IMG/VR virus record: IMGVR_UViG_2049941000_000100
Source: an uncultured virus (IMG/VR IMGVR_UViG_2049941000_000100)
Taxonomy: Duplodnaviria; Heunggongvirae; Uroviricota; Caudoviricetes
Length of the DNA stretch: 64,000 nt
Reading direction: 5' to 3' (one strand)
Numbering within the stretch: position 1 is the stretch's first letter; each line of letters starts with the position of its first letter. This document shows, piece by piece, positions 1 to 64,000 of this stretch. The notes beneath the pieces were generated by a model. It had not been told where the DNA came from. It saw only the letters and a list, made by a program, of their open reading frames with translations, and made no database searches. Made by a program: the position numbers and the translations under genes.

Positions 1-1
1 A

Positions 2-1600
2 ACTGGTACTGAATATAGTGATGTAGATTTAAATTCATTAAGTAGAAGCTTAACATATAATTTTAGAGTTGTTTATACTTGTAATAGTATATCTGCTAAT
101 AGTGGTAATACAGAGACGCGAACTAGAGCAATGGATATGACTCCGACAAATTTAAAAGTAACTAAGCAAAGTACTTCTAGTTATATTAATCCTTATACAG
201 ATACTATTTTTACTATAGAATTTGGTGGGTAGCCTACAGATTTTATTAATAATAATGATACCGCAGCAACGGCTTCAAGTAGAGTTTATCCAGCTAGTAC
301 TAAAACCATTTATTATGCTACCTTTAAATATGGAAATAATAACGAGGAAAATATTACGAATAATGCTGGGTCTAACAGTGGTGGAACTGTAACCATTCCT
401 ATGAGACTTGATAATTGGTCTACTGCCGATTGGATTAAATGTATTAATGGTATAGGTAGTACATCAGCACCAAATTATAATACGAGTACTACTGATGGGC
501 ATTATGATATTACTTTAACTGTTACAGCTAAAAATTCATTTGGCGAAACTTTTCCACAAACAAAAACAGTTTCTCTAAATTTTGCAGAAGGAATTTATAC
601 TGTTGGAACTGCTTCATTAGAAATGAAAATGTTTAATAATAGTTGGAAAGCTATACCATCTAGTTATAATGGTAAAACTGGCTTGAGCCGTTATCAAGCA
701 TTTGAGACACAGACTTTACGTATAAATTATAGCGGGTTAAAGACTTATGCTAATTAGACCGCTACAATTTCTCTTATAGAAACTGATAAGAATAATAATA
801 GTACGACTGTTGGAACTAAATAGATTACTGCTTCAGATTGGACGGCACCTTCTGGAACTGGAGTTAATAATCATGCGTATACTTTAACCAATAATTGTTA
901 GATTGAATATAAAATTCCAAAAACAACCGCTACTTCTTATAATACTTTAACAAAAAGTTATTCGTTATCTATATAGTTATAGAATGGTAAAAGTGGGACT
1001 TGCGCGAGTGGGAATAATTTAGATTCTATTTTCATTGTCAGAACCAACACTTTAACAATAACGCCTTAGGCGACTATATCTAGTAATTTTTCGTTAACTA
1101 GCGCTACATTAAATAATAATCAATTTTCAATAAATTGGAGCTGTTCAGATTTTGGAAGTATTAATCCTAGTGGTACTTCTACTAAATATAGCTCTGGTTA
1201 TTCTAGCGTTTCGGTGCAACTTAAGTATAGTGCCATGGCAAGTAGTGGGTATCAAAATTTAGGGAGTTCTTAGGTATTACTTGATAGAATGGTAAGCCCA
1301 GTTGTAGATAATTGTAGTGCTGGTAGTGGTTCTTTATCTGCTACTGCCAATATCAGTTTAGATACCATATATATAGGTGCTGTATTAACTGTAACTTAGA
1401 ATTTTATAAAAATAGACGGTGTTGCGCCAGCTGGCACTACAGTTTTTACTTACACTTGTTTAAATTAGAAGATTATATATAAAGATGTCCCTAATTTATT
1501 GTATGGAATAAATTTCTTTGCATTAAATGCGAATTAGCCTATTGGGGGAAAAACTGATTAGGTATTAGAGTTACATAGTACTAAAGATGGCACAAATTAG
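2..1600 (+). CDS. Ser/Thr/Asn-rich tail or virion-associated protein, internal fragment (TAG=Gln)
   Basis: Frame 2 is open from the window edge to the gap apart from TAG codons (e.g. 230, 755). Composition suggests beta-rich structure. Includes track ORF 401..757. Confidence 0.7.
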
Positions 1601-1610
1601 NNNNNNNNNN

Positions 1611-1743
1611 GGATAAGATAGATGAACTTAATAAATTAGAAGTAAATCTTAGTTATATCCCCGAATTTACTCTTGATGAATTAGAACCACTTAACTTAGA
1701 AATGAAGTATATAAGTCTTTTACTTCCATATATTAAAGATTAA
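1611..1743 (+). CDS. C-terminal fragment of a small acidic protein, probably the end of the gene that starts at 4031
   Basis: Reads DKIDELNKLEVNLSYIPEFTLDELEPLNLEMKYISLLLPYIKD* after a gap. Composition matches the 4031 N-terminus, not the preceding ORF. Confidence 0.5.
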
Positions 1744-1751
1744 TTTAATAC

Positions 1752-1866
1752 TAATACTAGATTGACATAAGGGCTAGTATTATGCTTATCGCGCGGAATG
1801 TTTAAATCCCAACTATTAGAGATTCCAAAACCTCCATTCCGCGCGATTTTTATTGGAGGAAAAATG
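1752..1866 (+). promoter_or_regulatory. Structured leader: two hairpins plus an anti-SD segment upstream of ATG 1864
   Basis: TAATACTAG/CTAGTATTA (1752-60/1774-82); perfect 13-bp stem ATCGCGCGGAATG/CATTCCGCGCGAT (1788-1800/1835-47); CCTCCA 1831-36 is complementary to TGGAGG 1854-59. Confidence 0.55.
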
Positions 1867-2028
1867 GCGAATAGAATTNNNNNNNNNNTCAATAACTAAT
1901 AAAACTAAAGTAATAATTGACACAGTAAATGAAACAGTAAATGGCACGAATGTTGTAAAAACATTAACTTATGCTGTAAATGGCAATGGTTATTGTTGTC
2001 TTACGGTGAGCTAAAGGAGAAATAAATT

Positions 2029-3850
2029 ATGGCAACAATTAATATAAGTTCAAAAATATCTTATTATAATTCAGGTACTAGAAGCACAAGCGGGACAGCA
2101 AATAGTACTGGAAGCACCGAAGCAAGTGCAAAAAGTAATGCCAAGACTGCGGCTACGAATTTAGCGAATGCGGTTAGTGGAGGGACTCCTAATAGTGGTG
2201 GTAGTTCCTCTACTACCGATTTAAAATTTGGAAGTAGCTATGGCAGTGTTAGCGGTGGCGCTGGTTCTCCTGGCGCGACTTATGACCCCGTTAATAGAGT
2301 TTATGAAGGTTTCTGTACTTATAGTTCTAGTCGTACTAGTACAATGTATTAGCTAAAATTAGTATTTACTATTCCCACTGGTTTGACCGCAGCAAATATA
2401 CAAACTGCTACTATATCTTTTACTGCCACAGCGAGTCATACTACTGATACAGAATATCGTATATGCGCGCCAAAGACTACATCAGAACAAACTAATTATT
2501 AGAAGTATAGTGATACTACAATTATAGATACTTCTAAATATGTTAGTTTTACTGCTCCTGGTAATACGAGCGCAAAAACTTATTCTCTTACTATTACGAA
2601 TATTTTTAAGCAATGTATAACTAATGGATAGGGTTGGGTTACTATTTTACTTCCGACAAGTACTCCAGAAGGAAATCGTATAATGACTCTTAGCGGGACG
2701 CCGCAGATTACATACACAGAAAACTATTCTGCTTGTAAGGCACCTACTAGTATTAATTTTACTTCAGCCCAAGGGTCATCTATAGTAAAGCCAGGGGATA
2801 CTTTAACTATTTCATGGAGTGGCGCAGATGGAGGTACCAATAATGCTATATCTGGTTATGATATATATTATAAGATAGGTAGCGCGCCAACTACGTCTTC
2901 ATATACGGATATGGCAAGTGTTAGTTCTACCTCTACTTCTAGTTCAAAAAGTTTTACTGTACCTTCTAGTGCGTCTAATAATAGGGGTAATGCATTTTAT
3001 GCGATGGTTAGAACGAAAGGTGCGGCAGGCGCGTCTTATTATTCTGGTTGGAAAGAAAGTAATGGCGGAAAAGTTAATTCTCTTCCAGGTGCCCCAACAA
3101 TAGTGGCAGATAAAAGTCGAATATTTAGTACGGGTACAACTAGAGTAACTTTTACTACGGTAACCGCTGGGACTGATAATGATACTGGTTAGAATTTAGA
3201 GGTATGGTATAATACAGATGGAACCAGCTGGACAGGTAACAATTGTAAAAAAGCGACTAATGGAACGTATGTAGACCTTAGTACAGCTACAACTTTTTAT
3301 TTTAAAACTTGGGATGGATTAGAATATAGTAGTGGTTAGGCTACAGTAACTATTGCAAAAAATATAAAACCAGTTATTAGTAATTTTTCAATGGAAGCTA
3401 TAACCACTTATTCTCCTAATTCTGGTAGTAATGCTCATGCTTATGTAAAAAATATAAAACTTACTGTACCAACTATAACTAAATATAGCTCTGGCTCTAT
3501 TGCTTCTTATAGCTGGCGCTTTATTACAGCGACATGTAATAATACACCCAGTAGTGTTTAGAGTCCTTTTGGAAGCTCTTCTACAGGATACACAAATTTA
3601 GATGTTACTGCAAATGGTATAGGTTTTAATACGTCCTATAAAGTTAGATTAGTAGTTACAGACGATATAGGAGAATCTTCTGACGCTAAAGATAGTAGTA
3701 ATATTTTTTGTATTCCTGCAGTTCCAAATATTGCTATAATCAACCAAAAATCAGAAAGTAATGTTAGTACTGCTAATTTAAGTCATTTTGGCAGATATAT
3801 TAGAATTTATTATAAAATTAATAATACTAATGTTAATAATACTGGATTAA
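2029..3850 (+). CDS. Large Ser/Thr-rich tail protein with Fn3/Ig-like segments, 3' end lost in gap (TAG=Gln)
   Basis: AGGAG RBS. Track ORFs 2029 and 2683 are in the same frame and separated only by TAG codons. LTISWSGA..ISGYDIYY..FYAMVRTKG is Fn3-like. Confidence 0.75.
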
Positions 3851-3959
3851 CNNNNNNNNNNTATTTTAATAATGCTGATACTTATTTTGCTATTACTGGT
3901 GATGGATTAGAAATAGATTGCGGCAGTTGGAGTTAAATTTTAAAAATATAAATTAAAAT

Positions 3960-3988
3960 TTGCAATTTTTTCTATTCTATGGTATAAT
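3960..3988 (+). promoter_or_regulatory. Sigma-70/sigma-A promoter with extended -10
   Basis: TTGCAA-N17-TATAAT with TGn before the -10 box; upstream of ATG 4031. Confidence 0.8.
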
Positions 3989-4030
3989 ATTAATAGGATA
4001 GAAAATAACTTAATGTGAGGTTTTAGCGTA

Positions 4031-4112
4031 ATGAAATTTTCTGAGGCATTTGAAGTGCTTGAAATTCGTAATTTATTAGTAGACCAAAAGCTTCCGATAA
4101 AGGTTAGCTATA
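4031..4112 (+). CDS. N-terminus of a small hypothetical protein, truncated by gap
   Basis: Promoter, GAGG RBS, then MKFSEAFEVLEIRNLLVDQKLPIKVSY. Confidence 0.6.
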
Positions 4113-4249
4113 NNNNNNNNNNNNNNNNNNNNNNNNNNNNNNNNNNNNNNNNNNNNNNNNNNNNNNNNNNNNNNNNNNNNNNNNNNNNNNNNNNNNNNNN
4201 NNNNNNNNNNNNNNNNNNNNNNNNNNNNNNNNNNNNNNNNNNNNNNNTA

Positions 4250-5212
4250 CATGATAGTAGTGAATTATATTTATATAAACGATGGAAGAGTAGTGGGACT
4301 TGGAGTAGTTGGACGAAGATGAATGCTGGCTATGCAGATAGTGCAGGCAGTGCTACTAGCGCAGGCTATGCAAATAAGTTAGGTACATCAACAATTGGAA
4401 GCAGTGCTCGTCCAATTTATTTAAGTAGCGGTGTTCCTACTTAGTGTGCTACTCCAACTAGTGGTAGTTATTTTGGTGGAGTACCTTATGTTGCCAATGA
4501 TGGTGTTATGGAAGTTGGAAAATATATTGATTTTCATAATAGTAATACTGGCACTACTGATTATGATGTACGCTTAACTGCAACTACACAATTAACTAGT
4601 AGTGCTACAATTGAGGCAAATGGATTAATTAAAACAACGTTAAATTCTAATACAGTAACTATTGGTTCTCAAAATGCAAGTTTCTGCCATATTTATAATA
4701 GCGCCTCTATTCCTTTTATTTTTAATAATAGTGTATTAACAACAGGTGGTAATTTAGGTGATTCAACCTATCCTTTTGATAATTTAATATTAGGTCGTTC
4801 AAATGGAGCTGGTATTTATTATAAAGGAACAAAAAATACATATCGTATGATTCGTTTTATTGATAATACTTCTGATATTTATGGCAATGGTATTTCTATT
4901 GGTGGTGGTGGACAAACCATTATTGGTGGTGGAGAAAGTGCAGATGCTTTAGTAGGTCAAGCCGGTACAGCTGGTGCAGAAGTTATGTGGATATGCAACG
5001 ATGGGGATATTGATTTTTTTCCTGGCTAGTAGGATGGATATAATGCAGCTTAGAAGATGACTTTAAATACTTCTGGCAATTTACTTTTACATAATGGAGC
5101 TAATGCAGTTATTGCCAGTTCAAATTCTACCGCTCGTAAAATATGGGTAACTACCTCATCTTCTTATTCTTCTAGTTACGCTAATGGCGATATAGTTCTT
5201 GTAAAAGCATAA
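4250..5212 (+). CDS. Tail fibre protein, C-terminal part (TAG=Gln)
   Basis: WSSWTK, AGYADSAGSATSA and GVMEVGKYIDFH..DYDVRL are typical tail-fibre segments. Continuous through TAG to TAA 5210-12. Confidence 0.75.
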
Positions 5213-5226
5213 TTGGAGATTAAACT

Positions 5227-6093
5227 ATGGCTAGAACTTATACTCTTACTGGAACTCTTAATACTGGTAAAGCTAATAGTATTTCTAATGATAACTGGTC
5301 TGATTTTTCTACTTAGGCAGATGCCGCGGACTAGGGGTCTGTAGGAAAAGATGGCAGATATTTTGTAACAAATATATTATTTGATTCAACTACTCTTACT
5401 AGTCTCAGAAGTAAAACTATTAGTTCAATTACTCTTACTTTAACTCCTGGCGCTCTTGAAAGAAATATAAATTTTTTAGGTTGCTATAAACTTAATAGTA
5501 CTTCTACTAGTTGGACAAGGTCCGATAAAGATTCTAATGCTGCGGATGCTTCGGCTTCAAGTGTTTTATTTGAGTTTAATCCAAATGGTCATACTACTCA
5601 ATTTACTATTTCTAATAAAACAGGCGTTCTTACAGTCCCCAAATATGGATTGGTAATTGGCCCGGCAACTTCTAACGTAAATAGTAGATGGATATTTACC
5701 GCGGCCACACTTACAGTAGTTACTACTGAATCTTTAACTTTATCATATAATGGCAACGGCAGCGGCTCTACAAATGTTCCTAGTTCTTCGACAAGTGATG
5801 GTAATCCAAATCATACTTTTACTATTTCAACGACTAGACCAACTCGCACGGGGTATAGTTTTTTAGGATGGAGTAAATCATCCACTGCAACAACGGCTTC
5901 ATATTAGCCAGGGGGTACTATAACTCTTGATAGTAATACTACTTTATATGCTGTGTGGAAGTTAGCTAATACAATACGAATAGCAAATGGTAGTTCATTA
6001 GACTTATATTTAGTTTATGTTGTAGAAAATAATGCTTTGTCTCCGTACTTAGTTCGTGTAGTTAATGGTTCTAGTTTAGATATATATACATAA
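5227..6093 (+). CDS. Virion-associated protein with an InlB B-repeat (Flg_new-like) domain (TAG=Gln)
   Basis: GGAG RBS; LSYNGNG..PTRTGYSFLGWSKS..SY[TAG]PGGTITLDSNTTLYAVWK. Confidence 0.75.
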
Positions 6094-6120
6094 CCTAAAT
6101 TTTAATCTTTTACCGAAAAC

Positions 6121-6154
6121 TTTATACTTATCTATTTAACTCCCTACTTATATA
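6121..6154 (+). promoter_or_regulatory. Putative phage-specific bipartite promoter TTTATA-N17-CTACTTA, copy 1
   Basis: Same motif and spacing upstream of genes at 21561-21590, 37014-37043 and 41723-41752. Confidence 0.65.
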
Positions 6155-6182
6155 TGTAAGACAATAGGGAGGACAATTGAAT

Positions 6183-6524
6183 ATGGCAAACTATAATATG
6201 GCCAGCTACTAGCCTAATGCGTTCTTTATCCAACCTCATGGGAACGTATATTTGATTGGTAGCTCTCTTGAAGTTGCGAATGTTCCGATGAATAACGGAC
6301 TTTCTGTGGCATTATGTTTGAATGAAGGACTTATGTATGTTAAGTCGATGTAGAACGGAGTGCCGAACTTTATGGTTTATAGTATTGCTCCATATGAGAA
6401 AAAAGATAACAATACATAGTCCTCAGTAGATACTAAGTCTTCTGAGGACTTTTTGTTATCTAAAATTGGAGCATTAGAAAAAAAGATTGAAGAAATAGGA
6501 GGCAAATTAAATGAATTATTATAA
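6183..6524 (+). CDS. Hypothetical protein, first gene of a 5-gene operon (3 TAG codons)
   Basis: GGAGG RBS; MANYNMASYQPNAFFIQPHGNVYLIGSSLEVANVPM..., ends with TAA. Absent from the ORF track. Confidence 0.75.
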
Positions 6525-6711
6525 TAATATGGGAATGTAGTTTCCACGCACCTAGGGTTATCAATAGAGATAGATAGACCCGCAAAAGTTTAAATAGTTA
6601 GCCCATAATTTAAATGATAATTTACTTAATTAGCTCGCATAGCGGGCGCGCCTTCAAGGTATATCGGAGGAAGATATACAAAGAGGATTAGAAATAATCC
6701 ATAGAATGTAA
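6511..6711 (+). CDS. Small Gln-rich hypothetical protein (7 TAG in 66 codons)
   Basis: GGAGG RBS; MNYYNNMGMQFPRTQGYQQRQIDPQKFKQLAHNLNDNLLNQLAQRARLQGISEEDIQRGLEIIHRM*. Confidence 0.75.
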
Positions 6712-6769
6712 GATATAAAAACTTCAGGCGCCGAAGTTTTATATATAAATAAGGGAGGAAAAATTGAAT

Positions 6770-7459
6770 ATGGATAGTGGACTTTCTGCGGCCGATGTAA
6801 TGGCCATGACGAAAGATAACGGGATGGCAGATTGGTGTAATAATCCTTTCATATATCTCGTATGGTTGGCCCTGCTTGGCGGCGGTGGCATTTTTGGTGG
6901 ATGGGGTAACGGCTATGGTGCCGGTAATAATCCCTCCGTTGAAGGTTCTTTAACTCGTTCCGCGCTTTATGAGACAAATAATAGCCAGGATATATTCCGT
7001 AATTTCGGAGAGTTAGCTAGTGAACTTTCTAACTTTGAGCGTGTTGCTACTGATGCTTGGGGCAATATTCGCTATGATATGCTTGGTGGGTTCTGCAACG
7101 TAGGTCAGCAAATTGCGGAGAATCGTTATGCCCAGTAGTTAGCTAATTGCGGCATCGAGCGCAATATTGATAGCGTAAAGGCCGAAGCTTATAAGAATAC
7201 TTGCGAGATTACTACGGCCATCCATGACGAAGCTGAAGCTACTCGCGCGCTTATTACTGCGAACACTATGCAGGACCTCAGAGATAAACTCGCAGACCGT
7301 GACCGTCAGCTTCAGGCGGCTAACTTCGAAATTAGTCAGTAGACTTAGACCGCTAATATTATTGATAATCTGCGGCCTGTATCTCGTCCGGCATATATTA
7401 CTTGCTCTCCTTACGCTTCTGTTAATAATGGTTGCGGTTGCGGTTGCATGGGGGCTTAA
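6770..7459 (+). CDS. Protein with hydrophobic/Gly-rich N-terminus, coiled coil and C-terminal GCGCGC motif (TAG=Gln)
   Basis: GGGAGG RBS; NPFIYLVWLALLGGGGIFGGWG..YKNTCEITTAIHDEAEATRALI..LRPVSRPAYITCSPY..NNGCGCGC*. Resembles a recurrent uncharacterised family from Firmicutes phages and prophages. Confidence 0.8.
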
Positions 7460-7491
7460 GTTATTTAAGCGTCTTAAGGAGGGACTAAAAT

Positions 7492-7911
7492 ATGTTAGAT
7501 ATTGTTAGTTTGGCGGAACAAACGCTAACTTCCGGGTCTAACATAAGTTTTGATACTAATAGAGTAGCGACCAGTTGTACTGCGCAGCATACAGCTGGTT
7601 CGCCCTCTATAGTATTAAATAGACCTGGTTATTACTTTATAGGATTTAGTGCGATAGCGACGGCAAGTAACGCAACAGAAACTACCCCTATTACAGTTTA
7701 GCTCTATAATGAGGATGATTTGATTTAGGGCGCGACTGCGAGTAGTTTATCTGCGGCGGATACCGATACTGTTAATTTGGCTTTTTCTACTATTGTTCGT
7801 ATTCGTCCATCTTGTTGTATGATTGATAATACTGGGATTTTAACTTTTAAATCTACTGGCGCGGATGCAGTATTTACTACTCCGAACGTGGTCGTATTTT
7901 ATATCGACTAA
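7492..7911 (+). CDS. Small beta-sandwich protein, BclA-CTD/C1q-like (TAG=Gln)
   Basis: QTLTSGSNISF..IVLNRPGYYFIGFSA..ITVQLY..NLAFSTIVRI pattern; AGGAGG RBS; TAA end. Confidence 0.65.
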
Positions 7912-7922
7912 GAGGTAGACTT

Positions 7923-8225
7923 ATGTTAAAGTTGAAAGCGCTGTATTGTAAGATGATGGATGATTTGAAAGATAGCGGAATGTGGATTGAGTGGGCTTAT
8001 GAATTAAAAGATAAGGACCCAGATGTGGCTAAGTTTCTAATTACTTCTGCAAATGAAAGACTTGAAAAGACNNNNNNNNNNNNNNNNNNNNNNNNNNNNG
8101 CCGAATCCAAAAAAATGTTTATGGACCATGTAAAGGATGAGAATAGTATGTTGAAATAGTTGATGGAAGACCATATGGATAGTTGGTGTATGGAAATGAA
8201 AGAGAAAGTTAGAAATTTTAAATAA
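7923..8225 (+). CDS. Helical hypothetical protein, possibly a ferritin-like four-helix bundle
   Basis: GAGG RBS; reads through TAG 8157 to TAA 8223-25; contains an internal gap. Confidence 0.65.
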
Positions 8226-8229
8226 TAAA

Positions 8230-8257
8230 AAAAGAAGAGGTTTATACCTCTTCTTTT
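8230..8257. terminator. Bidirectional intrinsic terminator
   Basis: AAAAGAAGAGG-tttata-CCTCTTCTTTT between convergent genes. Confidence 0.85.
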
Positions 8258-8260
8258 AAT

Positions 8261-8986
8261 TTACTCCCAATTTTGAACCACTCGCTTTTTCCCATAAACT
8301 TCCGCAGTGTACTTTCCAATACCGATGGCGTCCGCTTCATCTTCGCTTGCGTTTACTCCGTGCCATTCGCGCGCGAGAGACTGCATAGATTTTTTCTTAG
8401 CTTCCCGGGTTTGGCCTTTAACACCGCAATGCGCGCGCCAGGTATTTGTGGGGCAGATTATAAATTCTACTTTATTTTCATATGCGGCCTCCATAAGGAT
8501 GCCTTGGAGTCGCGCTAAAGTTTCAAAAGTAGTAACTCCTATATTACGAGAAGCGTTCTACTAAAGCTAAAGTCCTTCAATACCGATTAAATCAATACCC
8601 CAATTCTCTATCATAGAACATAACCACATTTTAGTTATATGATTGCGTTCTATTTCGGTATTTCCAATAGAATTAAATATTCCAAATTTAGTAAGCGCGC
8701 CATCAGTATAAATGGAGAACCCAGTTATATGGGTAGCTTGGTCGAGTCCTAGTACTCTAAAACTTCCCTTGGGTTTAGGAATTACTTTCATATCGAATAG
8801 TGGTGCTTTCTCCCTACATATCGGGCACTCGGCGCGCTATCGAATTTTCTTCCAAGTAGAAAATACTTTATGGCCGGCTGGACATTCAAAAGATAGTTCG
8901 CTATCTAGATTTTTATAAGAAGTAGATAATATTTTCCAGCCCTCTGGAAGCTATTCCTAGATAGTAGTAATATTTATGGAAGCCAT
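8261..8986 (-). CDS. RuvC-like Holliday junction resolvase with N-terminal Zn-ribbon (TAG=Gln)
   Basis: VLGLDQATHITG, IGIEG and DEADAIGIG acidic catalytic motifs; CPAGH..CPIC N-terminus. Joins track ORFs 8261 and 8567. Confidence 0.85.
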
Positions 8987-9016
8987 ATTATTTTAATCCT
9001 CCAACTNNNNNNNNNN

Positions 9017-9445
9017 TCCAATCTAATCATAAGTTAAATTGGTGTTAATTAATAAATCACATATTTCAATTACCTACTATTCAGTTAATTTAGCTTCATG
9101 ATTGGTTTCACCAGTACCTTTATTATTTCTAATTGAAGTATTAACATTCCTCTCTAACCATTCTAAATTAGTATAATGATTATTTGAAATATTCCCATCT
9201 ATATGATTTATTGTTGGATCTTTCATGCCTTTTGGTGGTTCGCCTATAAAATGATAAGCAACTAATGTAGCAATTCTAGCATAACATTTATTATTTCTTG
9301 AGCCACCAGATAAATTAACTTTTAAATAGCCATCTTTATCTTTTGCAGGAGACAAATAGTTTTTAGTATAATTAGAATATATATTACCATATTCGTCTAT
9401 TAAATATAGACCTTCTTTTACATTTCTATATTTAACAGGTACCAT
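9017..9445 (-). CDS. HNH homing endonuclease (NUMOD4/HNH_3 type), 3' end in gap
   Basis: LVAYHFIG..TINHIDGNISNNHYTNLEWL; DKDGYLKVNL. Confidence 0.85.
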
Positions 9446-9446
9446 G

Positions 9447-10406
9447 TTAATAAACTCCTGTGCTTCCCCATCCGCCTCCGCGGTCTTCGCCAATTTCACC
9501 TACTTTCTCTACTTTGTATAAAACGGCTTTAGGAACTTCGGAAAGAACTAACTGCGCGAATTTTTGGCCTTTACCGATAGTATAAGAACTTCCATAAAGA
9601 ATAGAAGTTACCTGTAAATGGTCTATTTGCCCATTTTCTATATTCATTACTGGTTCATAAGTTATATCTTTAATAGGAGGTTCTACGTTTTCTATTATGA
9701 CTCCAATCTCATCTCGATAACCAGCATCAACTGTTCCTGGGGCGTTAGCTACACGTAACTTAGTTTTCGCGCTAAGGCCGCTCTTTGGACGCACTTGTAA
9801 TTCGTATCCGGCGGGCAGCGCAACTTTTATACCGATTGGAATAATTTTCTACTCACCGGGCGCGAGGGTAATATCCTCAAGAGCATATACGTCCATTCCA
9901 GAGTCAGATAAATGTGCGTAAGCTGGCTCTTTTGCGTCTTCATGGCATTTTTCATAAGGAATACGAATAAACCGTTTAGAGATACCTTCGGTTTCATTAA
10001 TCGCATTAATAGTCGCGCCCATTAATTGCTTAAGCCAATCTTTCTTAACCTAAGATAATTCTGTTAATTGAGCGTCTATTTCTTTACAAATCTCATCGAA
10101 AGTTTCAGTTAAATCTTCTCCGTTATAACCCTGCGCGGTCATCGCCGCCACAAGCGTAATTCTATCTGCGGGGTTATTTAAAGACCTATTAATTTCATCC
10201 ATAAGAACTGGAGAAATAGCTTTAAACTCTTCGTCTGGCATAGCAAGAAGCGCGCCGAATACTTCGGTCATATCTTGCTCGACTCCCTCGGGAACCATTA
10301 CCTGCGCGATAGCTTTAAAAGCATCGGCTAAAGGATTAACCTCGATGGTTTCATTTTCCGTTTCTACTTTTATTTCCGGAATTTCAATATTATTTTTCTG
10401 TTCCAT
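9447..10406 (-). CDS. dut: Trimeric dUTPase with long acidic N-terminal extension (TAG=Gln)
   Basis: DSGMDVYA, VRPKSGLS, PGTVDAGYRDEIGV, KFAQLV and RGGGWGSTG motifs. In frame with track ORF 10050..10427 through TAG. Confidence 0.9.
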
Positions 10407-10800
10407 TATATCTAAACTCCATCCCATAGGGGCTCTCAGATTTAGTAGGGGTACAATTTATATTACTACAACTATTACAATTTCCTTTATTAGTACAAGT
10501 AGTAGCAGTAGTAGTTGTAGAGAGAGGATTAGAACTAGTAGTAATACTCATAGGAGTAATAGTAGCAGCATCTCCAGTTCCAGTACCATTACAAGTTATT
10601 TTATAATACGGATGATTCCACCAATCGGTATATGGATATCCAATATGGAAGGTACTATTTTTACCTACTTCATATCCTTCGTTATAACCCTTCTTGTGAC
10701 CTTCTGCATAAGCTGCGTCGAGGATTTTCTTTAACTAATCTTCAGTAAACTTTCCATCGGGATGAAAGATATAAAATAAATTCTTATAATTTATGTTCAT
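10390..10800 (-). CDS. Hypothetical protein with Thr/Cys-rich tail
   Basis: AGGAG RBS; 136 codons open with one TAG; AYAEGHKKGYNEGYEVG motif. Confidence 0.7.
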
Positions 10801-10824
10801 ATTTATATTTACTCCTTTAACTCT

Positions 10825-11485
10825 TTATTTTTCATAACAAATAAGTTCTTCTCCATGTGGGAGAGTTTTAATTACATCGCAAAAATCGTGCCATTCTTTA
10901 AGTTTATGGTTGCGGCGTTGGAAGTAGATATTACGAAGTACTTGGTAGTTAGCGGTCCAAGTGCGTTTTTGGTTCCAAGCACTTGGTAAAATTTCTACAA
11001 GCGCGCGCCATATAAGTGGGTCTTTAGTTTTATTATATACTTTACGNNNNNNNNNNTGCAATAATATATTCTTGTAACTCTTTAATAAAGAACTAAGTAT
11101 TTGGGTCTTCAAATTCTTTAAAATTAGTAAAGGAGAATTTATCTAATGTAATTTCTTCACTGGTTAACTTATGCATTGTACTACAAGAATTGGCTACCGT
11201 TCCTACTTTGTAAGTATCCATTTCCTTCCACCAGAAGAATGGAGCTTCAATATCCATAGTAACAAATATCTAACGTAAAAACTTAGCCTCTTCTGGCCCG
11301 CCGCCAATCATACGCTGCGCGAGCTTCATATCGTTAGGACCAATAATAAAAGTATTAGACTTTTCTCCATCATCTTTGTCATATATAAATCCGCTATCGC
11401 TTTTCTCCCAACTATTCATTGGATTTCGAAGCCCACGAAAGGCACCATCAAAATTAAAAACCTAAATATTATCTACTTTAATCAT
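10825..11485 (-). CDS. ThyX-like (flavin-dependent thymidylate synthase-related) protein (TAG=Gln, internal gap)
   Basis: RNPMNSW..KFLRQIFV..APFFWWKEMDTYKVGTVANSCSTMH..LPSAWNQKRTWTANYQVLRNIYFQRRNHKLKEW; lies between glyA and dut. Confidence 0.65.
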
Positions 11486-11531
11486 ATATAGAACTTATTT
11501 ATTACTCCTTATAATATCTCTTACTATATAT

Positions 11532-11560
11532 ATTATATCATAAATTTATTCTTTAGTCAA
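11532..11560 (-). promoter_or_regulatory. Sigma-A promoter for the ThyX-like/dut genes
   Basis: TTGACT-N17-TATAAT with extended -10 TG. Confidence 0.8.
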
Positions 11561-12787
11561 ATTTTTAATTATATTATCTATCGTGTGTGCGCATTTATTA
11601 NNNNNNNNNNAATCTTCTTCTTTCCATCCGCGCGTTGTCATAGCAGGCGTGCCGATACGAATACCACTAGTTACATAAGGGCTACGAGTCTCTCCTGGCA
11701 CGCAATTCTTATTAAGAGTTATATTATACTTATCTAATTCTTCCTATACAGCGCGCCCAGTAAGATTTGGATGGGTTTTACTAAAATCAATAAGAAATAA
11801 ATGAGTATCAGTGCCACCTGTGGTCACATCATATCCTAACTTTATAAACTCATCTGCCATAGCTTTAGCATTAGATATTACTTGCGCGATATATTCTGCG
11901 TAACTAGTCCGTAGACATTCTTCTGCGCAAACTGCTTTCGCTAAAATAACATGTTCTAATGGGCCGCCTTGGTTACCGGGGAACACTGCGCTATTTATTT
12001 TTTTCTCTAATTCTGGACGACAGAAAATTAATCCACCACGAGGTCCGCGCAAAGTCTTATGCGTTGTAGTAGTAATTACATCAGCATACCCGAATGGAGT
12101 ATTATGATAACCAGTAGCAACTAGTCCTGCTATATGCGCCATATCTACCATAAAGTAAGGTTTTTCTACTGACTCATTGCGCGCGTATATCTCTAACATA
12201 CTTTCTATATTAGAAAAATAAATTTGTCTCGGATAAGCAGACGCGCCGGCTATTACCAGTTTTGGATGAAATTCTTTAAGACATTTTATAATATCTATGG
12301 TATCAATATAGCCGCATTTATCTAAACTATAATGATGTACATCGTAAATTTTCCCACTAAGATTCGCTATTGAACCATGAGATAAGTGACCGCCGCTATT
12401 TAAATCCAGAGATAAAATTGTATCTCCTGGATTTAAAAGCGCGCTATAGACTGCAAAATTAGCCTGTGTTCCACTATGCGGCTATACATTTACGCTATAA
12501 TCCGTATCAAAAACTTTTTGCCAAGTTTGTTTACAGCATTCCTCAATTCTATCAATAAATTCACATCCACCATAGAAGCGATTGCCGCTATATCCTTCTG
12601 CATATTTATTAGTTAGACAAGAAGCCATCGCAACTCTTACTGCTTCAGAAGCATAATTTTCACTTGCAATAAGTTCTATATTTTTATCTTGGCGTTCTTC
12701 TTCTAACTCCAACATCTTAGCTAAATAGCCGTGTTGAAGTCCGAGAGTTGTATTTATATAATTATCTAATCCAACTGTATTTTTCAT
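11546..12787 (-). CDS. glyA: Serine hydroxymethyltransferase (TAG=Gln)
   Basis: [17 protein letters not shown][TAG][52 protein letters not shown]. Confidence 0.95.
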
Positions 12788-13052
12788 TATGATACTTTCT
12801 CCGCATATTGGTTATTACTAGCTAAATTTACGCCTAGTACTCTATCAAAATGAGTACCTTCATTTGGAATATATCTNNNNNNNNNNNNNNNNNNNNNNNN
12901 NNNNNNNNNNNNNNNNNNNNNNNNNNNNNNNNNNNNNNNNNNNNNNNNNNNNNNNNNNNNNNNNNNNNNNNNNNNNNNNNNNNNNNNNNNNTATACATAG
13001 ATGCCTTCTTATAATTAACAAAGTCCGTTTCTTCAATCCCTTTAACTTTCAT
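12787..13052 (-). CDS. nrdG: Anaerobic RNR activating enzyme, N- and C-termini (middle part displaced to 16992..17228)
   Basis: MKVKGIEETDFVNYKKASMY..FDRVLGVNLASNNQYAEKVS directly downstream of nrdD. Confidence 0.75.
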
Positions 13053-15019
13053 TATTTACATTCTCCCATTCTCGCATGGCCCATTCAGCTTTGCGTTCTT
13101 TAGAATAAGTTTTTACTGGAACAAAGAATCCTACGATTCTACTATATGTAGTAGATACAGGTTCGCCGCAAATTGGACAAACATCACCGTAGAATCCGTG
13201 GTTATTTTTGCAAGCATTTATTTTTCCTGTAAATGCAAAGTATTTAACTCCTGCTTGCGCGACATAATTCAGCATCTTCCATGCCTTATCAAAATTATCA
13301 AATGGCGCGTCAACATTTAAATGGAGAATATCTCCACCAGAACAATACTCACTAAACGCGGCCGCGATACGAATACGCTCTTGGAGAGTTGTCTTAATGC
13401 CGAGCGGAATCCATTGATTACCATATAATGGTAAATCTTTAACTACTAAGTCAGGATATAAGAATTCATCAGCCTTCTGGAAACGAACTGCCATACTTTC
13501 CCCAGGAATAGCTTCAAGGTTAATATGNNNNNNNNNNTTCCCCAGGAATAGCTTCGAGGTTAATATGGTAATCTTTATCAAGTAAGAACATATCTTTTAC
13601 ATTATGAATTACTTTAAAAATCCGTTTACCAAAATTAAAAGCTTCATCGGTATAGTAAGTATTACCAAAATCGTCTACCTTAGTATATCCAAATTTTTTA
13701 AGCGTTTCATAAATACCCATAATTCCGATGGAACTATAAAGATATTTCATTTCAATCATCTTACAATCGAAAGTATGAAGAAGTCCCTTTTCAATATTCC
13801 TTTGGATAATATGGCGCTGAACGTCTAAAAGCTTAAGATTAATTTCTAATACTTCCTTTAACCGATTAAGATATTGCTGTTCCGTTTCAGTTTCATAAGC
13901 TATGCGCGCGAGGTTAATAGTAGAGACCTTTACGCTTCCTACTTTGAGGGCGGCGCCACCAATACTATTATAATATCCTAATTCACTAAAATCATTCCTA
14001 AGTCGGCAGCAGCTACTTAAACTCGTTACACTAGAATCTACAAACCAGTTACTATCATTCCATTTTCTATTATGTTCGCAGGCCCAACGCGCGAACTCTT
14101 CATCAACAAATTTTCCATCGGGAGTAGTAAGAAGAGAAATAGTTGAAACCGGGAACGTCATCATATTTTGATTACGAATTTCTCCCATCTCTTTCAAAAA
14201 TAACTTTTGAAACTCTATAATCTCTTCCTCATAATCAATCATAAATTCCCCATTAGGAAATTCTGAACCGCCGAAAATAGCTTCGAAGTAAGGATGGTCA
14301 AAGAAATTAACATTTGTAAACGCACTTTGTATCGAGCCGCGCAAGAATGGTTGGTTAAGTGCATAAACGAGCCGTTGGATTTGCTGGCGCGCGAATTTCT
14401 CGGCATAGTCTTTTGTAATTCCGAGATAGCCATTATCTAAATCTTTCTTCCAAAAATAGTACATATAAGGAATTAAATTTGGATATGCCACCGCTCCCGC
14501 GCTATGGTTACAAGCATATGAGCAATGCTCTTTTACAAAATCTACAAAAGTAGTTAAATGCTGTGGCGGTTGGGCGTTAAAATTCTCAATAAAATATAAA
14601 CCTTTTTCCGCTAAATCCTTTAAATCATATGCAAAACAGTATGGAATCATCGTGCTGGTGTGCGCATCGTGAAGTCCTAATCCCTTACTCCACTCTAATT
14701 CTAACCAATCATTAGCCGTCTTAAATCCATATTTCTTATTCATTTCATAATATAACTTATTTAATGCTAATAATTTCTGGTGCGCTTTCGGCATTTCATT
14801 CAACATTGTGACAATATCTTTATGACCTACATTCGCATTTCCATCAATCGACGCATCAGCCACAGTAGTAGTATCAATAAAATTATCAATAAACTCAGTA
14901 AAGTTTAATTGTGTATCACTTAATCCGTTGAGTCGCGCAAAATCTTCACCGTACTTCTCTTGAAGCCTATTTAGCTAAGTCGTAAAGTTTTTATTAAGTT
15001 TAATAACTATATTCGCCAT
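13042..15019 (-). CDS. nrdD: Class III (anaerobic) ribonucleotide reductase
   Basis: IPYC, FTNV, TFPV, SCCRL, EAIPGES, CPICG and glycyl-radical RIVGFF motifs. TAG at codon 15. Overlapping contig ends at the 13528 gap. Confidence 0.95.
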
Positions 15020-15020
15020 A

Positions 15021-15230
15021 TTACTTATTAATCTCCTGTTCTTTTACCCATTGTAATGCTTCAGAGAAATTATAAACCTTTCCATCCACATCGAGCATCG
15101 GCGCGCTCATAAAACCAAGCTTTTTCATTAGCTCAATATCATTTATCTCTTCAAAAGCGATATTTTTTAATCCCATTTTAATTTTTAATACCTTACACTT
15201 TGGGCATCCAGTAGAATACAATTTAATCAT
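15021..15230 (-). CDS. Glutaredoxin/NrdH-like protein
   Basis: MIKLYSTGCPKCKVLK..GFMSAPMLDVDGK. Confidence 0.9.
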   Translation of the reverse strand: MIKLYSTGCPKCKVLKIKMGLKNIAFEEINDIELMKKLGFMSAPMLDVDGKVYNFSEALQWVKEQEINK

Positions 15231-15412
15231 TATGGTTCGGGTCCTCCAAGAAACAATATTCACAATATCCATCTTTAAAACTATGCGGGCATTGTGCTTG
15301 AAGCGCGGCGTTTTCTTTAAGTAAATCACTTACTAAATTATTAAGGGTAAATATATTTGGACTAAACATTTCTTTAATAGCTTTATTATTCGCTACTATT
15401 TTNNNNNNNNNN

Positions 15413-16521
15413 GTATTTCCATCGGTGTCATAATCTATTTCTCCTCCAGTATATTCATAAAACATTTTAAATACTTCGTAATTCTTTTCTCTTACAAACT
15501 AAAATAAATCAATTACATATTCTCGCGGGAAGCGTGCTCTAATAGTTCCCCATTTATTCATATATAAACTTTTTATAAACCCATGAAAGGTAATGGGATT
15601 AATTTCACTCTATCTTCCAATAATCGCGGAATTATAATCGTTTAATAACTATAATAAATGTTCCCATTTCTAATCTTTGAAAAAACCGTCTTCATATTTA
15701 AGTGAAATTCTTTTATAATGAATCTATGAATTTAAGAGCTACTTAAAAATTATTGGTAGTCGTTTCTCCAAAAATTCATTCTCCTCGGAGCATCCCGCGG
15801 TCACTATACAATCTAAATTTTTAGTCTAAGTTGCTCGACTATTAAGTAAGGTCTAAAATGACTCTTTTCCAAGCATACCGTTATACTATATAGAAAAGAA
15901 GTGGAGCGCGCCTTGTAGCCCCATCCAAAAGACGAAATCTTCAGTATTATCGGTCTAGACAGGGAATTTCATTCCTATCCATCGTTTATCCCCATTAGCT
16001 ATATTCTCATTATATATATCTAAAACGGTTTCTTTCGCACCGACTATTTTATTCAAATCATAGTCATGGAAAAATATAATTTTTGTGGACGGCCGCGTCT
16101 CAAAGCTAGAGTGGAAACGTGGCCATATAGTTTTGTTATCTAAGGATAATCTTATATGCGCCGCACGTTCCATGGAGCTAAATGCGTTTAACATAGGAGT
16201 TGTAGTAAAAAATTTACGATACGGCTCATATATATACGTATCCGGCGGCGTTGCCTCAATTTCTTCAGCCAGTGGGTAATAGTTACTATTAAACGCATAT
16301 CCGCCATAACTTACATTCTTTTCAAACATTTGTTTTGGATAATTTCCATCGTCCCAATCTTTACGGAAGAAAAACTTTGTATATCGTTCTGGCTCCAACA
16401 TCGGCGCGAGTTTAACCAAATCGTTTCTCTATTTATAATAAGTAGCCAGCTTCATAAGCTCTAAGTTAAAAACTGGCTACTTATAATTCATAAAATCATC
16501 GTCCCATAATCCAACAATCAA
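15413..16521 (-). CDS. Hypothetical protein resembling the N-terminus of phage radical-SAM-associated proteins (TAG=Gln)
   Basis: TTG start overlaps the dnaE stop; VGLWDDD..PVFNLELMKLATYYK; open through TAG codons to the gap; no CxxxCxxC motif seen. Confidence 0.6.
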
Positions 16522-19500
16522 TGCTCCGTTACCTCCGCGCGCTCTCCACGTGTTTCGATAGTTCCATTATCATTTATATTTGTTATTAACTCTACTAAAT
16601 GGAACGGAGTACGTGTATACTTTTTACCTAAGAATCCATCTTCTTGACGAATACCAGTCACAATTATCTTATTTCCACGTTTAAATGTACTCTTCTCTAT
16701 TACGTGCTTTTTACCATCCGCGCCTTTCTCACTTATCTGCTTATCATAATGCGCGAACGCATCGCCATAAATTTTTACAGTGACGACTCCTGTTGGAGTT
16801 AATAATGATACTGTTTTCTTATTCTTATCCCGGTCGAGTACGGTCCCGACTATCCTTGACAGCCTAAATATTGGGATAATCTTATTTTTAATTCTTATTG
16901 TTGTTTCTATTTCTGGAGTTGTTGGCAAACTAAAATAATCTTTAAAATTATAATAATCCATATCAACCGCCGCTAATTCGTNNNNNNNNNNCCGCTACGA
17001 ATTTCTCCTTCGGTATAGCCCGTATAAATTACTATATCGTCTAATATATTATATTTATTTCTAATACAATCTATTAAACTAATTAAATCCATAAATGAAT
17101 CGAATGGTTCAAGTCCAGCAAAAACAAAAGCTTCAGTAATTGGATTTTGAAGATAGCGCTCGCAGATTTCTTCTTTTGAGACTTCTATATCTTCGGTTAA
17201 AGCTAACGGACTATTCTAGCAATCTGCGNNNNNNNNNNGTAACAAGATGTACTATCCATTTCCCATTTTGAGATAGACCCAAGACAATATTTATCCCAAG
17301 TCTCTTTCATTAAATTATTATTTAACTCTTCTAATAATTGCGCCGCGTTCTTCTTTACCCATGGACGAATAATATCCATTTGAGATTGATAAATATAATC
17401 CCATTTTGTTTGAAGAATCGCAAATGGATACCCATCTTCTGAACTTACAAGATTGTCTATATNNNNNNNNNNGGAATCATATTATAATTAATCATCATTT
17501 GCATATTCTGTAAAGTTATTCGTTGCTTGGCGCCGCATATCTGCGCGATATATCTCTTCATTAATTCAACTCTATCTCCAAATTCATCAAATGCGCCCGC
17601 TTTAATAAGATTTATTATTTGCGGCTTTTTGAGTTTTACTTTAGAAATTAGGTCGTCTAATGAAGTATATGGACGATTTGCAATGATTGCTTTAATTGCA
17701 TCATCTCCCATACCTGTTATACCACTTAATCCATAACGAATAAGATTTTTCTTCGGGTCGGGAGAAAATGTGAATACAGAATAATTAATATCCGGATGAC
17801 TTACATTAATACCTTCCATTTTCATCTTTCCGATAGCGGTACTAATTTTCCCGTAGTTAATTTTTTTCTGCTTTTTCTTTTTCTTTACTTCTCCTTCTTC
17901 TTCATCTTCATCCTCATCATCGTCTTCTTCATCTGCGCCAAACTCTTCAATATTACTACTCCAACTTACTTCAATCTCTTCATTTTCAATTTCTTCCTCA
18001 TCTTCTATTTCATTGCCACCAGCGTCATTAATTAGACACGCGCAATTCCAAAAGATAATCGGATAGTGAAATGCAAGATTCATTTCTTGAAGAGCTATCA
18101 AACTATATGCAAGAGTATGAGATTTATTAAATCCATATCCACGACTATATGCAACTAATACTTTCCATACATAATTACATAGATTCGCGCTTAATCCTTT
18201 CTCTTTCATATTATCAAAATACTCAATCGTAAGTTGGTCAAATTCTTTCGGATTCTTTTTCGCAATACTTTTACGAAGTCTATCTGCCCAAGTTAGATTA
18301 AATCCACCACACTCCTCCATCTGAACGAGTTTCATGAATCCTTCCTGCGACTCACAAATACCATATGAAGTATCTAACTCTGAATGTAGAAGCGCGCGTT
18401 CGCTATCGGATAGACCATAACTTTCCATTTCTCTATCCCATGCGGTTGGGTCTTTCTTAAACCGAGATAACTTTTCTGTTGGCATTTCTCCGCCGCGCTC
18501 TTGCGCCATTAATCGGATAACTGAGTTTAATGTTGCTAAGTCGTCAACTGAAGTTGGATGAAGAAGTGCAATTCCATTAATTCCACTTTGCTTTTCCATC
18601 TGGAACAAAGATTGGATTTCGTGATTCCAAACCATTTTCCACATTTTCGGATTATCACGCTCCAAACTATAAATTCCAATTACATTTTCATACGTTTTTT
18701 TCAACGTTGTCGCTCTTTCGACGTATCCATAATCACACAATAAATTAATACAATTATGAATTTTATCCATTGCTTCGACGGACAACGCATCATACTTAAT
18801 CAAACTAACTGCTTCGCTATCATGTAGCTCAAACTGCGTACATATCGTACCATCCGGCGCGCGCATCAATGCGGTTGATTCTGTAAATGGTTCATCTACA
18901 AAGATAACTCCGCCTGCATGGATACCACTCCCGCAAATCAATCCTTCAATTCCATGCGCGACATTCCATAACTCCGGATAATTCTCCGTCATTTCAATTA
19001 CAAATTGTTTGATTGGAGTAAAACCATTCTCCGGGTCGCCATACATACATTGGTCAAGACTACGCAACATACCTCTATCTGCTGGGATTAAACTTGAAAT
19101 ATACTGCGCGATATCTATATCAATACCAAGGCCTCTTGCCGCCGTCAGAATAGCTGACTTAGATTTTTCTGTACGAAATGTAGCTACATTCGCAACTCTA
19201 TCATCTCCATAGAACTCTCTAAATTTAGCTAATACCTGCGCTCGCTTTGAACCTTCAATATCGAAATCAACATCCAATACGCTAACTCGGTCGGGATTCA
19301 AAAATCTCCACCTAAAAGTTTTTGTCTTTTCTCTTAATGGATTAATTTGTGTTATTCCCAAAACATACAATAATATAAATCCTACACCAGAACCGCGCCC
19401 TGGACCTACTATACTATCTGCTTCCCAACACAAATCAATAATAGTTTGAAGGTTAAGGTAATATGCGCTCCATCTCGCTTTATTAACTTCAGATGATACC

Positions 19501-20618
19501 CATGTATCTTCTAGACAAAGATTTATTTCATTATATGCTTCATCATTTTGCAAATCAGGTAACGATTTAATTCCACTAATAACTGCTGCTACCAACTGCT
19601 TATCTGCTGGATATTCTGAATTATTAAATTTTTCTAACGCTGGAATACGTTCAAACCATTGAGGATACTCATCGCGATGAGATAAGAAACTATGCCATTT
19701 TAAGTTAGGAATACGAAGCGGTTTCTCTAATGAATATTCTTCGCACATATCGCTAATAGTTAAGATATTACTATATGCTGTATCTAACTGCGCGCGACTC
19801 ATATACTTAAAATATCCTTCGAGTTCTTCTGTTCCCATCATATATGTCGTCGCATAGAATTCATCGACTTCTCGCTCGCCATTCTGCGCGTTCAAATAAG
19901 CCTTATGGATAATCCTATCTTCCTTCTTAAGATAATGAGAATCTGTCGTGATTATATATGGGATACCTGTTGCTTCTGATATATCCAATAATCTCTTATT
20001 TACATAAATCTGGTCCTTATTATTACTCGGCTGCATTTCCAAGAAAAAATTTCCACGACCAAAAAGATTGTCCATTTGTTGAATCCAAATGCCAATCTTT
20101 TCTTTTAGATTTGGGTCTTCCAAATCCCGATATTTTAATAACTGAGTTGGGAGCGCGCCACCAAGACAAGCAGTAGAACCTATTACATGACCCGGCTCTT
20201 TTCCAATAATATCGAATAAATCTTGATAATATGTTGGGACTCTTCTCATGCCGCGCGCCATATAAGACCGACGCCAAGCTCTTGTGGATATTTCCATTAT
20301 TTGGCGTATTCCTATTCTGTCCTTCGCATAGATACAGAAATGATAATATCTATCATACTCTCTATTATAATTTTGAGCATTTAGTCCATTTCTACATAAA
20401 TATATTTCATTGCCAAGAATAACTTTTAAGTTGGGGTGTTTCTTTGCTAATCTTTGCGCTTTTATATAACCACCAGTAAAATCATGCTCCGTCACACCAA
20501 TTACTGTATGACCCAATTCCTCTGCATAATCAAAAGCCTCTTCGAGTTTGATGGTTGAATCTCTTAGACGTATATTCGACCAATGACTATGTTGATGTAA
20601 CGACCCTGGGTAATTCAC
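16518..20618 (-). CDS. dnaE: DNA polymerase III alpha subunit (family C), interrupted by gaps
   Basis: PHP SLHQHSHWS and TTDSHY, GPGRGSGVG, LDVDFD, GIHAGGV, YGFNKSH, C-terminal OB fold. Confidence 0.95.
16992..17228 (-). CDS. Misplaced central fragment of the NrdG-like radical SAM activase
   Basis: DC[TAG]NSPLA..NPITEAFVFAGLEPFDSF..DDIVIYTGY between two N gaps. Not DnaE sequence; fits the gap in nrdG. Confidence 0.8.
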
Positions 20619-20649
20619 CTAAGTTCCTCCTCTCCTAGTTTATATAAAT

Positions 20650-20678
20650 ATTATATCATAAATTTAAATAAAAGTCAA
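20650..20678 (-). promoter_or_regulatory. Sigma-A promoter for dnaE
   Basis: TTGACT-N17-TATAAT with extended -10. Confidence 0.8.
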
Positions 20679-21529
20679 GTTATATATTCCCAGTAAAAAT
20701 CATATGCCTTTNNNNNNNNNNCGGCCGCGCAAATATTACTTTTATCTGATAAATTTAAAGCTTTTGCAGCATCGGCTGCGGAAGAATACGTATTTATTAA
20801 ATTATGGTTTTTATCTAATTGTTTAATTGGTTTTTTTGGTTTTCCAGAGGTTTTTTTATTTTTAGCTAATATTACCCATTCTTCTATTGGGGTATCATCT
20901 GCTTTATATTTCCATAAAAAACCATAAGCTGTATATTGCTTTTTTCTACATACATTACTAATATTTGTCTAATTATATCCAACTTCTACTACAGATGTCG
21001 CGGAGGGCCATTCTTTAATAAAAATACCATCTAAAGTATATTGTAATACTGGTAAAGAACATCTTTCTCTTGTTTTTTCACCCTATCTTTTCATTATTTC
21101 TTCTTGAGGAACTCCATTTGCTTTAAGATGCTCTGCGGCGGTCTATCTATCTATACCTAATTTTTCACTTATTTCTTTAGTATTTAATCCATTATTCCAA
21201 CTATCTATAATAGCCTCTATCGGCACTTTTGTGCTTCCTCTTCCAGAAGCTAATATATTATATCCATTGGGAGTTATAGAATTATAATACATAATATAAT
21301 AATGTTCTCTAGCAAACCGCGCCTCATCATCGCAGTCTTCAATTTTTTCAAAAGAAAAATTTTCTTGACCATATTTTCTTATCGCACAATGAATTGGATA
21401 ATTATACCCATGCCCTTCTTTAGAGCTTTCTCGAATATGGTCCCGCCATCTTTTTTCTAATGTAGTGGTTGTTTCTCCAATATATACTTTATGATTTATT
21501 TTATTTTCAATTTTATAGATATAAGCCAT
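20675..21529 (-). CDS. Free-standing GIY-YIG endonuclease with NUMOD1-like repeats (TAG=Gln)
   Basis: AYIYKIENKINHKVYIGET..AIRKYG..GYN; C-terminal LQYTLDGIFIKEWPSA and AYGFLWKY motifs. Confidence 0.85.
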
Positions 21530-21540
21530 TTTTATTCTCC

Positions 21541-21590
21541 TTACCATTTTATTCTATATATAAGTAGAATAAAATGGTAATTCTTATAAA
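21541..21590 (-). promoter_or_regulatory. TTTATA-N17-CTACTTA motif, copy 2, overlapping a perfect 16-bp hairpin next to the RBS
   Basis: TTACCATTTTATTCTA / TAGAATAAAATGGTAA inverted repeat at 21541-21580. Confidence 0.7.
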
Positions 21591-21616
21591 AAAATGGGCG
21601 TAAATTAGTTTTAAGT

Positions 21617-23379
21617 TTAAAAACTAATATTTCCAATTTCCTCTATCTCAAGGTCTTTAATAAGAATCTGCGGAGTTATCTTAAAGTTCCACTCATTTAA
21701 ATTAGCAATCATTAGCCGTCTTAAANNNNNNNNNNACTTATTTTCATAACTCCATTAATATGGTTAATTTTCTCAATTAAATCTTTCGCAAAAAACTTTA
21801 TATAAGTCACTCCATTTACTTGGAATCTTAATGTATCTTTATTACGTCCAATAACCGCAATATCATTCTTAGTTAAATTTATATCGGTAACAAGTAAAGT
21901 AGGCTCGCTATTCTGTTGACCCCAAACAAATTCATATTGCGCGAGGTCTGCAATTAAACTTTTTAAATCTTCTGAATAACTATCGCGCGCGAAATCAACT
22001 ACATATAATAACTCTCCGAAATCTAAGTCTTTAAGTTCTCTATTTGCAATTTCATGGAACTTAGCTAAACTAGCGTTAGGAATACTAATACCGAACGCAT
22101 TATCATGGCCCATCGTATACTCAAATAAATTCGTACTATTTAAGAAGTCTTTAAACGATTTAAGTTCACTTTGATTAAGGCCGCGCGCACTTCCACGTAT
22201 ATAACCCTCATCATTCAAGCGTGCCACAATAGTTGGACAATTATGACGAGAAGCCAACTGCATCGCAACTAACCCGTTTAACTCTGCTGGGAAATCATCG
22301 TCGTCTTCGAGCCGGATAAATAAGACTTTATTTTCCAATAGGTCGTTCTTAGCGATTTTAATCTCTAAATTCTCTACTATTTCGTTCTTTTTTTTATCTT
22401 GATGCGCCTTTGCATTAGTACATTCTCTCGCGCTTTCAATAGCCGCAAATTCTAATGTGCCTTTAGCACCACGCTTATTGCTAGGAATTTTTTCTTTTCC
22501 ATTTATAAACGCATTAAATAAGCGGTCCTTCTCTGCGGGAGTACCCATTCTAATCATAGCATTAATCATAGGCACAATATAAAATGCGACGGTAGTAGGA
22601 TTAATTTTCCCTCCCATAGAATACTCTTGCTTATCGCAAAGAGTACGGAAGAAAAAATTATTTATATGCGTGAAACCGGTTCTCCAAAAATATTGATTTT
22701 CTTCCGAAAGTGCGCTCATCATATCCGCGCAAATACCTAATGCGGCTAAATCTATATATTTAAACGATAGCTCTTTTGCGAGATAATAGTCGAGCGCACG
22801 ACAGAATTGGTAAGTTACTCCTGCGCCAGATAAATCTTTATTTTCATAATTTGGAGAAATTTGGTTATTTACTATAATACAATAATCGCTTATCTTAGTA
22901 GAATCTTCAATTAAATGATGGTCGAGAATAATAGTTTTAATATTATGCTCGCCTAATTTCTCTATATACTCATAGTCGTTACTTCCACTATCGGGTAGAA
23001 GACAGATATCATAGCTTACTCCACTGTCTAGGATAGATTCGTGGGTGTCAGATAGCCCGTGCTGTTTACCTTCGTGGAGATAATAATCTATCTACGCATT
23101 AGGCGCGACTTCTCTTATATACTGGTATATAATCGCCGCAGATGTAAAACCATCAACATCGCTATCTACTACTAACGCGAACTTTGGCTTTTCTTTATTT
23201 AATATTTCTCGGACGTATTTTGCGGCCTCTTGAATATTTGAAAGGTCTAGCCAAGATTGGAGAGAATGTTCGTAAGAGGGGTTTAGAAAATGAACGATGT
23301 CTTCTATCCCACGACTTTTCAATAACTCTGCTCCATAGTTACTATATATATTTGTTGTGTCTTTTACTTCATACTTCAC
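21617..23379 (-). CDS. RecJ-like DHH-family ssDNA exonuclease (TAG=Gln)
   Basis: VDSDVDGFTS, GKQHGL, PDSGSND, ILDHH, LNGLVAMQLA, RGSARG, GHDNAFG. Confidence 0.9.
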
Positions 23380-24235
23380 CTAACAATAATTCTCCTTTTT
23401 AAAAGTTCTCTAAATACTTCTTCGCCCTTATCTGTAGGACTATCTTTCAAATCTAATAATCTTTTTCTATCATATATAAAGCTTATAGTACAATAGTTAG
23501 TATATTTCTTACAAAGAGAATATAGTTTATTAAAATACTTATTTTCTCCTTCTAATTCCTCTTGGTCAAAACAAATTACTATTTCGCGCGGCATACACGT
23601 TTTAATAAGTAAATTTAATTGATATTTATTAAACTGACTGCCGCAAACCGCAACACTACAATTCGGCATAGAAAAACTATCCATTTGCAAGCAAAACTTT
23701 TCTGCTTCACCTATATAACAGATTCCATATTTACGAATATTTTCTTTATTAAAATTTAATCCGTACAAATTCATACTAAGTGGATGTGCATACCACTTCC
23801 CCTCAATTTGAACCGGCATATATTTACCTACTAAAGCTATTTCATCTTTATTAAGGGCGCGCCCTCTAATTCCGACTAATTCTCCATAGACATTATAATG
23901 CGGGATTATAATTTTATTTTGAGATATTGAAAATCTAATATCATATTTATCCATAGCTTTTTTAGATATTCCATCCCTTAACCATTCTACTGGATAAGTT
24001 TTAATAAATATATCTAAAAGTCCCTTTGGATAAGTTTCTAAAATTTGCGGTTTACGCTGAATACGATATTTATCTTTTAAAGTTACATATTTCGGTGCAA
24101 CAAAACCTTCTACTGGTTTAAAATCAGAACAATTCTGAACAACTCGTAAAACGTCTGTCGTCCAATCATATGGAATACTTCTAGTTTCATAATAGTGTTG
24201 AAGAAAGCTAAATATACTCATACTATTACAACTAG
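23376..24235 (-). CDS. DNA primase (DnaG-like, TOPRIM), 5' end in gap
   Basis: IIIPHYN..GELVGIRGRAL, NLYGLN, EAEK, ICFD..KDSPTDKG. Confidence 0.85.
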
Positions 24236-24245
24236 NNNNNNNNNN

Positions 24246-25716
24246 TGTACCTAAATCTACATAAGACCAAATTCTTGTTTGAGTATAAACTCCACTTCTA
24301 ATCTTATAAATGTCTGTTACTATATTCGGTTCATGCGGAAAGATAGAAGACGCATCTTTTAAAACTTCTAGCTCTTCTTTTGTCGGTCGCGCCATTACTG
24401 CACCAACATCCGCCTTATTAATTGTTGAACGACCACCTGCTAATGAGCTTTCATTACGAATATTCTGATTGTCGTCACCCTTCGCATTTAACTGTGTTGA
24501 TGTCATTACACATACATTTTGTTCTACTGCTAAATCTTTTAATGCAGTTGCGAACATTAGAAGAACTTCGTCATTTCTAAGCGCAAACCCTTTAAATTCA
24601 TTTAATAACGATGGACCAATAAATATATAATCATAAAACACATAACTAATATCATAAATCAAACAATTTTCTCTTATAATATTCTTTACTAATCCTATCG
24701 TTGGATTCGGCATACGAACAATATGGAATGATTCTTTATATCTTTCCATTATCTCGATAGACTTCTTAATTACTTCTCTTTCTAAATCCGAAAAATTCCC
24801 ATATTTAAATCTATCTTCGTTTATCCCACTAATATATGCCAAAATCATTTTCTGAATTTCGGGGAAATCCTGCTCGGTTGCAATAAATAATACGTTCTCA
24901 TTATACCCTATTTGTTCCCATTCATTTGTACTCCATTCGTACCTAAATGGGTATGCAAGATAACACGCATCGCCCACTGCTTGACGAGTTTTACCCGTGC
25001 CACTGCCCGCACTTCGAATATATAATGCTCCCTTGCGCGCGCCACTAACTACTGCGTTGTAGATTCTTCCTTGAAGTGGCATACCAATACCACTATAACC
25101 TTCTTTCATATTATCGAATAATTCTTCGATACCTTGCGCCGCACTTCTCGTCTCTGTTACATCATTCTGAAGATATATATTTTCTAAACCTAATAATCGT
25201 TTCTTAACTCCATCGACTATATCTTGGATAGTTAAATCTTCAAACTTACTATTAACATCATATAAGACCGACGCCAAGCTCTTGTGGANNNNNNNNNNNN
25301 NNNNNNNNNNNNNNNNNNNNNNNNNNNNNNNNNNNNNNNNNNNNNNNNNNNNNNNNNNNNNNNNNNNNNNNNNNNNNNNNNNNNNNNNNNNNNNNNNNNN
25401 NNNNNNNNNNNNNNNNNNNNNNNNNNNNNNNNNNNNNNNNNNNNNNNNNNNNNNNNNNNNNNNNNNNNNNNNNNNNNNNNNNNNNNNNNNNNNNNNNNNN
25501 NNNNNNNNNNNNNNNNNNNNNNNNNNNNNNNNNNNNNNNNNNNNNNNNNNGCGCTCCATTATTATATAAGTTATTTATTGCAGCAAATATAGTTTTTTCA
25601 AAAGTAGAACTAAAATCTTGGACAGTTAAATTATATTTTTCTGTTTCAGTTAATATACTTGGCTTCTTAATTAATCCACCCAATACTTGTTGAATACAAC
25701 TTTTATCAACTATCAA
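24246..25716 (-). CDS. DnaB-like replicative helicase, gapped
   Basis: Walker A AGSGTGKT, FIATEQ, VFYDYI, TSTQLN, KADVG, IYKIRSG. Confidence 0.9.
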
Positions 25717-25818
25717 GTCCTACCTCCATTATACTATTTAAATCTATTTCTTTCTTTCTCTTTTGAGTTTTAATAGGATTATATTTTATTGGCTCGTGGG
25801 GTTTTTTTNNNNNNNNNN

Positions 25819-26238
25819 AATATTATTTTCTTTTAATAAAGATTCTACAATATTCTCTCCATTTGAGGACCTTTTACATCCACAAGAACTTATATTATTT
25901 CCGGTTAACTATTTACTTTTAATAATAATTTCTTTACCACAGTCACATTTGCATAAATAAGCAACATGAGGACCAATATTATCTACTCTTTTTATAACAG
26001 TTAAATATCCAAATCTTTTCCCTGTTAAATCAATCCAATTATTTTTTCCAACTGTTTTTCCATAGCAACCGCAAGACTATGTGTGCCCACTTCGTAAATA
26101 CGTACCGGTAACTATAGTTTTATTACCACAATCACAAAGACATTTCCATCTAGCTTGTCCTCTAGAGTCACTCTCTACTCTTTTAATTACAACTAAATGG
26201 CCATATCTATTTCCAGTTTCATCTATAACTTTACTCAT
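25819..26238 (-). CDS. Zn-finger repeat (CxCDCG..SCGC) homing-type endonuclease, 3' end in gap
   Basis: ETGNRYGHLVV..WKCLCDCGN..LRSGHT[TAG]SCGC, repeated twice. Confidence 0.8.
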
Positions 26239-26249
26239 ATATAATTTCC

Positions 26250-26333
26250 TCCGAATGAAATTAAATAAAGGTGAGACTTGCTTTCGGACGCATTATCTCG
26301 AAAGTTAATTACTCTTTCGCTTCTCTCAACTTT
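26250..26333 (-). ncRNA. Candidate cis-regulatory RNA: three-way junction with SD-overlapping pseudoknot, copy A
   Basis: P1-GAAG-P2-AGAUAA-P3-AG-P1'. P3 loop UCCGAA pairs with UUCGGA at the RBS. Same architecture at 52216..52304. Confidence 0.65.
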
Positions 26334-26341
26334 CTATAATA

Positions 26342-26370
26342 ATTATATCACGATTTTAATAAAAATTCAA
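26342..26370 (-). promoter_or_regulatory. Sigma-A promoter directly upstream of RNA element A
   Basis: TTGAAT-N17-TATAAT with extended -10. Confidence 0.75.
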
Positions 26371-26385
26371 ATTTTNNNNNNNNNN

Positions 26386-26636
26386 CCTTTGCACGTCATT
26401 CCATTTTTAATAAAGTTCTGAATCTGCGCATGAATCTTATAATAGTCGTATGAAACTTTGAGATCGCGCGCTATATAATCAAATATCAACGGTTCATAAT
26501 CAGAGTCAGATTTAATTTCTTTACCTTCTTTAAACTTACCATAACACGTCTTATGAAAATACCAATTACGAGAAGGCATGACCCAATCGTCTTTAGATTT
26601 ATCTATTTCTTGTTTACATACTCTACAAATCGCCAT
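26386..26636 (-). CDS. Zn-finger hypothetical protein, truncated by gap
   Basis: MAICRVCK..YFHKTC; GGGAG RBS; promoter TTGACT-N17-TATAAT at 26666-26694. Confidence 0.7.
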
Positions 26637-26747
26637 AAAATTCTCCCTATTTTCTTCCTATATATATTATACCATAGAATCGAAAAAAAGTCAAATTTAA
26701 TAGACCAGTCTAGCCATAACTAAACTGGTCTATCTTTTGTATCTATA

Positions 26748-27713
26748 TTACATTTCTCTCATTTCGGATACTACCAATGCAAGCAAATCGGCCTAATCCT
26801 CTGTAAACTCACTAAGTTTCATACGACGAGACATAAGAATTTCTATCTTCTTCATAATCGTATTAGCGACATCTACATTAACGTTATCGCCTTCACCTAC
26901 TAGCTTAATCCAGAGGGCGCGAGCTTCATCTTGGAGAGCTTTAAAGTCTATTTTTTCATCTGTTGAACGAATCGACTTTTCGACTACTACTGCGCCATGC
27001 CGCTCTTCTTCTTCGATAGCTTCGGCAAGCGCCTTAACGAACTCATCATACCCAAACTTAATGCGCGGCGCTAGATACTTAAATCTACTGCCAGCCACAA
27101 CCGTAGGAGTCGCGCGAGTCTGAATCCATCTTTCTGATTCGCCCTTCTCATTCCAAGTCTGAGTAATTACACCAATAATATCAACCAATCCATTTACAAT
27201 CTTAAGACATCTGTTATTTAAATCGGGTTGCGCGCCGATAGTTTTACCATCTGCATCTTGAACCTCTCTTAAATGACAAGTCATAATAAGACCGTAACCC
27301 ATCATTGTAATCTGACGAAGTGAGCTTTCAAATTCCTTAGAAAGTGCGGAATATCCGCCACCATAAGGAATATCTCCTATTTTCTGTACACCGGCCTGCG
27401 CGCATACAAATTTTTCACAAGTATCATATGCAATACCAATAGTATCAATACAAATAGTTGCAAACTTTTGCTTCGCTTCGGCCTTATCGAGCTATCTTAA
27501 TACTAACTTAAAATCGCTCCACCGCTCAATAGTCTGCACCATAGCGCCCGGACGCGCATTAGTTCCTTTCTCAAAGGCAAGGATAAGCGCGTTAGGACAC
27601 AACGTACAAAACTCCGTCTTACCAATCTTGGGAGGACCACTAAGTAATACGTACTTTTCTCTTAAATCTTTCGAGATAGTACTAGGTTGGATAGATAATA
27701 TATCAATACCCAT
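26748..27713 (-). CDS. AAA_24/Sak4-like P-loop ATPase (TAG=Gln)
   Basis: GPPKIGKT, ICIDT, IPYGGGY, MTCH, AGSRF. Joins track ORFs 27492 and 26793. Confidence 0.85.
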
Positions 27714-27727
27714 AAGTTAAGACCTCC

Positions 27728-28678
27728 TTAGAAACCGAGGTCAAAACTTCCCTTCGATACTGTATTTGCAGGAGCGGGAGCCATGCGAGTCCGCATCGGC
27801 TTCTCTTCACTCTTCCGCTTAAGCTCCTCAAGACGAGCCTGGCGCTCGGCCAGAGCAGACTTAATCTCAGAAGCGGAGAAAGCAAATTCACCATCGAGCG
27901 GAGTAGGATTACCACCAGTAATCACCAAATCACGAACTGTAATCGTGCGACTGCGCTCGACCGCCTCACCAAAACCTTCCTCAATAACAGAGGTCTCAGT
28001 TGTGGAGCTAAAGTTCAGACGACCATGCGCCTTAACTGTATCTCCATCCTGCCAATATTCCTTCACAGAATTAATAACATTCTCATTCGCGCAAACGAAC
28101 TTAACCTTATCAATCTTTCCGCCGTACATCGGGATAAGACCAGTAACCTCATAACGAGGATTACCATTCGCATCTTCCATCGGGGTACCATCGGGATTAT
28201 CAACATAACCCTGGCTGGCAACAACCATTTCCACATCGAAACTAGCTTCTGGCTTCAGATTCTTCTTATCTACCTTAGTCGCAAAAGAAGTTGTAATGCG
28301 GGGGAAAGAAACGAACTGCTTAGCCTGATTGAAGTACTCATTCATCATAAGGCGACCCTTAATACGAATACCATCGGCGCCTTCCTGACCACCGGCCGCG
28401 GCGATAGATACCATTTCATCCTTAATTCTCATAATTGACTCATAAGAAGGATTCAACGCGCCCGCCTTTGTGTACTTCGGACTAAACATTTCGATAGGAA
28501 TCTCACTCTCCACGGGGACTCCATTAATTACCTGGTTAACGAGGACATTTACACGACCACGAACGGTTTCGATTGTTTTACCGTCCTTTACATAAGAACC
28601 ATTCTCCAAATTAATTTCTGAAATAATTCCTTCAATCTTTACGTTATTTTCTGCTTCTCTCATTCTAATTTTCTCCAT
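27728..28678 (-). CDS. Putative single-stranded DNA-binding protein (double OB fold)
   Basis: ENNVKIEGIISE, GDTVKAHGRLNF, C-terminal FDLGF; position in the replication block; higher-GC codon usage. Confidence 0.6.
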   Translation of the reverse strand: MEKIRMREAENNVKIEGIISEINLENGSYVKDGKTIETVRGRVNVLVNQVINGVPVESEIPIEMFSPKYTKAGALNPSYESIMRIKDEMVSIAAAGGQEGADGIRIKGRLMMNEYFNQAKQFVSFPRITTSFATKVDKKNLKPEASFDVEMVVASQGYVDNPDGTPMEDANGNPRYEVTGLIPMYGGKIDKVKFVCANENVINSVKEYWQDGDTVKAHGRLNFSSTTETSVIEEGFGEAVERSRTITVRDLVITGGNPTPLDGEFAFSASEIKSALAERQARLEELKRKSEEKPMRTRMAPAPANTVSKGSFDLGF

Positions 28679-28781
28679 TTTTTATTATTCTTTATTGGTT
28701 CTCTAATATAAATATAGAATAGGCGTACCTATCCCATATTATTTATTAAATTCTTAACTGCTAATTACTAATTACTTACTA

Positions 28782-29045
28782 TTACTCTTCGTCATCGCTG
28801 GGGACAAAAGTCTTGCCGGCTTCAGTCAGGAAGATGTACTTGGCGGGCTTATCAGAACCTTCTACGGGGACCTTCTCATAATCCAAGAGACCCTTCGCGC
28901 GCTCACCCTTCACACCAAGACCGGTAACAACGGGATTGAGATGCTTCGCATCGCTATTCAGCGCAGCGCAGAGCTCCTCCATACTTACGCGTCCACCATT
29001 ATCACGGATATAGGAAAATACCAAATTCTGCTTCTCCGTAAGTTT
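28782..29045 (-). CDS. Small winged-helix-like protein, 5' end in gap
   Basis: VFSYIRDNGGRVSMEELCAAL..GLLDYEK..YIFLTEAG. Confidence 0.65.
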   Translation of the reverse strand, partial: KLTEKQNLVFSYIRDNGGRVSMEELCAALNSDAKHLNPVVTGLGVKGERAKGLLDYEKVPVEGSDKPAKYIFLTEAGKTFVPSDDEE

Positions 29046-30014
29046 NNNNNNNNNNNNNNNNNNNNNNNNNNNNNNNNNNNNNNNNNNNNNNNNNNNNNNN
29101 NNNNNNNNNNNNNNNNNNNNNNNNNNNNNNNNNNNNNNNNNNNNNNNNNNNNNNNNNNNNNNNNNNNNNNNNNNNNNNNNNNNNNNNNNNNNNNNNNNNN
29201 NNNNNNNNNNNNNNNNNNNNNNNNNNNNNNNNNNNNNNNNNNNNNNNNNNNNNNNNNNNNNNNNNNNNNNNNNNNNNNNNNNNNNNNNNNNNNNNNNNNN
29301 NNNNNNNNNNNNNNNNNNNNNNNNNNNNNNNNNNNNNNNNNNNNNNNNNNNNNNNNNNNNNNNNNNNNNNNNNNNNNNNNNNNNNNNNNNNNNNNNNNNN
29401 NNNNNNNNNNNNNNNNNNNNNNNNNNNNNNNNNNNNNNNNNNNNNNNNNNNNNNNNNNNNNNNNNNNNNNNNNNNNNNNNNNNNNNNNNNNNNNNNNNNN
29501 NNNNNNNNNNNNNNNNNNNNNNNNNNNNNNNNNNNNNNNNNNNNNNNNNNNNNNNNNNNNNNNNNNNNNNNNNNNNNNNNNNNNNNNNNNNNNNNNNNNN
29601 NNNNNNNNNNNNNNNNNNNNNNNNNNNNNNNNNNNNNNNNNNNNNNNNNNNNNNNNNNNNNNNNNNNNNNNNNNNNNNNNNNNNNNNNNNNNNNNNNNNN
29701 NNNNNNNNNNNNNNNNNNNNNNNNNNNNNNNNNNNNNNNNNNNNNNNNNNNNNNNNNNNNNNNNNNNNNNNNNNNNNNNNNNNNNNNNNNNNNNNNNNNN
29801 NNNNNNNNNNNNNNNNNNNNNNNNNNNNNNNNNNNNNNNNNNNNNNNNNNNNNNNNNNNNNNNNNNNNNNNNNNNNNNNNNNNNNNNNNNNNNNNNNNNN
29901 NNNNNNNNNNNNNNNNNNNNNNNNNNNNNNNNNNNNNNNNNNNNNNNNNNNNNNNNNNNNNNNNNNNNNNNNNNNNNNNNNNNNNNNNNNNNNNNNNNNN
30001 NNNNNNNNNNNNNN

Positions 30015-32375
30015 TTAAATTTTCTCTAACCCTACCACATACTCATTTGCATTAAGTTTTATCGTTTTAACGCCCTGCGCGCTTCGAGATAGAGTAGGAA
30101 CCTCAGTTAGTGCAAATCGAATTTGGGATACATTAGAGGTAACGATTAAATCGGTCTCATTAGTAATTCCCTCAAACGCTACTACTTCGTCTCCTTCAAC
30201 TGTACCTTGGAGTTTACTTCCTTTAGTATTACGATTAGTATATGAGAACTCAGAGATAGGAGTTTGCTTTGCCAAGCCCTTCTTCGTTACAGATATAATC
30301 GTCTTTGTCTCATTACTTAGAGGGCGCGCGCCTTGTACGTATGCACCAGCATTTAATTTCATACATTTAATACCTTTTGCAATACGTCCAACTGCCGCCA
30401 CATCATTTGTCTTAACCATAATAAAGTTTCCATCGGAAGAAAGAATACCACAATCAGTATCGTCATTACCGAAGAAAACCGATACAATACTATCGTTATC
30501 CTCTAAATTAATCGCTCGCGCGCTATTACCACGTTTAAGGTAGTACTCGGATAAAAGCGATTTCTTTAAGAGTCCATTTCTAGTAACAAAATAAATATTT
30601 TTATTTGTATTTTTTGCGTAGATAGCGGCGTTACAAATATTTTCATTATTTATCGTAGTCACATATTGGGAAATATAAGTTTTCTCGTTAATCGGGAGGT
30701 CACTAAGTTTTACTTGGAAGAAGTTCCCACGATTAGAGAAGAATAGTGCAACGTCGGTTGTATCTCCGATTTCTGTCCCAACTACATATTCTCCTTTTTC
30801 TAGCTTAAGTTTTGTACCTACTCCGCCACGTCTTTGAGAGTATAGAGTTGAACTTTCGGTTACGAAAATTCCGCCTTTATTTGTAAAACTAAGAATAAGA
30901 TTTCTAACTTCTGTAGGTTCTTCTTCGCTTTCGGTTGAGATATTTAGAATTTTAGTGCGGCGCGCATCACCGAATTTAGCCGCTACATCTTTCCATCCTT
31001 TAATAAGTTCATTATTAAATAGAATTTCGTCGCCTAAAATTTGTTCGAGCGCACTAATTTTTTCAAGTAAGTCATTTTTTTCGCCGTACAGCTTAGTTAC
31101 CTCCAGATGGGCTAATCGGCTCAATCGGAGTTCGAGTACTGCTTTCGCTTGGTCAGCATCAAGAAGAAATTCCTTTTGAAGTCGCGCACTAGCTTCTGCG
31201 GTAGAACTCGACGTCTTAACTACTTCGACTACTTCTTCAATACGAGCAATACAAACTAGAAGTCCATCGATAATATGGACGCGGAACTTCATCTTATTCA
31301 GATCATGTTCAAAACCACGACGATATACAACCTTCTCGTGGTCAATGTGCGCTTGAAGTGCCTCGCGCCATGTAAACACTTTAGGATATTTACCACCATC
31401 AAGCATAGTAAGGTTAATACCATAGTAATACTGGAGCGAAGTATTTTTATATAAATACTTTAATACCTTATCTGGATTTGCTTTCTTTGTAAGATAAATC
31501 TTAATCAACGGTGTCGCGCCAGTTAAGTCATTAAAGCGTTCAATTCCAGGGTTGTCTTCTGATTCTATGAGTTCTTCAAGCTGTTTACAAATAGTATTTG
31601 TATAAACAGAATAAGGAATTTCTTTTACTACAAAGCATCTTTCAGCCGCATCAAATTCAACAACACTTCTCAACTTACAAGCTGGTCCATTACCAACACG
31701 CAGGCTTTCCTTTACTTCATCTGCATTAAGCAAAATTGCACCAGTGGCAAAGTCGGGCGCGCAGTAAATATCATCAAAATCGCAGTCCGGATTTTGAATA
31801 AGATTAATAAGTGCATTATTAAGTTCTTTTAGATTAAACTGCGGGATAGAACTTGCAAGACCTACTGCGATACCGCTTGTACCATTGCAAAGATTATAGA
31901 ATCCTTTTGATGGAAGAACTGCGGGGTATTGTTTAGTATTATCATAGCTATCGCGCCACTCTGTAATAGTATCTTTATCAATATCTGTAAAAAGAATATT
32001 AGAAAGTGCGGACAGACGACTTTCTGTATAACGCATAGCAGCCCAGTTACCACTTTCAATAAGAGAGCCAGAGTTACCCTTTACATCTACGAGTGGATAG
32101 CGCATAGCGAATCTTTGTCCGGCGCGCATAATAATTCCTTCACAGCTTGAATCGCCATGAATATAGAAATCTGCCATAGCCATACCAACAGCATTGGCGG
32201 TTTTCTTATAAGGATTATTATGGGTAAGTTTATGAAGAAGCATTGAATAAAATATTTGGCGCGCAGAAGGCTTGAGTCCATCGCGCGCGTCAACAAGTGC
32301 GCGAGACTGAATTACCATGCCCGCGTATTGTGCAAAAGATTCTTTTATTATATTATTTAATTCACTCATTTTCAT
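30015..32375 (-). CDS. gyrA: DNA gyrase subunit A
   Basis: DARDGLKPSAR, HGDSS, AAMRYTE (catalytic Tyr), PDFATG, GyrA-box QRRGGVG, C-terminal beta-pinwheel repeats. Confidence 0.95.
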   Translation of the reverse strand: MKMSELNNIIKESFAQYAGMVIQSRALVDARDGLKPSARQIFYSMLLHKLTHNNPYKKTANAVGMAMADFYIHGDSSCEGIIMRAGQRFAMRYPLVDVKGNSGSLIESGNWAAMRYTESRLSALSNILFTDIDKDTITEWRDSYDNTKQYPAVLPSKGFYNLCNGTSGIAVGLASSIPQFNLKELNNALINLIQNPDCDFDDIYCAPDFATGAILLNADEVKESLRVGNGPACKLRSVVEFDAAERCFVVKEIPYSVYTNTICKQLEELIESEDNPGIERFNDLTGATPLIKIYLTKKANPDKVLKYLYKNTSLQYYYGINLTMLDGGKYPKVFTWREALQAHIDHEKVVYRRGFEHDLNKMKFRVHIIDGLLVCIARIEEVVEVVKTSSSTAEASARLQKEFLLDADQAKAVLELRLSRLAHLEVTKLYGEKNDLLEKISALEQILGDEILFNNELIKGWKDVAAKFGDARRTKILNISTESEEEPTEVRNLILSFTNKGGIFVTESSTLYSQRRGGVGTKLKLEKGEYVVGTEIGDTTDVALFFSNRGNFFQVKLSDLPINEKTYISQYVTTINNENICNAAIYAKNTNKNIYFVTRNGLLKKSLLSEYYLKRGNSARAINLEDNDSIVSVFFGNDDTDCGILSSDGNFIMVKTNDVAAVGRIAKGIKCMKLNAGAYVQGARPLSNETKTIISVTKKGLAKQTPISEFSYTNRNTKGSKLQGTVEGDEVVAFEGITNETDLIVTSNVSQIRFALTEVPTLSRSAQGVKTIKLNANEYVVGLEKI

Positions 32376-32562
32376 ACCTTACCATAATTAATCCGTAAGA
32401 TGGTGGAAGTAGGCCAATTTCATATATTTCTTCAGTAGTTAAAATTTTTAAAAAAGAATAACTATATAATTTTTCTTTTAAAAAGGTCCAAATATCTACT
32501 GTAAAAATATCACCTTTCTTAAATTTATAAGTTAAACTTTCTTTATTATTTAATTCACTCAT
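32362..32562 (-). CDS. Hypothetical protein
   Basis: ORF overlaps its neighbours in operon fashion. Confidence 0.55.
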   Translation of the reverse strand: MSELNNKESLTYKFKKGDIFTVDIWTFLKEKLYSYSFLKILTTEEIYEIGLLPPSYGLIMVRYENE

Positions 32563-33002
32563 TCTTCTTCGTCCTCTTCGTCATCATTCCATTCCCACTC
32601 ATCCTCTTCTACATAATATACGCCTACTGCTTCTTCATCATATTCTTTAAAAGGCATACCGTATTTACATTCCCAAGGAGTTCCAGGGTATACAAAATCA
32701 TTATATTTTTTTGTATATGTAGTTACTGTATTCTCACCTTTATAATGAGTAATAATATCATAATTATATTCTTCGTCAGTTAAAAGTTCTGGTAAATTCT
32801 CTTCTACCCATTTCTTTGGTGCAGCGATACACCAATTAACAGACATATCAATATTACCAGTTACTACAACAAGTTTATTTTCTTTAACCCAATTTTCATT
32901 ACTAAATTTATGAGAATTTATTAATTCTTCATATTTATCTCCAATAGGATAATCTCTACCGCTGAACCAATTATTAAAAGAAAAATAAATTATATTATCC
33001 AT
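32559..33002 (-). CDS. Hypothetical protein with acidic C-terminus
   Basis: GAGG RBS, 147-codon open frame. Confidence 0.75.
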   Translation of the reverse strand: MDNIIYFSFNNWFSGRDYPIGDKYEELINSHKFSNENWVKENKLVVVTGNIDMSVNWCIAAPKKWVEENLPELLTDEEYNYDIITHYKGENTVTTYTKKYNDFVYPGTPWECKYGMPFKEYDEEAVGVYYVEEDEWEWNDDEEDEEE

Positions 33003-33177
33003 TTTTTGGTTTCCTCACTTTTACACCTTCATAAAATCCTTTTAAATAATCATAATCTAATTCAAATTGATTTTGTTCACAAAATATACCATCATAAAAA
33101 CCCCTTAAAAAACTATAAGTTGGTTCTATCAGTCTAAGTGGTTGTTGATTAATTTTATTTAAAAGTTCTCTTGTTTC

Positions 33178-33363
33178 TTACCCAGTTTTTTCCTATAATT
33201 GCTTAATTGCATTTACAGCATCTTTGCCGAGCTGTTGAACATCACATCTATATTTATCTTCATAAGGTGTATTTATACAATACGGGCAATCTTTTTTATC
33301 ACAATAATGATATATTATATTATGACCTTTGCAGAGTAATTTATCAATCAAATATTCATTCAT
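33178..33363 (-). CDS. Small Cys-rich protein
   Basis: ATG overlaps the gyrB TGA; C..CDKKDCPYC..C; one TAG. Confidence 0.55.
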
Positions 33364-33852
33364 TCTGTAATCTCCGAAAAATCAATATTANNNNNNNNNN
33401 NNNNNNNNNNNNNNNNNNNNNNNNNNNNNNNNNNNNNNNNNNNNNNNNNNNNNNNNNNNNNNNNNNNNNNNNNNNNNNNNNNNNNNNNNNNNNNNNNNNN
33501 NNNNNNNNNNNNNNNNTTTTCTTGGTTTTACATCTTCGCCCATCAAATCATAAAGAATACCAAGCGCGTCATCGCTATATTCCATAGCTTCCATACGCTG
33601 GTACTGTTCAGTAAACATAGATGCTCGTGCGGTTTCAGCCGGCAATTCACCGAGACCTTTCGCGCGCGTTACTTCACCTTTAATCTTACCGCGCACAGCG
33701 TTAAACTCCGCGTCATCAAAATAGTAACTTTCTTGCTTACCATTATTAACAATATAAAGTGGTGAGCGCAACCAGCACAGACGACCTTCTTTAATAAACT
33801 GCGGCGCAAGATAAGTCAGTGCAGCCATAATTAGAAGTCCAATATGGTATCC
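33360..33852 (-). CDS. gyrB: Gyrase subunit B, exon 2
   Basis: GYHIGLLIM..SPLY..RAKGLGEL..LMGEDVKPRK. Confidence 0.9.
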
Positions 33853-34799
33853 CAACGTAATCCAATGTTTCCATTGGCGCAGACTATATGTTACTCACTT
33901 GTGTGAGAATACTCTTTCCACCTACGTACCAATAGTAAGTGTACTCTCCTTCCGGGAGATAGTCGTTACAGGCTTCATTTATTAACCCAAATGCCTTGTT
34001 TTTTCTTATATATTGGAAGGTCTTTATAGGTGCGGCCCCACAATATTTGTTGTAATGTTTGATAATTACATCTATCTTTATAATCATTATAGATACTGCG
34101 CGCATCTTCGTTTACATATCGTTCGCGCATTTTAATTACTTCTTCTGAAGTAAATTTTGCTATTTCAGATTTACTGCCATCAGTTGCATGGAACTTATAA
34201 TAGTTTAGATTTTCTTCGGTATAAACTTCTGGTTTGATTTCTTTCCAAGTTGTTCCGTCCCAAATACTTGCGAAAGTATCAAAACTAACTTTATCTTCAA
34301 ATTGCTTATAAACTTCTTTTCGACGCATATGCTCATCATAGCATTCTCTTATATAAGCAACATCTTGATTTGTTAATTTAGTTCTACCGTTATTTTCTCC
34401 TCTATTATTGCCGCCACCAGCGCTACAATTATAACCAATTCCTTTAAATGTATTATAATATGCTATCCAATAAATTTCTTTCTCATCGAGTTCTTCTAAT
34501 TTACATTCTTCGATGATTTCAAATTTAAAGGCATCTGCGCCGTATTTCTAAATAGCAATTTCTATTGGTATATCTTTTTTAGTTTTATGTTCTTGGAAAC
34601 GTCTTTCTATATTGTTACTTTGTCCAATATAAGACTTTCCATTACTGATTTTTGTTATTTTATAAATGCCTATCATTGCGGCACCTCCACAATTTAGTAG
34701 GCTTGGGTTAATTCTGATNNNNNNNNNNGTGTAAACCATCACTACAAATTTTTGAGACCCCGTTGGTTAACGGAAAAGTATTTACAGACAGTTTTATTT
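33853..34799 (-). mobile_element. Group I intron in gyrB
   Basis: Splits DADSD|GYHI. 5' exon ends in U and CAGAU pairs with intron GUCUG (P1, U.G wobble). P7 ACGACUA/UAGUC. Terminal G at 33853. Confidence 0.9.
33975..34676 (-). CDS. Intron-encoded GIY-YIG homing endonuclease (one in-frame TAG)
   Basis: MIGIYKITKISNGKSYIGQS..AI[TAG]KYG..EIYWI..GYN; GGAGG RBS. Confidence 0.9.
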
Positions 34800-36269
34800 A
34801 TCTGAGTCAGCGTCGGTACAGATGGCTAGCCGTCCGTACCGCAACTTATTCTTGTCGTATTTCCCTGGCACAATATTCATCGCACTCAAAAGAAGTTTAA
34901 TTTCTTCGTTCTCAAAAATCTTTTCTTCGGGATTTGACAAGCAATTAATAATCTTACCCCTAATTGCTAAGATACCATACTTCTTGTAATCACGTGCCTG
35001 AGCCATACCGCCCATAGCACTATTACCTTCAACAATAAGAAGAGTTGAGTCTTGTCCAAGAAACTCCGCATCCTTTAACTTATCAGATGCAAAAACCTTT
35101 TTCTTTTGATTCTTTTCGATTTCCTTTGAAGCATTAAGAACTTGCTGGCGCGCCTTCTCCGCCGCAGCTTCCGCGCGAGCTACCTTCTGGAGTAATTCAA
35201 CTACTTGGTCAAAATCAGCGCGCCGCTTTATATAAAAATCTTTAAGGGCGTTTGTTATTGCTGCTGATGTTGCAGTACGCGCCTCTGGATTGGCAAGAGC
35301 TGTCTTTTGTTGGTTTGTAAATTGACCCATTCGTACTTTAACACTTACAAATCCGTCCAATACATTACGAATAGTTTCACCTTCATACTTTTCTTTACTT
35401 AAACTATTAAAAGTTTTAGTAAGAGAAGTTTTAAAACCACTTATAAAAGCGCCGCCGTCTGGCATAAACAAATTATTTGCGTAACCACGAATTTGGCCGT
35501 TTTTACTTACCCATTGAAGTGCAAGTTCAACTTTACAATCATCTGTTTCATATTGATATGAAAATGGTGCGGATAATCTATTTTCTTTAGACAACCCATC
35601 TATAAGACCGCTTTGAGAATAAAACTCTTCTTGCGCGTCGTCAACATTTAAAATAATATGTAGTCCTGTAGAGAACATTGCCATTTCTTTAAGTGTCGCG
35701 CGCAAAGCATCTATATCAATGAATATATCTCCATACACACGTGCATCTGGTTTATATTGAATCAATGTACCAGTTTCATCATTACCGGGATGCTCTTTTA
35801 CATCACAATCAGCATGCGCGCCCTCTTCGTCAGAGTGGAAGGACTGGAAGTATATTTTATTATCACGATATACTTCTACTGATAACCACTCGGCTGTATG
35901 ACAAACAATTTTATTACCCTCGCCGTTAATACCTACCGCGCTAGAATATACACCTTCTGTATGCTTACCACCTGAGTGTGGAATAAGAAAAGCAGCAGTA
36001 AGTGAATTGATACCATCATCACGAATACCAACTGGAATACCGCGCATATTATCTTGCACCCAAATTTCTCTATTTTTAGTATCTAATTTAATAATTAATT
36101 TAGGATTTTTAGGTTTATATACTTCATACTCGTCTTGAACATTTACAATAAGTTCGCGCAATCCGAGATTAATAGCTTCTTGACGGTCTGCAGAGAGATA
36201 CATTCCTATCTTTTCTCGGAACGCGCGCCCTGCGGATAGAGAAACTATATCATTCGCCGTATAATTCAC
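34800..36269 (-). CDS. gyrB: Gyrase subunit B, exon 1
   Basis: YTANDI, RELIVNVQDE, DNMRGIP, HSGGK, VEGNSA, RGKIIN, ICTDADSD. Confidence 0.95.
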
Positions 36270-37005
36270 GAGTGATTTCCTCCAATCTTTCTTCAATATC
36301 TTCTAAATAAGTTATATAATATAGTTTTATATTATTTTTTTGACAATAATCAAATTTTTCTTTATCACGCCTTTGTCTTTCAATAAAAGATTCTTCTGTA
36401 TTCCAACTATCTACTCTCCATTTAAAATGAATATCACCTTGGTATTCTATTAAACCTAATAAATCATTATTTTCATTAAATAAGGCAAAATCAAATTGAT
36501 AAGGTTTTGTTATACAAATAAAATCTTTAAATGAATACTCACTTTCATATTTATAATGATGGCTATTTAACCATTTAGTAATAGTTACATTGCCTACTGA
36601 ATTAATACAACCACAAGATTTAGTATCTCCAAAATTTAAATATTGATGTTGTACTTCACATACATTACCACAGTCGCACTGACATTTCCAAAGGCGTCTT
36701 CTTTTTCCGTTCGCTCCAGTAATGAAACCGGCTTCTTCTAAAACTACTAACTTACCAAATCTTAACCCTGTTAAATCTCCGCCTCTTTGTAGATTAGATT
36801 GAATTGCCCTTTCTTTTTGATAGCAACCGCAAGATTTGGTATTACCAGAGCGTAAATGTTTTCCTAATACTATAACTTCATTACCACAATCACATTTACA
36901 TTTCCACATGGCACGTCCGTCTTTACTATTCGGTGCACGCTCTATTACGGTTAAATACCCATATTTATTACCAATTTCATTTTTTAAACTAGACATATTC
37001 ATCAC
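36250..37005 (-). CDS. Zn-finger repeat plus PD-(D/E)xK (Vsr/DUF559-like) homing-type endonuclease
   Basis: Two WKCxCDCGN..TKSCGC units followed by FDFAL..IEYQGDIHF..RDKEK..NNIKL. Confidence 0.85.
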   Translation of the reverse strand: MMNMSSLKNEIGNKYGYLTVIERAPNSKDGRAMWKCKCDCGNEVIVLGKHLRSGNTKSCGCYQKERAIQSNLQRGGDLTGLRFGKLVVLEEAGFITGANGKRRRLWKCQCDCGNVCEVQHQYLNFGDTKSCGCINSVGNVTITKWLNSHHYKYESEYSFKDFICITKPYQFDFALFNENNDLLGLIEYQGDIHFKWRVDSWNTEESFIERQRRDKEKFDYCQKNNIKLYYITYLEDIEERLEEITRELYGE

Positions 37006-37010
37006 CTCAT

Positions 37011-37045
37011 ATATAAGTAGAACTGGCTTAAATGGGATATATAAA
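37011..37045 (-). promoter_or_regulatory. TWTATA-N17-CTACTTA motif, copy 3
   Basis: TATATA-N17-CTACTTATATAT immediately before the GAGGTG RBS of the endonuclease gene. Confidence 0.6.
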
Positions 37046-37590
37046 TTTAGTCCAGTTTTTTAATATCTCTCTATTTTTATAATTTCTCTTTTTCCATTTT
37101 CATAAACTTTTATAGTTTTTTCGGTAACATAACGAAAGCCATAACTAATTTCACGATAAATAATGTATGGTGATGATTTTACTTTTTTANNNNNNNNNNN
37201 NNNNNNNNNNNNNNNNNNNNNNNNNNNNNNNNNNNNNNNNNNNNNNNNNNNNNNNNNNNNNNNNNNNNNNNNNNNNNNNNNNNNNNNNNNNNNNNNNNNN
37301 NNNNNNNNNNNNNNNNNNNNNNNNNNNNNNNNNATGATTATACAAATCCTATAAAGCGCACAAAGCTATAAATTTCCATTTATCTAATTCATCTATTTTA
37401 GCTATTTCTTCATAGCTATGAAAATCAAATCCCTCTGCGCAACTAGTACATCTATAATTACCAAATTTTGGCTCTATTTTAATTTTAGAATTAAAAAGTA
37501 AATCGGTTGGATTTGACTCTCTTACTAACTAATTTACATCTATATTATTATAATCTAATTGTTTTCTTTTGGGTGGGCTACCAAATATTT

Positions 37591-37797
37591 TCATTTTAAC
37601 TTCTCCAATATCTAATCTAACTTATTAATTATATCTTCATTCTCTTTATGGAGTTTTTCTATTTCTTGCACTAATCCAATTATAATTTTTTTAATAAATT
37701 CTTCGTATTTCTAATCTTTATCTAAATTTTCTATCTATGCGAAGAATCCCATAAGAGTTATTACATCTAAAAAATCAAACTATTGATTTTCGTTCAT
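37591..37797 (-). CDS. Small coiled-coil hypothetical protein (4 TAG codons)
   Basis: GAGG RBS; MNENQQFDFLDVITLMGFFAQIENL...; TGA end. Confidence 0.65.
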
Positions 37798-38269
37798 TTT
37801 CTTTTTTCCTCTCCTTAAGAAATTCTTTTAATTCTTTTTGTTCTTTTTCAAATTCTTTAGAAAGATAAATTGCATACGCACTTTTAATATTACTCCAATC
37901 TTTTTCAGTAATGCCTCCGCGTAGAAACTTCTCAAAAAGATTATAATAACAAATTTTCATATAATCTTTATCCATCCAACCTTTATAAATTTCTTCGATT
38001 GGAAAAATAGTATAATCCTTACAAATACTACAAATCTTATCCCAAACTTTATCCATAGTACGATAGCCTCTTCTGCTCATTTCTGCGCGAACGGCAGCCG
38101 CGTATGTAATAAAATAGGAAAGCGGATATTCAATAACTGGATTTACTAATATATGATTAGGAGTACCTTTAATATTGATATTACCTGCGATACTAGAAAG
38201 TTCTCTCCATTGAGCTACTAATTGCTCGCGTGGTAATGCAGTAATAAGGTCTTTGTGCCACATTCTCAT
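37775..38269 (-). CDS. Pyrimidine-dimer DNA glycosylase / DenV-related protein
   Basis: MRMWHKDLITALPREQLVAQWRE..EMSRRGY. Confidence 0.8.
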   Translation of the reverse strand: MRMWHKDLITALPREQLVAQWRELSSIAGNINIKGTPNHILVNPVIEYPLSYFITYAAAVRAEMSRRGYRTMDKVWDKICSICKDYTIFPIEEIYKGWMDKDYMKICYYNLFEKFLRGGITEKDWSNIKSAYAIYLSKEFEKEQKELKEFLKERKKENERKSIV

Positions 38270-38397
38270 AAAAAATCTACTCCTTCCTATTCTATAATTA
38301 TTNNNNNNNNNNNNNNNNNNNNNNNNNNNNNNNNNNNNNNNNNNNNNNNNNNNNNNNNNNNNNNNNNNNNNNNNNNNNNNNNNNNNNNNNNNNNNNN

Positions 38398-38831
38398 TTA
38401 ATGTTCTTAAGTAGATGATAACCCAGTATGGAGAAAGCGTTCAAAATGAGTTATCTTCTTATACTCTTGATGTAAATATTAACGCTAATACTGATTTACT
38501 TGGAAAGAAAATTGGAGATTTACAAAAAGACGTATTTATTGACGATGGAAAGTTTTATGGAAAACTTTATTATGTAACTAATTATACTGGATTTTCTGGT
38601 GACCCTTCTGAGCAGAATGGATATTATATTTGCTTCCATGTTGCATGTGACGGCGCAGATTATATAAAAGTGAATGGAGTTACACTTGATGAAGATGGTA
38701 TTCATATTATTATTATTCGAAATATAAATAAAGAAAATAAAGCAACCATCGAAATTAAAAAGAGTAGTAATATCTACACTGATGAAATTAGTTTTGGCGG
38801 ACTTAAATTTATTGGAAAGAAAGAAGCATAA
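38398..38831 (+). CDS. Hypothetical, probably virion-associated protein, 5' end in gap
   Basis: Open frame GKLYYVTNYTGFSGDPSEQNGYYI; followed by a terminator. Confidence 0.65.
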
Positions 38832-38842
38832 ATTAATAATTA

Positions 38843-38870
38843 AAAAGAGAGGTTAATACCTCTCTTTTTT
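38843..38870. terminator. Bidirectional intrinsic terminator
   Basis: AAAAGAGAGG-ttaata-CCTCTCTTTT between convergent genes. Confidence 0.85.
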
Positions 38871-39235
38871 ATATCTCATAATTTGGTGGAACGAAGTTAT
38901 CCGCCCTTACCCACTTCCAATTATCTTTATACCACATAAGGAACATAAGTTGGTTATAATATTCATCGTATCTTACGTCTAAAACTTGGTAGATACCGTG
39001 GTCGCCATATTTATATTTAACTTTAAACATTAAAATCTCCTAATACTTGATTTTTATCTACTCCACAAATATAATCTAAACTATCTTCATTATAAATTAT
39101 AAAACCACGGCATACTGCACGCGTTCNNNNNNNNNNGCGTTCCTCTATCATACCACCCAATCAAGCTAATGGTTATTCCATTTTCTTGTGTTTTCATTAA
39201 AGGTTCTTTAAACCACGTAAATTTATTTTCCATTC

Positions 39236-40293
39236 TTATTCCCAACTTTCAATATTTTTTCTTTTTTTTTGATAGACCCAGTATAAATTATTTCTTGCGC
39301 GCGTTGCAGCTACATATGCGAGTCTAATTTCTTCATCTTTCCACATATTTGCGCCAATAACGATTACATTATTCGCTTCAAGTCCTTTCGCAGTATGGAT
39401 AGTAAGGATTTTAACTGCGTCAGAATTAACTAATTCCTCTAACTCATTAAAACTTTTTCCACCGCGTTTAAAAGTTATATTCGGAATTTTATAACTATCA
39501 AGAATATATTTAACCGATTCAATCTAATCATTAGTTCGAGTTAATATAAACCAATTTTTCATCGGTTCTTTAGAATTACGTAATATATCTACTATTGTTC
39601 TTAGATTATACTCTACCCAAGTAACTTGTCCAGGTATTCTAACTCGCATCGGAACGCTATCATCATACATATGAGATTTAGTACGAGTTATAATTCCTTT
39701 CGCAAAATTTAAAATATTATATCCATTACGATAATTCTCATTAAGATTATATACTTGGACGCCCGGCGCGCCAGCTATGTTTTCTAATAAGTCTGGACGA
39801 GCGCCGTTCCATTCNNNNNNNNNNTACATTGGCGAGTATCTCCGACATAGAGAAATCCTTTTGGATTAAGTAAATTAAAAAATTCCCATTCCTTATCTGA
39901 GCAATCCTATGCCTCATCTACAATAAGATAATCTACTGGTTTTACGCAATCCGGATATTTCTTAACCATAGCAAATAACATATCAAACTTTTCATCATTT
40001 ACATAGCGCGCAGCCTATTCATGGTGCCCGCTCGCGCAAAGTAAGTTATATGCGTATGCGTGAATAGTTCCAATAAATAATCCTTTAAAACTTCCAATTC
40101 TCTAACTCATTTCATTTGCGGCCGCTACAGTAAAAGTTATAATAACTAATCGCTCCGGCGCGATTCCACGCCCAAGCATAACTTTTGCTCTTTCGCTTAC
40201 GACTGCGGTTTTTCCACTAGCCGCCGCAGAAATTACTACTATTTTATCTTCAAGAGACTATACTATTTCTTCTTGTTTTCTACTTAGTTCCAT
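39236..40293 (-). CDS. Compact UvrD/PcrA-like SF1 helicase (TAG=Gln, internal gap)
   Basis: AAASGKT, ITFT..AA.EM, GTIHAY, VDEA[TAG]D, VGDTRQ, ENYR, TIHTAKGLE, YVAATRAR. Confidence 0.9.
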
Positions 40294-40547
40294 ACGTATA
40301 CCTTTTTAAAAACTTACAANNNNNNNNNNNNNNNNNNNNNNNNNNNNNNNNNNNNNNNNNNNNNNNNNNNNNNNNNNNNNNNNNNNNNNNNNNNNNNNNN
40401 NNNNNNNNNNNNNNNNNNNNNNNNNNNNNNNNNNNNNNNNNNNNNNNNNNNNNNNNNNNNNNNNNNNNNNNNNNNNNNNNNNNNNNNNNNNNTCTGCCCA
40501 AAACCATTGCGGTGGTTGGGGTCTTTGTTTTCTTATTTTATATTTTA

Positions 40548-41179
40548 TTACCCGCCCTATTTCTAATTAAGTAAAGTAGTAGCTCCATACTACTCTATCC
40601 AATATTTTTCTCGTTCTCCTAATTTCTCTTTTGGAACTTCTTCTAAAATCTAAAAAGTAAAATTCCAAATTCCATCGCGCGCCATCTTAGTGTGGAGAGA
40701 GCTATGAGCAATAGTTCCGACGCCATAAGCCGACTTACAATGTTCCTACCATCTATTATTTATATCGGTAGACTTCCCAATATAAATTTCTCCAGTAGGA
40801 ATATAAGTTATAATATAAATCCCACTAGGTTTTTTATTATTTAAAACTCTCTTTTCCATTTCTAATAATGGCCGTCTAATATAGCAGTCAAACGCGGCTT
40901 TATGAAGAACCTCTTTATTATTAAATTTATGCTCTATTTCTTTTATTATTTTTAAATCTTCTATTTCATTATCTGTAAGCTATATACGATAAAAATCGGT
41001 ATTTTCCTAAGCCTCTTTTTCTCGTAATACCTACTAGTTAACTACTTCACGCCGCTTACGAAAATCTTCAAGTATTTCTAATATATCTTTATATTCCTAT
41101 TCTGCTATTTCCTATTTATTTTTATATTCCTATATAAAATTCTCGGCGGCCGCCCTCTAATCAGATATATATTTCTCTA
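40548..41179 (-). CDS. Coiled-coil plus GIY-YIG domain protein, 5' end in gap (TAG=Gln)
   Basis: SGIYIITYIPTGEIYIGKSTDINNRW[TAG]EH..EREKYWI. Confidence 0.8.
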
Positions 41180-41208
41180 NNNNNNNNNNTAGCTTTCTTT
41201 TACTAAAA

Positions 41209-41706
41209 TTATTTAGTTAAATCTATCTCTTCTAAAACTACTGTCCAAGTTGAAATCTCGTTCCAAATCTCAGTAATATAACTATTTCCCTTTAAAACTC
41301 CATAGTCATGATATAACTTAATAAAACATTTCTTATCATACTATAAAATTTTCTTGTAAGGAAGATACTTATAATAAATATCCGTCATTTCTTTCCGAAG
41401 AACATCTTTCTAGGCTTCAATAATATTATCTAATTTATCTAAAATTTGCTAGTCCGACTCTTCAAAGTGCTTAACAAGTGGTGGTACAAATTCCTCAACA
41501 AAGGCGTCAGTAAATTCTTTATACTATTTATGAGCAGCCTCATAATTCTCCTTTTCTTTTTCTTTCTTGCGCTTTTTAGCCCATTCTGTATGCTCGGTAG
41601 CTTTTCTAAAAGTTTCAGCGCCTATATAAATAAGAATTACAAGTCCGCCAATGAAACTGGCGATTTGTGAAAGAGGCCACTTAGAAATAATTTCAAAAAT
41701 TCCCAT
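41209..41706 (-). CDS. Single-TM membrane protein, possibly holin- or lysis-related (TAG=Gln)
   Basis: N-terminal hydrophobic helix, coiled coil, LRKEMTDIYYKY..LYHDYGVLKGNSY; 165 aa. Confidence 0.65.
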
Positions 41707-41718
41707 ACTATCACCTCA

Positions 41719-41752
41719 TACATAAGTAGGGTTAAAGTATAGAAATTATAAA
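41719..41752 (-). promoter_or_regulatory. TTTATA-N17-CTACTTA motif, copy 4
   Basis: Exact 17-nt spacer; precedes a GAGGTG RBS. Confidence 0.65.
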
Positions 41753-41909
41753 TTTTTCGGTACTTTTATTCTATCATTATGCCAGCGAGAGGTAACAAGG
41801 TATTTCTTCTATATTAAATTATTATAATTTTTAATACTATTATTGTCTAAANNNNNNNNNNNNNNNNNNNNNNNNNNNNNNNNNNNNNNNNNNNNNNNNN
41901 NNNNNNNNN

Positions 41910-42120
41910 CTATCTCGTTCCTTCTAAGCTTTAAGTTCCTATTCGCCTCTTATTGGTTTGAAATGAAACTATCCATCAATTTCTAGAATCGTATTTGTAG
42001 AGGGAATATAGAAATCATATCTATATTTTCCTCCTCTTAAATCGCTAAAAGTTTTTTCTCGCTAAAATTTGATGGCGGCCGCCTTCAAGATTTTAACTAT
42101 TTTTTCTTCATAACTACTCA
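41910..42120 (-). CDS. Vsr/DUF559-like endonuclease fragment
   Basis: EEKIVKILK..REKTFSDL..YRYDFYI..LEIDG[TAG]FHF. Confidence 0.7.
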
Positions 42121-42130
42121 NNNNNNNNNN

Positions 42131-43216
42131 TAATCGTGGAAGATTTTTTCATAAGTACAATCTTCCATATTTAAATCAGGACGCAACTGAACCATTTTTG
42201 CGTGACGTAATGCTTTATTTCCATCCGTAAACTGCATAGCTCCAACTTCCAAACACTTACCAGTATAATCTCGATAGTTCCCTTTAATTTCTTCGCTTAA
42301 TCCACTTAGCCATCCAAGCGGATAAACTTTTCCGTCTTTTAATACAGCGATTTCTAGACTGCCTGCGATACCCATAAAATACGATTTAGTAACCGGTTGA
42401 ATAGGTTTACCTACCATATAATCTCTATAATACGTACCCTCAAGCTTTTCTCCTGTTACTGGATTCTCCCAATATTGCCAACTTGGAAGTGAAATACCAC
42501 TATAAATACGTGTAGGTGCCTGCGCGCGCCCTGTAAAGAAACAATCGAGCGTTTCACTAAGTTCTTTTTTAATTTTAAGCGTTTGTCGTGCTGGACGTTT
42601 ACCTGGCTGATAACAAGTTCCTTTTTTAGTTATAACTACACCTTCGCCGCCCTCTGCGAGAATAAGCTGAAGTTGATTCCAAAGTTCTTCTCCCTCAGAA
42701 TAATCTGCCCATTCTTGGAAACCATCACCATGCCTGCGTTGACAATCTAAAAGACTTTTAATTCTATCTTCAATTATTAAATCAAGATAAGATACTCCAT
42801 TATAGGCTAGTATATCAAAAATATAATAATGAAGTTTCGGGCCTGATTCTTGGCGCGCGATAGCTTTTTCTTTAAGACACCCCATAATAGAAGTTACTTT
42901 ATTACTACCTTCNNNNNNNNNNATTTCCCGGAAAATAAATTTCTCCTATAAGACAAGTTCCATTTGGAAGAGATTTAAAGAATGGATGAAGTTGTGGAAC
43001 CCAATCAAATTTATTAAGATAATCTCCGCCTACTCCTTTCGACCGCCCTAAAAGTTCCATATTCCCATTTTCATCTTTCCAAAACTTATAGAACGCGCCG
43101 TCTATTTTACGAGCTCCTACATAATTTCCACTAAAAATCATATTCTTAGCTTCTATTTTTGGGTCTACTTTAGCATTTGCGCCAAATGTCCAATAGCGTT
43201 GGGGTTCTAATTCGTG
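42131..43216 (-). CDS. ATP-dependent DNA ligase, gapped
   Basis: RKIDG adenylation motif, GEIY, YIFDIL, GGEGVVI, LKIK, LRHAK..RPD. Confidence 0.9.
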
Positions 43217-43650
43217 ANNNNNNNNNNNNNNNNNNNNNNNNNNNNNNNNNNNNNNNNNNNNNNNNNNNNNNNNNNNNNNNNNNNNNNNNNNNNNNNNNNN
43301 NNNNNNNNNNNNNNNNNNNNNNNNNNNNNNNNNNNNNNNNNNNNNNNNNNNNNNNNNNNNNNNNNNNNNNNNNNNNNNNNNNNNNNNNNNNNNNNNNNNN
43401 NNNNNNNNNNNNNNNNNNNNNNNNNNNNNNNNNNNNNNNNNNNNNNNNNNNNNNNNNNNNNNNNNNNNNNNNNNNNNNNNNNNNNNNNNNNNNNNNNNNN
43501 NNNNNNNNNNNNNNNNNNNNNNNNNNNNNNNNNNNNNNNNNNNNNNNNNNNNNNNNNNNNNNNNNNNNNNNNNNNNNNNNNNNNNNNNNNNNNNNNNNNN
43601 NNNNNNNNNNNNNNNNNNNNNNNNNNNNNNNNNNNNNNNNNNNNNNNNNC

Positions 43651-43968
43651 AGAGGGGATACTTTAAAGGTTAATATAACTTTAACTACTAAAGATAAAAA
43701 TCCATATACTCCAGTGGCAGCAGATAGAATAAGGTTTGCGTTAAAGAGTGCTAAAATGAATGTAAATAAAACTGAATTTACAGATAAAGAACCTTTAATT
43801 ACAAAAGATATACCTTATAATACTATGTAGTTAAAGTTAGACCCCGAAGATACAAAAAATTTACCTTTTGGAAATTATAAATATGATTTGCAGATTACTT
43901 TTGCAAATAATGAAGTAGATACCTTTATTGATAATGCTGATTTTATAATAACTCCAGAGGTATGGTAA
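43651..43968 (+). CDS. BppU-like baseplate protein, 5' end in gap
   Basis: RGDTL..LDPEDTKNLPFGNYKYDLQI..VDTFI..FIITPEV; one TAG. Confidence 0.7.
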
Positions 43969-44165
43969 AATGGGTAATTTAATTGGGAAATTATCTTCGC
44001 CTGGTAGTCTAATTGGTAAATTGTCTCCTGTGGGCAATTTAATAGGTATTTTATCTATTGATGATAAAGCATTAAAAGGGATTCTTACAATTCCTAAAGA
44101 TATAATGCCACCATCCTATAATGGTGAAAATTTAATTATTTAGAGTTAATAAGGAGTAAAAAGAT

Positions 44166-44498
44166 ATGATATATAGAGGCACAACTCCAAGACATTATTT
44201 TGAGTTTCCGTTTGAATCAAATGAAGTAGCCGCGCTCTATATTTCTTATATGCAAAAAGGTCAAATAAGGGTCGAAAAAGAGCTTTCAGATGTTACTTTT
44301 GACCCTATTAATGGTCTTATTTAGGTAGACTTAACCCAAGAAGATACTCTTGCTTTTGAAAAATATAGTTGGTTAGATAAATAGCGGGATTCTCTTATAC
44401 TTATTCAAATTCGTACTAAATTAACGAATGGAGAATGTTGGGTAACCGATATGATGAAAGATAGGTTGGGCGATGTGCTTAAAGACGGGGTGATATAA
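44166..44498 (+). CDS. BppU-like small structural protein
   Basis: MIYRGTTP..VDLTQEDTLAF..IQIR; AGGAG RBS; TAA overlaps the next ATG. Confidence 0.65.
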
Positions 44499-44648
44499 TG
44501 GGAAAGATTTATACCACTGAAGATAAAGTTTTTAAACCAACGTATAGAAAAGACGATGAAGGTATTTTTAAAACTACTTTTAAAGAAGTTAGTAATCGTC
44601 AAGAAGTAGAGCCAGGAATAATTATAATTTTTGATGGCGGTGATGTAT

Positions 44649-44972
44649 ATGGTTACGAAAAAGATCTTAAGGACTGTATTTAAGCTTCGCCGCGCGACTG
44701 AGCAAGAATGGGAAGAAGTTAACCCAATTTTAGATTTGGGCGAACCAGGATATGCATATGATATTTAGAGATTAAAAATAGGGAATGGTGTAGACCATTG
44801 GCATGATTTAAGGTATATTGATATATCTACATCTGAGCTTTTGGAGCTAGTTAGTTAGTTAAGTGTTGAAGATTTAGCTGATGGCGCGGACTATGCTAAA
44901 AAAGAATACGTTGATTAGAATTTTGAAGATTTGATAATAGATTGCGGTACTAGTACCACTGTAATTTATTAA
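44649..44972 (+). CDS. Protein with Mtd-N/phage hyaluronidase-like N-terminal attachment domain
   Basis: KLRRATEQEWEEVNPILDLGEPGY..LKIGNGV..WHDLRY. Confidence 0.75.
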
Positions 44973-44984
44973 GGTGGTGATTTT

Positions 44985-45399
44985 ATGGGAGTTAAAGAGG
45001 CTAGAATAAAATTAAAAAGAGATACTACCGCGAATTGGAATAATGCACGAGGCTTCATTCCATTGGAAGGAGAACTTATAGTTTATAATGATTATACTAC
45101 TATAAGAANNNNNNNNNNNNNNNNNNNNNNNNNNNNNNNNNNNNNNNNNNNNNNNNNNNNNNNNNNNNNNNNNNNNNNNNNNNNNNNNNNNNNNNNNNNN
45201 CATAAAAATTGGCGATGGACGTGCGTATGTACAAGATTTGCCGTTTGTAAATGATGATTTAAGGGATTAGATTTTAAATCATATTAATAATCCCGAAATT
45301 CACGTTACTATGGCAGAAAAATTATTTTGGAATAATAAATTAAATGTGAATGACAACTCTGAAGTTGTTAATGAAGCATTAATTTTTAATAGAAATTAA
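44985..45399 (+). CDS. Second Mtd-N-like protein, gapped
   Basis: IKLKRDTTANW..FIPLEGELIVY..IKIGDG..DLPF..HINNPEIHVT. Confidence 0.7.
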
Positions 45400-45413
45400 A
45401 GGAGATAAGAAAT

Positions 45414-46778
45414 ATGCCATATGTCGATGTAAATGTTCCTGTTATAGATAGAATAACTTTACCTTCAGGTAATACTTATTATATCGCAGATAGGGAAATT
45501 AGAGACGTTGTAGATACTCTAAGTCAGGCTATTGCGGGTGGTGTATCTTTTGTAATAGCCTGGGATGGAACAAGTACTCCAGTAGTTGCAAATATTCCTG
45601 CCGGAGTAGTTGTTACATATTAGGATACTGATTATACTGGTACTTTAAGTACTAGTAGCGCGCAAGCTGGTGCGTTTTATCTTGTGAAGTCTGCAACTTA
45701 GGCAGGCGGCGCGCTGGATAAATATGATGAATATGTGCCGGTTGGCGCGGAAGGTAGTAAAGTTTGGGAAAAAATTGGAGATACTTAGATAGATTTAACA
45801 AATATAGTAACTGGTGTGAGTCTTACTAAGTAGACCGATACTGTAATTGGTACTGATGCGACTTTTACTATTACTTAGCCTACCGTTGCGCTTTCTACTG
45901 GTGCTACCGCTGGGACAGGTGTTATAAGTGTTGCTACGGGTATTACCAGTGTTACTGACCCAAGTACTACGTTATCTGCTGAAGCTTCTTCCGCTACGGG
46001 GCGCGCGCAATTTGTACAGAGTGTAAGTACAACTAAAATTTCTGCGAGTGCAAGTGGCGGTGCGGTCAGTGCAAGTGGAGATAATGTAACTGCGTTGACA
46101 GGATTAGGCACTCCTAGTACTGAAAATGCGGTTAAGTCTGTTACTCCTACTACAAAGAAATTAGCGGTTACTACAGTAACTGGTGTAAGTGGAAGTACAA
46201 CGCCGAATGTAGTTAAAACTAGAACTTCGCAGACTACTGCGGATGGTAGTGGAACAGCTAGTACGACTAATACAGATTGGCTTAAAGGTGTAAGTGTTAG
46301 TAATGGAGTTTTAACGATTGGTGCTGCGACATTAGATACACAAACAACGTATTCTGCTGACGCCCCAAGTAGTATTACAATTCCTACTGCTGCTTCAAGT
46401 GCGACAACGGTAGCTACAGGTAGTACAACTACTACCGGTAGTGGTGCAGATATTGTGACAGATGTAAGCGTTGGAGATACATTTAGTGCGGTCACTGGTT
46501 ATGCAAGTCCAACAACTGATACAGTCCTTGGTACTGCTTCTAGTTTTAATGTAACTAATCCTACCGTTACTATTGCGAGCGGGTCTACTGGTGATGTTAC
46601 AGTGGCCACTGGTGGTACTACTAAATATATGGCGGCCGCTACTTCTGGTACTGGAGTTACACCTACCACAACAAATATTAAGGCTACAGCCTCTGGTGCA
46701 AACACTCAGTGGAATAATAAGGATAGCGTTACGGTTCTTAAAGATACTACTGATGTTAGTGTTACTAAGGGAACTTAA
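45414..46778 (+). CDS. Thr/Ser-rich tail fibre-like protein (TAG=Gln)
   Basis: Track ORFs 45414 and 46095 are in frame through TAG codons; YDEYV..WEKIGDT motif. Confidence 0.8.
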
Positions 46779-46798
46779 TTAAATTTTAGAAGTTTTCG

Positions 46799-46842
46799 TA
46801 TACAGCGCGGGTCGCATAATTTTATACGATTCGCGCTGTATA
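46799..46842 (+). other. Long intergenic hairpin (terminator or processing site)
   Basis: TATACAGCGCG..CGCGCTGTATA stem extended by GTCG/CGAT; no clear U-tract. Confidence 0.6.
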
Positions 46843-47026
46843 AGCGATTAAAGGAGTAAAAAGGTATGCCAAACGAAACGATTTCTTAGGTTCAATTACC
46901 TAATGGTAATATTTATGATATAGTAGGCAAAGCTGCGGCCATTGATTCCACTTATAATAGTACCACTAAAACCGTTACTTTAACTGTTGGTACTTTAGAG
47001 GATGCTGATAATACGGCATATTAATT

Positions 47027-47983
47027 ATGGCGAAAGTTTCAATTACTGAATAGTATCTTGAAGATATAGCGGATGCTATTAGAAGTAAAAGTAGTAGCAG
47101 CACGACATATACTCCCTCTCAAATGGCAGCAGCGATATTGGCAATTCCAACAGGTGGAACAATAAATAATCAGAATAAGGCAGTTACTCCTAATGAAACA
47201 GAATAGAGCATAACTTATGATAGTGGATATACTGGATTGGGTACGGTTACGGTAGGGGCGATTAGTTCTACTTATGTAGGTAGTGGAATTACTAGAAGAA
47301 GTTCTACTGATTTAACTGCCTCTGGAGCAACAGTTTCTGTGCCTGCTGGTTATTATGAAGAAGCTGCGAGTAAATCAGTTAGTACAATGACACTTCCTAC
47401 TTCTGCAAGTGCGAGCGCGACGAGTGGTTATACAAGTAAAGCAACTATTTCTCGTTCCATTTCTGACCAATATATAAATATTCCTATAGGTTATAATACA
47501 GCAGGTGGATATTATAAAATAAGTGCGGTAGCTAATGGTAGTACAACGGCGCCGGCTAGTATAAGTGGAAGTTCTGCCACAGTTTCTACTGGAACAAATA
47601 CAATAACTCTTTCTAAAACGATTAGTGTTACTCCTACTGTAAGTGCTGGTTATATAAGTTCTGGCACGGCTGGTAATAGTTCTGTTAGTTTAACCGCTTC
47701 TGTTGCTACAAAAGCGGCCACAACTTATCATCCATCCACAACCGCGCAATCTATATCTAGTGGGACTTATTTAACAGGAGCTTAGACAATTAATGCGGTA
47801 ACTACTTCAAATCTAAGTGCAAGTAATATAGTTTCTGGTGTAACGATAAAAGTTGGGGATAGTTCTGATGATGATTGTGTTGCAAGTGTAACTGGTAATG
47901 TAGTTTTACAAAATTACTATACCGGAAGTTCTGCTCCTTCTTCTTCTTTAGGAAGTAATGGAGATTTATATCTTCAGAGTTAA
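47027..47983 (+). CDS. Ser/Thr-rich tail-associated protein (TAG=Gln)
   Basis: LEDIADAIRSK..YTPSQMAAAI, VPAGYY, SGTYLTGA, NLSASNIVSGV, SLGSNGDLYLQ. Confidence 0.8.
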
Positions 47984-47994
47984 GGGGGTAGATT

Positions 47995-49332
47995 ATGGCG
48001 ACGATGACATTGCATCCAACTCAGCTTAATAATGCTGCCAGTTCATATTTAACTATTACTGATTAGAATAATATGTATACCGATACAAGCAGTACTACAT
48101 ATGCTACTATTCAGAATACGAACGCTTCAACATCCAATAGATATATTTATCTTAAAGGATTTAATTTTGATGATCTTCCTACCGGGGCCGAAGTAAGTTC
48201 TTTTACTGTTAAGATAAAAGGTTATTATAGCGGTGGTTCACAGCAAACTTTATATTTGTGTAATAATACAACCACGCAAACAGGAGCAACGGCTACGGGT
48301 TTAACAACAACAACCAAAACCAGAGAATTTTCAAAAGGCTCTTTAACCTGGGACACTATAAGCAGTTGGGGAGATAATTTTTCAATAAGAATAAACTGTA
48401 GAAGAGGAAGCAGAAATACGGTAGCATACTATTATATTTATGGTGCTGAGATCGAGGTTACCTATACATTACCGGTCTTCTATGATATTACAACTTCCAC
48501 AACTACTGGAACAATTTCTCCGTCAGGAACAACTTCTGTGAGAGAAGGAGAAAATTTTACTCTGACTATAGAAGCCAGTAATCCTACAGTAACCGATAAT
48601 AATATTGATGTTACTTCTCAGATTCAGAGAATAACTGATAGTTCTACAACTTATATTCCTTACGATTATTCAAATACAGGATTTAATATAAGCAATATCA
48701 ATAATGCATATAGTGATATTACCGATTCTACTTATGCAGATTGCAGTTTATCAGGAAAAACAACAGGGAACTTATATTTGGTTCTAGGACCTGTTAACCT
48801 TCCATCCAGTGCAACGATAACCAATATTACATGCTAGGCCAGTTTATAGATAAGTAGGAATGGTTCATCGTCAAGTATGACTGCTTCATGCCAGATGTAT
48901 AGTGGGAACACATCAAAAGGTTCTTCAACTACATTAGTATCAAGTGCATAGGACGTTGCTCGTACAACATACACGCTTAATATAGGTAGTTGGACCGCTT
49001 CGGAATTGGAGAATGCTCGTTTTTACTTGACAATGTATAACGGAGCCTCAAGTACTGTAAGACATGTATATGTTTATGGTATTTCTTTTACTATTACATA
49101 TACCATAAGTGGTGAAGTTTATACTTATACACTAACCAATGTAAGAGTTAATCATACGATTATTGTAAATGCGGGGTCTGCCCCTAGTAAAAAAATTTAT
49201 GTGAAAATTAATAATACTTGGACTCAATATTCAAAAATTTATAAAAAAGTTAATGGGAGTTGGGTTGAGTAGTCTAGTTCTACTTGGGCGACTCTATTTG
49301 ATACAAATACAAATTATAGAAAAATGGAGTAA
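47995..49332 (+). CDS. Virion-associated beta-rich protein (TAG=Gln)
   Basis: Joins track ORFs 48073 and 49006; C-terminal IYVKINNTW..IYKKVNGSW motif. Confidence 0.8.
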
Positions 49333-49343
49333 GGAGAAAGAAA

Positions 49344-49996
49344 ATGGCTTTAATTGGTGAAATGAAATATTTATAGATAGGAAGTAATGTATATGAAATT
49401 CCAACCAGTGAACTTCCTATCGCTTCTTCTTCTACTCTTGGTGGGATAAAGGTTGGAACTAATTTAAGTATAGACGATAGTACGGGAGTTTTAAGTGTAA
49501 CGGGGATTCCTACTATTTCAATAACTCGAAATTTAACAAGTGGAACAAAATCTGCTACAATAAATGTAAATGGGGCAGATTATGATATTTATTCAGAAAC
49601 AAATACAGATACGAAAGTAACATAGGTCCCATTAAATGGACTAAATTCAAGTAAAGGATNNNNNNNNNNNNNNNNNNNNNNNNNNNNNNNNNNNNNNNNN
49701 NNNNNNNNNNNNNNNNNNNNNTTTATAGTTTCGATGGAACCAAATATGGTTATTATAAGTTTGATTCATTATATTTAAAAAATTCAGCTACTTCATATGG
49801 CGGGTTGCTAAGAACTGCCAATGTGACTGCAGATAGAACTTATACATTACCCGATGCAACTGGAACTATAGCACTAACCTCTGATATACCTACCTAGGCG
49901 AGTATTAATAGTTCTGGCCTAATAACATATAAAAATTCCAGCGGTACTTCGTTATTTACTTTATAGTTGCCGCTATATAGTGGGGGCGTAAGTTAA
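49344..49996 (+). CDS. Tail fibre-like protein, gapped
   Basis: LPIASSSTLGGIKVGTNLSI..; DRTYTLPDATGTIALTSDIP; ends LPLYSGGVS*. Confidence 0.65.
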
Positions 49997-49997
49997 A

Positions 49998-50568
49998 ATG
50001 CCTGATGTAATAATAACTTATAAAAATTCTACGATTGCGGATATATCTAATTCTGGTTCTATAGTATTAAAAACCGCGGATAAATACTGCGAAGAGGATA
50101 TTATAACTACTTAGATTAGGNNNNNNNNNNAAAATAGTTGGAGAAGAAGGTATTCCTATTGCCACAAAAGGGGCGGTAGAAAATAATTCTATCTCTATTA
50201 TTCCTTCTGTTACAAATATAGGCGGATATATTGCCGGTGGTACAAGAACCGGCTCAGCCGTTACGGTATCTGCAAACGAACTTGTAAATGGAACAAAGAC
50301 AATTTCTAGTAGTGGAATAACAGATGTAACTAATTATGCGTCGGTCTCTGTCCCTGCGGGAAGTGCGACAATTACTGGGACTACCGTTACTGTAAATCCT
50401 AATATTTCAGTTAGTTCAAATGGGGTAATTACTGCGATTATAAGTAGTTCATAGACTATAACTCCAATTATTTTAGAAGGATATATTTCAGCTGGAACAG
50501 AAGGAACAATTTTAGTTAGTGGTAGTAAAACATAGTAGCTGCCACTATATAACGGGGGGGTAGAGTAA
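49998..50568 (+). CDS. Tail-associated modular protein, gapped
   Basis: ITYKNSTIA..LKTADKYCEEDI; SANELVNGTKTI..DVTNYASVSV; ends LPLYNGGVE* with TAA overlapping the next ATG. Confidence 0.65.
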
Positions 50569-52205
50569 TGCCGGTTTATGGAGATACTGCAGAACTTTAT
50601 AGTAATTATAGTTCAAATAATAATACACGTTTAGTTTATTGCGCATGGGGTACTCCACTTCCTACTATTGAATCAGCGGGTGGAACCGCCCCAACAGGAT
50701 ATACTTTTAAAGAATGGAATACAAATACGAGTGGGACAGGAACCTCTTATGCCCCTGGGGATACTACTCCATCAGTAAGTTTTTTATATGCGATATGGGA
50801 AGAAATACCTTATGACGTAACTATTTCTTATAAAGGTTCTACTATTGCTACTATGTCTAGTAGTGGTACTAAAACCCTTAATACGGCTGGAACATATTGC
50901 GAAGATGATATTACAATAGATTATACTAAAACTGGGATGACGGTAGTAGAAACTCTAGACCCTAATGGCGGTACAATAGTAAGTATTAGCGGCGACCCAG
51001 TAACTTCTCTTTAGGCTAAAACGGTTATTCCGACTAGTCAATCGCAAACTATTAGTGCAGATAGTGGGTATGATGCGATTTCGGAAGTTTTAGTTTAGGG
51101 AGATAGTAATTTAATTGGCTCTAATATTGCAAGTGGAGTTTCAATATTTGGAGTAGTTGGAACTTTTGCAGGTGGCAGTGAAGATTTAAAGAATTTTATA
51201 GAATAGTATAATACAATAACTAGTTTTTCAAATTCAGAAGTAAGCACAATTGGTGGCGGAGCTTTTGCTTGCTGCTACAACCTCACAACAGTGAATTTTC
51301 CTTCGTGTACGAGTATTGGTAGTATGGCATTTGTTTATTGTTATAGTCTTACAACGGTGAGTTTCCCTTCATGTACGAATATCGGTGATAGCGCATTTTA
51401 GTATTGTTCCAATCTTATAACAGTAAGTTTTTCTTCGTGTACGAGTATTGGTAGCTACGCATTTTAGGATTGCTTTAGTCTTACAACGGTGAGTTTCCCT
51501 TCATGTACGAATATCGGTGATAACGCATTTGCTCATTGTTACAGCCTTGCAACAGTGGACTTTCCTTCATGCACGAGTATCGGTAGTAACGCATTTTAGG
51601 ATTGCTTTAGTCTTACAACGGTGAGTTTTCCATTGTGCACTAGTGTCAATGATTATGCATTTGCTTTTTGTACCAGTCTTACAACAGTAGATATTCCTTT
51701 GTATACGAGTATCGGTGACGGGATATTTTATAATTGTACCAGTCTTACAACAGTAGATATTCCTTTGTGTACGAGTATTGGTAGCTACGCATTTGCTTAT
51801 TGTTACAATCTTACAACGGTAAGCTTTTCTTTGTGTACGAATATCGGTAGCTACGCATTTTAGAGTTGTTCCAGCCTTGTAACGGTGAGTCTTCCTCTGT
51901 GCACAAGTATCGGCATCTACGCATTTTAGTCTTGTCACAATCTTGCAACGGTGAGCTTTCCTTCGTGCACGGATATCGGTAGCTCCGCATTTCGGTATTG
52001 CTATTCTTTAGTTTCTCTATATCTTACTGGGTCGAGTGTTGCGCGACTTTGGAATTCAAACGCTTTTTCCTCTACACCAATCGCAAGATACACCACTTCA
52101 ACCGGCGGCGTTTACGGGAGTATTTTCGTTCCGTCCTCATTATATTCGACCTATATAGCATCAACTAACTGGACATACTTCTCGTCTCGAATTGTAAGCG
52201 TATAA
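50568..52205 (+). CDS. InlB B-repeat plus BspA-type (LRR_5) leucine-rich-repeat protein, 545 aa (TAG=Gln)
   Basis: Track ORFs 50568, 51621 and 51951 share one frame; 22-aa repeat CTSIGxxAFxxCxxLTTVSFPx. Confidence 0.9.
51245..52010 (+). repeat. 66-bp tandem LRR-coding repeat, about 11-12 units
   Basis: Recurring tgYacRaRtatYggt..gcattt..tgY..cttacaacRgt at 66-nt period. Confidence 0.9.
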
Positions 52206-52215
52206 AATTAATATA

Positions 52216-52304
52216 AAACGGGTAGCATAAGGGTCGCGCCCTAAGTGAGATAATGTGCCATAACACAAGCCGTTTAATAAATATAATAAATATTTTTATG
52301 GAGG
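52216..52304 (+). ncRNA. Candidate cis-regulatory RNA: three-way junction with SD-overlapping pseudoknot, copy B
   Basis: AAACGG-GUAG-P2-AGAUAA-UGUG CCAUAA CACA-AG-CCGUUU; loop CCAUAA pairs with UUAUGG (52296-301), which overlaps GGAGG. Confidence 0.65.
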
Positions 52305-52309
52305 TATTT

Positions 52310-53405
52310 ATGAAACTTCAAATTTTAGTTCCCCAATATCACGAAACAGGCGAAATTATTAAACCTTTATTAGATTCAATNNNNNNNNNNAAACAGACGA
52401 AATTATTAAACCTTTATTAGATTCAATCGCATTACAATAGGCAGTTTCTATGGAAGAAATAGGAGTTATAATTTGTAATGATGGGTCAGATGTTCGTCTT
52501 TCAGAAAAACTTTTAAATTCTTATCCTTTTAAAGTTGAATATTATCTTGAGCCTCATCGTGGCGTAAGTGGCACTCGTAATGCATGTTTTAATCATGCGA
52601 CCGCAGATTATGTAATGTTTTGTGATGCGGATGATATGTTCTGTAATGTATGCGGTTTATGGATAATATTTAGAGAAATGCAAGGGAATGGGTTTGATAG
52701 CTTAGTTTCGGTATTTATTGAAGAATCACGTCTTCCGCAAGATATGCCTGAGCAAAGAGATTAGATGGGGAATGTAGTGATGCCCGCTATGAAAAAGGGC
52801 AGTCCAATGTTTATTAACCATGATATGGATTCAACATTTGTCCATGGAAAAGTTCATCGTCGTCAATATTTACTTAACCAAAATATTCGTTGGAATGAGA
52901 AGCTTACTATCCATGAAGATAGTTTCTTTAATATCCAATGCTAGAATCTTTCAACAAATGTAAAGTATTGCTAGACGCCATTTTATTTATGGAAATGGAG
53001 AGATGAAAGTGTTTGTCGGCATGACCCGAAATATATACTTNNNNNNNNNNAACTTATAAAAATATGATTGATAGTAACGATGCGCTTGTAGATGAATTTT
53101 TGAAGCGTAACGTAAAAAATAAAGCTATGTTCTTTACTGGGTTCCTTATTTTTGATGCGTATTATTTAATGAATAAACCTGAATGGCGCGATTAGGAAAA
53201 TAAATAATATAGAGATAGTACGGAAAAATATTTTGCAAAGTATTATAAAAAGAGAAAGAAATTATGGAATCAAATTTCTGATAGTGATAAAATGCAAATA
53301 TCTAACCAAATTCGTACTCGTTCGGTAAATGAAGGAATGATGATGGAGAATGTTACGATTGACAATTGGTTAAAACATATTGAAAAACTTAACAAAGATA
53401 GATAA
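52310..53405 (+). CDS. Family 2 glycosyltransferase (TAG=Gln; gaps; in-frame TAA at 53205)
   Basis: LQILVPQYHE..LLDSI..ICNDGSD..GVSGTRN..YVMFCDADD..VHGKVHRRQYL..HEDSFFN. Confidence 0.85.
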
Positions 53406-53439
53406 ATATAGAAATATATTTAAAAAGTGAGGTAGAAAA

Positions 53440-54345
53440 ATGGCTGTTGCAAAAGTCATATTAAATGGAAATACTTTAATTGATGTTACGGATAAAACTG
53501 TAGCTAGTTCAAATTTAGTATCTCCAAATACCGCATTGGGCGCCGATGGAACAACTGTGACCGGCGCGTTAGTAGCAAAAAGTGCGTCAGATGTAACTGT
53601 GTCTGGCGCTACAACAACAATACCTGCGGGAGTTTATTCTTCACAGGTTTAGAAAACAGTTAGTAGCGGGACGGCGGGAACGCCTACTGCAACGAAAGGG
53701 ACAGTTAGTAGTAATTCTGTTACTGTCACGCCGTCTGTTACAAATACTACAGGATATATTACCGGTGGAACTTTAACAGGTACCGCAGTGAATGTATCAG
53801 CTTCCGAATTGGTTAGTGGTACTAAAAATATTACGGCCTCCGGAACAGTTGATGTAACGAACTATGCATCAGCATCCGTAGCGGCAGGTTCTGTATCTAT
53901 TTCTGCTACTACTATTACAGCGAATCCAACTATTAATATAAATGATACTACAGGTGTAATTACAGCATCGAATAATACTACATAGAACGTTACTCCTACC
54001 GTGAGTGCAGGATACGTTTCAAGCGGTACGGCGGGGACAATTACGGTTAGTGGAAGTAATACGTTAACAATTCCTCCGTGGAGTGGGGGAAGCTATGGGA
54101 AAATTATAATTACGCTTACAGTTAGTGGGTCAAGTTATTCTGCGGAAAGTGGCATGACATGGGAATAGTTTATTGCGAGTGAATATAATACAGCAAATTG
54201 GGTAGTAGGTAGTGATGGATATATTTATCCTAGTAGTGGTGGTCGACATAATTTAGCATATAGGATTGACTAGGGTCCGGATATATATATTAAAAAAAAT
54301 GATATTGTCGACCCTAATATAATTTATATTTGGTCCATGTGGTAA
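53440..54345 (+). CDS. Ser/Thr-rich tail-associated modular protein (TAG=Gln)
   Basis: MAVAKVILNGNTLIDVTDKTV..GADGTTVTG; joins track ORFs 53440 and 53788. Confidence 0.8.
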
Positions 54346-54374
54346 TATATAGTATTATAATGAGGTGAAATAAA

Positions 54375-55562
54375 ATGGCGTTAGATAAATTAATAGATAG
54401 CGCGCGTCTTGACGGCGCATTATCCGCCACTGCAACCGCTATTCTTTCAAAAACCGGTGGTTCAACTCCTTTGACATGGGATATGGATGAAGGTTTCGCT
54501 GATGTAATAGAAGATATCCCAACAGGCGGAGGCGGAGACAGTTCAAAAGACTTCATCGAGCAACATAATTGGATAACAAGTTTTACAGATAGCACAATAA
54601 GTGTCATTGGAGCAGGGGCATTTGCATATTGCTATAGCCTTACAGAGGTAAGTATTCCTTCGTGCACAAGTATCGGTAGCTACGCATTTTAGTAGTGTCT
54701 CAAACTTACAACGGCGAGTTTTTCTTTGTGTACGAGTATCGGTAGCTACGCATTTTCTAATTGTTCTAGTCTTACAACGGTAAGTTTCCCTTCGTGCACA
54801 AGTATCGGTGGCTACGCATTTTATTCTTGTTACAATCTTACAACGGTAAGTTTCCCTTCATGTACGAATATCGGTGGCTACGCATTTTAGTATTGTTCCA
54901 GGCTTACAACGGTAAATTTCCCTTCGTGCACGACTATTGGTAACTACGCATTTTATTCTTGTTCCAAACTTACAACGGTAAGTATTCCTTTGTGTACGAG
55001 TATCGGTGCCTACGCATTTTAGAGTTGTTTTAGTCTTACAACGGTAAGTTTTTCTTCGTGTACGTATATCGGTAACTACGCATTTTCTAATTGCTCTAGT
55101 CTTACAACGGTAAGTATTCCTTTGTGTACGAGTATTGATAATGGTGCATTTACATGGTGTTCCAATCTTACAACGGTAAGCTTTTCTTTGTGTACGAGTA
55201 TCGGTAGCTACGCATTTTCTAATTGTTCTAGTCTTACAACGGTGAGTCTTCCTCTGTGTACGAGTATCAAGAACTAGGTATTTGCATTTTGTTCCAGCCT
55301 TACAACGGTGAGCTTTCCTTCGTGTACGAGTATCGGTAGCTTCACATTCAGAGCATGCTATCGTCTAGTGTCTTTGTATCTTACTGGTTCAAGCATTGCA
55401 TTTTTGTCGAATTCAAATGCATTTTCATCAACTCCAATAGAAGGATATACGACTTATACTAATGGAGTTTACGGGAGCATTTTCGTTCCATCCTCATTAT
55501 ATTCGTCCTATATCGCATCGACAAACTGGACATATTTCTCATCTCGATTCGTGAGTGTATAA
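54375..55562 (+). CDS. Second BspA-type LRR protein, 395 aa (TAG=Gln)
   Basis: Same 22-aa repeat and near-identical C-terminal cap (GSIFVPSSLYSxYIASTNWTYFSSR) as 50568..52205. Confidence 0.9.
54600..55370 (+). repeat. 66-bp tandem LRR-coding repeat, about 11-12 units
   Basis: 66-nt periodicity; homologous to 51245..52010. Confidence 0.9.
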
Positions 55563-55768
55563 ATAATTAATATAAAACGGGGTGAGTTTTTAATTATGAG
55601 TAATTATTTAACAACAGGTATAGAATTAACTTCTATTGCTAATGCTATTCATACTGTGGGAGGTACTTCGGCTTCGTTAATATATCCGAGTGGGTTTATT
55701 AGTGCGATTTAGGGAATTTAGCCGAGTTTAGAAAGTTTAACGATAAATGAAAATAGGAGATTAAATGT

Positions 55769-56008
55769 ATGGTAATTTATGAACGTATAAAAGATACCGA
55801 TTTAATTCTTGCATATTCAAACAATAATATGAAGATACGCTCCGATGAAACTGGAGCTATATATGAAGAAGCAATAGATCCAGATTTCTGTAATAGGACT
55901 TATACAGAAACAGATGAACCAATAGATGATATACTAACTTCTGAGCAAATAGTTGAAACTATTTTTGGAAATGGAGAAATTTCTGAGCAGTCGGAGGAAG
56001 AAGAATGA
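55769..56008 (+). CDS. Small acidic tail-associated protein
   Basis: GGAG RBS; ETGAIYEEAID..RTYTETDEPI. Confidence 0.7.
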   Translation: MVIYERIKDTDLILAYSNNNMKIRSDETGAIYEEAIDPDFCNRTYTETDEPIDDILTSEQIVETIFGNGEISEQSEEEE

Positions 56009-56419
56009 TTAGATTTACTAAACGATAGGCCGAAAAATATCGAGCCTTAATGAATAAAGCGGCGAATAGTTTAGACGATTCTGATGCGGCTTATGCCCCG
56101 ATGCTTTTTGAAAGATGGGAAGAAGGAGTTTTATATGTAGTCGGCGCGCGAGTATGTTATGACGGTAAGCTTTATAAAGTTTTAATCGAGCATACTTCTT
56201 AGAGTGATTGGACGCCCGACGTATCTCCATCCTTATTTGCAGAGGTTCTTATTCCTGACCCAACCGTTATTCCTGAGTGGGTACAACCGAGTTCTACTAA
56301 TCCATATATGATGGGTGATAAAGTTCGTCATAATAATAAAATATGGATTTCTATTGCGGACTATANNNNNNNNNNAACCCGGAGTTTACGGTTGGGATGA
56401 AGTTATAGAAAATAATTAA
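56005..56419 (+). CDS. Carbohydrate-binding (CBM5/12, ChiC-BD-like) protein (TAG=Gln)
   Basis: WEEGVLYVVGARVCYDGKLYKVL..HTS[TAG]SDWTPD..YMMGDKVRHNNKIWIS..PGVYGW. Confidence 0.8.
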
Positions 56420-56433
56420 AGGGGTAAGTAATA

Positions 56434-56700
56434 ATGTATTATATTGTTATTGAAATTTAGAAGTCATTAATAAACAACGAAGTTAATGTCGCTTAGATAA
56501 CTACTGTACATCCTACTCGTAGTGAAGCAGAACAAAAATACCATACAGTATTATCTTACGCCGCAGTTTCTGGCCTTTTATCTCATTCTGCGACAATGTT
56601 GGATGAGAAGGGCTATTATATTAAGAGTGAATGCTATGTAACTAATCCGCCCGAGCCAGAACCGGAGCCAGAACCCGAAGTAAATAATGGAAAAGAATAA
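56434..56700 (+). CDS. Small hypothetical protein with PE-repeat tail
   Basis: MYYIVIEIQ..EAEQKYHTVLSYAAVS..HSA..PEPEPEPE*. Confidence 0.7.
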
Positions 56701-56703
56701 AAT

Positions 56704-56734
56704 AAAAGACTACGTATTAAATACGTAGTCTTTT
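56704..56734. terminator. Bidirectional intrinsic terminator
   Basis: AAAAGACTACGTA-ttaaa-TACGTAGTCTTTT. Confidence 0.9.
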
Positions 56735-56737
56735 TTA

Positions 56738-57278
56738 TTAATTATTATATTTTTTATCTTTCATAAACTCTCGTGCCTAAGCTTCTAACTATTCTAATGT
56801 TCCATTATTTGCAATAACCATATCGTATAAATCTGGATTAAAATTCTCATATTTATCCGCACTATTATCTAAACTTTCTTGCGACGCGCGCTAGATAAGT
56901 ATAGCTTGTGCATTAAAAGCAGTACGGAACTTTTCTATCTCAGAAGGTTCCCTTACATCAATAAAGAAAATTAATCTATCACTATCATAATCTCTCATGT
57001 CCATCCAACGACAAATAGTTCTTATATAGTTACTTACATCTTTAAATGGATAATTATTATAGTCTATTAAAAGCTATTTTAAATCCGCTAAAAACTTGCG
57101 GTCTTTCNNNNNNNNNNTCTTTGTTTCCATCCCATCCACACTACTTTGCGATTTTTTTAACTCCGTCAATAGAAGAATAAATTCTTACATAAACGGGATT
57201 TAGCGCAAAGCAGTAGTTCTCAAAAGTAGTTTTACCACTTCCAAGTTAAGGAAGGCCATTAATTATATAGACCTTCAT
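56738..57278 (-). CDS. dNMP-kinase-like P-loop protein with an in-frame TAA inside Walker A
   Basis: IINGLP*LGSGKTTF..VKKIA..GWDG..DRKFLADLK..FIDVREPSEI..YDMVIANNGT. Confidence 0.75.
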
Positions 57279-58367
57279 TTATCATCACCTACCTTAGATA
57301 TTCTAAATTTAATTTATTATAATCAGTATATTTAATTTCTATTAAAGGAATATTATTTAACTAACAATATTCTTTTTTTAATAAATCTCTTTTGTGTAAT
57401 TCTTGTAATTCTAAATCATTGTACCATGGCGCGAGGTGCATTTTTTTATACTCATCAAAATAATGTTGTTCACCCTAATATTCTATTAAACCAATTAATT
57501 TATTTTCTGTATCAAAAATAGCAAAATCAAAATATAATGGCAATGGAGAATCTTTAGAATAGTCTCTTAAATTAGTAAAAGAAAATTGAGTTTTAAAATT
57601 ACATTTAAGCTCTTGTAAAATGCTCTATATTTTCTATTCACCTTTCGACTTTAAACACCCACATGATTGACATAATCCACTACGTAGTGATTTAGAAGTA
57701 GTTATTTTTAAATTACCGCAATCGCATTGGCATAACCACAAAAATCTATTATCAGAGTTTTTTCCAACATAAGAAAGAACTGTTAATTTACCATATTTGT
57801 TTCCAGTTTCATCTACAAAATTATTTTCTATCTTTTTCTATTTTGCNNNNNNNNNNNNNNNNNNNNNNNNNNNNNNNNNNNNNNNNNNNNNNNNNNNNNN
57901 NNNNNNNNNNNNNNNNNNNNNNNNNNNNNNNNNNNNNNNNNNNNNNNNNNNNNNNNNNNNNNNNNNNNNNNNNNNNNNNNNNNNNNNNNNNNNNNNNNNN
58001 NNNNNNNNNNNNNNNNNNNNNNNNNNNNNNNNNNNNNNNNNNNNNNNNNNNNNNNNNNNNNNNNNNNNNNNNNNNNGTTGTAGATAAATATATTATATTC
58101 CCACATTTACAAATACATTTCCAAATTCTTGATTTTTTCCCATCTTTTTTATTATCTTCTTTAAATAAAGAATCTATATATAAATTACCAATTTGTTGTC
58201 CAGCTAAATCTCCACCAGCGCGCGTAATATTAGACTCTTTAGCGCGTTCTCTCTACAAACATCCACATGATTTTGTATTGCCGTTGCGTAATGAAGTCCC
58301 AGAAACATCAACTTCATTACCACAATCACATCTACAATGCCAATATGCTTGCCCTTTACGACTTTCT
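57259..58367 (-). CDS. Zn-finger repeat plus Vsr/DUF559-like endonuclease, gapped (TAG=Gln)
   Basis: WHCRCDCGN..TKSCGC repeats; KSKGE..YFDFAI..IEY[TAG]GEQHY..RDLIKKEYC. Confidence 0.8.
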
Positions 58368-58439
58368 NNNNNNNNNNTATTATAAATGGGTATACTAAAA
58401 TGGATACCATTTATCATATTTTATTTTCCTGGGAGGCCA

Positions 58440-58664
58440 TTAATCAGGTATATTCTCACGTATTTCCTCCTTTTTTAAATGGACATCAAGTCTTAAAATT
58501 TCTTCGGTTTCTGCATCCCTTTCATAATCAACGCGATAGATTGTCCATTTTTTACTAAGTAATTCTAAAATTTTCTCATTTTGGATTTCTATTTCTGTAA
58601 TAGTATCTTTTGGAAGATAAGTAGTATAATATAAAGTATGCCCTTTAGTTCCATTTTTCATCAT
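58440..58664 (-). CDS. Hypothetical protein
   Basis: AGGAG RBS; 74-codon frame. Confidence 0.6.
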   Translation of the reverse strand: MMKNGTKGHTLYYTTYLPKDTITEIEIQNEKILELLSKKWTIYRVDYERDAETEEILRLDVHLKKEEIRENIPD

Positions 58665-58883
58665 TATATATTTATCTCCTAAGTTCTACTAATTGTATAC
58701 TATCTAATTTTTGTTTTAAGTGATGCGCGGCTTCTTCGTTCCAAGCATTATAGGATTCTATTGTCATTAGAGCTTCGGTTAAATCGGCTATAAGTTTATC
58801 CTAGCACTTAGGGTATAGGCGCGCCTAGTATGGACAATTATCGCAAGGCTAGTTATTATCTGTACATCGTAAACCTATATCAA

Positions 58884-59360
58884 TTAACTTCTCATACATT
58901 CGGCGGCACCTCGTTTTGCGAGTTTATCTACTAATTCATTTTGTTCAATTCCTTGATGACCGGCGCATTTAATAAACATAATATCGAAGTCGTCGAAATA
59001 TGGAATTAAAATTTCCCATAAATCTTTATTAGCAACGGGCTTTTTACTACTATTTACCCATCCGTTATTCTTCCAATTTTTATACCAGCCTTCATTATAG
59101 CAGTTTATAAGATATGCGCTGTCGCTAATTATATGAATACATTTCGTTTTTCCGTAGAAGGCGCGCGCCGCTTCAATTCCTTTAATAGCGGCCATAAGTT
59201 CCATTCGATTATTAGTAGTTCCGGCTTCTCCACCATAACCACTCACAACGGCACCTTCTAAATCAAGAAACATATAGGCCCATCCACCGCGCGCCTTAGA
59301 TGTCCCATTTGCGCTCGTCGCACCATCAGTATAAACTTCAATAAAATCTTTCTTACTCAT
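58884..59360 (-). CDS. rnhA: Ribonuclease HI
   Basis: YTDGA, TTNNRMELMA, SDSAY, PVANKDLW, GHQG..NELVDKLA. Confidence 0.95.
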   Translation of the reverse strand: MSKKDFIEVYTDGATSANGTSKARGGWAYMFLDLEGAVVSGYGGEAGTTNNRMELMAAIKGIEAARAFYGKTKCIHIISDSAYLINCYNEGWYKNWKNNGWVNSSKKPVANKDLWEILIPYFDDFDIMFIKCAGHQGIEQNELVDKLAKRGAAECMRS

Positions 59361-59697
59361 TTATATATTCCCAAACTTCTTTCCAAATTTCGTGCGGCGC
59401 GCCCTGTGCGTCTGATATATCATCTAACCACTCATTTACATGACGACCACTTTCATTATTACGCATACGACCAAATAATTTATTTTTAAATAAAGAGTTA
59501 TATTCTCTTAAAATATGAATATATTGCCATAACCCACAATCTAATACTACTTTGGTTTGATGCATCTGACTTACTGTAATTGCCATTTTTATACATATCT
59601 TAGACTCAATATTATCTGCGACACCTGTAATATAAATATTATTATTATGCCGCTGCGCTTCTCCCCACATATTAATATATAATATATNNNNNNNNNN

Positions 59698-60649
59698 TGG
59701 GCCAGACGTTTTATATATAAAAAAGTAGTTATTCGCGCTTGGGATGTACGACAGTAAAATAAAACGCATTATAAGTAATAAATTTCGTGTAGATAGTGTA
59801 AATGCTACTAAAAATTTTTAGAATACTTATGATAGTATAAATGAAGGTCCTTTAGAAGTTACTGGGACTATATATGAAGCGTGCTGGGATGCGATTGAAG
59901 CCGCGGTAAGAGGCGAAATAAAACCAAAAGATGACCCGACACCGTCTCCAGAGCCAACTCCAGAACCGACTCCTACTCCTACTCCTACGCCTAGTGGTCT
60001 TTTAGATTCTTATACTTGGATTACTCCTTCTAAGCGAAAAGTAATAGAATAGGACTTACTAGAAACTTGTGAAATGCGGCGTAATATATGTCTTGAAATA
60101 CTTAAATATGCGTTTGACCCAGATTTACGTGCTGGGAATGATGTAAGAGCTTTATATATGTGGGGCGGCAATTTATATAATACCGATTTAAAACTTAATA
60201 TTGCGACTAAAGCTAAGATAGAAGTTGGTGCGAAGCGCTATCCAGACAAATATAATGGCGGGCGAAAAGAATGGATGTTAAGTGAGGTAGAAAAAAATCC
60301 AAATTTAGCTGCTTCTGATTGTAGTGGAATGGAAGTAGGTTGGCTTCGTAAGTTTAAATTAACTAGTAATAAATTTGACTAGAACGCAAATAGCTTGGGT
60401 AGTACTTAGTTTTCAGCTAAATGTAGTAAAGAGGAAGCTTAGCCAGGTACATTCGCGCATAGAGACGGCCATTTAGGGACTTACGTCGGCGGCGGATATA
60501 TTGTTGAGTTCGTGGGCGGCGCATATGGATGTTAGTTAACTGCGCGCGACAAGCGTAAAGTATGGAATTTCGTTGAAGGTAGAACTTAGACGATGAGTGC
60601 GTGGCAAGATTATTGGAATTTTAAGGAGCTTTTAAAGTATGACAGTTAA
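59698..60649 (+). CDS. NlpC/P60-type endolysin with Pro/Thr linker, 5' end in gap (TAG=Gln)
   Basis: PTPSPEPTPEPTPTPTP linker; SDCSG..GHLGTYVGGGYIVE; reads through several TAG codons to TAA. Confidence 0.85.
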
Positions 60650-60992
60650 AGACGATTTCATTAAAAAAGTTTTAATTTGTATGTTTGTCTTTCTTACAAT
60701 TTTTACTATCGGAATGATAATTATTTTCCTTTAGACTGGAAGTACTCCTGATACTTTGATTGTAGCAGTTTTTGGTGCTTGCATGGGAGAATATTCTATC
60801 TGCGGTATTATTAAGAGGACAAAAGAGAAAGAAAAGACTGAAAGGATGAAGGAAGGGTTTGTAGAAGACCCGGAGAAATACTTCGAAGATGAAGTAGAAG
60901 AAACTGATGTAGGCGGCACAGTATTTGAGCCATTAAGTTCGTACTTAAGTACTGCGCATGAAGAAGATATAGAATAGGAGGCTATTGATTAA
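60639..60992 (+). CDS. Two-TM holin-like membrane protein (TAG=Gln)
   Basis: AGGAG RBS; two hydrophobic helices; its TAA overlaps the next ATG (TAATG) only when TAG 60975 is read through. Confidence 0.75.
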
Positions 60993-61420
60993 TGGATACT
61001 GAATTTTTGTATGATTTATTTGTACAGTTTGCTCCTCAGATTATTGAACTTATAATTCTTGTAGTTGGTATTTTAATTGTAAATGGACTTCGTAAACAAG
61101 GTGCAAATAAAGAACAAATTGCTTTAGTGGAGGAAGCTTATGCGATTCTTTCGAGGGCGGCGCGCACAACTAACCAAGTATGGGTAGAGGCCATTAAAGA
61201 GGCCGGCGGGAAACTTTCTGAAGAGGAGGCAGCTAAGGCCAGAGCAGATACAATTAGGGTATTTAAAGAAATGATTACTGAATCTATGGTATTTGCTATT
61301 GAGAAGCTTTATGGGTCCGTTGATAAGTGGATTGAACTGAACCTTGAGAGCGCGGTTAATGAAGTTAAAGATGTTTTTCTTGTAGCGGAAGACTATGAGA
61401 TAGAAGAAGAGGGAGAATAA
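60992..61420 (+). CDS. Holin-like protein (LL-H-like: one TM plus soluble domain)
   Basis: Hydrophobic N-terminus, TNQVWVEAIK..WIELNLESAVNEVK; follows the endolysin. Confidence 0.7.
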   Translation: MDTEFLYDLFVQFAPQIIELIILVVGILIVNGLRKQGANKEQIALVEEAYAILSRAARTTNQVWVEAIKEAGGKLSEEEAAKARADTIRVFKEMITESMVFAIEKLYGSVDKWIELNLESAVNEVKDVFLVAEDYEIEEEGE

Positions 61421-61562
61421 ATTTTAAGGTTTTTAAAACTTGAAAATTTTATAAAATTATAGTATTTGCGTGCGGGCGCGCGTATATTNNNNNNNNNNAA
61501 AGTTAGATTTTAACTTTCTCTTTTTTTATCTTAAATCAAATTTTAAAAATTTATTTTTAATT

Positions 61563-61591
61563 TTGAAAAGCTTTAAAATTTATGCTATAAT
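61563..61591 (+). promoter_or_regulatory. Sigma-A promoter with extended -10
   Basis: TTGAAA-N17-TATAAT with TGc before the -10 box. Confidence 0.8.
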
Positions 61592-61667
61592 TATTATAGA
61601 ATAAAAAAAGATATTTACGGCAAATATTTATGGCGCAAATAAAAAATATCTTGTAGAAGGAGAATTT

Positions 61668-63155
61668 ATGAATAAGTTTACGAATGCGATTAAAGAAACT
61701 ACTTCCCAGAAGCTGACGGAGAATGGAGCCTTTGCGTATAATACTACGGAAAGTGACCTTTTGGATTTGTTTGCGGAGATTGGTGCGTTGCGCCCGAGAA
61801 CTGAGGCGGAAATTACTGAAAAGTTCGAGAGAGCTTTTAAGGAAGATGCGACTCTCGCTATGCGTATGGCTTTCTATGCGCGTGACGTAAGATTCGGCGG
61901 ACTCGGTGAGCGCCGGACGTTCCGTATTATCCTTAAGTGGATTTGCGAAAATTATCCGGAACTTGCTACGGCTAATATTCCGAATATTACTACTTTCGGT
62001 CGTTTCGATGACCTCTATACTTATGTTGGTACAGAGGCAGAAGAGGCTATGTGGAAGTATATGTATACGACTCTTACAAATGACTATGAGCGTATGCTTG
62101 AGGGTAAGCCGATTTCTCTTCTTGCTAAGTGGCTGAAGTCCATTAATACCTCTAGCCGTGAATCTCGTAAGCTCGCTCGCCTTACGCTTAAGAACCTCGG
62201 CTTCCATAACGAACGCCATTATCGTAAGGTTTTGGCTCGTATGAGGGATTACCTTAATGTAGTTGAAAATCGTATGAGCGCGCAGGAGTGGGATAAGATT
62301 AACTATTCTCAGGTTCCGGCTTATGCGATTAAGAACTATGGTAGCGCTTTTGCAAAGCATGATTACGAGCGGTGGAACCAGTACCTTAAGGACTTGCAGA
62401 AGGGTACTACTAAGGTTAATGCGAGTACTTTGTATCCGTATGATTTGGTTCACCAGTATATGGATAAGTACTATGGTGATAGCTATGGTCCTAATACTCT
62501 TACCGAAGCCCAGTGGAAGGCTCTACCGGATTATGTGGGTGATGGTGCTAATGTAATGGTTATGGCTGATGTTAGCGGTTCGATGATGGGGCGTCCGATG
62601 GAAACTTCGATTGGTCTTGCGGCGTACTTCGCGCAGCGTAACCATGGTCCGTTTGCGGGTCTTTTCCTTACGTTTACCGACATTCCTCGGTACATCCATG
62701 TGCGGAGTGATGATAAGCTCTATACTATGATTAATAAGATTCGTCAGAACGTCGGTTATAATACCAATTTGGATAAGGCTTTTAATCTTATTTTGGATAC
62801 GGCTCTTAATAATCACGTTCCTCAAGAGGACTTACCTCGCGCGCTTGTAGTTGTCTCTGATATGGAGATTGACTCCTATGTGAGATACCATGGGTTAGAT
62901 TTCGTTAAGACTTGGAGAGAGCGGTTTAAGGCGTATGGGTATGAGCTTCCTCAGCTTGTACTCTGGAATGTGGAGGCGCGCAACGATACGTTCCTTACGA
63001 AGATGGCGACTAAGGGAGTTACTTTCCTTTCTGGTCAGAGTGCATCTACGTTCAGAAGCCTTATCGATACGTTGAACTGTAAGAGTGCGTATGAGGCAAT
63101 GGTGAAGGTTCTTATGAACCCCGCCTATGACGTAGTAGTTACTAAGGTAGCATAA
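61668..63155 (+). CDS. DUF2828 / TROVE-like protein with C-terminal vWA domain
   Basis: TENGA, FYARDVR.GGLGERRTFR, GRFDDL, SLLAKWL, MIDAS DVSGSM, VVSDMEID, LWNV. Confidence 0.85.
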   Translation: MNKFTNAIKETTSQKLTENGAFAYNTTESDLLDLFAEIGALRPRTEAEITEKFERAFKEDATLAMRMAFYARDVRFGGLGERRTFRIILKWICENYPELATANIPNITTFGRFDDLYTYVGTEAEEAMWKYMYTTLTNDYERMLEGKPISLLAKWLKSINTSSRESRKLARLTLKNLGFHNERHYRKVLARMRDYLNVVENRMSAQEWDKINYSQVPAYAIKNYGSAFAKHDYERWNQYLKDLQKGTTKVNASTLYPYDLVHQYMDKYYGDSYGPNTLTEAQWKALPDYVGDGANVMVMADVSGSMMGRPMETSIGLAAYFAQRNHGPFAGLFLTFTDIPRYIHVRSDDKLYTMINKIRQNVGYNTNLDKAFNLILDTALNNHVPQEDLPRALVVVSDMEIDSYVRYHGLDFVKTWRERFKAYGYELPQLVLWNVEARNDTFLTKMATKGVTFLSGQSASTFRSLIDTLNCKSAYEAMVKVLMNPAYDVVVTKVA

Positions 63156-63160
63156 GTTAT

Positions 63161-63358
63161 ATGAAAAATCTTATTGTTCTCCATGAAGATTTTGGTAAAG
63201 AGGAGCCAATAACTTTATATATTGACCCCTCTTTTGTAACTTATGTAAGAAAGGCTATTTTAAACGATAATACTTATATTCATTTTTCGGATGGCCATTC
63301 AATAACAGTAACGGAAAATATTAATTACGTTTATCAAAAAATTTGGGAAATTAATTAA
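63161..63358 (+). CDS. Small FlbD-like hypothetical protein
   Basis: LYIDPSFVTYV..TYIHFSDGHSITVTENINYVYQKI. Confidence 0.6.
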   Translation: MKNLIVLHEDFGKEEPITLYIDPSFVTYVRKAILNDNTYIHFSDGHSITVTENINYVYQKIWEIN

Positions 63359-63546
63359 TATGGAAGATAAGTCTTATACTTTTTCTAATTGGGAACGAAA
63401 ATTTATTAGAGATATGGTTAATTATTTAAGGAAAAATGGAGTCCTTATTTATGACGAAAGTAATCGATATAGGGGCGCGGAGGCTATTTTGGCGGAAGTG
63501 CGCGCGAAATTTGAAAATTCTTAAATTTTATGATANNNNNNNNNNT

Positions 63547-63819
63547 AGTTTCGATGGATTGTCCCTTGCGGAGCAGGATAGACTTTATAGAGTCCTTGGA
63601 AGTGTTCTTTCCCAGGATTTGAAAGACCATATGAATATTAAGGTTACGGATTTGATTGGTGGCATGCATGATATTTTTTCTAATAAAGGTGTGCGGCCAG
63701 ATGGTATTATTTGTGATAATTGTCCGTATGTAGATTGCGCGGACTGTAAACTTTGGAAGAAAGTAGTAGAACTAAATAAAGAGAAAGAAGAGAAGGAGAA
63801 GAATAGTTCTAATGGATAA
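63547..63819 (+). CDS. Hypothetical protein with Cys cluster, 5' end in gap
   Basis: ICDNCPYVDCADC; TAA end. Confidence 0.55.
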   Translation, partial: SFDGLSLAEQDRLYRVLGSVLSQDLKDHMNIKVTDLIGGMHDIFSNKGVRPDGIICDNCPYVDCADCKLWKKVVELNKEKEEKEKNSSNG

Positions 63820-64000
63820 TAGTTCTTATCGTTATAATGTTGACCCTGAGAAGGGTGTTACGGCTTGTATCGTAAAGCATAGAGACTTTGAAGAACTCGT
63901 TGAGGATTATGCGCTAAATAAGGTTTTTCGTATTATTGCGAATAATAAGGCGCGCCGTATTGGTTTGAATAACTTGGCACATAGTGTACTTAATAATTAT

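Follow-up and report, generated by a model that had tools for sequence, protein, structure and literature searches.

A three-way-junction RNA with a loop complementary to the Shine-Dalgarno site precedes a glycosyltransferase gene and an HNH-family gene in an uncultured phage

The window, i.e. the whole stretch of 64,000 nucleotides analysed here from an uncultured virus of the Caudoviricetes, harbors two similar putative leader RNAs, referred to as copies A and B. Copy A is found on the minus strand, between a promoter-like site and an open reading frame of the HNH endonuclease family, and copy B on the plus strand, directly ahead of a family-2 glycosyltransferase gene (Table 1). The initial annotation had described copy A as a promoter followed by three helices, their junctions and a loop complementary to letters overlapping the Shine-Dalgarno (SD) sequence, and direct reading of the minus strand recovered every one of these items letter for letter.

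Table 1. Coordinates of the features of copies A and B in the window.
Feature	Position	Strand	Description
Copy A ORF, visible part	25817..26238	-	Zinc-ribbon repeat protein, HNH endonuclease family
Copy A gene start codon	26236-26238	-	ATG
Copy A Shine-Dalgarno	26248-26252	-	GGAGG, overlapped by UUCGGA
Copy A pseudoknot 3' strand	26250-26255	-	UUCGGA, complements UCCGAA
Copy A three-way junction	26267-26333	-	Direct reading, model matches, alignment A7
Copy A P1	26324-26333 with 26267-26276	-	AAAG-u-UGAGA/UCUCA-c-CUUU, one bulge per side
Copy A J1/2	26320-26323	-	GAAG
Copy A P2 arm	26299-26319	-	CGAAAG/CUUUCG, 26314-26319 with 26299-26304
Copy A J2/3	26293-26298	-	AGAUAA
Copy A P3 arm	26279-26292	-	UGC/GCA, 26290-26292 with 26279-26281
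Copy A P3 loop	26282-26289	-	8 nt
Copy A pseudoknot 5' strand	26283-26288	-	Loop letters UCCGAA
Copy A J3/1	26277-26278	-	AG
Copy A promoter-like site	26342..26370	-	-35 TTGAAT 26365-26370, 17-nt spacer, -10 TATAAT 26342-26347
Copy B three-way junction	52216-52275	+	Minimum-energy fold, model matches
Copy B P1	52216-52221 with 52270-52275	+	
Copy B J1/2	52222-52225	+	GUAG
Copy B P2 arm	52226-52247	+	
Copy B J2/3	52248-52253	+	AGAUAA
Copy B P3 arm	52254-52267	+	Loop CCAUAA 52258-52263
Copy B J3/1	52268-52269	+	AG
Copy B pseudoknot 3' strand	52296-52301	+	UUAUGG, complements CCAUAA, overlaps GGAGG 52300-52304
Copy B gene start codon	52310-52312	+	ATG, family-2 glycosyltransferase, PF00535, E 1.6e-12

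The gene behind copy A had been taken for a homing-type endonuclease. Translated with TAG read as glutamine (Q) at its two in-frame TAG codons, the product matches the phrog_374 'HNH endonuclease' group (E 1.9e-39) and shares 45% identity with the N-terminal portion of a protein of 231 aa at locus L095, the C-terminus of which is HNH-like by eye and has no Pfam match. The window does not show the nuclease domain, because the frame is cut by a 10-N scaffold gap (25807-25816). This gap and a second one (26376-26385) delimit a piece of 559 nt (25817-26375), the nuclease cassette, which is flanked by the N-terminal (26386-26636, minus strand) and C-terminal (25717-25806, minus strand) parts of a RING-like zinc-finger gene. 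In the sister contig G002, with flanks 74-84% identical, the same site is the uninterrupted coding sequence of one gene and holds no cassette. Either the RING-like gene is split by the cassette, in the manner of free-standing homing nucleases, or the scaffold combines cassette-bearing and cassette-free variants; in both cases the cassette is a presence/absence polymorphism.

Both 10-N runs, as well as the one at 52381-52390 and others, have the character of scaffold gaps; the two sides of the run at 52381-52390 repeat some 40 nt with a single difference, and the position of the nuclease cassette between two gaps is consistent with strain variation there. A homologue of the copy A gene in another phage contig is closely followed by a group I intron (RF00028, 50.3 bits; L102, 1836-2087). 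Also, the phage reads TAG as an amino acid, and translation of this codon as Q joins many fragmented frames into long ORFs, examples of which are 25786-26238 (minus), 52310-53067 (plus) and 131-1645 (plus). Three glycosyltransferase homologues (L054, L055, L178) carry TAG at the conserved Q of their N-terminal MKLQIL motif. The codon is absent from the replication genes (23376-25559 and 30015-32375) and occurs many times in the 38-64 kb region. The window and contigs G001 and G002 yielded no suppressor tRNA. One end of G002 carries nine clustered tRNA genes (L197, 150-2010).

The promoter-like site of copy A is of the extended type, with TG ahead of the -10 box, and agrees with the consensus at 10 of 12 positions. 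Sites of this kind are not above chance in so AT-rich a stretch, where five were found against 5.9 expected from shuffles. The transcript start proposed earlier, near 26335, fits the position of the -10 box. The promoter module of copy A recurs elsewhere in G002 with 93% identity over 54 nt (31781-31885; L194, 1501-1605), together with the first letters of P1 and ahead of another gene, a homologue of the window ORF 28782-29024; at that place a simple hairpin, closed by the P1 letters, stands without P2 and P3. A promoter-like site within copy B (52260-52287) was set aside, being by eye not conserved among the relatives.

Members of the family were gathered by a pattern scan for relatives of copy B, two protein-guided scans of viral contigs and one metagenome scan, exact patterns serving as queries in the large sequence collections. 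Ten distinct members were obtained (A, B, L001, L008, L056, L061, L176, L178, L180 and L182), all of them from phages or metagenomes. Model R1, a covariance model based solely on L008 and L061 from two other phages, returned exactly two matches in the 64-kb window at E<=10, namely copy B with 47.7 bits and copy A with 14.7 bits (E 0.058). With a second model, R2, built from the nine members other than copy A and run with filters off, copy A scored 22.8 bits (E 2.8e-5) and the next match in the window 10.3 bits. A hand-written structural descriptor, applied to 589,115 bases comprising the window and the loci, detected family members and nothing else, and had no match in five shuffles.

The architecture that the two copies had been said to share is thus recovered by models built without copy A. 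At the level of sequence comparison, these results confirm that copies A and B belong to one RNA family, which is real and conserved beyond what chance would produce. A fortuitous likeness of two AT-rich leaders could be argued from the marginal first score of copy A and from its lack of a close homologue in the pattern scan of viral contigs and the model scans of the loci. This notion is refuted computationally by the R2 score, the covariation of the stems, the loop-SD matches, the unaided RNAalifold prediction and the silence of the descriptor in shuffled sequence, and its probability is negligible.

Several other candidates were discarded. A junction-like match in the window at 48400-48483 (plus strand; R2 10.2 bits, E 0.76) lies in a long ORF with no SD partner nearby and is probably due to chance. 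Weak matches at L093, L150 and L199 were read and rejected, and the one match of the copy-A-type pattern in viral contigs was judged a chance one on reading. When four whole related contigs were scanned directly, each contained one copy, always in the glycosyltransferase leader; a further 12.9-bit match in these contigs turned out to be coding DNA and was rejected. The copy-B-type pattern had no match in 185,579 species genomes, nor did blastn find any in cultured phages.

The secondary structure was evaluated in a ten-row alignment fitted to the model (A7), several rows of which are close relatives. Standard pairs occupy 97.4% of the stem cells, and compensatory changes, i.e. on both sides, occur at 11 of the 16 pairs, values that were reached in none of 500 shuffles; when the partners were slid by 1-3 columns, pairing dropped to 32-51%. 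These counts are inflated by shared ancestry, the family being small and several of its members near relatives. RNAalifold, unaided, arrived at the same three helices and junction, with 15 pairs, 10 of them compensatory. P1 is 4-6 bp long across the family and reaches 10 with a bulge in copy A. The interior of P2, consisting of an A-A mismatch, a purine bulge and GGG/CCC, is conserved in eight of the ten members, with covariation at two pairs, and P2 is a plain hairpin in copy A and L056. For copy B, the junction is itself the minimum-energy fold. Copy A taken alone does not favour it, since the minimum-energy fold of its core has -10.9 kcal/mol against -10.2 kcal/mol for the three-way junction, and its 112-nt leader adopts a different minimum-energy fold of -22.9 kcal/mol.

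The P3 loop of all ten members has a perfect complement of 6-8 nt, located 10-21 nt downstream of P1 (11 nt in copy A) and ending inside the SD of the next gene. Five loop spellings are found (CCAUAA, CCUAUUU, CCUGUUU, CUCCUAC and UCCGAA), so that the pseudoknot changes on both sides, as had been proposed from the comparison of UCCGAA:UUCGGA in copy A with CCAUAA:UUAUGG in copy B. The matches were counted by script, the MAFFT alignment not being column-consistent. Loops confronted with the leader of a member of another spelling reached 6 nt in 3 of 72 cases, and shuffled leaders did so in 2.5% of 10,000. Predicted energies of the loop/site duplex range from -5.4 to -10.9 kcal/mol across members (-7.4 kcal/mol in copy A). 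In most of them only the first GG of GGAGG falls within the helix. A consistent second site for the loop was not found in the leaders of the members, which contain only scattered AT-rich second matches of 5 nt.

Occlusion of the SD, the role suggested at first, would be the most economical function for such an arrangement. We lean, with slightly better than even confidence, towards the element being a portable cis-acting damper of translation initiation. Its layout would be P1, G-N-A-G, P2, A-G-A-Y-(N)-A-A, P3, R-G and the return strand of P1, with a P3 loop of 6-7 nt pairing with letters that enter the first two to five of the SD. The resulting pseudoknot would hide the ribosome-binding site and lower translation initiation of the following gene, while the invariant junction would set the geometry, or bind a factor, so that a weak helix forms reliably. 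Repression would most likely result from the pairing itself and be intrinsic rather than triggered by a signal. As only two letters of GGAGG are paired in most members and the helix is weak, it may be mild. The letters of loop and site can change in concert, which would make the module portable between genes.

A role outside translation, as a 5' stabiliser, a processing signal or a trans-acting small RNA, is suggested by several features of the leaders. P1 of copy A begins 1-2 nt past the predicted transcript start, in G002 the corresponding position behind the promoter module is taken by a plain hairpin, and the element of L176 (474-618) has its start in the final bases of a tRNA-Tyr gene, so that 3' processing of the tRNA would create its 5' end. 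Also, the Rfam family int-alpA, discussed below, is classed there as a small RNA. We consider such a role very unlikely, because it leaves unexplained why in ten of ten members the loop follows the letters next to the SD of the gene it precedes; besides, no terminator was found after the element. Pairing-based damping remains the preferred account.

The genes found behind the ten members are eight family-2 glycosyltransferases, identified by PF00535 in the window and by homology in the others, the HNH-family protein of copy A and, in L176, a PD-(D/E)XK endonuclease (PF11645, 48 bits). Occurrence of the element at these genes is sporadic: most of 80 examined loci of glycosyltransferase homologues have a short leader without it, and none of 80 examined loci of copy A gene homologues carries it. 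The proposal that it travels with mobile endonucleases therefore finds a partial echo, in the nuclease-type genes behind two of ten members (A and L176) and in the int-alpA RNA directly ahead of homologues of the copy A gene in 4 of 49 contigs, and is at odds with its absence from those 80 loci. The tally of downstream genes, two nuclease-type against eight glycosyltransferases, also does not uphold the view that the element was co-opted at the glycosyltransferase gene. The core of copy A (J2/3-P3-J3/1) most resembles the B/L001 subtype of the phage lineage to which it belongs, with 19 of 23 letters shared with L001, and hence the direction of spread could equally well be the reverse; we infer that the nuclease cassette may have borrowed a resident leader. 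Autoregulation by the encoded protein, which had also been envisaged, is unlikely, given that one core is found ahead of the genes of three unrelated proteins.

In all ten members the same eleven junction letters are kept while the stems vary, namely G-A-G-C of G-N-A-G-C, G-A-G-A and A-A of G-A-G-A-Y-(N)-A-A, and the G of R-G. A tentative pair is that of the Y in J2/3 with the leading G of GNAG, such pairs being added by ViennaRNA in constrained folds. Invariance of this extent exceeds the needs of a passive scaffold and fits a bound ligand or protein. If the junction were an aptamer for a small molecule, such as a signal derived from a nucleotide and reporting the state of infection, binding of the ligand would stabilise or release the loop-SD pseudoknot, and the RNA would be a new riboswitch class, as it matches none in Rfam. 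The expression platform would then lie within the fold, as in preQ1-II/III and SAM-II/V riboswitches, where the folded core includes pairing of a loop or tail with the SD. The A/B element resembles these SD-sequestering pseudoknots in having the SD pairing built in, and differs from them in that the genes it precedes are metabolically unrelated and that the elements have no Rfam riboswitch match at E<=10. A glycosyltransferase, an HNH-family protein and a PD-(D/E)XK nuclease have no common metabolite, the junction core is small, and a conserved alternative fold was looked for and none was seen. We regard a riboswitch as unlikely.

Alternatively, a phage or host RNA-binding protein could recognise the junction and control the leader-bearing genes as a regulon. 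One conserved core ahead of unrelated genes in a single phage (copies A and B) would be expected of such an operator, and the purine-rich junction, together with the P2 internal loop conserved in eight of ten members, resembles protein sites. Yet no candidate protein co-occurs with the element, the sister contigs have a single copy, the conserved P2 interior is missing from copy A and L056, and the three unrelated downstream proteins exclude autoregulation in practice, all of which makes an operator unlikely. Equally doubtful, in our opinion, is that the invariant junction acts as a sensor of infection stage, responding to a small molecule or to a phage or host factor and gating the translation of accessory genes. 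Were this true, the element would establish a new class of programmable switches in phages, with int-alpA as a sister class of the same superfamily, and its retargeting would need only a loop of 6-7 nt to be rewritten to the ribosome site of the new gene. Intrinsic damping by the pseudoknot is thus retained as the working interpretation.

Comparison with Rfam 15 yielded no match at gathering score in the whole window and only chance-level matches on the elements, none to a known riboswitch family. The best match over copy B and its SD, cow-rumen-4 (RF02948), attains 15.9 bits (E 1.6) against a gathering score of 48.5 and was dismissed as chance; the interior of its first hairpin has 12 nt, compared to 48 nt in copy B. 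The model of int-alpA (RF02996, gathering score 35.8 bits) gave nothing at E<=10, either in stretches of 97-401 nt around copies A and B or in five whole contigs carrying an A/B-type element, and had no match in 50 contigs with glycosyltransferase homologues. It did match 7 of another 50 contigs searched, all seven among the 49 that carry homologues of the copy A gene, and in 4 of these 49 (L095, L100, L122 and L123) the match immediately precedes the homologue. Conversely, the R models of the A/B family did not match at the int-alpA loci.

We take int-alpA to be a candidate RNA from comparative genomics. Within the literature searched, no functional study of it was found, it goes unnamed in the main text of PMC5737381, and the int/alpA region of CP4-57 in E. 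coli K-12 contains no match to the model. Its consensus consists of P1 (8 bp), UA, P2, GAAAA, P3, CU, the return strand of P1 and a U run, with a P3 loop complementary to a downstream AAGG. Both RNAs are phage-borne three-way junctions of about 60-70 nt in which P1 encloses two hairpins, J2/3 is purine- and A-rich and J3/1 has two nucleotides; both occur directly ahead of copy A-type genes, and in seven int-alpA instances the P3 loop is, by eye, complementary to a downstream SD-like site. However, the junction letters are UA / GAAAA / CU in int-alpA and GNAG / AGAYNA(A) / RG in all ten members of the A/B family, the long GC-rich 8-bp P1 and the U run of the former contrast with a short P1 and no U run in the latter, and two loop sites are seen by eye in int-alpA (a 'decoy' and the SD) against a single one here. 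By the RF02996 model the A/B element is not a member of int-alpA, and it probably represents an unrecognised sister or analogue of it. In addition, a leader preceding a glycosyltransferase homologue at L029 (785-843) has a three-way junction with UA and GAA junctions as its minimum-energy fold, and two matches to its P3 loop, one immediately past P1 and one at the SD; the leader is int-alpA-like by eye, and RF02996 does not match it.

The A/B family widens the int-alpA layout by a second junction type that is missed by the Rfam model, and extends it to stop-codon-recoded phages of animal-gut metagenomes and to a non-nuclease gene, the glycosyltransferase. This points to a class of leader RNAs broader than presently catalogued. 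The finding appears solid but incremental, the element being rare, with ten distinct sequences found. Accessory genes, selfish nucleases included, need low or well-timed expression in phages, and a portable RNA would be a general answer to this need. Also, a target set by a few loop letters would make the element a compact and reprogrammable translation-control part for engineering.

The closest functional parallel is offered by the homing endonucleases of T4-type phages. There, structures that sequester the ribosome-binding site are described as limiting translation of I-TevI, I-TevII, I-TevIII and mobE (the last from Aeh1), and probably of T4 segB (PMC3014915). These hairpins and the A/B element have in common that a structure in cis hides, or would hide, the ribosome-binding site of a nuclease gene. 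The T4-type hairpins are simple, local and gene-specific, and some are relieved by a late promoter inside the hairpin. In contrast, the A/B family would offer a separate loop to the SD from a conserved branched scaffold, one that is shared with non-nuclease genes.

What the first reader, a model, noticed from the sequence alone, without database searches (positions are those of the whole stretch)
52216..52312. Unrecognised structured RNA family (copy B): three-way junction whose loop pairs over the Shine-Dalgarno of a glycosyltransferase gene
Seen: P1 AAACGG/CCGUUU, linker GUAG, P2 CAU-a-AGGG ucgcg CCCU-aa-GUG, linker AGAUAA, P3 UGUG/CACA with loop CCAUAA, linker AG. The loop is complementary to UUAUGG, which overlaps GGAGG just before ATG 52310. 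An element 26 kb away on the other strand keeps the same junction nucleotides (GWAG, AGAUAA, AG) while stems and pseudoknot differ in sequence and still pair. Inference: a conserved translational control element (riboswitch-like, protein-binding or ribozyme-like) reused ahead of unrelated genes. I do not recognise the family.
Basis: partly seen in the sequence, partly recalled or inferred. Interest (0 to 1): 0.85.

Follow-up and report, generated by a model that had tools for sequence, protein, structure and literature searches.

The report
Kissing-loop leader RNA before phage nucleases
The folded RNA in front of this cattle-gut phage's sugar-transferase gene is real and belongs to a large uncatalogued family that normally sits before selfish DNA-cutting-enzyme genes and buries their ribosome-binding site, most likely to keep them barely translated.

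Summary
Observation confirmed. Copy B (52216-52275, then SD and ATG 52310) and copy A (26329-26271, minus strand) have the same three-way junction. A covariance model built from them and five relatives found 95 distinct cores in viral and metagenome contigs. None matches Rfam.

Covariation is strong: 15 of 16 modelled pairs carry double changes. The P3 loop is perfectly complementary (6 nt or more) to the downstream SD region in 97 of 107 unique elements, against 5.6% of mismatched controls.

New points:
- The SD lies in the loop of a fourth hairpin (P4), so the contact is a fully paired loop-loop kiss.
- The P2 loop carries a 6-nt palindrome in 52 of 57 distinct P2 sequences (six different palindromes), which suggests RNA homodimers.
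- At least 46 of 56 downstream genes examined are homing-type endonucleases (GIY-YIG, HNH, PD-(D/E)XK).
- 28 of 107 elements start within 5 nt of a tRNA gene's 3' end.

Copy B is atypical. It has a 22-nt P2, only a 4-nt palindrome, and a GT2 gene downstream; only 4 of 80 GT2 relatives carry the element.

Best reading: a portable translational lock. The release signal is unknown. Nothing was tested at the bench.

The parts
52216..52221 (+). Copy B, P1 5' strand (AAACGG)
   Evidence: Pairs with 52270-52275. P1 covaries in the family (6 of 6 pairs with double changes).
52222..52225 (+). Copy B, junction J1/2 (GTAG)
   Evidence: GWAG in all family members, but every collection scan required it.
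52226..52247 (+). Copy B, P2 hairpin. Atypical: 22 nt, with CAT/GTG and AGGG/CCCT stems. The loop holds only the 4-nt palindrome CGCG.
   Evidence: Typical members have 21 nt, a 6-bp stem and a 9-nt loop.
52248..52253 (+). Copy B, junction J2/3 (AGATAA)
52254..52267 (+). Copy B, P3 hairpin (TGTG/CACA) with anti-SD loop L3 CCATAA at 52258-52263
52268..52269 (+). Copy B, junction J3/1 (AG)
52270..52275 (+). Copy B, P1 3' strand (CCGTTT)
52286..52311 (+). Copy B, P4 hairpin. Its loop L4 TTATGG (52296-52301) pairs with L3. SD GGAGG is 52300-52304, and the 3' strand runs into the start codon.
   Evidence: 10 flanking pairs, offset 0,0.
52310..53067 (+). Downstream gene: GT2 glycosyltransferase, read with TAG=Q. 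The assembly breaks it with N at 52381-52390.
   Evidence: PF00535, E 1.2e-10.
50568..52205 (+). Upstream ORF (545 aa with TAG=Q). It ends 10 nt before P1.
26271..26329 (-). Copy A, three-way-junction core. P1 is 26324-26328 with 26272-26276. GAAG is 26320-26323 and P2 26299-26319, whose loop AGTAATTAA holds the palindrome TAATTA. AGATAA is 26293-26298 and P3 26279-26292, with L3 TCCGAA at 26283-26288. AG is 26277-26278.
   Evidence: (71.5 bits).
26242..26263 (-). Copy A, P4 hairpin (7 pairs). The loop holds TTCGGA at 26250-26255. SD GGAGG is 26248-26252.
25819..26238 (-). Copy A, downstream gene: zinc-ribbon-repeat protein of a PHROG annotated HNH endonuclease. It is cut off by N at 25809-25818.
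   Evidence: phrog_374, E 1.8e-39.
26342..26370 (-). Promoter-like site TTGAAT-17-TATAAT with TG, ending 12 nt before copy A's P1.
   Evidence: 10 of 12 matches. Such sites are about as frequent as in shuffles.

Best explanation
The element is a member of a large, uncatalogued family of cis-acting mRNA leaders that lock translation initiation.

Architecture. A three-way junction (P1, P2, P3, joined by GWAG, AGAUAA and AG) holds out the P3 loop (L3). The 6-7 nucleotides of L3 pair completely with the loop (L4) of a fourth hairpin, P4, just downstream. L4 is the Shine-Dalgarno region, and the 3' strand of P4 reaches to or into the start codon. P3, the L3:L4 kiss and P4 together would therefore bury the ribosome-binding site. 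This step is inferred from sequence and covariation and has not been shown at the bench.

Context. The leader is a portable module. It sits at the 5' end of the message, directly after a tRNA gene or a promoter-like site. It usually heads free-standing homing-type endonuclease genes of several unrelated nuclease families, where tight limitation of translation is the known rule in T-even phages.

Copy B. This copy belongs to a small side branch that has come to stand before a glycosyltransferase gene. It keeps P1, the junction, P3 and the kiss, but its P2 has drifted.

P2 loop. In most members the P2 loop is self-complementary. I infer that two leaders can pair through it. What that does, and what releases the lock, is unknown.
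For: Family and structure
- Model R1 matched 47 of 64, 46 of 73 and 66 of 66 loci found by three sequence patterns. That gives 95 distinct cores.
- On 38 distinct rows, 94.3% of cells pair against 64.8% in shuffles. 15 of 16 pairs show changes on both sides, and 0 of 500 shuffles reach the covariation score. Slid controls pair at 21-47%.

Kiss
- 97 of 107 unique elements carry a perfect complement of L3, 6 nt or longer, within 50 nt downstream. Only 5.6% of 10,792 mismatched loop/downstream pairings do. There are 40 distinct loop/site pairs, and all 97 sites overlap an SD-like purine run.

P4
- In 83 of 97 elements the site is flanked, with no offset, by an inverted repeat. The stem is 4-11 pairs in 94 of 97.

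Downstream genes (56 examined)
- Pfam: GIY-YIG 16, HNH types 14, PDDEXK_5 4, NUMOD3 1, DUF7487 5, GT2 2, HTH only 1, none 13.
- Of 13 left unexplained and sent to PHROGs, 11 match endonuclease or homing-endonuclease PHROGs, copy A's gene among them.

Portability
- L142 and L161 share the leader up to the ATG and then encode a GIY-YIG and an HNH protein respectively. L149 and L158 share only the leader.

5'-terminal position
- 28 of 107 elements begin within -5 to +5 nt of a tRNA gene's 3' end, involving 17 tRNA species.
- A promoter-like site ends 12 nt before copy A's P1.

Precedent
- RBS-sequestering RNA structures control I-TevI, I-TevII, I-TevIII, segB and mobE (PMC2988022, passages read).
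Against: - No experiment. Pairing and repression are inferred.
- The single-sequence fold of copy B is not better than shuffles (z -1.24). The MFE of copy A does not draw P1.
- A plain anti-SD hairpin would suffice for a lock. The conserved junction and the palindromic P2 loop point to something more, such as a ligand, a protein or a partner RNA, which this reading leaves unexplained.
- No release mechanism was found. An internal promoter-like site in copy B (52260-52287) is no more than chance gives (1 found, 1.1 expected).
- Junction conservation is partly circular, because every collection pattern required GWAGC and GAGATAA.
- Copy B itself precedes a glycosyltransferase, not a nuclease.
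- The commonest P2 palindrome (TAATTA) would give a very weak duplex (-0.4 kcal/mol).
Confidence: 0.75

Rival explanations
1. Riboswitch. The conserved junction binds a small molecule, for instance one that marks the stage of infection, and binding sets whether L3 kisses L4.
For: The layout resembles a riboswitch: strongly conserved junction letters amid covarying stems, an SD-sequestering tertiary contact serving as expression platform, and several copies per genome in front of one functional class of genes.
Against: The genes are selfish nucleases of unrelated families, not a metabolic pathway. No Rfam riboswitch matches even at E 10. No alternative (ligand-free) pairing partner for L3 or L4 was seen. 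Junction conservation is inflated by my search patterns. Variants AGACGAA and AGATGAA exist.
Confidence: 0.1
2. Operator for a trans-acting factor. A phage or host RNA-binding protein, or a small RNA, recognises the junction or the P2 loop and stabilises or opens the lock, giving temporal control.
For: The P2 loop and the junction are the only sequence-constant, exposed features shared by copies that otherwise differ. All copies in a phage could then be switched together (3 strong matches in a complete 169-kb genome).
Against: Six or seven different palindromic P2 loops occur. A single sequence-specific protein would not tolerate that range. Self-complementarity of a loop is irrelevant to protein binding. 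No candidate protein was identified.
Confidence: 0.15
3. Self-cleaving or processing element. The junction is a catalytic core or a nuclease entry site that separates the nuclease mRNA from the tRNA precursor upstream.
For: About a dozen conserved junction nucleotides in a three-way junction with tertiary loop contacts. 28 of 107 copies abut a tRNA 3' end.
Against: No match to any ribozyme family in Rfam. Copies behind promoters or ORFs (copies A and B) have nothing to be cut from. The precise SD complementarity is unexplained by cleavage.
Confidence: 0.04
4. A 5'-end protector or insulator. The main task of P1 and the junction is to give the processed message a structured 5' end, or to keep the neighbouring tRNA folding and processing undisturbed. 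SD pairing is secondary.
For: The element always lies at the predicted 5' end of the message: after a tRNA, after a promoter-like site (L029 upstream), or 10 nt after a stop codon. The review notes that limiting ribosome access protects folding of the surrounding structured RNA in the td intron (PMC2988022).
Against: This does not explain why L3 tracks each gene's own SD (40 distinct pairs), nor P4. It is compatible with the best explanation rather than exclusive of it.
Confidence: 0.1

Closest known systems
RBS-sequestering RNA structures of T-even phage homing-endonuclease genes (I-TevI, I-TevII, I-TevIII, segB; mobE of Aeh1). Source: PMC2988022, passages read.
   Same: A cis RNA structure hides the SD of a mobile endonuclease gene so that it is poorly translated. 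The genes include free-standing ones, some in a tRNA cluster.
   Different: The T-even structures are simple, gene-specific hairpins relieved by a late promoter placed inside them. Here there is one conserved, portable four-helix family (three-way junction plus kissing hairpin) shared by at least four nuclease families. No internal promoter is supported, and there is an extra self-complementary loop.
Dimerisation-initiation hairpin of HIV-1 (kissing-loop dimer). Its architecture is recalled, not tested. A review of RNA dimers, PMC7357161, was seen in a search listing only.
   Same: A 9-nt hairpin loop made of two 5' flanking nucleotides, a 6-nt palindrome and one 3' nucleotide. The palindrome changes between lineages but stays a palindrome.
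   Different: The setting is a phage mRNA leader, not a retroviral genome. Dimerisation has not been shown. The commonest palindrome is all A/U and weak. Copy B lacks the 6-nt palindrome.
SD-sequestering pseudoknot riboswitches (preQ1-II/III, SAM-II types). Recalled; PMC11625349 was seen in a search listing only.
   Same: A tertiary pairing that includes the SD serves as the expression platform. The core is conserved and the stems covary.
   Different: No Rfam match. No metabolic gene association. The SD is presented in a hairpin loop and kissed, not drawn into an H-type pseudoknot. No ligand is known.
Fully paired loop-loop complexes of antisense control (ColE1 RNA I/RNA II type). Recalled; PMC4872101 abstract was seen in a listing.
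   Same: Two hairpin loops of 6-7 nt pair over their whole length.
   Different: Here both hairpins lie in one molecule and the target loop is the ribosome-binding site.
Mobile regulatory cassettes (promoter-early stem-loops) of T4-type phages. PMC2839356, abstract seen in a listing only.
   Same: Short repeated regulatory modules that recur in front of different optional genes and mark recombination joints.
   Different: Those are promoter plus stem-loop DNA repeats. This is an RNA fold maintained by compensatory change, with gene-specific anti-SD loops.

Membership tests
Any Rfam 15 family (riboswitches, ribozymes, leaders, HEARO, ROOL, GOLLD and others) | Match to the family's covariance model | tested here: not met
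   0 matches at gathering score in the whole window. 0 at E up to 10 in 52100-52400. In five homologous loci at E up to 1, only tRNA matched.
The new leader family itself (model R1) | P1-GWAG-P2-AGAUAA-P3-AG-P1' three-way junction with covarying stems | tested here: met
   Copy B scores 66.3 bits and copy A 71.5 bits.
The new leader family itself (model R1) | L3 fully complementary to the SD-bearing loop of a downstream hairpin P4 | tested here: met
   Copy B: CCATAA with TTATGG, P4 of 10 pairs. Copy A: TCCGAA with TTCGGA, P4 of 7 pairs. Family: 97 of 107.
The new leader family itself (model R1) | 21-nt P2 whose 9-nt loop holds a 6-nt palindrome at loop positions 3-8 | tested here: not met
   Copy B has a 22-nt P2 and only CGCG. 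Copy A meets the feature (TAATTA). Family: 52 of 57 distinct P2 sequences. Copy B is therefore a divergent member, as are its GT2-linked relatives L326, L270 and L327.
The new leader family itself (model R1) | Stands before a homing-type endonuclease gene | tested here: not met
   Copy B precedes a GT2 gene. Copy A precedes a phrog_374 HNH-endonuclease-type gene.
T-even type translational control of homing endonucleases | RBS occluded by RNA structure | tested here: met
   Met by sequence and covariation only. No biochemical test.
T-even type translational control of homing endonucleases | A late promoter placed so that late transcripts lack the inhibitory strand | tested here: inconclusive
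   One sigma-70-like site lies inside copy B (52260-52287), but 1.1 are expected by chance. In most relatives the linker is too short to hold both a promoter and a start site before the SD. Phage-specific promoters cannot be scanned.
Riboswitch | Specific small-molecule binding that changes the fold | not testable with these tools
   No ligand assay is possible. The gene context argues against it.
Kissing-loop RNA homodimer (DIS-like) | Self-complementary loop maintained by compensatory change | tested here: met
   Met for the family. Palindromes seen: TAATTA, TAGCTA, TCATGA, TGATCA, TTGCAA, TCGCGA and TGGCCA. Four of the five non-palindromic hexamers are one change from an observed palindrome. 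There is no second copy of the hexamer within 300 nt. For copy B only a 4-nt palindrome is present.
Kissing-loop RNA homodimer (DIS-like) | Dimer formation in solution | not testable with these tools
   Nearest-neighbour duplex energies run from -0.4 to -9.1 kcal/mol. They say little about kissing complexes.

The most novel reading that the evidence does not exclude
The leader is a natural RNA homodimer. Two nuclease mRNAs, or two copies of the leader in one cell, join through the palindromic P2 loop, possibly with L3 of one kissing L4 of the other. Translation of the selfish nuclease would then depend on the concentration or identity of sister transcripts. That would act as a copy-number or co-infection sensor built only of RNA, and would be the first dimerising mRNA leader in bacteria or phages.
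Probability: 0.3. Interest if true: 0.88.

Novelty: new variant of a known kind. Interest (0 to 1): 0.75.

Why it matters
Homing endonucleases are the commonest selfish genes of phages. How they are kept harmless has been worked out only for a handful of T-even genes, each with its own hairpin. Here a single, portable, elaborately folded leader serves at least four unrelated nuclease families in many uncultivated phages. That implies a shared control logic which travels between genes.

The family is a well-supported addition to the catalogue of structured RNAs: 95 distinct cores, with covariation in every helix and in a tertiary contact. It offers a compact natural kissing-loop lock for engineering. 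Through its self-complementary loop it is also a candidate for a functional RNA-RNA dimer, something rarely documented in nature.

It also shows how such a leader can be handed on to an ordinary gene, as with copy B's glycosyltransferase.

Tried and rejected
- Rfam at gathering and at permissive thresholds: nothing.
- GenBank phages. Megablast of 50000-56000 gave no match. Blastn of a typical leader gave 9 records, all at E 4 and none covering 80%.
- R1 on Bacillus phage SPBc2 (whole record): no match at E 10. R1 on Enterococcus phage EFP01, which holds a PDDEXK_5 relative: only a 21-nt partial match at 12.2 bits, E 0.84. No cultured example was found. This is only two records and proves nothing about cultured phages.
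- No whole genome is held for the window.
- Genome contigs pattern scan (TAATTA subtype only): 3 loci, of which 1 is a true match, a 1569-nt contig of a Lachnospiraceae MAG that also holds tRNAs. This is too little to name a host.
- The first pattern was too strict in P3 and too loose overall: only 5 of 139 matches passed my stem filter.
- T4-style internal promoter: not supported.
- A second intramolecular partner for the P2 palindrome: none within 300 nt.
- RNA runs. Contigs from three libraries on record as RNA cover parts of the element: X17 covers 52109-52259 with 0 differences, X18 covers 52189-52380 with 5, and X20 covers 52212-52349 with 4 and adaptor-like ends. The tool warns that DNA can be in such libraries and that contigs show no ends. 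I therefore draw no conclusion on transcription, start site or processing.
- Literature: four full-text searches listed no paper whose title or abstract describes this leader. Only one paper was opened.
- Hammerhead, twister, pistol and tRNA-like resemblances were considered from memory and dropped. The order and content of the junction strands do not fit, and Rfam finds nothing.

Full report
**Setting.** The window reads as phage DNA in which TAG is a sense codon. Under table 11 there are 29 ORFs of 150 aa or more; with TAG=Q there are 51, and they tile the sequence. The window holds no tRNA gene and 3231 N. It has no near relative among GenBank phages. The public runs that hold the stretch are labelled bovine gut metagenomes. 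No whole genome is held.

**The observation.** The second copy is on the minus strand at 26329-26271. A pattern made of the shared junction letters hits the window twice, against 0.00 expected. Rfam 15 has no match at gathering score in the window and none at E up to 10 around the element. Folding copy B alone recovers the three helices but is not better than shuffles (z -1.24). The case therefore rests on homologues.

**Homologues.** A first, over-strict pattern scan of viral contigs returned 118 loci, most of them chance. Five passed a stem filter, and all five had the P3-loop complement 18-21 nt downstream. From these five and the two window copies I built alignment A1 and model R1. R1 finds only the two copies in the window, at 71.5 and 66.3 bits, with the next place at 10.6 bits (filters off). 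Three further pattern scans gave:
- 47 matches in 64 viral loci;
- 46 in 73 viral loci;
- 66 in 66 metagenome loci.

Together this is 95 distinct cores and 107 unique elements when 40 nt downstream are included. Complete phage records hold one to four copies. The one scan of species-representative bacterial genomes, restricted to one loop subtype, gave a single true hit on a 1.5-kb contig of a Lachnospiraceae MAG.

One caveat applies throughout. All patterns demanded GWAGC and GAGATAA, so the apparent invariance of the junction is partly built in. Model hits that were not pattern-selected show AGACGAA, AGATGAA and GG in place of AG.

**Structure.** On 38 distinct rows, 94.3% of cells pair against 64.8% in shuffles. 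15 of 16 modelled pairs have changes on both sides, 0 of 500 shuffles reach the covariation score, and sliding the partners drops pairing to 21-47%.

The tertiary contact is stronger still. In 97 of 107 unique elements the P3 loop has a perfect complement of 6 or 7 nt within 50 nt downstream, against 5.6% of 10,792 deliberately mismatched loop/downstream pairs. There are 40 different loop/site pairs, and every site overlaps an SD-like run. Of the ten failures, two are weak model hits (L134, L165) and one has lost its gene and is followed by a tRNA gene (L127). L139 has a stunted P3 and L378 has no complement nearby. The other five carry only a 4-5-nt complement in the SD region.

The SD is therefore the loop of a fourth hairpin (P4), and the contact is a fully paired loop-loop kiss. 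The start codon follows the site by mostly 8-12 nt, at or inside the 3' strand of P4. In copy B, P4 is 52286-52295 with 52302-52311. In copy A it is 26263-26257 with 26248-26242.

**The P2 loop.** P2 is normally 21 nt, with a 6-bp stem and a 9-nt loop. In the two scans that left P2 free, 52 of 57 distinct P2 sequences carry a perfect 6-nt palindrome at loop positions 3-8. Six different palindromes occur there: TAATTA, TAGCTA, TCATGA, TGATCA, TTGCAA and TCGCGA. Of the five non-palindromic hexamers, four are one change from an observed palindrome and TCGCTC is two changes away. For example, TCGCTA lies between TAGCTA and TCGCGA. A seventh palindrome, TGGCCA, occurs in a model hit. A random hexamer is a palindrome one time in 64.

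The hexamer has no second copy within 300 nt, and adjacent loop bases cannot pair with each other within one loop. The simplest reading is therefore pairing between two molecules. Against this, the commonest palindrome is all A/U, with a computed duplex of -0.4 kcal/mol; the others range from -4.5 to -9.1. Dimerisation is untested.

**Context.** I examined 56 downstream proteins: 32, and 24 of the 48 listed. Pfam gives GIY-YIG 16, HNH-type 14, PDDEXK_5 4, NUMOD3 1, DUF7487 5, GT2 2, HTH only 1 and none 13. Of 13 left unexplained and sent to PHROGs, 11 match families annotated as HNH, homing or other endonuclease. Copy A's gene is among them (phrog_374, E 1.8e-39). At least 46 of 56 are thus endonuclease-type genes.

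The leader is a module of its own. L142 and L161 are 95-97% identical from about 420 nt upstream to the ATG, and then encode a GIY-YIG and an HNH protein. L170 and L141 do the same. L149 and L158, and L223 and L202, share the leader alone.

Upstream, 28 of 107 elements begin within -5 to +5 nt of the 3' end of a tRNA gene (17 tRNA species; per-locus table). Others follow promoter-like sites that end about 10 nt before P1 (L029). The leader therefore sits at the expected 5' end of the message.

**Copy B in particular.** Its downstream gene is a GT2 glycosyltransferase. Among 80 loci encoding relatives of that protein (of 180 found), only 4 carry an R1 match in front of it. In the ten non-matching loci that I read, the gene follows the upstream ORF after a short spacer. 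The metagenome scan added one more GT2-linked copy (L399), with the same L3 (CCATAA) and a canonical 21-nt P2 whose loop is one change from a palindrome.

Within this side branch P2 drifts: 22 nt with GGGTCGCGCCC in copy B and L267, a TAGCT variant in L270, and a 4-bp stump in L327. P1, P3, the kiss and P4 are all kept, and the junction letters nearly so (AGACGAA, AGATGAA and GG for AG occur here). Copy B is thus a genuine but atypical member. It is plausibly a leader left in front of an ordinary gene; that last point is inference.

**Mechanism.** What the sequences show is a conserved four-helix fold whose tertiary kiss always contains the gene's own SD. What I infer is that the kiss plus P4 blocks 30S binding, giving a default-off translational lock. 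This matches the published rule for T-even homing endonucleases, whose RBS is occluded by RNA structure (PMC2988022, passages read).

What releases the lock is unknown. An internal promoter as in T4 is not supported. The conserved junction and the palindromic loop suggest an added layer, and they keep the dimer, ligand and protein readings alive. Contigs from RNA libraries overlap the element but cannot show transcription or ends.

**Known or new.** Four full-text searches listed no paper whose title or abstract describes this leader, and Rfam lacks it. The principle (an RBS lock on homing endonucleases) is known. The conserved portable fold, the kissing-loop topology and the self-complementary loop are not.

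Earlier notes of this scan report look-alike leaders before nucleases in other phages, two of them also noting a self-complementary loop. I read them after reaching the same points. They are unchecked AI notes and not independent support. My one test of their setting, R1 on SPBc2 itself, found nothing.

Noticed in passing
whole window: TAG is read as a sense codon. ORFs of 150 aa or more rise from 29 to 51 with TAG=Q and then tile the window. Relatives carry tRNA genes with anticodon CTA directly upstream of the leader (L128, L265).
   Followed up: partly
52343-52428: The run of 10 N at 52381-52390 is flanked by a 38-nt duplicate with one difference (GGC against GAC). This looks like two overlapping contig ends that were scaffolded rather than merged. 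The close relative L267 reads straight through, so the GT2 gene is probably intact. Similar N runs lie at 26376-26385 and 25809-25818.
   Followed up: partly
L067 454-596 (-) = L143: Rfam's tRNA model matches a tRNA gene with a 73-nt insertion in the anticodon loop (58 bits). ARAGORN misses it. It ends right at the leader's P1. It may be an intron-bearing phage tRNA.
   Followed up: no
L127 770-939 (-): A leader copy with an intact junction but no SD partner is followed by a tRNA gene instead of a nuclease gene. It may be a relic left after loss of the endonuclease.
   Followed up: no
L124 1501-1567 (+), L126 1501-1560 (-): Weaker model hits (26.7 and 15.5 bits) in the same phage records have altered junctions (UA for GWAG, TGATAA for AGATAA) but recognisable P1, P2 and P3. 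The family probably reaches further than model R1 sees.
   Followed up: no
50568-52205 (+): The upstream 545-aa ORF (TAG=Q) ends in a motif conserved across relatives of the GT2 locus (...SIYVP.SL...Y....NW..F..R...). It may be a tail or surface protein. It was not analysed.
   Followed up: no
26620-26720 (-): A second strong promoter-like site (TTGACT-17-TATAAT with TG, 11 of 12 matches) lies at 26694-26666, before a small ORF starting at ATG 26635. Both leader-bearing transcription units in this part of the window may have sigma-70-like promoters, which fits a Firmicutes-type host.
   Followed up: no
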